A DNA stretch of 62,014 bases from Guillardia theta CCMP2712 (taxonomy: Eukaryota; Protista; Cryptophyta): assembly GCF_000315625.1 (NCBI RefSeq), contig NW_005434448.1, positions 1 to 62,014 of the forward strand. Reading direction: 5' to 3'. This document shows positions 1 to 62,014 of this stretch, in pieces; position 1 is the first letter of the stretch, and every line of letters begins with the position of its first letter. The notes under the pieces were generated by a model that made no database searches, was not told the DNA's origin, and was given only the letters and a program-made list of their open reading frames with translations. The position numbers and the translations under genes are program-made.

Positions 1-563
1 GGATAAGGATTTGCAGGGCAGGGCAGGGCAGGGCAGGACAGGACAGGGCAGGGCAGGGCAGGGCGGGGCAGGCAGGGCAGGGAGTGCTACTATTATGTGG
101 AGGGGGGGAGGGGGCAAGGGAGAGGGATAAGGGATAAATAGTGCATAGAGATGTGCAAGTGGAAGAATAGCGGAGAATGGAGTGATGGAGAGTCATTCAA
201 TATAGTCGGCAACGTCGGTTGGATTTTTGCAAGCACTTTTGTTCAATCTTATATGCATCATCAACAACGAAAATGATGTGTTTTCTGCTCCGACATTTCT
301 TTGTGTTGCGAGAGCAGAGGGGTTGGTCATAGTTTGATGTCATCGTTATGTGAAATGGGAGATTTGTAGCAGATGCTTTATCGCTGGATGTTTGTTCTGA
401 TTTTTTGTCTCAGTTGGGGACAAGAAGGAAGCTGGAGTCCTTCAACCAAGCATAATGTCTGACGACTGCCCAGACTTCACTTGTGTAATGCACGTTAGCT
501 CCCTTGGCCCGTCCTGTTGATGTTCAGCGGCACGATTTTGAGCATTGAACGACAGGCAACTTA

Positions 564-3500
564 ATGTCTCCCATTGCTGAAGACTACGCGAGAGAGTTAG
601 ATCTTGCGCACGAGACCAATGGGATCTTGATGATTGAAGAAGGCTCACAACACGGAAAAGAAGTACAAGCACAGGAATCTTCGTCAAGGCCCAAGTCAAG
701 AATCACCGAAGATGCACGGCAATACATGTTGAAATGTACAGAACGGTCAGGAAGCCATATGCAGAATGAGTTTCATACTTATCGTCTGTCAATTTACCAG
801 AAAGAGTTGTGGAGGGTGTTCTGCTCTTCCAAACCCTTCTCAGCCGGCATGACGCTAATAAGTGTTCAGATCATTCTCCTTCTCCTTCTAGCCGACCTCC
901 TCTTTGGCCTCCCTGTGAATACTGCGATGTGGAATCTACCAGAATCCACGAAGAGGAGTGTCTCCTTTCAATACTTCCGGCTAAGAGTCTTGGCGCTCAG
1001 GAATGGTGCGAGTGGATCGGCGATCAAATCCATAGGGTTGACTTCTTGGGGGTTAATGCACCAAAATTGTGAGATTCCAGCCAGGGAAAATGGGTGGGTT
1101 GATGGTGTGAAACATGTTGAAGACCGCCAAGGTTCGATAGCATACCTGAACTTCTCTACGCCCGTGCTTGTTGATGGTTGGTTCGTCGTGACATCCAACA
1201 TGTCTGTCGAGATGGACCCCTCGACTTTCGTTGTCGAGGCACTCGAGGACGGGGAGTGGCAGATCCTTGGACTGTCGCACGCGTGTGGCTGGAGGCCCCT
1301 TGTAGAACTTGAGGAAGTACAAATCTCGAGTGACAAGCTCCCCTCGTTCACACTGCCGAAAGAGCGAGTGAAAACTGTCAAGTTCCTCAACGCGGATTCA
1401 AGGTGTGTTTGGGGATCTTGTGCACAGATGATTGGGAGATACGTCGAAGGGATTTCTCTTCTGCTCGCCGTCTTAGCAATCAGAAAGGGATGGTTCGAAT
1501 GGCCCGTCAAGGTATTCAAAACTTTGTCTGGGATGTTTTCGTTTGTTGTTGCATTCATTTCCAATGTCCCGTGCTCTGTTGTTCAGAGCAGATTCCATGT
1601 CGAATGTTTCGTGATGTTCTTCTGTCTTCAGTTTGATGTCCTTCATATTGATTTTTAGACGAGTGACACTGTACTCGCCAGCTCATCAGTGTCGCATTCT
1701 TCATTGGAGGGGTGGTAAAGATCAGTTCCTATGCTGCAATCTACGATTTATGGGAGCAGAACAATCAGATCGTTTTCATGGTCAACGGACTGGCGGTACA
1801 AACAAGATTCTCTCCTTCTTCATCCCCCTTGAGTAACTGCTCTCAACAGGACATCTTCGTCTTCCCAGCTCCTTTATTCTTCGATGAGTCATTCATACTC
1901 GAAACAGCCATCCTCGCCCAAGTCATCAAACTTCCAGTCAACAACTTGTCCGGAGACAATGTCGGGACTGCGTCCATACTGACAATGACTTCGGCGTTCG
2001 TCTTCTTGCTCATCCGACACCGGACCCGGGTCGTGTGCACGCGACAGATGCGAGAGATGAAGGAGAAGTTCGACAGCGCTTGGAACGTGCTGCTTCAAGA
2101 AGCCGGCAACTATGACGCGCTGCTGGCTCTCGACAACCTGGTGGCAGATCTTGAGATGAAGAGTCATTGGATGAGCACACCGAGGCAGCTTCGCCTTCCC
2201 TACCCTCAAAGAAACGCTCCCGCAGACCCAACGCAAGTTCAACGGGAAGCTTTGACCAGCGAGGATGTGAACGGCCAGAGTTCGACGAGTGACAACGAAG
2301 CTGGTCGGCCATCCTCCGGTCGTGCCCCCCTCGTCATCGAGAGGAACAGCCCCATGCTCTCAGCTGTCCTCGCCTCCATCCTGGCGCAAGAGCAGAGGGT
2401 GACATCGTTGGATCAGCTGTACGCGCGAAGTGTGACAGTCCAACCTCTGTTTGCGTCGAAGATCGTTGAGCTTGCGGAATCGTGTGAAGGAAGCTTCATG
2501 TTCTTCGACAATGACAACTTGATGTCTGCAAGGGATGTGAAGAAGAATGCGGACATGATGTCGTTGCTCACGAAGCTCTGTCTGAAACCTCTGGAGAGGA
2601 CGGTGGAGAAGCTTGTCGGGGCGTACGATGGCGACGTCTCGAGGCTCACGGACTTGGTGAGGCAGAGAATCGTCTTTGACAGCTTCAGCAACATCTTGCA
2701 ATGTCTGCAGACCATCTCGTCAGACCCCACGATCGAGATCGTGCAGGTGAAGAACAGGTTCCGCCCAGACGACGATGCCGTGAGGTCTGCGGGCTACCGC
2801 GACTTGTGCGTAAGGCTTCGTCTGAGGACAGACGAGACTCTGGCCATGGGCCTGGCCGGGTACGTCTGCGAGCTGCAGCTGTTCCATCGGAGATTCGTTA
2901 GCATTCTGAACGAGATGGACCATGAGGTCTACCTCAAGTTCCGCAGGGTGTTGAGGATGGAAGGGATCTACAAGCTGCAGAAGTTCCGGTCGTTGTTTAC
3001 GCGGTCGAAGGTCCTGTGCTCCTCGTCCGTGAGGTGTGTGGGGCTCTCGCAAGTTTGTGTCGCTAGGGAGGAGGAGGATGAGCAGCGGCAACAGCGGGAA
3101 GGGGGAGGGGAGAACGGGGAGCAGGAGGAGAACGCTGATGGGCAGGTTCAGGAGGAGGAGGAGGAGGAGGAGGAGGAGGAGGAGAACGAGGAGGATGTTT
3201 GCGAGGACAGAGCTCGCCAGATTCTCAAGTATCGCTGCCTCCTACCAGGGAATATCCTTGAGAGCCGTTTGAACCAGTTCTACCATGCGGTGAAGACGGC
3301 AGGGACAGCGAGTGTGCTGTTCACGCAGATCCCCTGCACTCTGGCGACGCAGAAGCCATGGGTCAAGATCTTTCTGTTCGCTACTTCCATCTACCTCCAA
3401 GTCATCTTCTTTGGTCCCGGGGGGTTTCTGCAGCAGTTCCTTGGGAACAACGTCTTCGAGGGGACCAGCTTCCGGTTCTCCTCCCTGCAGACGCGCAACG

Positions 3501-5101
3501 GCTCGCTGCCCGCCGACTCGGGCGTGGCCTCGATCGGCCTCCTCCTGAACGGGTGCAGGGTGACTGGGACGTTCAAGTTTGAGGAGAGAGGAACGGACTT
3601 CTTTCTCTTGAGCTCGAACCCTGTGAGCGCCAACGGCTGGTTCTTCCACGTGAAGGCGGAGCAGCCTCGCTCGCTCGATCCCGTGCGGTTCCGGCTCGAC
3701 GTGACGAGCAGCATGACCCCCAGCCTCCCCTCCTCCTCGTGGAAGACCGTCTCGGCATCGCACTGTGTGTGGGACATCGGGTCCTCCCGCTGCCTTCCCC
3801 TCCCTGAGATGGTCTTCCCAACCTCCTCCTCCCCGTCCGTGGCGAACGAGATCAGCTTGCACATCCCTTGGTTCAACGCGCTAGGCTCGATCTTCATCTA
3901 TATCCCCGTCTTCGTCTTCGTCTTTCTCGTCCCCGTCTTCGCTACCCTTGGGCGGACGTCGCTCACGCTCCTCTCGTTCGGCCTGGCCTTCTTCATCCCC
4001 GGAGTTATCGAGGTCATCGTCGGGGCCGCGAGCTTCAGCAACAGCCCTCTCTCCCTCCTCTACTGGCTCTTCCTGGGGTTCTCCTCCATCGTCTTCGGCC
4101 TCATCCTGAACTTCAAAGAGGCGTACACCATGACTTACGTTCCTATCCACTTCATCTTCTGCTTCACTGGCCTCCAGGTACAGAACTACCTCGTGTACAG
4201 GAACAACTCGTTCCAGCTCCCCCTCACGGCCTCGATCTTCGCCCTCGTCTGGCTTCTCTTCGTCGTCCTCCGCTTCTTCGCGCTGCGCAAGGCGCGGGAG
4301 GAGGTCTCTATGGACATGAACAAGTACAGTGAGCTGTGGCAGCGGACCAAGGAGGGGGAGGAGGCGTCGGAGCTGCTGAGCAGGCTCTCGAGGATGGGTA
4401 GGGAGTTCAACATGTCCAAGAGAGCAAGGCACCTCAAGAAGCGACTCAGCACGTCTGCCATCAGCACCGCCATGGAGCACTTCCCAGCTGTGAACGAGTC
4501 CTTCCGAAGGAAACAGCCTGCCCTGACCAAGGTCTGGTCCATGGACCAGGTGTATGCGCAGGCGTTCCTACTGCAGCCGCTGTTTCTCCACAAGGTCCAA
4601 CAGCTAGCCCTGCGGTCGCGCGGCTGTTTCCTGGCAGACTCGAACGAGTTCGAGCTGGTGAGGTGGGAGGGGGTGAGCAGGGAGGAGAAACTGAGGAGGA
4701 GAGTCAAGTTCGCCACAGTCAAGAGCGTGGACCGGGCGATGGAGAAGGCTTCGCGCTCCTATACGGGGGACGTGTCGCGGCTGACGGACATCGTGCGGCA
4801 GTGCATCGTGTTCACAAGCCTTAAGGACTTGGTGAGCTGCTTCGACGAGGTGATCAAGGACGACGAACTCCTCGTCCTCCGCGTCAAGAACAGGTTCGAT
4901 GACAGCTACGACGCCAACTTCTCCGCCGGGTACCGCGACCTCTGCATCAACGTGCTGCTGAGATCTGAGCTGGCTGCGAGCTGGGGGCTGTCGGGCCACG
5001 TTTGCGAGCTCCAGCTGACCCTGGAGGAGTTCAAGGAGTGGAGCTGGGAAGGGGAGGGTCACAAGAGATACGTCAAGTACAGGAACAAGCGCTGCGAGTA
5101 A
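564..5101 (+). CDS. Multi-pass membrane protein with two RelA/SpoT-like (p)ppGpp-synthetase-fold nucleotidyltransferase domains; internal tandem duplication, ~1440 aa
   Basis: ORFs 564-1658 and 1712-5101 join through a phase-0 GT..AG intron 1512-1681 (WPVK|LISVAFFIGG). A second in-frame 54-nt intron at 1796-1849 is likely. Two copies of K..xxR..EK / D-[LI]-V-R / [QR]VKNRF / SAGYRDLC / CELQL (about 2570-2950 and 4715-5100) resemble the RSH Syn1-Syn4 motifs. True start may lie further upstream. Confidence 0.8.
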
Positions 5102-5140
5102 GGAGGAGGATGGGACGAGTGGTCTTAAGAAGGGCGGGGC

Positions 5141-5172
<32 letters not shown>

Positions 5173-5303
5173 TTCGGGGGGTAAGAGAATTTTCTTCTTG
5201 CAACGGAAGAAGAGATGTAAATTAGACAAAATATTGAAATGTTCAGAAATCAAATATTTCATAAACTTTAATTTTGAAGCACACAGTCCCCTTCCCTCTC
5301 TAT

Positions 5304-5714
5304 NNNNNNNNNNNNNNNNNNNNNNNNNNNNNNNNNNNNNNNNNNNNNNNNNNNNNNNNNNNNNNNNNNNNNNNNNNNNNNNNNNNNNNNNNNNNNNNNN
5401 NNNNNNNNNNNNNNNNNNNNNNNNNNNNNNNNNNNNNNNNNNNNNNNNNNNNNNNNNNNNNNNNNNNNNNNNNNNNNNNNNNNNNNNNNNNNNNNNNNNN
5501 NNNNNNNNNNNNNNNNNNNNNNNNNNNNNNNNNNNNNNNNNNNNNNNNNNNNNNNNNNNNNNNNNNNNNNNNNNNNNNNNNNNNNNNNNNNNNNNNNNNN
5601 NNNNNNNNNNNNNNNNNNNNNNNNNNNNNNNNNNNNNNNNNNNNNNNNNNNNNNNNNNNNNNNNNNNNNNNNNNNNNNNNNNNNNNNNNNNNNNNNNNNN
5701 NNNNNNNNNNNNNN
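5304..5714. other. Assembly gap (others at 9207-9702, 16093-16192, 31721-32087, 34398-34497, 38995-39116, 41317-41416)
   Basis: Runs of N, mostly adjacent to simple repeats. Confidence 1.
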
Positions 5715-10221
<4,507 letters not shown>

Positions 10222-10639
10222 GGAGGTTCCATGCGGCGTTTGGTACAGGCATGACGCGGCTTGAAGCTGCAGCGCAAGCGCCTAGAGGACAGCGTTAGAG
10301 GAGCAGGACGAGGCATCTCATCAGAGGATTTACAACCTTCCCATCAGTATTCCATCACCCTCCTCTCCCTCCCTTGCCTTGTTTGTATCCTTCCCTTCCC
10401 GTTCCTCCCCATTCCTTCCCTCTCCTCCTCCGCCTCCACCTCAGCCTCTCACTCCTACTCATCGTCTCCACCATCACCACACCATCATCATCCTCCTCCT
10501 CTTCCTCCTCCTCCTCCTCACCTCCTCCCCCGCCTCCTCCTCTTACCAGCAGCATCGCCGGTTTGCCCGCCATCTTTCCGAACGTAGCAGGGGCAACCTG
10601 ATTGGCCGAGCAGGGAAGCAGCGGGGGATACAAAAAGTG

Positions 10640-11090
10640 GAAGGGGGGTAGGGTACCATAGAAATTGTGGGGTGGGGGTGATATCTTACAGGTGAATAGG
10701 GGTGAAAGTAATATAGAATTGGACGGGTAATCAGAACAACAAGGGATCCAGAGGGTGGGTCATGGCACACACAGGATACATTGGCAGGGAAATGTGGGGG
10801 TGCTGTGGATAAGGGGTGGGTCAATGGATGGGGTGGGTCCTTTCAGTAGCTCCCCCGGAAGATCTAAGGCGGGTATTTAAAAACTATTTGTAGTTAATTT
10901 TAAGTTTATTATAAATGTGAAATAAGTACACATATTCATACCAGTTAAATGCAAAATTGATAGAACACACCTTTTTCATATACTAAAATTTGTATATAAA
11001 AATATTAGATAATATTATAATTGGTAGCAATTTACAAGTGTAGATTGGGATACTAAAAGTCTTAAAAGTACCCTAACTAGGACGCTCTAC
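10640..11090. promoter_or_regulatory. Probable divergent promoter region between beta-amylase and the plastid protein
   Basis: Lies between head-to-head genes; GGGT[A/G]-rich patch followed by a strongly AT-rich block (~10870-11075). Function is inferred from position only. Confidence 0.4.
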
Positions 11091-11094
11091 TAAT

Positions 11095-13476
<2,382 letters not shown>

Positions 13477-14009
13477 GGAGGAGGAGGAGGGAGGAGGAGG
13501 AGGAGGAGGAGGAGGAGCGTCTGGTAGTATGACAGAGCAGGAGAGAATGAAGAGAGATGGGAATGAAGAAGAAAGAGACGATGGTGGCGGCGGGTGATGA
13601 ACATGATGATAATGTACACGACGATGACGATGATGACGATGACGCTGATTGAGATGATGATAATGATAATGATGATGATGATGTACATGATGATGATTGA
13701 GATGGAGATGGTTGAGATGATGACGATGATGTACATGATGTGCATAGTGATAACGTACATAATGATGATGATGATGATGATTGACATGTACAAGATTTCT
13801 CTCTTTTCTTCATCATTTCTTCTCGTCGCATCACAAGCTGCTTCACCTCGCCTCCACGATCTTGACTGAAATCATTCTCTCGCGATTTGAATTCTTCTCT
13901 TTCATAATTTTATTTCTTGTCCCATATTTTCAATTTCTCTAGCCTTTTCCGATCCCTTCCTTTCACCTCCCGTACATGAGTTGTCTTGACCCTGGTAGAC
14001 TCACAAGAG

Positions 14010-17686
<3,677 letters not shown>

Positions 17687-19014
17687 CGCGCAACAAGGGA
17701 GAGTAACTTGATTCGACCAGTCCTCGTGCTGAGAAGCGCCTCTGATGCCGCGCCTGGACATCGAGAGAAATATCGAGACGTCAGTGAAGCCTCGTATGAC
17801 TGTTGTTGAGCTCTCTGTATCATGCATGCGACCATGGAATCGAAAAGATACAAAAAGGGTCCTCCTTTCAACCCTCCCCTGCAGGGTGATGGTACGGTCG
17901 TCAACCATCGACTATCTTCTGTTGCTTCATGCATCTTGCACGACAAACATGACGAATCTACCTCTGACCCCTTTGTGTTGACATGCTTTCCCTCATACCT
18001 CCTACGGTCCTGAGACCCTCTCCTGACAAACATCTTCCTTCAAGTCCCTCTGATCCACTTCTTCCCCGCAGTTCACTAGCTCTGCTCCTTCACGTCCTCG
18101 TCTTCTTGTCCTTGATCCCTCTTCCCCCTTCTTCATTCCTCCTCCTCCTCCTCCTCCTCCTCCTCCTCCTCCTCCTCCTCTTTCTATCCCAATCGCCGCA
18201 TTGACGGAGCGGGGGGGCCGCTTCTTACAGCAAAATCCTCCCCACCCTAGCACACACCCCTCCTGAAGTACCCCCTACCCCCCATCTAATGCACATACCC
18301 CTTCATATGAATGGATCTCCAGTAGATCACATAGGGTACATCATGTACCCCATGAGGATGACTACCCCAACACAATGCATCCCTACCCACCATATTTTGG
18401 ACGCCGGGAGTCACCGGCCGGCTGGGCCGGGCCGGCGGCAGAACTTGATGACTCGGACTGAGCGGCTTTTGCACCGGGCCCGGGCCGCCGGGCCCCGCCG
18501 CCGGCGTCCGGAAGGCATCAACTAGCTCGTACTGATCTTTTTAACTTTGAGAAAAGAGGATTGGGTTTACTATTGAATTATCTGGAAAACTTTGAAACTT
18601 TAGGTAAGCAACAATCCCCCAAAGTTTCAAACTTTTAGGGATCAAACAGTGGACAACCGTTCACCCCCAACTCGGAAGTCAGTACGAACAGTTTACTCAA
18701 AGTTAAGTTAAAATCAGTACTAGGACAATCTTATAATTCCCTATACCCCATGGACCCTCTAAACATGCGACAAGTACCCCTGCCGTTGCCAATCTGTCAT
18801 GGAAGACTGGGTAGGGTACAGCGAGTAGGGGTGTTATATTAGTAAATATCAGGGGTGAAGCCACTAAAAGAGCCCCTTTGGCTCGAGGGGTGGGTAGGGA
18901 GTTGGTGACATAACAGAGACAGGCGGAAGAACTCACAGGGGAAAAGCAGAGGGATGAAGAAGACGCACAAGACTGTGACGAACAGAAAGTAAGAGAAAGA
19001 TACAAGAGAAGCTG

Positions 19015-19311
<297 letters not shown>

Positions 19312-19433
19312 AAGGGAGAGAGAGAGAGGGAGATAGAGATGGAGGGCGAGGGAGAGGGAGGGAGAGAGTGTGTGGGAGAGAGACAGAGAGACAGAGAAGG
19401 AAAAGCACAGAAACAAGTGACTACTAAGCAACC

Positions 19434-22400
19434 ATGCGACAACCATCTTTTGAGACACTGATGCACAAGACCCCTTGGAACGTTCACGATGACTTTTTGT
19501 TGGTGCTCCTTCTCTGTACATGCATGATGCATGCCACACCGGCCGCTGCATTATGGAGCAGGTCCTGCGGGGGATGTACCTTCAGAGTATCAGCGGATGG
19601 GAACTTGACAAGGACAGGAAATTGCACGACAACGTGTACGTCAGTAGATTTGAGCTATGCTGGCATTCGACGAATAGACGAAGGTGTCTTCAACAACACT
19701 TGGAGCTTGACTGAAATACGTCTCTCCGGCAACAAGCTGACGAGCGTACCTGCGACGGTCTTCGCCGGCCTTGCTAGCCTTCAGTACTTGTATCTCTCCT
19801 CCAACAAGCTGACGAGCATACCTGAGACGGTCTTCGCCGGCCTTGCTAGCATCCGGGTCCTGATTCTCTCCGGCAACGAGCTGACGAGCGTACCTGAGAC
19901 GGTCTTCGCCGGCCTTGCTAGCCTTCAGTACTTGTATCTCGACAACAACAAGCTGACGAGCGTACCTGCGACGGTCTTCAACGGCCTTGCCAGCCTCCAG
20001 ACCTTGTATCTCTCCTCCAACAAGCTGACGAGCGTACCTGAGACGGTCTTCAACGGCCTTGCCAGCCTCCGAAGCTTGTATCTCGACAACAACGAGCTGA
20101 CGAGCGTACCTGAGACGGTCTTCGCCGGCCTTGCTAGCCTCCAGACCTTGTATCTATACGACAACGAGCTGACGAGCATACCTGCGACGGTCTTCGCCGG
20201 CCTTGCCAGCCTCCAGACCTTGTATCTCTCCTACAACAAGCTGACGAGCGTACCTGAGACGGTCTTCGACGGCCTTGCCAGCCTCCGAAGCTTGTATCTC
20301 TCCTACAACGAGCTGACGAGCGTACCTGAGACGGTCTTCGACGGCCTTGCCAGCCTCCAGTACTTGTATCTCTCCTCCAACAAGCTGACGAGCGTACCTG
20401 CGACGGTCTTCGCCGGCCTCACCAGCCTCCAGACCTTGTATCTCTCCGGCAACGAGCTGACGAGCGTACCTGAGACGGTCTTCACCGGCCTTGCCAGCCT
20501 CCAGACCTTGTATCTCTCCTCCAACAAGCTGACGAGCGTACCTGAGACGGTCTTCAACGGCCTTGCCAGCCTCCAGACCTTGTATCTCTCCTCCAACAAG
20601 CTGACGAGCGTACCTGCGACGGTCTTCGCCGGCCTTGCCAGCCTCCAGTACTTGTATCTATACGACAACGAGCTGACGAGCATACCTGCGACGGTCTTCG
20701 CCGGCCTCACCAGCCTCCAGAGCTTGTATCTCTCCTCCAACAAGCTGACGAGCGTACCTGAGACGGTCTTCGACGGCCTTGCCAGCCTCCAGACCTTGTA
20801 TCTCTCCTCCAACAAGCTGACGAGCGTACCTGCGACGGTCTTCAACGGCCTTGCCAGCCTCCAGACCTTGTATCTATACGACAACGAGCTGACGAGCATA
20901 CCTGCGACGGGCTTCAACGGCCTTGCCAGCCTTCAGACCTTGTATCTCTCCTCCAACGAGCTGACGAGCATACCTGAGACGGTCTTCGCCGGCCTTGCCA
21001 GCCTCCAGACCTTGTATCTCTCCGGCAACGAGCTGACGAGCGTACCTGAGACGGTCTTCGCCGGCCTTGCCAGCCTCCAGACCTTGTATCTCTCCGGCAA
21101 CGAGCTGACGAGCGTACCTGAGACGGTCTTCGCCGGCCTTGCCAGCCTCCAGACCTTGTATCTCTCCTCCAACGAGCTGACGAGCATACCTGAGACGGTC
21201 TTCGCCGGCCTTGCCAGCCTTCAGTACTTGTATCTCTCCTCCAACAAGCTGACGAGCGTACCTGAGACGGTCTTCGCCGGCCTTGCTAGCCTCCAGACCT
21301 TGTATCTCTCCTACAACGAGCTGACGAGCGTACCTGAGACAGTCTTCAACGGCCTTGCCAGCCTCCAGACCTTGTATCTCTCCTACAACAAGCTGACGAG
21401 CGTACCTGCGACGGTCTTCGCCGGCCTTGCCAGCCTCCGAAGCTTGGGTCTATACGACAACAAGCTGACGAGCGTACCTGCGACGGTCTTCGCCGGCCTT
21501 GCCAGCCTCCGAAGCTTGAGCTTAGACTTCAACGAGCTGACGAGCATACCTGAGACGGTCTTCGCCGGCCTCACCAGCCTCCAGACCTTGTATCTATACG
21601 ACAACGAGCTGACGAGCGTACCTGAGACGGTCTTCAACGGCCTTGCCAGCCTTCAATACTTGTATCTCGACAACAACAAGCTGACGAGCATACCTGAGAC
21701 GGTCTTCGCCGGCCTTGCTAGTGTCCAGACCTTGTATCTCTCCGGCAACGAGCTGACGAGCGTACCTGAGACGGTCTTCAACGGCCTTGCTAGTCTCCAG
21801 TATCTGAATGTTTCCTCTAACGAGCTGACGAGCGTACCTGAGACGGTCTTCGACGGCCTTGCCAGCCTCCAGACCTTGGATCTCTCCTACAACAAGCTGA
21901 CGAGCGTACCTGAGACGGTCTTCGCCGGCCTTGCCAGCCTCCGAAGCTTGTATCTCGACAACAACGAGCTGACGAGCGTACCTGAGACGGTCTTCGCCGG
22001 CCTTGATAGTCTGTGGCGGCTGGATCTCCACAGCAACCGCCTTGCAAGCCTTGCTCTCAGCCTCTTCTATGACTGCCATGACCTCATGGAGCTCTACCTC
22101 AACAACAACCTGCTCTCCGGCCTCCTGCCCGGATCTCTCGACGGGCTTGTCAGCCTTGAAGCCTTGTATCTTCACAGCAATCAGCTCGCTGATATCTCTT
22201 CCGACGTCTTCGCCCAGCTCTCATCGCTCACAACCCTCACTCTTCATAACAACCGACTCTCCAGCTTGTCGCCAGGAGCCTTCGCCGGCCTTGCTCGGCT
22301 CACTACCTTGTCCATACATCACAATCGCCTCACCCGCCTCTCGCCCGGAGCCTTTCAAGGCCTGTCGACCCTCGCTACGCTGGACCTCCATGACAACCAC

Positions 22401-25100
22401 TTGACAAGTCTCACGGCAGGCGCGCTCACCGGCCTTGACGCCATGCGGGCGTTGGATCTCTCCAGCAACAAACTCGCTGACCTGCCTGCCCAAGCGCTTC
22501 ACAACCTCACCGGCTTGCGCAACCTCTCGCTTGACGATAACCAGCTCACCAGCTTGTCAGCTGGAGTGTTGGAGCCCCTCGCGGGTCTAGAGTACTTGTG
22601 GTTGAGCCACAACAGGCTGGCTGAGGTGCCAGCTGGGCTCGGCTCTCTCGCGAGCCTCCGGTACCTCCTGCTGGACCACAACCCCTTGACGTCGCTCGAC
22701 GTCAGCCTGCTGGACAACAAGCCCGACCTGCGAGCGCTGGGTGTCAACTCCGACGCCTTCAAGGCCCTCTCTGCCCAGAGGCCAAGCGTGCTCGAGACGC
22801 TGCTGGAGCTCTGGCTGTGCAAGTCTGACGACGACCAGGATCAGAGCGCTGCTGGAGAGCTGCTGGACAAGCTGAGTCAGCTGACCGGCTTGTATCTCTT
22901 CGGCTTCGATCAGTCGCTCATCCATGCTGGCATGCTCAGCTCGCTCTCGAGCGTGCGAGTCCTGTGGCTTGAGGACAACCTCCTCGACCAGCTCCCGCCC
23001 GGCACCTTCGACCAGCTGCCGAGCCTGCAGTCTCTCTACCTCATCCACAACGGTCTGACGGCTGTACCGGTCGCTGCTCTCAGCAACCTCAGCGGCTTGA
23101 CGGAGCTGCACATAGTCAACGACGGCATCACGAGAGTGCCAGCAGGAGCCTTCAGGTCCTTGTCAGGGCTGAGGACGTTGGATCTGTCAGGCAATCTGAT
23201 CTCGAGCATCGAAGCAGAAGCCTTTGACAACCTGGACAACGTGCGACAGCTGGACCTCTCTAACAACAGACTCGTCATGCTTGACGTAGCGGAGCTGCGC
23301 GGGCTTGGAAACTCAGATTGGATGTCAATCTATCTCTACGACAACCCCATCGCCTACATATCGGTGCAGAACAACTTCTCGCCTCGTATCATCTACATCC
23401 TAGGCAGTCACAAGCTTTTATGCTACAACCGCATGTGGAAAGCTTTCTACAATGGCCTTGAGGGTTTCATGTACAAACGCTACATGCATGGACAAGTCTT
23501 GCTGCAACAATATGACTATGACTATCTCCCGCTGACGCTACCAGCCTGCCGCGATCAGACGAGCAACGGACCACTACCTGCATCGTCAACCGTCAAGCTA
23601 TCAGCTCCAGTCTCCACCACCCCGCCAGCTCCCCTCATCACTACCCCTCCACCTGCTGTAGACACAACTCCGAGGCCCCTCAGGTCAGACAACTCATCGC
23701 TGGCTCCGAGGACAGTCGCTGCTGTCTCTACTCTCATCGCCTCCTCCACCGCCGTCGCTGCCACCACCATGATCACCAGCGCCATGGTCTCCGCCGCCCT
23801 CCCAGCCGTCTCCTCGGTCAGCGGTACCGCCGCGTCCGCGTCCGTGTCAGCGTCCACGTCAGCATCGACATCGGCTTCGTCGGGGAGGAGCGGGTCGTTG
23901 GCGCTGTCTCTGATCCTTCAGACTCAGTTCATCTCCATCAGTGATCGGATCGCCGGAGGGTCAGGCACGCAGGAGATCGACTCGCTCGCAAGCAAGCTCC
24001 GTTGGTCCAACTACTACTTCTTCCCTCTCTTTCCCAGCTCCCTCAACGACCCCAGGTGCGCCGACGCCATGCGGTCTGACAACGAGCTGCTGTCGACGGT
24101 CGTGGCTTGTGCTGGGGCCCTGGTGGTCACGTCGCTGCTTCGAGTGTCTGTGAGCAAGCTGTACGTGTACTGGAGGGAGGGCAAGCTCTCGGACGAGGTC
24201 TTGACGACTCCGTTTCTAGCTTGGGAGCTGCCGGTGGCCGTCACTCAGGTCCAGGGCTTGTCGCTGTCGGCTGCTCTAGCTACGAGCAGCGGGTGTGTCA
24301 TGTACGTTGTGTTGGGAGCGGTGCTGCTGCTGCTGCTGCTGCTGGAGCTTGCTGCCATGCTCTACTCGGTGGCTCGCGGGCGTGCCTCAGACATCGTGTG
24401 GACCGCCAGGTCTCGTCGAGTCGCGTGGGCTGAGGCCAGGGAGGCGCTGGGGCAGCTGGGGACGAGGCCGTTGACCGAGGTCACTGAGGCGATGAGCGCT
24501 GTCTTGGCGCGGGGGTCGTGGAAGATCGACGAGAGGAGAGACCGGCAGCTGGCGTCATGGCTGTACGTGAAGCGGTTCGGAGCGCTGCTGGAGGAGGTTT
24601 GCCAGCACGCGTGGTGGTATGGGCTGTACTCCATCGCTGTGCGAGTCGTCTACTCCTTGACTGTGTCTCTGCCGATGGTCGACGAGACGAGGACGGGGAT
24701 CATGTCAGGCTTGCTGCTGCTGGACCTCGTCTTGCTCGTCGCCTTCACTCCTCAGCTGGATTGGCTCGCTTGGCTGTCGCAGCTGCTCGCAGCTCTCGGC
24801 AACTTTGGCATCTGCTTGTCCTTCCTGGCGGCCTCGATCTGGACGGTGAAGCCGGAGACCCTCAACCAGACGTTCATCGTCTGCCTACTCGTCTCCATGA
24901 TGCCCATGATATTTCTCAGCTTGTGCAAGGACGCTTACAAAGCTTTCAGCGCCGTCTCGGTCATCTCGAGGAAGCGCAAGCAGATGACGCGCGTGTCGCA
25001 TGAAGACCCTGCTGCAGCAGGGGATGAAGTCAACGATGGGAAGGAGGAAGAGCGAGAGCAGGAGGGGGCTGTGCTGCATGTGATCGTGGGAGAAGGTTAG
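19434..25100 (+). CDS. LRR receptor-like multi-pass membrane protein, 1888 aa, single open reading frame
   Basis: Signal-peptide-like segment, Cys-containing N-cap, 32 near-identical 24-aa typical-class LRRs, then about 18 diverged LRRs, a Thr/Pro/Ser stalk (TTPPAPLITTPPP) and roughly 8 hydrophobic helices at the C-terminus. Confidence 0.9.
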   Translation: MRQPSFETLMHKTPWNVHDDFLLVLLLCTCMMHATPAAALWSRSCGGCTFRVSADGNLTRTGNCTTTCTSVDLSYAGIRRIDEGVFNNTWSLTEIRLSGNKLTSVPATVFAGLASLQYLYLSSNKLTSIPETVFAGLASIRVLILSGNELTSVPETVFAGLASLQYLYLDNNKLTSVPATVFNGLASLQTLYLSSNKLTSVPETVFNGLASLRSLYLDNNELTSVPETVFAGLASLQTLYLYDNELTSIPATVFAGLASLQTLYLSYNKLTSVPETVFDGLASLRSLYLSYNELTSVPETVFDGLASLQYLYLSSNKLTSVPATVFAGLTSLQTLYLSGNELTSVPETVFTGLASLQTLYLSSNKLTSVPETVFNGLASLQTLYLSSNKLTSVPATVFAGLASLQYLYLYDNELTSIPATVFAGLTSLQSLYLSSNKLTSVPETVFDGLASLQTLYLSSNKLTSVPATVFNGLASLQTLYLYDNELTSIPATGFNGLASLQTLYLSSNELTSIPETVFAGLASLQTLYLSGNELTSVPETVFAGLASLQTLYLSGNELTSVPETVFAGLASLQTLYLSSNELTSIPETVFAGLASLQYLYLSSNKLTSVPETVFAGLASLQTLYLSYNELTSVPETVFNGLASLQTLYLSYNKLTSVPATVFAGLASLRSLGLYDNKLTSVPATVFAGLASLRSLSLDFNELTSIPETVFAGLTSLQTLYLYDNELTSVPETVFNGLASLQYLYLDNNKLTSIPETVFAGLASVQTLYLSGNELTSVPETVFNGLASLQYLNVSSNELTSVPETVFDGLASLQTLDLSYNKLTSVPETVFAGLASLRSLYLDNNELTSVPETVFAGLDSLWRLDLHSNRLASLALSLFYDCHDLMELYLNNNLLSGLLPGSLDGLVSLEALYLHSNQLADISSDVFAQLSSLTTLTLHNNRLSSLSPGAFAGLARLTTLSIHHNRLTRLSPGAFQGLSTLATLDLHDNHLTSLTAGALTGLDAMRALDLSSNKLADLPAQALHNLTGLRNLSLDDNQLTSLSAGVLEPLAGLEYLWLSHNRLAEVPAGLGSLASLRYLLLDHNPLTSLDVSLLDNKPDLRALGVNSDAFKALSAQRPSVLETLLELWLCKSDDDQDQSAAGELLDKLSQLTGLYLFGFDQSLIHAGMLSSLSSVRVLWLEDNLLDQLPPGTFDQLPSLQSLYLIHNGLTAVPVAALSNLSGLTELHIVNDGITRVPAGAFRSLSGLRTLDLSGNLISSIEAEAFDNLDNVRQLDLSNNRLVMLDVAELRGLGNSDWMSIYLYDNPIAYISVQNNFSPRIIYILGSHKLLCYNRMWKAFYNGLEGFMYKRYMHGQVLLQQYDYDYLPLTLPACRDQTSNGPLPASSTVKLSAPVSTTPPAPLITTPPPAVDTTPRPLRSDNSSLAPRTVAAVSTLIASSTAVAATTMITSAMVSAALPAVSSVSGTAASASVSASTSASTSASSGRSGSLALSLILQTQFISISDRIAGGSGTQEIDSLASKLRWSNYYFFPLFPSSLNDPRCADAMRSDNELLSTVVACAGALVVTSLLRVSVSKLYVYWREGKLSDEVLTTPFLAWELPVAVTQVQGLSLSAALATSSGCVMYVVLGAVLLLLLLLELAAMLYSVARGRASDIVWTARSRRVAWAEAREALGQLGTRPLTEVTEAMSAVLARGSWKIDERRDRQLASWLYVKRFGALLEEVCQHAWWYGLYSIAVRVVYSLTVSLPMVDETRTGIMSGLLLLDLVLLVAFTPQLDWLAWLSQLLAALGNFGICLSFLAASIWTVKPETLNQTFIVCLLVSMMPMIFLSLCKDAYKAFSAVSVISRKRKQMTRVSHEDPAAAGDEVNDGKEEEREQEGAVLHVIVGEG
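19700..22004 (+). repeat. Coding tandem array, 32 x 72 bp (LRR units)
   Basis: Recurring core aac[a/g]agctgacgagc[g/a]tacctg[a/c]gacggtcttc..cggcct at 72-nt period; 32 units counted in the translation. Confidence 0.97.
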
Positions 25101-25455
25101 TGTCAGCCGCTAACTCACTGATGACGCTAGCTAGACCCATCAGCACAGATTGTACCCAACGGTCAATAAACCAGCTCAGAAGCCAATACCTCCCCGGCTG
25201 ACCTCCGTCTCTAGCTGGGCTCTGACCTGGACGCTTCCAGCTGCTGCTGCAGGCTCGACATGCACATCGACGCTCTCCGTCCCTGCCATGGCAGCAGCAG
25301 GCAGACGCGGTCGCCGGCTGCCCTCCTGCTCTCCTACTCTGAGAGCATCGACTGGGGCTTCTACCTTGCGCTACGTGCTGCTCTCCTACAGCCTTGTTAA
25401 CCCTCGCCTCGTCTGCTTCCTCAGGTCGAGCCTTCGCCCTTGTCAGCTGATGCTA

Positions 25456-25456
<1 letters not shown>
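25020..25456 (+). repeat. Dispersed duplication, copy 1 (last 26 codons of the LRR gene plus 3' flank)
   Basis: Matches the reverse complement of 45629-46066 with scattered substitutions; both copies run into a (GAGCAG)n tract. Confidence 0.93.
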
Positions 25457-25487
<31 letters not shown>

Positions 25488-25527
25488 TAGGAGCAGGAGC
25501 AGGAGCAGCGCGGCAGGACTTCAGGAA

Positions 25528-25576
<49 letters not shown>

Positions 25577-26789
25577 GGCAGGGGCAGGAGAAGGAGAACG
25601 AACAGAAGTAGCAGCGCGACAGGGTCCCAGGAGGAGGAGAAGGAGGACTGCTGCTGCTCCTCCAACAACAACAACAACGAAAGCCTGGGGGTGGGAGACA
25701 AAAACAAGGGTGCTTCGACTAGAGGTCCTTAGAACATCTTGAATCATCTCGTACTCGTTTTGAGTACTAAAGGAAACACTCGGACTCCGAGTTGGCCCGG
25801 GCTTCAGGCTCGTACCGGGCCGGGCCACGCCGGCACAAGTAGTAGCAGCCTGCCAGAGTGAATTGAGATCGATCGGCAATGCTCATCGGCCGGCCCGTCC
25901 GACCGGGACTCAGCGGGCCCGGCCCGGCCGACGGCTCTGTGGCCGAGCGGCGCTGTGCGTTATGACCGTTACGTGTTTTATGTTCAACAACCGTTACATG
26001 ACTCGTTACAAATACTCGTGGCGCGCAGCTGGCGGAAATGAGGGAGGAGAGGAGGGAGGGGAGAGAAGAGGAGAGGAGAGGAGGAGAGGAGGAGAGGGGA
26101 GGGAAGAGGAGAGAAGATAAGAAGAGACGATATGGGAGGAGAAGATTGGGGAGAAGGAGGCGGAGAGGAGAGGGAAGCGAAGAGTGGAGGAGAGTGGAGT
26201 GTGGAGTCAGGAGAGAGATAAATTCAAAGGAGAAGGGTGAAGGAGTGGGGAGAAGAAACAATGGAATATGATGCTGGTGGAGAGCATATTTTGGCAGTGG
26301 CACACATTGAAATGAGTCAGACCAAAGAGGACAGGACCAGCAGTGGAGATTGGAGGTATGATGTTCAACATCTTTTTTGACACGTTGAGAGATTTGAAGG
26401 GAGTTGAATTTAGGTTATGACAGGGAAGCAGAAACTAGGATCATGAGTTGAGGAGACCGATCGAAATTGTTGTTCACTGGCAACAGATGTCTGAGAGGAG
26501 AAGAGATGGATGAAGAGGAGACAGAAGAAGTATTCCCTGATTTTACAAAGAAGTTCATGTCACAGACTCCAACTTTAGACCTCCACCTTTCTATCTGATC
26601 GCTCCGAATATTTGTTGATCGTTGTATGGCAGTGCGGTGGAAAGGAGCTGGAGACAGGCGAAGAATCATCCGCTGGCAGTGAGGGACCGTTCTGCAGGCC
26701 CCGGAGTGCGTCGGAGAGTTTCCCTTGCCCCATCCCTCACCCCCTGCTGCAGGAATCCATTCCGCCTTCTGTCCTGAAAATCTGCAGAA

Positions 26790-28482
26790 ATGCTCCCAAC
26801 CCCTGGACTCTATCGTCATAGAAGCGGATTCATTCCGGATTATCTCAGGAGAGCCATGTCAGGCTGACTTTGTGCAACTGCCGAGCTTCTGACGACGGTG
26901 GTTGCAGAAAATACTCGCAGATGGACCTTGAGAACGCGTCGTGGCAGATGGTCACGTTGTGTATCGACCCGAAGCGCGTCTATAAGCACACGTGCTTCCA
27001 TAAGCGTGAGGAGATAGCGTCTCTTCCTGAACTCTGTTAGTAACCCTGTGGGAGCAGAAACGAAGAACCAGTGGGCAAGGGATGACCCTGGTTTCACGGT
27101 GACTGATCCTCCTTTCTACAGCTGTTGGAGTAGAGCTTGCTGATTGCCGTGAACAGGTCTTGTGTATATTCTTCCTGTTGGTTGCTGCTGTCGCATACAC
27201 CATTGCGTTCCGAGTCACAAACCCTGGAGCCTTCATAAGGCTGGTGAGTGGAAGTTGAATGTGTTCCTCCTCCTCCTCTCACTTGCCCTCCCCTCCCTCA
27301 GGTCCTTGGGGCTGTTTGCTTCGACTTCTTGTTCGTTGGAGCTCTGCTGGCGACTCTTACATGGTGTGGAAGAGGGAGGGAGGGAGGGAAGAGAGGGAAG
27401 GGAGGGAGGGAGGGAGGCTGGGATGGCAGCCCCGGGGGAAAGGGGAGATAGGCGGAAGAGGGCGAGAGTGGAGGGTAGAGAAGGTGAACATGGGGAGGAG
27501 GGGAGGGTGAAGATGAGGAGCGAGGAAATGATTGGATTTTGCAGGGCCATCGCCAACAAGTATTTGAGGGTCAGGACTCTTCACAGTGTGGAGCAGAAGG
27601 TTACGACTGGATTTTTCATCGGCTAAGTAGCAACTAACATGGGACTGCAGGTGGAATGGTTGTATGCTTTCGATATCCATTGCAACGCTTTCTTTCCTCT
27701 GTAATGATCCTCCAAGTTGCTGTACACCTTGACTCACCACTGACCTCGGTTCCAGCTTCCTCATGTTATATGTCTTGCAGTTTTTCCTTCTTCCGATACT
27801 TCTCAGTAACCGACTTTCTTTATCTTCTCCGAGCTGTTCTGACCGAAGGGATGGCAGAAGGAGGATTTTTTGCAACTCTCGTTTCGAATTCTCTCTTCCT
27901 GTTTGCATTTGGGTGCGTGCTTGTCAACGTCTGTTTGCAACAATCTCGCTGATCCTCCTTCAGATATTACCATTACATCACTTTTTTGGGCTATCAAGGT
28001 GTAGAATGTTGATTGTTGTTGAACTTTTTCCTTTGCTCCTATGATTGCTCCTCCTCCTCCTCCTCCTCCTCCTCCTCCTCCTCCTCAAGATCATCGTCAT
28101 CATTGACATTTCTCCTTCATCTTTTTTACTTCTCCTTACTGCTTCCATCCAACAGCACTTCCTTTCTTGGAGAATAGTGTATATTTCCTCTACCCCGTCG
28201 CCCTCCTCCTCGTCGGTGAGTTAATTTTTCTTTCTGCTTACCACCTGCTCCTGCTCCTGCTCTTGCTCCTCCTCGTCTTCCCACTCCTGCTCCTGCTCCT
28301 GCTCCTGCGCCTCTCCTTCTTGTGCTCCTGTTCCTTCCTTCCTTGACTTCCATCTCCTCCCTCTCTCCTCCATTTCTATCTTCCAGCTCTTTCAATAATT
28401 TTTTCTTTCAGGATACATCTTTTCACTCATCCTCAACATCAATTGTACGATGTTTGCATTGGGGTTGTACTTCGGATCATGA
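26790..28482 (+). CDS. UNC50: UNC-50 family Golgi membrane protein; many short exons
   Basis: Spliced reading MLPTPG..DYLRRA|KYSQMDLENASWQM..DPKRVYKHTCFHK|QTKNQWARDDPGF..HSVEQK|VEWLYAFDIHCNAFFP..YYHYITFLGY..LPFL, which are hallmark UNC-50 motifs. Confidence 0.93.
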
Positions 28483-28664
28483 TTCTGAAAATTCAATGAA
28501 GTGGAACAAAACATTTCTCCCCTGTGCCCTCAGTCTCCTTCACATATCTCCCCGCTAACATCGGCAGCAATCCTGTCGACCTCCTCCTCCTCCTCCTCCT
28601 CCTCCTCCTCCTCCTCCTCCTCCTCCTCCTCCTCCTCTCCCCTCGCTCCTGACCGACTGCTGGG

Positions 28665-31394
28665 TCAAGTTGCTCCCTCCAGTCTTGCCAGCATTGCCCG
28701 CGTCCTCTTGGCGTCTAGAGGAGAGAGCGAGGAAAAGACGTGCCGTCGAAGAAGCTGCGAGCTTGACGTTAGCGCAGGAGGCAGATGGAAGTCGACGAGG
28801 ACGGGGGGCGATGGCCATAGCAAAGGATGAAGGAGGGGAGGGAAGGAGGAGGAGATGGAAGGGAGCTGTGGGGAGGAGGGGGAGGGTGAGCAGCAGGAGC
28901 ATGGTGATGGAGGAAGGGGGGAGGGCGGCGGCGGCGGCGGGGGAATCAAATAGGAGCCTAGGAAGAGCGAGGAGGACTGGAAAATGAAAGGGAATAGGTG
29001 AGCGAGGAGGAGGAGGAGGAGGAGGAGGAGCAGGAGTTTTGGGTTTGTACCTCGAGAGATTTTAGTCCGCTGAACTTGCTAGGACCTTCGTCCCTGCTCA
29101 ACCACGCGAGAATCTGAAAGGAGACTGAGGGGCAGAGCAAGATGGGGGTTGGGAAAACGAGGAGCGAGTGGATGGGGAGATTAGAGAAAGGGAAGCAAGA
29201 AGGAAGGGGAGGAGCATGAAAAGGATAGGAAGTAGGAGTAGAAGGAGGGGAAGGAGGAGGAGGAGGAGGGGAAGGTGAAGGAGGGGCGGGGGGGGAGGGC
29301 GATGGTTAGAAGTCAACCAGCATTTCTCGCCACTCTGCCACTTGAGGAGTTTCGAAGGCTTCAAAGTTGAAATTCCAACCTTAAAGAAAATGTTGAGTGG
29401 AAGACGCGGAGAGGGAGGTAGAGGAGGAGGTAAGGTAGAGGAGAAGGTAAGGTAGAGGAGGAGGAGGAGGAGGAGGAGGAGGAGGAGGAGGAGGAGGAGG
29501 AGGAGGAGGAGGAGGAGGAGGAGAGGCGCTGAACGATAGATACGGAGGAAGGGGAAGGTAAGGGAAGAGAGCAAGAGTGATGGCAAGGAGGAGAAAGGAG
29601 AAGAAGAGAGAGGGAAGGGGGCAGGAAGAGGAGGAGGGAGGAGGGAGAGGTAGGGAGATAAGAGCATGGAAGTTATTTTTACCTTGCAGGCATCTTTCCC
29701 ATTGGCGGGGCATACGAGCCAGACGAGTCTGAATGATCGAAGATTCCGATGCTGATGTTAAACCCTGCAAAGCGACAAGATTAGAAACATGTGGTGATAG
29801 GAAGAGAGGAGAAGGAGGGGAGGGGAGGGGAGGAGAGGGGAGGAGAGCATTTGAGAAGGTATGCGATAGTTAGGAAACAAAATTGATAGAACAACATTCA
29901 GGCTGATGGTATCAGAGCAGAGGGACTGGATGATGGAAAGACAGTTTTTCCCCTTCATCACCTGACTTTCCAGCCCATCGTTCATGTCTCTTCTCGTCTT
30001 CAGGGTAGATGAGATCTGATTGCTCAATCACAAACACACTCCAGGAAGTTTACAGCAGACGATGTCGAAGAAGTTGTAGATGACATTCTTCATCCTTGCG
30101 TTTGCAAGGTTGCTGAACCCGAAATGGAGCACCTGGAGACAAATCGCTCGAGTTCCGCAGAACAGGAGGAAAACTTCTACTCACAGCGACCGAGGGCGGG
30201 TGAGTTTTCTGGTCGAATCTTAACTCCCACACCTTGCAAGAAGTAGATTGAGGAGACGAAAGGACAACGTGGCAGTAGCAAACATGTAAGAACCTTTCCG
30301 GGACGCTCGAAGAAAGGTATCCTCTGTGTATGTAAGGGGTCATCACCTGCCTTCCTGCGATATCTTCCGGGAGCATGTCAGAGATGAGGAAGAAGTGAGA
30401 GGAGGAGGAAGTTGATAGTGTGAGGTAGGTGTAAGAGATGGATGATGGTTGAATCATGTGAGAGATGGAAAAAAGTTGGTACGTGTAAAGGGATTGAATT
30501 CTGTTGATGAATATGACGGTGCCAAAAGGCGATACGTCTGATAACAGCAGAAATGATGCTGATTTATGAGATATGGAACAAGGGAAAGATGTGAGGAGTG
30601 TTGAGACAACACCTTGCACGATGCTGGTCAACGAACCCCACGGCCTTGAAGTCTGACTTGTCACTTCGGTACTCCTTGGATGATGAAAACCTGAAGAGAG
30701 GAGTAAGCGGAACAAACTGCATGCCGTCCAATATGCAACAACATGGTGATGTAGTGGAGGACCAATAGATCTCCTGGCTTCAAGTTCAAGAACATGTCTC
30801 TGAACTCCTTCATCTCTCCCATCTTTCCCTCTCCCACGACAACCTGGAGCGCTTGTCAGAACTGTGGTCGTCTCCTCCAACGCCCTGCTGTCTTACAACT
30901 TCATCCGCATCAATGGCAAGGAAGTGAGTTCCTCCGACGCTCCTCCCAAGCTCCTTCCCTACTTGTCAAGCTCCTTCACAACACAAGGTATCATCACCAG
31001 TAGATACGCTCTGTGATCGGCCTCGCTCCCCCAGAACGGCAGGACGACCCCTGATCCCCCATCGGTCCTGCATGTTCTTGATCGCTCCACCCTCTCTATC
31101 CTGCACTCCTCCTCCAGGCTGTACGCGACCTCCGCACTCCCATCGACTGAGCAGTCGTCCAGAACGACGATGGCGTGAACAATCTTGGCAAGAGCTCGCA
31201 GGCAGGACGGCAGCAGGTGAGCCTCGTCTCTGCTCACAACATGAGCGCACGCATTCAACGCACATGCCGCGTGACCTGACGGGGACTAGACCGACCAGTT
31301 TGACAAATTCATCGTCTTTAGCATCGATGCAAACAATGAAGAAGAAGACGAGGAACAGGAAACTAGAAGGCTTCCAAGGTTGTCGGCAAATCAT
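28665..31394 (-). CDS. Glycosyltransferase family 2-like protein with N-terminal signal/anchor; multi-exon
   Basis: LVGLVPVR|DEAHLLPSCLRAL..IVVLDDCSVDGS and GGTHFLAIDADE (DxD, ~30900-30940). Downstream exon boundaries are uncertain. Confidence 0.7.
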
Positions 31395-32087
31395 GCACCT
31401 AATCTCTCACATTCTCCCCTCTTCGCTGTTTCCCCATCACAAACGGACCTGTTGCAAACGTCAAAATCTCTCGAGATTTCGCAAACATCTGCCATGAATG
31501 CGCGTTTTCATTCAAGATATGCCACCTACTCCTCATTTCGCCCTCAAATTTGGTCCCTGTCACTCCTACACATCCCCTCCCCTCCCTTCCCATCCTGTTC
31601 CTCCTCCTCCTCCTCATCGTCGTCGTCGTCTTCGCCCTCGTCATCTCCTCTCCTCTCCTCGGAGGCCTCTGGCTGCTGAGGAGAAACCAGTGAGGGACGA
31701 TGACTTGGCCGAATTAAGTANNNNNNNNNNNNNNNNNNNNNNNNNNNNNNNNNNNNNNNNNNNNNNNNNNNNNNNNNNNNNNNNNNNNNNNNNNNNNNNN
31801 NNNNNNNNNNNNNNNNNNNNNNNNNNNNNNNNNNNNNNNNNNNNNNNNNNNNNNNNNNNNNNNNNNNNNNNNNNNNNNNNNNNNNNNNNNNNNNNNNNNN
31901 NNNNNNNNNNNNNNNNNNNNNNNNNNNNNNNNNNNNNNNNNNNNNNNNNNNNNNNNNNNNNNNNNNNNNNNNNNNNNNNNNNNNNNNNNNNNNNNNNNNN
32001 NNNNNNNNNNNNNNNNNNNNNNNNNNNNNNNNNNNNNNNNNNNNNNNNNNNNNNNNNNNNNNNNNNNNNNNNNNNNNNNNNNNNNNN

Positions 32088-32162
<75 letters not shown>

Positions 32163-32322
32163 ACCTGCTCCTGCTCCTGCTCCTGCTCTTGCTCTTGTTC
32201 ATTCTCATGCTGATCCTTCTTCTCTGCTCCTGATCCTGCTGCTTCTGTCCTTCTGTCTGCCACTCGCCCCATCAGGCTGCACTGACATGGTCGTTGTCGT
32301 CCTGCTGATCTCGCTCCAAGCA

Positions 32323-34782
32323 GGCTCATGAGGGCCTCAAGATGCCATACCGTCACAGACCTCCCTCTGTCCATGTCGAGCATCTCCCTGCTGGCAGGTA
32401 CGGCGCCGTCCCCTCCACACGAGAGGACGTGATCGACCCCGGGTCCATCGACGGGAGCGAAGGTCATCCAGGCATCATCCATGACGTACATCACGCGTCC
32501 AAGGTGTATCAGTCAGTGTCGGAGGGACTCTATGGCACCGAGAACTACAGCATCGCCCTCTGCTGCTTGTTCGCACTCCTGGCTATTGTCCAGTTGGGCA
32601 TCGCCGCCAACATTCTGTTCCGCTATGCGCCTGCTCTCGCTCGCATGCTGGGGCCTGTCGCAGGGAACTGGACCCGATCGAAGGCGCAGTGGATATCAGC
32701 GCTGGTGCCCGCCTCGGTAGCTCGATGCTGTGCGTTGCTGCTGCTGATTGCAGACTTGCGTGCTAAGGTAAGGAGGGGGAGGGGAGGAGGGGGAAGGGAG
32801 GAGGGGAAGGAAGATGAGATGTGGAGCAGGAAGGGATGAGGGGGAGGGAGAGGGAAAGAGGGATGGAGTGAGGGTGAGAGGGGGAAGGGGAGGGAGGGAG
32901 GGAGGGAGGGAGGGAGGGAGGGAGGGACGAGGGGGAGGGAGCGATTGGCGGGAGCTTACAGGAAAGAGAAGCAAGGGACGCTAACCATTATGGTGTGATA
33001 GGCGGATGGAGCTGGACCTTGGGATATCTCGTTTATGTTTGAGATGTCGTCGTTTTTCGATGCAGTTTCTTCATGGTTGTTCTACACGATCAAGGTGAGG
33101 CAGTTGTTGTTCGGAGTTGAGCTTTGCTGCTCGTTGACTGTGAGAAGAGGAGAGATGAGATGAGATGAGATGAGATGAGATGAGATGAGATGAGATGTGG
33201 TGTGATACTTGTAATGCTTTTATGAAAAGGTTGCAGCCATATCAACATGGCTGGCATATCGAGGAGGGAAAGGAGCTCAATGCAAACATTATTTGTGCTG
33301 CAGCACAGTAGCGTCGGTCATGTTGGCAGGTGAAGTGTCTCGACACGTGTTAGTGATGCAGTGAAGAAAGAATCTTGATGTGCGAGATGATTGTTGTATC
33401 GGATGAGAGTGAAATCCGTTGATCCTTGACAATCAGTCGCTCTTGCCGTCACAGTCACACTGAGCCTCAATTACGGAGCTCTTTGCCTTCAGGTTTTGTT
33501 TCGATCCCTTTGAACTCCCCTAACTTCCGTCCGCTAGACTCGTTCTATCAAGATCTGCGAAGAGCGACAGTCTTGGTTGGTCCTCTCAAGACGATCGAAG
33601 GTTGAGAATGTGAATGTCTGTATGTTCAGGTACAACACATTCCACGTCATCATGGTCATAATATCCGTCGGATCTTGCTTTATCTTCACCGTGCTCATTG
33701 CGCAAACAACAACTTGCCCGTGCATGTAAGTTTCTTGTCGAACAATCCTTCATTTTTTCCTCGCTCTCAACTTTCCTTCCTTGCTTCTCCTCTCCTTCTC
33801 TCTGGCATCTTGTACCTCCTTACACCAACCCCATCCAACCATGCCTCCTTCAATGCGCCTCTGTCACTTTCCCTGCCTTCATCTCTGCATGTCAAAGTGA
33901 TGGAAGATGTTTGTCGAACTTGCACAGAACAAGCAGGGAGTTTGACGACTCTGATGTGGAACGAGACAAGTTCTTGTGGAGCTCTGGGGATGCGGTAAGA
34001 ACGTCTACAACCAAGGGTTCATGTACTCTGATCATCACCACCATGATCATCCTCTTTATTCCTTTTCTCGACTCACGTTCATCAATCTTCCTGCTCCTGC
34101 TCCTGCTCCTGCTCCTCCTGCTCCCCTTCCCCTCCCCTTCCTGTTCCTCCTGTTCCTCCTCAACTTCCACCACTTCCACCTACTCCAGTTTCTCCCTTCT
34201 GCTTCTTCTTCTCCTCCTTGTACTCCTTTCCTCCTTCTTGTCCTCCGCTCCTCCCTGAAACCTCTTGTCCTCCTCTCAAGTCTCTCCTTTCCATACCTCT
34301 TCTATCTCCCTTTCCTCCTCCTCCTCGATTAACTTGTCATCATGACCAGGAATCCATCAACGAGACTAGGATGGAGCAGAGGCTGCGGCAGGAAGGGNNN
34401 NNNNNNNNNNNNNNNNNNNNNNNNNNNNNNNNNNNNNNNNNNNNNNNNNNNNNNNNNNNNNNNNNNNNNNNNNNNNNNNNNNNNNNNNNNNNNNNNNAGG
34501 ACGAGGAGGAGGAGGAGGACGAGGAGGACGAGGAGGACGAGGAGGGAGGGAGGGGAGGGGGGAGAAGCGGAGGAGAAGCGGAGGAGAAGCGGAGGAGAAG
34601 CGGAGGAGAAGCGGAGGAGAAGCGGAGGAGAAGCGGAGGAGAAGGGGGTTGGGATAGAAGCAGGTGTTGGCAGGGAAGTAGGAGGGAAAGGGATCAGCCA
34701 TGGGATGTAGGATAGCGAAGCGACCTTCCTCCTCTTGAGCATCCGACATGTCGGGGGAAGGTTGATACACTTGCTGCTGTAG
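32323..34782 (+). CDS. Multi-pass membrane protein of unknown function; 5' part probably before or within the gap 31721-32087
   Basis: Series of GT-AG-bounded exons encoding hydrophobic helices (YSIALCCLFALLAIVQLGIAANILF; VARCCALLLLIA; FHVIMVIISVGSCFIFTVLIA). No family recognised. Confidence 0.45.
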
Positions 34783-35273
34783 CTGGAGGAGGGGAGATGC
34801 GTTGGAAGGCGAACGAGATGGCTGCATGGCTGGTGGTGGGAGGAGGAAGCAGGAGGAGAGGAGAGGAGAGGAGAGGAGGAGCAAGAGGAGCAGGAGCATC
34901 CTGCCAAGGGAGGGAACCTGGGAGGGAACAGGAGGGAGAATAATCCACCTGAGGCGGAGTCACTAGGAGGAAGAGACATGGCAGATTGCGAGAGCAGGAG
35001 CAGCAGGAGCAGGAGAGCAGGAGAGCAGGAGAGCAGGAGAGCAGGAGAGCAGGAGAGCAGGAGATCAGGAGAGCAGGGGAGCAGGAGCAGGCACAAGAGC
35101 AGCAGCAGCAGGAGCAGAGGGAGCATGTTGGCGATGAGCATTCATTGCGACGACGAGCGCCAAAATCGAGCATGTAGCAGGAACAGGAGGCGAAGCACAG
35201 CATCTTCACTGGCTACCGTCAGCGCTAACGACATGCCAGCAGGCGATGACGTTATGGTAACGTTAGCAGCAGC

Positions 35274-36324
35274 ATGAGCGACGTTGAGATCCTCCTCGTG
35301 TCCCTTAGCGAGGCAGCAAAGAATGGGAATGTGGACAAGCTGAAGGAGGTGTTGGCCGTGTGCTCGCAGGAGCTGGTGAACGACTCGTCTGCTTCTTCCT
35401 CCGGTTATACGCCACTGCATTACGGTAAGATATGGCAAGACGCCTTTACTCTTGTTGCTTCTTCTCGTCCTTCTCCTCCTCCTCGTCCTTCTCCTCCTTG
35501 TCGTCGCCTCCTCGTTGTCCTCTTCATCTTCGTCGCCGCTCTCCTCCTCCTCCCTATCGTTCACATCCTCGTCATCCTCCTCGCCATTCTCCTCCTCCTA
35601 CCTCCTCCTCCTCCTCCTCTCCGTCCCCTTCTTTTCTCTCTTCTCACCGATACCTCAGCTGCATGGAACGGCATGGGGAAGAGCGTCGAGCTCCTGGCAG
35701 CCGCTAAGGCGGACGTGAACGCGGCAGACAAGTACGGCAGAACTCCATTGCACCTCGCAGCTCGGATGGGAATGATAGCAGTGATAGGTGAGATAACGAG
35801 GGAAGGAACCACCCCTGCCTCCTCCCTCCTCCGCCTTCTCCCTCCTTCCTGCCCCATCCCTCGCTTCTCTCCCCTCTCTCCTCCCTCCACCCTCCTTTCT
35901 TCTTACTCCCTCCCTTTTACCTCCTTCCTCCATCAACCATCCTCTATCCTCCCTCCTCAATTTCCTCTCCTCCTCCCTCCTCCCTCCTCCCTCCTCCCTC
36001 CTCCCTCCTCCCTCCTCCCTCCTCTCTCCTCCCTCCTCCCTCCTCCCTCCTCCCTCCTCCTCTCCTCCCTCCTTCCTCCTCTCCTCTTGCCTCCCCTCTT
36101 GTGTTCGTATCTCTCTCTATCCTGTGTCTTGCTGGACTCCTTAAGTTCCTTCGCACTTGTTTGTACTTCATCCCTCCTCCTCTCCCCCATCCTCCCTCTT
36201 CCTCCTCCTCCCTCAAGCCATCGTCGCAGGTGCGGAGAAGACTGAGGCAGACAACATCAGCTGTACAGGAGGAATCGACCAAGAAATTCTCTCGGTTTTC
36301 ATCGCTGACAGATCAATATTCTGA
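35274..36324 (+). CDS. Small ankyrin-repeat protein
   Basis: LSEAAKNGNVD, GYTPLHY|AAWNG across an intron (~35425-35658), and ADVNAADKYGRTPLHLAARMG. Last exon is uncertain. Confidence 0.75.
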
Positions 36325-36958
36325 ACTGGAAGTTCTCTATCAAGACTGAACCCAAATTGACACTCCTTCACACGTGGTGTGCTGCTGCAAAGGACTCTAG
36401 CAGGGATTGCTGGGATGGTTTGATATTGCTGTCGGTAACGAGGAGTTTTGACTTGTTCTTATACATCTGTGAGCTACGAACTGCAAAAAGACGAACTAAC
36501 TTATTCTTTGATAAATTCCAATCTTTTCCCAGTTACCGGAAGATCTATCAGAATCGTTTGCTCCTGCTACTCTTCAATTCTCATACCTTCTCCCTTCCAT
36601 CCTTCCTGTGCTCCTCCTCCTCCTCCTCCTCCTCCTCCTCCCCCTTCCTCTCTCCTCCTCCTCCTCCTCCTCCTCCTCCTCCTCCTCCTCCTCCTCCGGA
36701 GCCTGCTCCTGCTCCCGCTCCCGCTCCTGATCCTGCTCCCGCTCCTGCTCCGGAGCTGCTCTAAGCAATGGTCCTGCTCCTTCCTGTACCCCTGAAAGTC
36801 TTCACCCCCCTTCGAATGCACCCCACCCCACCTTATTCAATTTTTCCATTGATCACCCAATATCTAACGTAGTACTTTTGGGGTAGTAGTATGCCCTTTT
36901 TACATAGTACCCTCATTCTTCAACCCTACCCCTATCAATTCTCATCGGCCCCCGAAAA

Positions 36959-38738
<1,780 letters not shown>

Positions 38739-39129
38739 GTGATGAGATCGAAAAGAAACATATGATGTTCATTACCAAGTTTGGTCTTGTGTTGATTTCT
38801 GACTCATCATTGATTCTGTGATATTCAAAGTTCATGCAGTGAATGTCTTGCTTGCCGTTTGGACCACCCAGTTTTAACATCTTTGAGAACTTCTTGTTTG
38901 AGATCGTTGTGTGAATTGTGCAGCATCTCCTCTGCTCCAACAAACATAAACATCTTTCCTTCATCTTGATTCACTCGATCGTTTTTGTCTTTTCNNNNNN
39001 NNNNNNNNNNNNNNNNNNNNNNNNNNNNNNNNNNNNNNNNNNNNNNNNNNNNNNNNNNNNNNNNNNNNNNNNNNNNNNNNNNNNNNNNNNNNNNNNNNNN
39101 NNNNNNNNNNNNNNNNCAGAATGACGAAG

Positions 39130-44005
<4,876 letters not shown>

Positions 44006-44251
44006 GACGCTTCCTTGTCACATCTCCCGCTGATCTGGGGAGCGTGAAACATGAGAAACATTGACAGGTTTGTTGCCATGAACATTGTGCGCTCCTGGAC
44101 ATGGCAATTCTACAATTTCATCTCTAGTCTTATTTTGGTAAACCTTTTGCTTTCTTGCTGAAATGGCAATTGCTTCTGATTGAAATGAGAGAGATTGATC
44201 ATGAAAGCTCAATCATAGAAAGCTCATTCTCCGCACTCGTTTCTTTTGTTT

Positions 44252-44361
<110 letters not shown>

Positions 44362-45513
44362 TTGATTTGCATTCCTGGTGCAACTGCTCCTTCTCTCCTG
44401 CTTGTATTCATCCTTCTTCTCAACCTCATTTCTCTCCTCCTTCTCCTCAGCCCGATGTATGTCCTGAGTCTTCCTTTCGTTCCTAATCGCCTCTCCCTCC
44501 CTCCCCTCCCCTCCCCTCCCCTCCCTCCCTCCCTCCCTCCTCTATGTTGTTTTTAAAAAATTTCTACACGCCAATTCGGTTGCTCCACCTACCCTATGGT
44601 TCAACTTCAAAATTCTGGTATGACCCCCTTTTGTCCCACACCCTACCCACTACAGTTCCTGGTAATGATTGGACTGAGATAGGGTACAAATATAACCCCT
44701 ACCCCTCACCTATCCATCACCTCTTCTCCCTACCTCGCGATGTAGCCGCTCCCCCGAGCCTGCAGAATCATGGGCCATGGCATGTCGACCTGAGCAACGC
44801 GACTCCATCACCAGCTCGGCACCCAGCAAGCCCTTCCCCTGCCTCTCAGCAGCTATGCAGCGCATCTCTACCCGCCAGCGACAGCAAGCCAGCCCTCGGG
44901 TCTGCTGCCTTCGGAGCAGCAACGAAATCAGGGGCGAGGTAGTGTACTGGACGATGAGGGCTCGTCGACCAGCCCTCAGCACCTGCAGCTCTCTGGACGA
45001 TCAGCTCCAAGGACAGAACGTGAGGTAGGCTGGTATCTGAATATACGGTGCATTGGTTCGTGATCGTTCAATGGTGAGTAAGGAGTAAGGCGAGCCGAAG
45101 CAGCTGTCTTGCAGATCGACGTCCTGCTGCGTCTGCCATAAGGTCAGCCGCTCGAAATCCGATGGGATAGCCTGCCCTTCGAACAGCGATAGCGTGTCTT
45201 ATCACCTTCAATGAGGACAACCGAAGTTCAGCAGACTCGTGGAGGTATCAAGGAAAGTTTGTCAAGGTCATGTTGTGTAGTCAACACACACACCGGCGAC
45301 TTCACGAGAAGGGTAGAGATGCGACAAGACTGAGATCAAAAAAGTAGAAATCTCTCAGTTCACCTGAGGTAAACTACACACAAACATCACTCTCTTCTCT
45401 TTTCCCCTCCCCGCCTTCCTATCAGCTTGCGCTCCCAAGCTCATCGAACGACAACAGCCCTTTCAAGAGGACGATTGACTCAGCCCTGTCTTGTCCCTCC
45501 CCCTCTTCTTGCG

Positions 45514-45624
<111 letters not shown>

Positions 45625-45628
45625 TTCC

Positions 45629-46066
45629 CTCAGCGTCATCTGACAAGGGCGAAGGCTCGACCTGAGGAAGCAGACGAGGCGGGGGTTTACAAGGCTGTAG
45701 GAGAGCAGCACGTAGCGCGAAGTAGAAGCTCCAGTCGATGATCTCAGAGTAGAAGAGCAGGAGGGCAGCCGGCGACCGCGTCTGCCTGCTGCTGCCATGG
45801 CAGGGACGGAGAGCGTCGATATGCATGTCGAGCCTGCAGCAGCGGCTGGAAGCGACAAGGTCAGAGCCCAGCTGGAGACGGAGGTCAGCCGTGGAGGTAT
45901 TGGCTTCTGAGCTAGTTTACTGACGGTTGGGTACAATCTGTGCTGATGGGTCTAGCTAGCGTCATCAGTGAGGCAGCGGCTGACACTAACCTTCTCCCAC
46001 GATCACATGCAGCACAGCCCCCTCCTGCTCTCGCTCGTCCTCCTTCCCATCGTTGACTTCATCCCC
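45629..46066 (-). repeat. Dispersed duplication, copy 2 (inverted fragment of the LRR gene 3' end)
   Basis: Reverse complement begins ggggatgaagtcaacgatgggaaggagga..gtgggagaaggttag, as at 25020-25100, and similarity continues about 350 nt past the stop. Confidence 0.93.
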
Positions 46067-46220
46067 AAACAGCAAACACACATGTTGTGAAGGCAAAGAA
46101 AACCCAACAGTAGTGTATCACACTCAAACATACCATCAATAAACTACAACCAGCAATAAAAACATAACTCATCTCTCCTCTTCCGTTGATAAATTGAAGA
46201 CATCCTCTTCTATCCTCAGA

Positions 46221-49200
46221 TTATAAACCCAGGTTTTTGAGCTTCTGAATGATCTGCCGCTTCGTCCTCATCGCCTCCTCCCAGCCCTTCCTCTCCCCCT
46301 TCACGTCCTCTGTCCTGATGTCGTAGTACGTGGCCGACAGCCGCTCCTCCGGCTCCAGGAACTTGTTGGACGTCTTGAAGGAGCTCCCCGTCCTGCACAA
46401 GGACACATCGCCCATGAAGAACCGCGACAGCCTCCAGCTCTTGATGAACATCCGCCGCTCATGCCGAAGCACCAGGTCCGCGAACGGGAAGAACCAGATC
46501 CTGTGGACGTCGTGCGAGTCGATCTCGTAGCTGCGGTTCATCATGGCGATGATCAGGTTGAGGAGGAGCAGCTCCGAGAGGATCGACCATGAGATGAGCA
46601 GCATGAAGGAGAGCGTCGGGTTGACAGATGCGAGGAGCAGCTGGGTGGAGAAGACGTAGTCGTCTCCGAGAGAGTTCCAGGTCAGCTGGAGGAAGCTGGC
46701 CCCCGGGGTCGTGAGGTAGTTGAAGAACCTCGTGCTGTTGTTGTCCTCGTACAGCTTCTGCACGTCTGCGGTCTGCAGCATGGTGTACAAGGCGAGGCTG
46801 AACCCGGTCAGCGTGACCCCGTAGATGACGCAGTAGAGGCTCACGTCCTGTAGGAGAATGTCGTAGATCATGATCATGATCGTTCCCACCCGCTTGATCG
46901 GCAGCAGCAGGTGGAGCAGCAGCGAGAATACCAGCACCGTCGACATCGCCAGCAGCAGCACGTCGGCAGCCGTGTCCGTAGGAGCGTGTATTGGGATGCA
47001 GAAGACCAAGACGGCAGTGAGGATGGAGAGGATGGAGGAGATATTCTTCTGCAGCAGCTTCTTGAAATCCATCCTCTTGTACCTCTCCGAGGGGTTCCTG
47101 TCGGTCTGCTTGAGGTGTCGATGGGTCCAGCCGAAAAATAAGAGCCATACCCCCAATGCCTTCACCAAGACGTTCAGCGCAAGAGTCCACGAGTGGAGCG
47201 AGTGTAGCTCAGGTCCCTGCTGCTTCTGATCCCACTGCTTCACCTTGAGGACGAGGAGCGCGACGAAGGCGACCAGGAACAAGGAGAAAGGCAGGGCCGT
47301 GTCGATCAAGTAGATGCGACGACCGAAGCGCTTCCACTTGGTCTCGATGAGCCGGTTGATGAAGGGATCGTTGACAAACTCCTCCACCTCATGCTCTACT
47401 ATCACTTCCAGAGCGCTCCTCCACTTGGGGTGCGAGTGCATGCGCGTCTTCTCGGCCGCAGCCGGCCACCACCAGCGTAGAGACAGGGCTGCCTTGCTTG
47501 TCGTTTGCTCCTTCTGCTCCTGCTCCTCCTCCTTCTCCTTTTCGTTCTTCACCTCCTTCTTCTCCCTTCTGAACGAGTCGATCTGGTCCAGACTCACCTG
47601 GGTCCGCTGCTTCGACCCGAATGCCCACAGAATCGTTTTCATGTATCGCTCCAGGATGAAGTAGAACGTGTCCACGTCCCCATGCCGGGCTGCGAGCGTA
47701 AGCGGGGTGTAGCCGTCCTTGTTCAGCATGGTCAGCAGCGTCTCTGCCTCTTCCTCTGCCTCTTCCTCTGCCTCTTCCCCTGCCTCTTCCTCTGCCTCTT
47801 CCTCTGCCTCGCCCATGCTGCTTCGAGAGGTCTTGCTCCCGTCGCCTCCAGTCATGTCCCGCAGGATGTTATCGATACGCTTTTCCGCCTCGATCAAGCA
47901 CGATATGACCTCGTGATGTCCGTGCAGTGTAGCTATGTGCAGAGCCGTGTTGCCGAACTCGTCCGCGGCATGCAAGATGCTCTTCAAGTCTTGTGCGTTT
48001 ATCTGAGCTTCGTTGAGCCATTCAGGAGCAAGCACGTGCTTTAGCATCAGACAAATCCCTTGCCAGCCGTCAAGAGTTTGCAAGCAATCACACTTGCTTT
48101 CCTTATGACTGACCAGCTGACTGTAGACAAAGTCAAGGATGGCCTTGCACACATCCTCGTTGCCTGTGCTGGCAGCAAACGACAGCGGATACTGTCCCCA
48201 GTACTTGTGAGACCCGGTGGAGGAGTCCTTGTTGTCTTCGAGCTTCGATAGGGCTACAGGCTTCCGGTCGGTGCCAATGGGCTCGTCGGTCAGATATGCT
48301 CTGAGCAAGCCGAGCCGGGAGACATCGACATCGGTCTTGATGAGCGAAGGGAGGAAGAAGTCTCCGATCGCCCTCCGGTGTAGGATGAGATCACTCTCTG
48401 TGACTTTGGACTTGTTGTGGTCGCTGCTGGGTTTCGGATACAAGATCCACTTTACCATCCCACATACACCGCCAAAGCAAGCTTGTGTCCTGCTGCTCTT
48501 CACCTGGCCCTTCGCTTCTTCACCCTGGCCCTTCGCTTCTCCGTCCTCGCCCTTCGCTTCTTTGCCCTCGCTCTGAGCGACTTCGTTTGATGGCTTCGAC
48601 GTTCGTTTTGGCGGTGCAGTAGCGTATCTTTCAAGCAGCCATTCCACAGTCTCCTTATCCTCGTTGGCGATGCATATGTGGAGGATGGTCTCACCTGTGT
48701 ACAAGCCGCGAGTGGCTGCAAACTTGCCGTCTTTCTGCCAACGTTGGAACTCGCTTTCATAGCCAAGCAGCACCTGCTTTTCCGAGAACCAATTGGCTTC
48801 CAGAAGCTTTGTTGCGAGTCTCAGCATAGATCGTACATTGTCTTCGCTGGTGTATGCGAGGAGGAAAGCGATGTGGACAACGGAGTCACCCATGGGACCG
48901 ATCGGGATTCCAAATGTTGTATGATCGTTGATGCGCTGTTTGAGGCTTGTCAAGTTGGTTTCTACCCAGTCGTCCAGTTGAACGGAGGACAGCTCCTTCG
49001 CTTTGCTGAGATCTGAAAAGAATTTCCACAAGTCTGTTTCAACTTGCAGCTTCGTGTGTAAGCTTCGTATCGATGAAACATCTGACAAACGTCTCGAAGT
49101 TATGATGCTTGTAAGAGTTTCCTGTTTCCTGTCATTGTTCCCCCTCACACCATCGTTCTGCTTCGGTTTCGCACTTTCTCCTATGAGTTTTGCTGCTGGT

Positions 49201-49418
49201 GCGAAAACTTCGATGTAATACTGGTCCTTGTTGTCATTGCTTCCATTGTTGTCCACCCTACGTTCAGCCCCCTCGTGTTGTTCACCGATTTCTCTATGGT
49301 CTCCTACCTCCATAGGTTGTGAAACTATCACGACTCACTTGGATTTTTCTTCCGAGTGTTGCTTCACAGTGTCCTGTCCTTCCTCCTGCGAACTCTGAAC
49401 GTCCTCATATCTCTTCAT
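46221..49418 (-). CDS. TRPV-like ankyrin-repeat cation channel, copy A
   Basis: Ankyrin motifs YTGETILHICIAN, YWGQYPLSFAASTG, FGNTALHIA, GYTPLTLAA; pre-S1 LIETKWKRFG; six TM helices; pore LTWNSLGDD; S6/TRP helix LLNLIIAMMNRSY..IWFFPFADLVL. Probable first exon ATG 49418 with a ~45-nt intron (~49295-49339) that joins in phase. Confidence 0.9.
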
Positions 49419-49736
49419 ACGACCTTGTCCCCTCGCTTCTGCTCTTCCCCCGCCTCCTCTACCTAGCAGTTGCTGTCAGTTCTTTGCTGTGTTGAACGAA
49501 CCAAAGTCGAAATAAAAAAGAAAGAAGGACAGTTGTCCTTCCTTGGCTGCACCCCTACCCATCCTTTTCTAAGATCAACTCTGTCCTTAGTAGCAAGTAC
49601 CCCTCCATTTACATCCTTATGAAGAATGAAACACCACCTTGTTCTTCTCTACACCTCCCTACCCCATCGTCTCTGCAAATAGGGCTGCGGTGTCCTACCC
49701 GACATGCAGCACTTCCTACCGGTGCAGGTTGGGGCG

Positions 49737-51355
49737 ATGAGGAACGTGGCGCTCATGCTTGCGGTACTTTGCATGCAGCAGAGCGAGTCACAAGATCCGA
49801 AGAGGTGAAGAGAAGGAGCACGCCTTCCTCAACTCGTCACCATGCTGACCTCGTTGTTTCCAGCATCATCTCCACTTGGATCAGGGGTCCCAAGAGCAGG
49901 ATGAAGAGTGAAGAGAACCATCTTGATTTCGATGCGTCCAAAAGCTCATCCTTCCACCTCTCACCACATAGATTCTCTGTGAAGCATCAACTTTCCATGT
50001 AAGAGGTTGTCTGGATCAGCCCCTCACGACTGATTTCCTACGACAGGGCTTTTCCCAAGTTGTTCATCGGACTCGATGTTGTCCGTTTGGGCCCTTGCGA
50101 CGTTACGAGCCCTTTCGCCATCATCAAAGTTTCGGACGAGCACGATGTTCAGAACTGCAATGGCATCCTCGGCCTTGGCTACTCTGACAGGACTGGTAGC
50201 CTCTCCTTTCTAAGGACGTTAATGTCAACTGCCAGACCGAGTTGGCACGTAGAGCAGGGGGAGGACGCCGTTCTGATGTCAAACAGGAAGTTTGCTTTCT
50301 TGGCGAATGACAAGGCTGGAGAGCTTCAGCTCGGGGGCTACGATGAATCTTCTGTGGCAGATCCTGTCTTCTTCACCCCAATGTTGAACTCGAGCGGGTA
50401 CGCGGCGCATGTCCTGTCGTTGAGGTACAACGGGGTCGAGCTGCTGCGGAGCAGCTCAAGTGATCAGCGCTATGTCATCATCCCCGACACAAGTGCAAGT
50501 TGCATCATGCTACCAAGTGTTAGCCCAACGGGCTCCTCGCCGTCCGTCTATTCAAGTTTCCTCGCCGAGTACGACAGCAACCCGAGCGGGGAGTTTGAGT
50601 TCACAGTGGGGGGGCTGGCAACGCAGGAAGGGAGAGGAAGCGGGCTGAATGGATACATGCAGAACACCACGTACAAGTTTCTCATCCCCCCTTCCAAGTG
50701 GAAGCCTCCCAGCGGGTGTGTGGAACCCTCGAAAAGTGCGAGCAGGATTGTGTTTGGTGATCCCATCTTTCGCTCGCTCATGGTAGTGTTCGATCTTGAA
50801 GGCCCGGTCTACAAGCTCGGTTTCGCAGCCATTCGACACGGGTACAGCATCGGGAAAGCTCCAATGAATCCCTGGAAATCAAGAAATCGAGAGTTCCACA
50901 AGATAACCGCTTTTCGCCATAGGGTCCGTCGGGGCAGCCCGCAGTCGCTGAGCAGAGGAAATTTCACCTCCGACGCGAGGTCAAGTCTGAGCTCCTCAGG
51001 GAGCGATCTAATAGGGGATCATGAGGTAAGGTACCTCCTCCACCTGGGCGTGGGGACGCCGATGCAGACAGTCCGAGTGATTCTTGATACGAGCACCTCC
51101 CTACTCTCTCTCTTCTCCAAGTCATGGTCCTTGGATCAGGGTAGCAACGGGCTCTACGACGCGTTCAACGAGCTCAAGGTCGGGACGAGTGCGAAATGGG
51201 CCTGGGTGGGCCTTGGGTTCCTAGGAGTCATCCTGGTAGCTGTGTTCCTACCCATCTGTGCCAGGAGGATGAAGCGGAGCCCGGCCAACCAGTCTGCTTC
51301 TGGAAAGAAGTACTACACTGCTCCCGTCTGCCCTGGCTCAGGTATGTGGGCCTGA
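49737..51355 (+). CDS. Membrane-anchored pepsin-like (A1) aspartic protease homologue with permuted motif order
   Basis: Signal peptide MRNVALMLAVLCMQQSES on a short first exon, three small introns before ~50047. Motifs NGILGLG, GELQLGGYD, IIPDTSAS, IVFGDPIF..VVFD..KLGFA, then YLLHLGVGTPMQTVRVILDTSTS and a C-terminal TM helix. Confidence 0.8.
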
Positions 51356-51906
51356 GTACAGCCACAGAGGGTAAATAATAAACGAGGGTAGATGATAACT
51401 GAGGGTCAACAATAAACGAGCTTCATTTCCTTGAACATCGCCCCAGGAATCCTCACAGTCGGACTAGCAGGCAGGCAACTGAAGTGGGTTCCAATACTCC
51501 CACGTTGTTCCTGACGGTTGTGCGCAAGCTGTGAGGAAAGCATGACTGATCAGTGGGGACGGTGGGCTACGGAAGTCAACTGCTCGATCGGACGGCTGAT
51601 AAGGCTGCTGCTGCTGTGCTGTGCTGCAGCCTCCGTTGGTCGATCACGACAAGAAGCTTCTGAGCTGACACTGAGAGGCTGCAATCAAGGAAGCGGAGAT
51701 CGAAGTCATAAGTTGTAGTCTGCGCGGTGGGTGGGCGGGGCCAGTGTCACAAGTTGTTTTGCGGAGCAGCAACACTGCTGACAGAGTGGCCCGGCCGGCC
51801 GGGCCCCGGTGCCGCCCGTCACAGTGCTCGCCATATTCCATGACCTACTAGGCTCAGAGCCAAAGTCCAGGCGACTCCATGCACAGAGCTAGCAACGGAA
51901 AGAAAG

Positions 51907-54082
51907 ATGTCAACTTGTGTTGACCCGGCTTCCCTGGTACGAGGAGCGTTGAAGGTCACTCTGCCGATGGCGGGGGGAGGGGAAGGCCACAAGTGCGGGG
52001 AAGGGCCGCGAGCAAGGAGAGGGTCACTGAAGGAGGAGGAGGAGGCTGCTGCTTCCGATGCTGAAAGTGTGGAAAGCTCTGAAGAGCGTGAGAGGGGCGG
52101 GGGCGGAGGGGAGGAGATCGAGGAGGAAGACCCCGTGCAAGTTCAGCCGAAGGCTCAAGGAGACATATCTTCGACTGAGTCATCAGCTGCAGTGAGTGAA
52201 GGAAAGAAGACGCCAACAAGACCTCACTGGACACTTGAAAAGGCAGGTACACTCGTGAGATCAACCTTTCCAGTCGGAAATCACACATCGGAAAAACTAG
52301 AGAAATCACCAACGAAATCTCGCTGGGGTGTGGCAATTGCAAACGTAAGAAATGTCATGAAAATGACCGCAGGCTTCCGATTCAGAAATCACAGTACATG
52401 CAAGAACTCGGACGACATCAGATTTTATGTGGTGACTAAAGATGGCCATGGAACAACCAGTGATCCCCTTAAGCTCCGAGAAAACTCCCAGAAAGCTCAA
52501 ATTCAAAGTGAAATCTGGAAGTTCTTCCAACGTCTCAGTGAGAAGAAATCTGATGCTGGAGGCAGCGTTGAACATGTTATGCAAGAATTGCAAATCGTCA
52601 TCTCTCAAGAGCAAATCAAAAGTCAAGAAAGGGAAAAACAAGAGCAACCAGGAATTCACACGGAAACGCATCCTAAGCAGGACCCACCTGAAGGAGCGAA
52701 TGACTCAGCACGACATTCAGGAAATTCCCACAGCATGCCCAAACGTATTCCGATCGGTCCCATGGGTGACTCCGTTGTCCACATCGCTTTCCTCCTCGCC
52801 TATGGTAGCAACAATGAAGACTTTATGGTGAAGTTGGCAAAGACGCTTGCTTCAAAGGAAGGTGGATGTTACACCGAACAGCAGGTGCTGCTTGGCTATG
52901 AAAGCGAGTTCCAACGTTGGAAGAAAGACGGCAAGTTTGCAGCCACTCGCGGCTTGTACACAGGTGAGACCATCCTCCACATATGCATCGCCAACGAGGA
53001 TAAGGAGACTGTGGAATGGCTGCTTGAAAGATACGCTACTGCACCGCCCAAACGAACGTCGAAGCCATCAAACGAAGTCGCTCAGAGCGAGGGCAAAGAA
53101 GCGAAGGGCGAGGACGGAGAAGCGAAGGGCCAGGGCGAAGAAGCAAAGGGCCAGGTGAAGAGCAGCAGGACACAAGCTTGCTTTGGCGGTGTATGTGGGA
53201 TGGTAAAGTGGATCTTGTACCCGAAACCCAGCAGCGACCATAACAAGTCCAAAGTCACAGAGAGTGATCTCATCCTACACCGGAGGGCGATCGGAGACTT
53301 CTTCCTCCCTTCTCTCATCAAGACCGACGTCGATGTCTCCCGGCTCGGCTTGCTCAGAGCATATCTGACCGACGAGCCCATTGGCACCGACGGGAAGCCT
53401 GTAGCCCTATCGAAGCTCGAAGACAACGAGGACTCCTCCACCGGGTCTCACAAGTACTGGGGACAGTATCCGCTCTCGTTTGCTGCCAGCACAGGCAACG
53501 AGGATGTGTGCAAGGCCATCCTTGACTTTGTCTACAGTCAGCTGGTCAGTCATAAGGAAAGCAAGTGTGATTGCTTGAAGACTATGAAAGGCAGCGTCAA
53601 GTCGATCTGTCTGATGGTACAGCACGTGCTTGCTCCTGAATGGCTCAACGAAGCTCAGATAAACGCACAAGACTTGAAGAGCATCTTGCATGCCGCGGAC
53701 GAGTACGGCAACACGGCTCTGCACATAGCTACACTGCACGGACATCACGAGGTCATATCGTGCTTGATCGAGGCGGAAAAGCGTATCGATAACATCCTGC
53801 GGGACATGACTGGGGGCGACGGGAGCAAGACCTGTCGAAGCAGCATGGGCGAGGCAGAGGAAGAGGCAGAGGAAGAGGCAGAGACGCTGCTGACCATGCT
53901 GAACAAGGACGGCTACACCCCGCTTACGCTCGCAGCCCGGCATGGGGACGTGGACACGTTCTACTTCATCCTGGAGCGATACATGAAAACGATTCTGTGG
54001 GCATTCGGGTCGAAGCAGCGGACCAAGCTGAGACTGGACCAGATCGACTCGTTCAGAAGGGAGAAAAAGAAGGAGAAGGAGA

Positions 54083-54117
<35 letters not shown>

Positions 54118-55605
54118 AAGGAGGAGAAGGAGAAGGAGAAGGAGAAGCAGGAGGAGAAGGAGGAGGAGAAGAAGAAGAAGGAGAAGAAGAAGGAGAAGGA
54201 GAAGAAGAAGGAGAAGGAGAAAAAGCAGAAGCAGGAGCAGAAGGAGGTGAAGAAGGAGGTGAAGAAGGAGGTGAAGAAGGAGGAGGAGAAAGAGCCGGAA
54301 ACAAAGAAGGAAGTGCAAACGACAAGCAAGGCAGCCCTGTCTCTACGCTGGTGGTGGCCGGCTGCGGTCGAGAAGACGCGCATGCACTCGCACCCCAAGT
54401 GGAGGAGCGCTCTGCAAGTGATAGTAGAGCATGAGGTGGAGGAGTTTGTCAATGATCCCTTCATCAACCGGCTCATCGAGACCAAGTGGAAGCGCTTCGG
54501 TCGTCGCATCTACTTGATCGACACGGCCCTGCCTTTCTCCTTGTTCCTGGTCGCCTTCGTCGCGCTCCTCGTCCTCAAGGTGAAGCAGTGGGATCAGAAG
54601 CAGCGAGGAGCTGAGCTACACTGGTGGACTCTTGCGCTGAACGTCTTGGTGAAGGCATTGGGGGTATGGCTCTTATTTTTCGGCTGGATCCATCGACACC
54701 TCAAGCAGACCGACAGGAACCCCTCGGAGAGGAACAAGAGGATGGATTTCAAGAAGCTGCTGCAGAAGAATATCTCCTCCATCCTCTCCATCCTCACTGC
54801 CGTCTTGGTCTTCTGCATCCCAATCTACACTTCTACGGACACGGCTGCCGACGTGCTGCTGCTGGCGATGTCGACGGTGCTGGTATTCTCGCTGCTGCTT
54901 CACCTGCTGCTGCCGATCAAGCGGGTGGGAACGATCATGATCATGATCTACGACATTCTCCTACAGGACGTGAGCCTCTACTGCGTCATCTACGGGGTCA
55001 CGCTGACCGGGTTCAGCCTCGCCTTGTACACCATGCTGCAGACGGCAGACGTGCAGAAGCTGTACGAGGACAACAACAGCACGAGGTTCTTCAACTACCT
55101 CACGACCCCGGGGGCCAGCTTCCTCCAGCTGACCTGGAACTCTCTCGGAGACGACTACGTCTTCTCCACCCAGCTGCTCCTCGCGTCTGTCAACCCGACG
55201 CTCTCCTTCATGCTGCTCATCTCATGGTCGATCCTCTCGGAGCTGCTCCTCCTCAACCTGATCATCGCCATGATGAACCGCAGCTACGAGATCGACTCGC
55301 ACGACGTCCACAGGATCTGGTTCTTCCCGTTCGCGGACCTGGTGCTTCGGCATGAGCGGCGGATGTTCATCAAGAGCTGGAGGCTGTCGCGGTTCTTCAT
55401 GGGCGATGTGTCCTTGTACAGGACGGGGAGCTCCTTCAAGACGTCCAACAAGTTCCTGGAGCCGGAGGAGCGGCTGTCGGCCACGTACTACGACATCAGG
55501 ACAGAGGACGTGAAGGGGGAGAGGAAGGGCTGGGAGGAGGCGATGAGGACGAAGCGGCAGATCATTCGGACATTGAAGAACGTCATGAGAGCTGACAGGC
55601 AGTAG
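51907..55605 (+). CDS. TRPV-like ankyrin-repeat cation channel, copy B
   Basis: Same motifs as copy A; near-identical DNA from ~52880 to ~55567; distinct N-terminus and an expanded E/K tract. Confidence 0.9.
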
Positions 55606-57061
55606 ATTCATCGACCTCGTTGGGTCTTCATCTGCTCCCTATGTTCCCATCAAGCAGTGAGTGGGAAAGTGAACATTGTATCCTATACCTCATACTCTAC
55701 ACCCTTCACCGCATTCCATCCGCTTGCTCCTTTCTCTTCTCTTAGGGCACAGTGTTGCCCTGGCTCGAGAGCTGCAGGAAGAGAAATTTTTTCCGAAAGT
55801 TTTTTGTGATGAGCAGGAGGAGGAGGAGGAGGAGGAGGAGGAGGAGGAGGAGGAGGATGTCAAACCCAAGCATCCAGTGAGGAGAGCCTCAACCAGACTG
55901 CTGTCAAGGCCATCGTCTTCGTCCTTGTACTCCGTATATGCTCACCGAGTCAGTTTTGCTAGCTGACTCCGCCGTGCCAGTCAGCTAGCAAACTGTTCAC
56001 AGCCCGTTTAAGCTGGTTTAAGGGGCAAGGATTGTATATGATTCAATGGCTGGTGACCGTCGGCGACTGAGTTCCGACTGAGGTCAGCACTGAGGTCGTC
56101 AACTCTCTCAGGCCTGATGATCTCCAACTTGAATTTCGTAGCAGTATCCTCCGAGCTTCCGGGGCCCGGCCGGGGCCCCGGGCCGCCCGGGCCGCCGCTC
56201 AGTGACGGTCCACACCGCGGCACGAGTCTGAGTAGACCCCATAGCGCCTCTTGATTCCAGGCCGCCCCTGCTTCAAGCCCCAAGCTCCAAGCATCCAGAT
56301 CTCCTAAGTCCCATATTAAGCTCAAGCCCACAACCTTACACCTTGGTTCACTACTGGGTGAGACGCAAGCCCTGAACTTGTGGCGTCTGAAAGAACTTGT
56401 GAGGTTATTAGAACCTCTGAGTCTGTTCTCAGGCGGCTTAAGCGCTGGGAACTAAGATTGTTGTCGACGGGGCAAAGGTTTTTACGGCCCCGTCACTGCT
56501 GCTTACTGGTACCGGCTCACAGTCAGGGGTGAGGGGACGGTGGTACCATCGAGCTGTCTTGACCACCCCTGGCCTGGTTCCAAAAGCTGTGATTGAAGAA
56601 GGGGTGGGGTGGTGTTGAAAGGGGGGTAGGTGCAACGGAGGGGTGGAGGGTACTTGGCCCCTGGAGAGGGGGATCGTAAAACGTGTGTGGGGAACAAAAA
56701 CGCACCGTATTCGCGTCCAGATCCAAAGAGGATACGAAGAAGAGGAGCTGAGAGAGGGGAACGAGGGAAAGAGGAACAAGACTTAGAGGCAAGCGAGGTG
56801 TAGAAAACGAGGAGGACAAGGCAAGCCTTGATTGAGCGATAGTGTCGTGGTGGTGAAGGAACAAGCGATCTGTGGGGGTAGATATGGCAGTCGTGTTGCA
56901 CGGCACGAAAGGAGTGGAGTAGTCCGAGACACATGGTGGCATGCTTTTACCTATTTTAGCAAACTGCTTATTCTTTGGTGAAGCAAAATACTGAATCGAT
57001 GTGCAACTAGCCACAGGTTTATCCAAGAATTCAGCATCGCTCCCACTGACAACGAGCAAAT

Positions 57062-59072
57062 ATGAAATTTCTTTCCCTGACGATCACAAAGTTTGTGCTC
57101 TTGGGAACTCTTTTCTTATTCTCATCTGCTAGTGACGACCATGATCACGATGCTCATGCTGACGATGCCGATGACCATGACCATCATCATGGCGAGCTAT
57201 GGTACGGACATTTCCAGCTTTCAAGTGCCGTGTATACACTGAATCTGCAAAGAGCTGGGGAGGTGTGTCAGTATCACTTGCCTGACATCGTGTTGCTCCC
57301 TCTGACATGTCTCACGTCAGGAGTACGTCGATGATTCCCTCAAGATCGCAATCTTCAAACATGCGATCATTGCAGAAAACACCACAGAGGATGCGATCGC
57401 TGCAGAGATCAAAGAGAGGTTCGAGGATGAGTTGCCTCACGTTCTGCAAGGAGAGACAGCACAGCTGGGATCGTCTTCAGCCAAGTTGCTCAACTACATC
57501 CCTGTCGACTTGTTCGAGCTGGTTCCTGACAAGATGGCTTCCAACACTGTGATCAAGTTGTCAGTGTTGGAGGCAGGAGAGTACGTTATCTTTGCCAATC
57601 ATTTCCTCTCTGAGTGGGAGGGCTCGATGAGATTCATGATGGATGTGCATGGAGACGCTGTCATCCCCGATGCCTCGTCTCAGTGTCACTCGACCTTGTC
57701 CTCCTCTACTGTCTGGGGGCTCTCGATCTTGGGAGCGATGATCGGAGCTGTGATGTCACTCTCGGGCGTGTTGATTGTAGCCCCGGTGATCAGGATGAAG
57801 GAGGTGTGGGTGCTCAAGTACCTCAACTTCTTTGCTGCTGGTGTTCTCCTCTCCTTCGTTCTCGTCCATCTGATCCCCGAAGCTGGCAACCTGACCGGTG
57901 AAGTGATAAGGGGTGTGGAATACAGACTCTGAGCGCTGGTTGGCAGGCCGTGTGGATTGGAAAGTCAGCACAACCGTTCTGGCTGGGTTCTTTGCTGGTA
58001 TAGATGACTTTGAGACACTTGCTCTTAAAATGATGCGGACGATGCAGGGCTTCTCATCGAGCATAGCATACACCTCTTCTTCACTCCCCAGGTCACGGAG
58101 CAGGTAACCGCCATTTCTCTGCCACGGTCCGACCTTTTGACGCCCTTTCAGGCAACCATTGGAGTTGCAAGTGGAAATCTGGCAGAGAGAGGAGAGTTGG
58201 TCCTCGTCGACCATCATGGGGAGGCAACCAAGGTGTCGGAGAAGGAGAACGCGCAAGAGATCGTGGCATGGGGAAGAATCGGCAACATCCTCATCGGTGA
58301 CTTCTTTCACAACTTCTTCGACGGCGTGTCGACGGCCATCGCCTTCAAGTACTGCGGCACTGGTTCCCTTCCTTGAGCTCATACCCGCACATCCGGTCAC
58401 TCTCTCTCACTAGGACTCGGCTGGATCGTCGTCGGCGCGTCAGTCGCACACGAGCTCCCACAGGAGCTGAGCGACTTTGTAGTGCTGTACAACTCAGGCT
58501 TGTACGTCTCGGAGCTTGTCAGAGCTGCTGCCTTGTCACCATTGCTCCAGGTCCATCAAGTGGGCTCTGATCAGCAACCTCATGTCCTCCCTCTCCGCTG
58601 TGCTGGGGGTATGCTTGCTCTGCCTCCTCCTCCCCTGAATTCTAACTGTTCCCGGGTCAGAGTATAGTCATTCTAGCAGCCACGGAGAGTATCGAGCACA
58701 ACATCAACCACGACATGGGCCTCTGCCTTGGTTTCGGAGGAGGACTTCTCCTCTACATCGGAACAGGTACCCGAGATCTCCTGCCCTCCCTCCTCCCTCC
58801 CTGCTGCTAACAGACTCTTGCTACCCGCGTTCTCCTCGCGCTGACAAACTCACTCAGGCCTTGTAATGGACATCGTGAAAGTGAGCGACGTGCGATCAGC
58901 GATGATTTGCTGGCTGGTACGATATAAGAGTCTCATCGCGCTTTCATCCCTTCCTCACTTGCTCCAACAGTCGTTCATCCTCGGGGCTGTCGCCCTTGGC
59001 CTGACTGCCCTCAATCATATCCATTGTGAATGTTTCGGCGACGAGTCAAGTCATGAGGGTCACAATCACTGA
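57062..59072 (+). CDS. ZIP (SLC39) metal transporter, LIV-1-like; multi-exon
   Basis: Signal peptide, His/Asp-rich N-terminus, FAAGVLLSFVLVHLIPEA, TM4 GDFFHNFFDG, TM5 AHELPQELSDF, His-rich tail HEGHNH. Confidence 0.9.
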
Positions 59073-59674
59073 GTGACTCCCGAACTTCCAAGTTCGCTTT
59101 ACTCAAACTTTCCTTTCAAATGTCCCTGTACTAGACCAAGAGAATGTCGAATCATTGAATGTTTTATGATTGTTGCTAATAGCCTAGTAGTTCGGACCCG
59201 GTGACCCCGTCTCACGGTCAGATCGGCGGACGCCGGGTGGTCCGATCCGATCCGTCCAGTACGGTGACTTGCCAAGTTGAAAGATGATGCCTGAAGTGTT
59301 AGCACGGTGGCGGCATTCAAGCCTAGTAGTCATAGTAGCGGCGGCTGCGGGTTTAGGCAGCATCAGACTCGGAGCGAGGAGGAGGAGCTGAGGCTCATGG
59401 GCCCGCCGGGATCAGGCCCGGCCGGGCCCCCCTCAGTCCGGCCGGGCCCGGGGGGCCGGCGAGCTGAGGAGTCATGCGATCACTGAAACCCTGATAGTAC
59501 CCCCACCATGTCAATTCATACCCTACCCTTCAAATAGAAGTGAAATATCTATATTCAAAAGGTAAAACTACCCCTACTTGATTCACACCCACCCGTAGCA
59601 AAATCCAGTAAAAAAGGGGAGGAGGTTGTAGGTGCTAACTAGCCAGGAAGGAGAAGGGGAAGAGGACGGGGGAC

Positions 59675-59793
59675 GAGGAAGAGGAAGAGGAAGAGGAAGA
59701 GGAAGAGGAAGAGGAAGAGGAAGAGGAAGAGGAAGAGGAAGAGGAAGAGGAAGAGGAAGAGGAAGAGGAAGAGGAAGAGGAAGAGGAAGAGGA
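59675..59793. repeat. (GAGGAA)n microsatellite upstream of the sulfotransferase
   Basis: Seen directly. Confidence 0.95.
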
Positions 59794-59879
59794 AAGGGAC
59801 AGAGACAGAGACAGGAGAGTAAGAAGAATACAAAGATACACGTGTAGAGAGCGCATATTGTGAGCAGCAGTGTTTCAGC

Positions 59880-61010
59880 ATGGCCAGTGTTCTGAGCTGG
59901 GTGGGTACGGTAGTACTGATCATTTCCATTGTGATGGGAGTCATTGGAACATACTTCCCTGAGCTGTTCTTGAAGATACCAAGTGGTGTGATACTCTGGG
60001 CAATGTTCGGGAACCCGGTTCCTCCTTACATCCTTTCGGATCCTTACACCATGGGAGAGTTTCCCACGTGGGCGCGCAAGGGGGATGTTATTGTGGCTGC
60101 TGCACCCAAGGCAGGGACGACGTGGATGTTGTACTGTTCGCATCAGATCAGGATGAAAGGAAGAGACTACAACTTCACCGATGTGAATATCGAGACGCCC
60201 TGGCCCGACTTGGTCCATCGACCGGGCCAAACTTGGAAAGACATCAAGTCGCTGTTGAATACGACTGTGCTGCCGGACGGGTCGAGGCTGAAGGATCATT
60301 GGGACAATCCGAGCCATCCTTTTCGCATCTTTAAATCCCACTATCATCCCTACAAGAGGAACGGAAAGCCGTACCAGGTCCTCCCAGTGCGGGAGTTCCC
60401 CAACATCAAGTTCATCGGGATAGTAAGGAACGGTCTGGATGTGCTGGCGAGCTTCTGTACCTTCTTCTACAACCACCGTCCTGACTTCAGGAAGATGTGG
60501 GGAGGGTTTCCCATGGCGTTCAAGAGCAACGAAGAATGTATGAACTTCCTCCTCCCCGACGGTCCTCTCGACTACATCTTCTTCGGATACGCCAAGGACT
60601 GGTGGGAGATTCGCAACCTTCCCAACGTCCTCCTGCTGCACTACTCGGACATGTCCAAGGACCTTGTTGGAGGAGTGAAGAAGATGGCAAAGTTCTTGGA
60701 GGTCGACCTGAAGCCAGACGAGCTCGACCGCGTGGTGGAGAAGTGTTCTTTCAAGTACATGAAAGCGCACTCCGACCAGTTCAACTATGTGCTGTGGAGC
60801 AACGAGCCCCCGCTCCCCAGCACAGCCATGTGCGGTACCATCCATTGCCCTGATAATCCCGAAGGAACGGTAGTGTACAAGGGCAAGTCAGGGCGAGGCA
60901 AAGCCACGTTCTCGGAAGAGCTGATAGCCAAGTGGGAGGCAGCGGAGAAGGCGGAGTTTGATGACCCTGCTTTGATGGACTGGGTGAAGAATGGAGGCAG
61001 CTTCCAGTAG
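59880..61010 (+). CDS. PAPS-dependent sulfotransferase (Sulfotransfer_1 type) with N-terminal signal anchor, intronless
   Basis: 5'-PSB motif DVIVAAAPKAGTTW, catalytic KSH, 3'-PB motif RNGLDVLASF, and KGKSGRGK (GxxGxxK). Confidence 0.9.
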   Translation: MASVLSWVGTVVLIISIVMGVIGTYFPELFLKIPSGVILWAMFGNPVPPYILSDPYTMGEFPTWARKGDVIVAAAPKAGTTWMLYCSHQIRMKGRDYNFTDVNIETPWPDLVHRPGQTWKDIKSLLNTTVLPDGSRLKDHWDNPSHPFRIFKSHYHPYKRNGKPYQVLPVREFPNIKFIGIVRNGLDVLASFCTFFYNHRPDFRKMWGGFPMAFKSNEECMNFLLPDGPLDYIFFGYAKDWWEIRNLPNVLLLHYSDMSKDLVGGVKKMAKFLEVDLKPDELDRVVEKCSFKYMKAHSDQFNYVLWSNEPPLPSTAMCGTIHCPDNPEGTVVYKGKSGRGKATFSEELIAKWEAAEKAEFDDPALMDWVKNGGSFQ

Positions 61011-61726
61011 GAAATCTTGTTGCCTGCTGGTCTTTTGCTCGCTGTCTTGTGTCGTCCAGCCTGTCTGGTTTGATTTGGTTTGATGGGTTTGTTCTGAAGC
61101 GATTTTGAGAGTAACTGATGGTAGTTACTCGTTTGCTTTGTAGCAGATCTGAGTTTTGTTTTCTACATTACAATTGTTTAGAGACGAAACGTGTAAACAA
61201 GTCTTGACGCCCTTCCTTCTTTCAGCATGTCTATAGGATTTCGTGCAAACTGGTGTTGGATACAAGCAAACCTGCCAACTCTCATCCATCTACATCTTTC
61301 ACGACCACAATTGGCAAGTTGGGTGCAAACTATTTCTCCAATATGAGACTTGGGAAATCAGGTAGAAAGAACCAGAGGAGGCAAAGGAAACGAAGAAATG
61401 GAAGTTCAGGAAGGGGAGGAGGAGGAAGGGGAGGAGGAGGAAGGGGAGGAGGAGGAAGGGGAGGAGGAGGGAGGGGAGGAGGAAGAAGGAAAACTCATAG
61501 GGAAGCTGGTGCTGGAGCGGTTCTGGTATATTCCCATTCCCTCTTCTCGGATATAGGGCTTTGACAGAAGCGACATCACGCAGTGAGCTCCTCTAATACC
61601 AATCATCCTGCGTCCTGTGTCCTGCGTCCTGCGTCCTGCGTCCTGCTTCCTGCTTCCACCACAAGCACTCTCTTCCTCTGACTCCACCCCCTTGCCTGCC
61701 CCTCTCCCGACTTCCTCCTCGTCCTT

Positions 61727-61805
<79 letters not shown>

Positions 61806-61960
61806 ACCTCGACCTCGTCCTCGACCTCGACCTCGTCCTCCTCGTCCTCGACCTCGTCCTCCTCCTCCTCGTCCTCGTCCTCGTCCTCCTCGTCCTCGTC
61901 CTCGTCCTCCTCGTCCTCGTCCTCGTCCTCGTCCTCCTCGTCCTCGTCCTCGTCCTCGTC

Positions 61961-61996
<36 letters not shown>

Positions 61997-62014
61997 CTCG
62001 TCCTCCTCGTCCTC
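61727..62014. repeat. (TCCTCG)n low-complexity tract running off the window end
   Basis: Seen directly. Confidence 0.93.

Follow-up and report, generated by a model that had tools for sequence, protein, structure and literature searches.

The window, a stretch of 62,014 nucleotides of the Guillardia theta genome, carries on its forward strand a gene whose spliced exons (564-1511, 1682-1795 and 1850-5101) amount to 4314 nt and encode a protein of 1437 aa with a single, terminal stop. An in-frame stop lies six codons upstream of the start ATG at 564. The protein is built from two copies of a unit comprising one transmembrane helix (TM), a beta-sandwich ectodomain, five further TM and a putative RSH synthetase domain, with 12 helices altogether. 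The features are as follows.

564..1511 (+), exon 1, aa 1-316: acidic N-terminal tail without leader, pre-TM1 helix, TM1, ectodomain 1 and TM2
855..911 (+), TM1 of unit 1: hydropathy 2.54, likely a signal-anchor, not in the public gene model
951..1412 (+), ectodomain 1, aa 130-283: two N-glycosylation sequons
1413..2020 (+), TM2-TM6 bundle of unit 1, aa 284-411: both introns fall inside
1512..1681 (+), intron 1: 170 nt, GT..AG, joint in contigs of runs X1, X2 and X4
1682..1795 (+), exon 2, aa 317-354: TM3 and start of TM4
1796..1849 (+), intron 2: 54 nt, GT..AG, in frame, without stop
1850..5101 (+), exon 3, aa 355-1437 and the stop
2396..2944 (+), predicted synthetase domain C1, aa 537-719
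3065..3199 (+), acidic Glu-rich linker with GAG repeat, between the units
3266..3415 (+), conserved pre-TM1 segment and TM1 of unit 2
3443..3874 (+), ectodomain 2, aa 886-1029: predicted all-beta sandwich, conserved cysteines, weak F5/8 type C / CBM32-like similarity
3875..4288 (+), TM2-TM6 bundle of unit 2, aa 1030-1167
4289..4528 (+), basic post-TM6 helices, then disordered linker: one Tyr and one Trp invariant among 20 paralogs
4529..5098 (+), predicted synthetase domain C2, aa 1248-1437 (190 aa)

Gene structure and membrane topology

The gene is transcribed. Both introns had been predicted in a preliminary description made from the letters alone, and the prediction was correct: each is bounded by GT..AG, and both joints occur in contigs assembled from three runs, each from a different study and probably of RNA. 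The public model, GUITHDRAFT_121390, begins at aa 122 and lacks the first 121 aa including TM1. The neighbouring gene encodes a GH14 beta-amylase. Database searches and folds were run by exon or domain, a query of 1682-5098 reading through the in-frame intron 2; the joined spliced model served only to translate the gene, to compute hydropathy and to be compared with fetched sequences. The locus had also been described as one gene, and we consider it highly improbable that it represents two separate genes or a decayed duplication. In favour of the latter, no single contig bridges both halves among the assembled contigs of the probable RNA runs, because the contigs break at the GAG repeat (3138-3199). 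Against it stand an open frame of 1144 stop-free codons covering both C1 and C2, raw RNA reads that pile up at the far 3' end of the gene only, a layout common to about 29 paralogs and a dN/dS of about 0.2.

The proposed tandem duplication was confirmed: C1 and C2 are 39% identical over 185 aa (E 2e-42), the ectodomains 30% over 114 aa (E 2e-7), and half 1 (aa 85-392) was matched at E 1e-16 by a profile of half-2 receptor regions made from paralogs only, with the window's own row left out. The predicted 6TM-C1-6TM-C2 layout agreed with hydropathy, the half-2 model and the topology signals. Hydropathy gave five clear peaks per half, and the sixth helix comes from the AlphaFold model of half 2 (six helices, pLDDT 83), in which the weakly hydrophobic fifth bundle helix (TM5) appears as a long helix. 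N-glycosylation sequons occur at 1.64 per 100 aa in the ectodomains versus 0.18 in the catalytic domains, and K+R make up 21-22% of loop 2-3 and of the segment after TM6. These signals agree and argue strongly for cytosolic catalytic domains and outward ectodomains, as the preliminary description had it; the post-TM6 helices are a candidate coupling helix. No hydrophobic or plastid leader was found at the N terminus and no HD domain in a Pfam search of the protein, also as described before. Domain and profile searches gave no match to a transporter or channel family. TMEM45A (Z 10) and rhodopsin were rejected as relatives of the TM bundle, both lying under the helical-bundle threshold.

The catalytic domains

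The RSH-synthetase fold postulated for the catalytic domains was recovered by structure comparison. The C2 model matched RelP (Z 12.2), RelQ (11.8), Tas1 (11.5; rmsd 2.6, 24% identity), SaEAS (10.2) and CapRel (10.2) in comparison with known folds (VIA), and all 50 of the 50 listed Foldseek rows were RSH synthetases, with probability 1.0. C1 presumably shares this fold, judged by its identity to C2. A helical extension precedes the catalytic core in the half-2 model. By sequence, the match to Pfam RelA_SpoT (PF04607) has an E-value of 1.3e-5, in line with the earlier assignment, but its 25.9 bits are below the gathering cut-off of 27. One genome-matched relative (P0009) bears the RelA_SpoT mark, and one paralog is labelled RelA/SpoT domain-containing in UniRef. 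In the PDB, the family profile matched only Tas1 and RelP (E 8e-5 each); rows for TTK kinase and actinin were rejected, their match being confined to the N-terminal helical part of the profile. A search of NCBIfam gave no relevant match.

Canonical Syn motifs had been expected, and this was true in part. ExQ (Syn4), the Syn1 lysines and the GY of Syn3 are present, but Syn1 reads KxxxRxxxK, with no R at -2 and with R in place of S at +4, Syn2 is DxxR instead of DxxxxR, and Syn3 is GYRD without His. C2 has 19 of the 19 scored family motif residues, including K1312, R1316, K1320, D1334, R1337, K1367, Y1382, N1388, E1407 and Q1409. C1 keeps K600, R604, K608, D622, R625, K655, Y670, E695 and Q697, while the family N is R676 and the family H is Y692. 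The K, K, D, R, E core is retained in both domains, including the metal-binding pairs D622/E695 and D1334/E1407. Of 123 single-domain relatives, 122-123 preserve the catalytic D, R and E, as do all 19 C2 paralogs. We predict with moderate confidence that the protein is catalytically active.

Syn1 and Syn2 align directly to Tas1 (6OX6), and SaEAS has the same spacing at D121/R124 (PMC12691689). Apk1 uses R330, K353, N370 and E382 (PMC12691689); K1367, N1388 and E1407 fit the last three by order and conservation, the residue-level Tas1 alignment stopping short of this region, and C1 has R at the position of N370. The Syn1 Arg that stacks on the donor ATP in FaRel2 (PMC11782079) is absent here and also from the aligned part of Tas1. 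The motifs are of the Tas1/exported-synthetase type and not canonical RSH. Since Apk1-like enzymes make ppApp, ppGpp or both (PMC12691689), acceptor specificity cannot be read from sequence; with motifs of this type ppGpp should not be assumed as the product, and the output could as plausibly serve defence, or act like a toxin, as be a second messenger.

The putative receptor family

The gene belongs to a large family: about 29 twin genes and about 20 single full domains were counted in the G. theta genome, answering the question of paralogs raised earlier. Relatives are present in other cryptophytes. Single-unit receptors are common in the family. Pattern scans of bacterial and archaeal genomes and viral contigs, and tblastn against phages, both of which detect close kin only, gave no relatives. 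The family is under purifying selection (dN/dS 0.2 in C1 and C2, 0.31 in ectodomain plus TM bundle), with no positive selection seen by dN/dS in the receptor parts. The latter are far more variable among paralogs than the catalytic parts; the TM sequences diverge strongly, with a conserved Glu after TM4. In 42 of 44 twin proteins, C1 departs more than C2 from the consensus of the single domains, and by sequence it is the eroded copy. A quick tree placed C1 and C2 repeatedly as mutual closest relatives within one gene, without a split into two clades, and the C1/C2 labels require at least 10 changes on well-supported branches. Elsewhere in the genome, two canonical HD+synthetase RSH genes were found, but no stand-alone alarmone hydrolase, which introns may hide.

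Each half places a predicted beta-sandwich outside the membrane, in keeping with the receptor-like ectodomains proposed before. A lectin-like character is weakly suggested: PF00754 matched 2 of 55 ectodomain members (best E 8e-4), the ectodomain profile gave a weak match to the GH92 mannosidase 7NSN (E 0.04), and the best fold comparison was with a domain of galactanase BT0290 (Z 7.6), CBM32 rows having Z about 4. Foldseek found nothing significant for the ectodomain, so that its PTEN C2 and Ig matches were dismissed, and scores in an Atlas search stayed below 0.8.

Proposed function and relation to known systems

We regard it as probable, if only just, that the protein is a 3'-pyrophosphokinase gated by a ligand, whose product would be a purine nucleotide of the alarmone type with a part in signalling or defence. 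It would be a two-unit receptor-enzyme of the plasma membrane or an endomembrane, each unit exposing a lectin-like beta-sandwich on a six-helix bundle with a cytosolic synthetase domain of the Tas1/exported type. A ligand, perhaps a glycan or another non-self cue, would bind the ectodomain, and the pre-TM1 and post-TM6 helices would relay the signal and switch the synthetase on. ATP would then donate pyrophosphate to the 3'-OH of a purine nucleotide, so that (p)ppApp or, with lower probability, (p)ppGpp is formed. This could act as an alarm messenger or as a self-limiting ATP drain in defence. C2 would be the main catalyst; since C1 keeps the ATP/metal core yet is eroded elsewhere, it would be a partner with weaker, retuned or regulatory function. 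Gating, the kind of ligand, the product and the role are proposed with low confidence. Against this reading stand the Pfam score below the cut-off, the missing Syn1 Arg and Syn3 His, the weak resemblance of the ectodomain to known folds, the lack of positive selection in the receptor parts and the fact that no stand-alone hydrolase that could reset a signal was found. Wider still, and in our view to be doubted rather than assumed, is the idea that dozens of cryptophyte cell-surface receptors respond to an external cue by directly making (p)ppApp, or a similar nucleotide with a 3'-pyrophosphate, in the cytosol as second messenger or innate defence, reusing a bacterial toxin-type enzyme, with the twin units as two sensors in one chain.

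Information might instead flow from inside to outside, the RSH domains being nucleotide sensors or slow enzymes that regulate a 12-helix channel, transporter or scaffold. The 2 x 6 TM layout, the polar TM5, the Glu after TM4, the erosion of C1 and the sub-threshold TMEM45A similarity would suit this, but the near-invariant metal-binding D/E and the complete motif set in C2 and single units point to catalysis, the TM divergence is unlike a conserved pore, and with no transporter or channel match we find this rather unlikely. Cryptophytes have a chloroplast ER, and the proteins could reside there or on the phagosome, aiming ppGpp at the plastid or at engulfed bacteria. Manipulation of bacteria was proposed for fungal NLR RelA_SpoT domains by Dyrka et al. 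(PMC4986451), and some Apk1-like enzymes make ppGpp (PMC12691689). This strikes us as improbable, because the protein has no leader, its catalytic domains are predicted to be cytosolic and the two canonical RSH genes could serve the plastid.

The acceptor could also be an RNA 3' end (tRNA CCA), so that the receptor would stop translation like FaRel2 or CapRel. Fold and chemistry are shared, as the CapRel score illustrates, the N-terminal helical extension is present, and abortive defence would suit a large variable receptor family. We nevertheless judge it unlikely: Syn1 and Syn2 fit Tas1 and SaEAS, which act on nucleotides, and the family lacks the pattern seen in FaRel2, the canonical R, K, S, K with D-to-R(+5) (PMC11782079). 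C1 and C2 could finally work only as a heterodimer, each complementing the other in a common site, as the topology of membrane adenylyl cyclases and the consistent asymmetry of the domains might imply. Such a pairing is quite improbable, since both domains of nearly all genes have the five-residue core, C1 losses come without fixed complementary changes, single-unit receptors exist, the labels change repeatedly on the tree and Tas1 is monomeric (PMC11782079). The cyclase analogy of the preliminary description is supported for topology only, because both cores are kept, many relatives have a single unit, and C1 pairs with C2 within genes instead of the two forming separate clades.

To our knowledge, plastid RSH enzymes are the only established makers of alarmones in eukaryotes, and (p)ppApp is known only as a product of bacterial enzymes, most of them toxins. 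The family may be a receptor-to-nucleotide alarm system so far undescribed in eukaryotes; a literature search, which covered mostly papers outside subscription, found none on a receptor-synthetase family. If true, receptor-coupled cytosolic Tas1-type synthetases would join receptor cyclases, kinases and TIR proteins as a new class of receptor-enzymes, would offer a testable source of alarmones in the cytosol of a eukaryote and would be a further case of bacterial conflict enzymes taken over for eukaryotic sensing.

Membrane class III adenylyl cyclases share the 6TM-C1-6TM-C2 topology and the internal duplication, but their catalytic fold is unrelated and their active site is built from complementary C1/C2 halves. 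The G. theta protein has no complementary half-sites, has a large ectodomain between TM1 and TM2 and belongs to a family in which single-unit forms are common. RelP and RelQ are soluble oligomers. They gave the best fold scores (6FGK, 5DEC and 6EWZ with Z 12.2, 11.8 and 11.5), and GYR, ExQ and the C-terminal HK motif align, but the R and S of their canonical Syn1, the spacing of their Syn2 and the His of their Syn3 are missing here. The plastid RSH1-4-type enzymes of plants and algae, with HD domain, plastid leader and canonical motifs, share the superfamily only. Tas1/Apk1 (6OX6), the best PDB sequence match of the family, Apk2 and exported synthetases such as SaEAS (8VX3) have the same fold, KxxxRxxxK, DxxR and no hydrolase (PMC12691689, PMC10083569). 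Bacteria secrete or inject these toxins, several of which come with immunity genes, whereas the G. theta protein is nuclear-encoded, spliced and 12-TM with ectodomains; an export or injection domain and an immunity gene are absent, the architecture is that of a membrane receptor and the neighbour is the beta-amylase. The supplementary lists of PMC12691689, whose search covered bacteria only, contain no cryptophyte names. XopAD/SKWP-type effectors (PMC3482391), likened by description only, also carry RSH-like domains in tandem, with a eukaryotic cell as their predicted site of action, but are injected by bacteria, carry SKWP repeats and have no membrane receptor part. The nearest precedent, by architecture, is provided by fungal NLRs with an N-terminal RelA_SpoT domain (PMC4986451), in which an RSH synthetase is the predicted output of a non-plastid eukaryotic non-self receptor; their sensors are soluble NACHT-repeat proteins, whereas here an ectodomain and a TM bundle would take that place.

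Gene model and transcript

The window is one entire contig (genome 87.1 Mb, 669 contigs), and the exons of the preliminary description were spliced in translation to one frame of 1437 aa (window 564-5101, + strand). Both introns (170 and 54 nt, both GT..AG) were corroborated, since their joints were found in assembled contigs from three probable RNA runs of three studies. The database record of the protein, GUITHDRAFT_121390 of Guillardia theta CCMP2712, is labelled hypothetical/uncharacterized; it comprises residues 122-1437, starting at Met122, and lacks the N-terminal tail and TM1 (window 564-926), so that the apparent topology would be inverted. An in-frame stop is present six codons upstream of the ATG at 564, and the RNA contigs run on upstream of this ATG, intronless there. 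The transcribed leader contains further ATGs at 455, 488 and 520, which may occur by chance; the short frame from ATG 520 terminates at a TAA overlapping the main ATG.

The RNA contigs were interrupted at a GAG repeat between the two halves and, therefore, a single transcript over both halves was not formally bridged; the raw reads of run X17 piled up only at 4966-5300. One transcript spanning both halves, as claimed before, is still the best reading, because the frame is stop-free across both synthetase domains (C1 in half 1, C2 in half 2), the raw reads of run X17 lie only near the 3' end and the layout is common to many paralogs. The same frame and layout make two genes, or decay, scarcely credible, the missing contig across the repeat being the point on their side.

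A GH14 beta-amylase gene adjoins (window 5715-6897, - strand, and beyond), convergent with the synthetase gene; no functional link between these neighbours is evident. Further on, the window contains:

19434-25100, + strand: leucine-rich-repeat frame, 1888 aa, with ~27 LRR_8 hits
46221-49331, - strand, and 51907-55605, + strand: two similar genes in divergent orientation, each for an ankyrin + ion-transport (TRP-like) channel

Catalytic fold and membrane topology

Database searches were run exon by exon or domain by domain. With respect to the proposed assignment to the RelA/SpoT-type (RSH) synthetases, Pfam RelA_SpoT gave E 1.3e-5, but with a score slightly below the curated cut-off. Structural comparison of the modelled catalytic domain C2 gave RelP (Z 12.2), RelQ (Z 11.8), Tas1 (Z 11.5), CapRel and SaEAS (Z 10.2 each), of which Tas1 agreed best in rmsd (2.6) and in identity (24%), and 50 of 50 Foldseek rows were RSH synthetases; the predicted fold is clearly that of an RSH synthetase. 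The family profile matched solely Tas1 and RelP in the PDB (E 8e-5 each). As for the expected motifs, ExQ (Syn4) is intact, but Syn1 reads KxxxRxxxK and lacks the Arg ahead of it, Syn2 reads DxxR, and Syn3 reads GYRD and lacks the His. Syn1 and Syn2 align with Tas1 residue for residue, and D121/R124 of SaEAS have the DxxR spacing (PMC12691689). A conserved Asn further on from GYRD may, by its order, be the counterpart of Apk1 N370. Since Tas1/SaEAS/Apk1-type enzymes produce ppApp, ppGpp or both (PMC12691689), the sequence does not decide between these products.

The tandem duplication noticed earlier was verified: C1 shares 39% identity with C2 (E 2e-42), and the receptor halves matched each other by pairwise BLAST (E 2e-7) and by a profile built without the window row (E 1e-16). 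Hydropathy revealed five clear peaks in each half, TM5 being the weak helix of the set, and in half 2 as modelled by AlphaFold (pLDDT 83) a single helix is followed by an all-beta domain, five further long helices, a pair of linker helices and finally the catalytic domain. Among 20 paralogous half-2 sequences, the ectodomain has 1.64 N-glycosylation sequons per 100 residues and the catalytic domain 0.18. K+R makes up 21-22% of loop 2-3 and of the stretch directly following TM6, against 7-9% of loops 3-4 and 5-6. Both distributions fit the topology predicted before, with the N-terminus inside, the ectodomain outside and the catalytic domain in the cytosol. Neither an HD domain nor a hydrophobic leader was found in the window protein, in line with the preliminary description.

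The ectodomain model is confident (pLDDT 91.5), its relatives are distant. In structural comparison, galactanase BT0290 supplied the top-scoring domain (Z 7.6), CBM32 and discoidin rows reached Z ~4, the profile weakly matched GH92 mannosidase 7NSN (E 0.04) and 2 of 55 members had F5/8 type C matches. Its lectin-like character should be taken as a lead rather than a finding.

Family members and the relation of C1 to C2

A profile search of the G. theta genome yielded 109 matches. They include 29 twin genes, whose two synthetase domains lie on one strand at a distance of ~2.1 kb, and ~20 full domains that occur singly, and they tail off into weak partial matches; the two canonical HD+synthetase RSH genes are separate. 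About 20 weak matches cover the Syn1-Syn2 part only, in frames of 800-1500 codons (genome G000, contigs C4, C31, C37, C53, C100, C117, C229 and others), and apparently form a second, more distant subfamily. With the limit at E 1e-30 the family profile found 457 representatives, and with the limit at E 0.001 it found 6054. At least two domain hits were present in 34 of 158 relatives examined, and many of the single-domain ones bear the same ectodomain and TM bundle. Named members come from the cryptophytes Guillardia, Hanusia, Rhodomonas and Hemiselmis, plus one Cymbomonas fragment; among the Atlas look-alikes, which are leads only, eukaryotic clusters with a few ciliate/diatom records predominate, and TPR, ankyrin, bacterial and phage clusters also occur. 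A paralog bears the automatic label 'RelA/SpoT domain-containing'. The environmental protein P0144 (1959 aa) ends in the same synthetase domain and also contains LRRs, several TM helices and an ADP-ribosyltransferase domain, suggesting reuse of the module in defence-like architectures. One partial member, P0189 (cluster of P0104), is labelled as from a Promethearchaeia MAG; that eukaryotic DNA contaminated the bin is more likely than that archaea have the gene.

In close paralog pairs, dN/dS was 0.2 for the catalytic and 0.31 for the receptor parts, which points to purifying selection throughout the gene. Synonymous distance varies along the genes, one pair having 0.79 for the TM bundle and 0.07 for C2, which suggests module exchange.

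Five core residues (K, K, D, R, E) are retained by both domains in nearly all twin proteins, whereas mean retention of 14 further motif residues was 69% in C1 and 95% in C2 (12/14 and 14/14 in the window gene). In 42 of 44 proteins it is C1, not C2, that lies further away from the consensus of the single domains, although the p-values are too favourable, the rows being related to one another. In a quick tree, C1 and C2 were intermingled instead of splitting into two clades: the label changes 15 times, well-supported branches requiring at least 10 of these changes, and several genes had their own C1 and C2 as sisters, with identities up to 84-87%. Within L042, L043, L044, L046, L047 and P0024, C1 and C2 are 77-87% identical, probably by intragenic gene conversion or recent duplication. 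Taken together, tree and sister domains indicate that twin genes arose repeatedly or were homogenised by conversion, C1 eroding afterwards. This speaks against C1 and C2 forming a fixed catalytic heterodimer with complementary roles, like that of the adenylyl cyclases whose layout the preliminary description invoked; such a pairing is rather remote.

Proposed function and known systems

On balance, we lean towards each unit being a putative ligand-gated 3'-pyrophosphokinase. An external cue would move the six-helix bundle, the movement would be relayed by the conserved pre-TM1 segment and the post-TM6 helix, which contain invariant Pro, Tyr and Trp, and C2 would synthesise an alarmone-type purine nucleotide, serving as messenger or as ATP drain in defence. 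A membrane function regulated by nucleotides is unlikely, pyrophosphorylation of tRNA a shade more so, and ppGpp directed at plastid or prey distinctly improbable.

A literature search, with most subscription journals outside its scope, found no paper on this family. The proposal in print that comes nearest to it treats RelA_SpoT as an effector of fungal NLRs (PMC4986451). The kind of enzyme is already known, the receptor architecture apparently undescribed.
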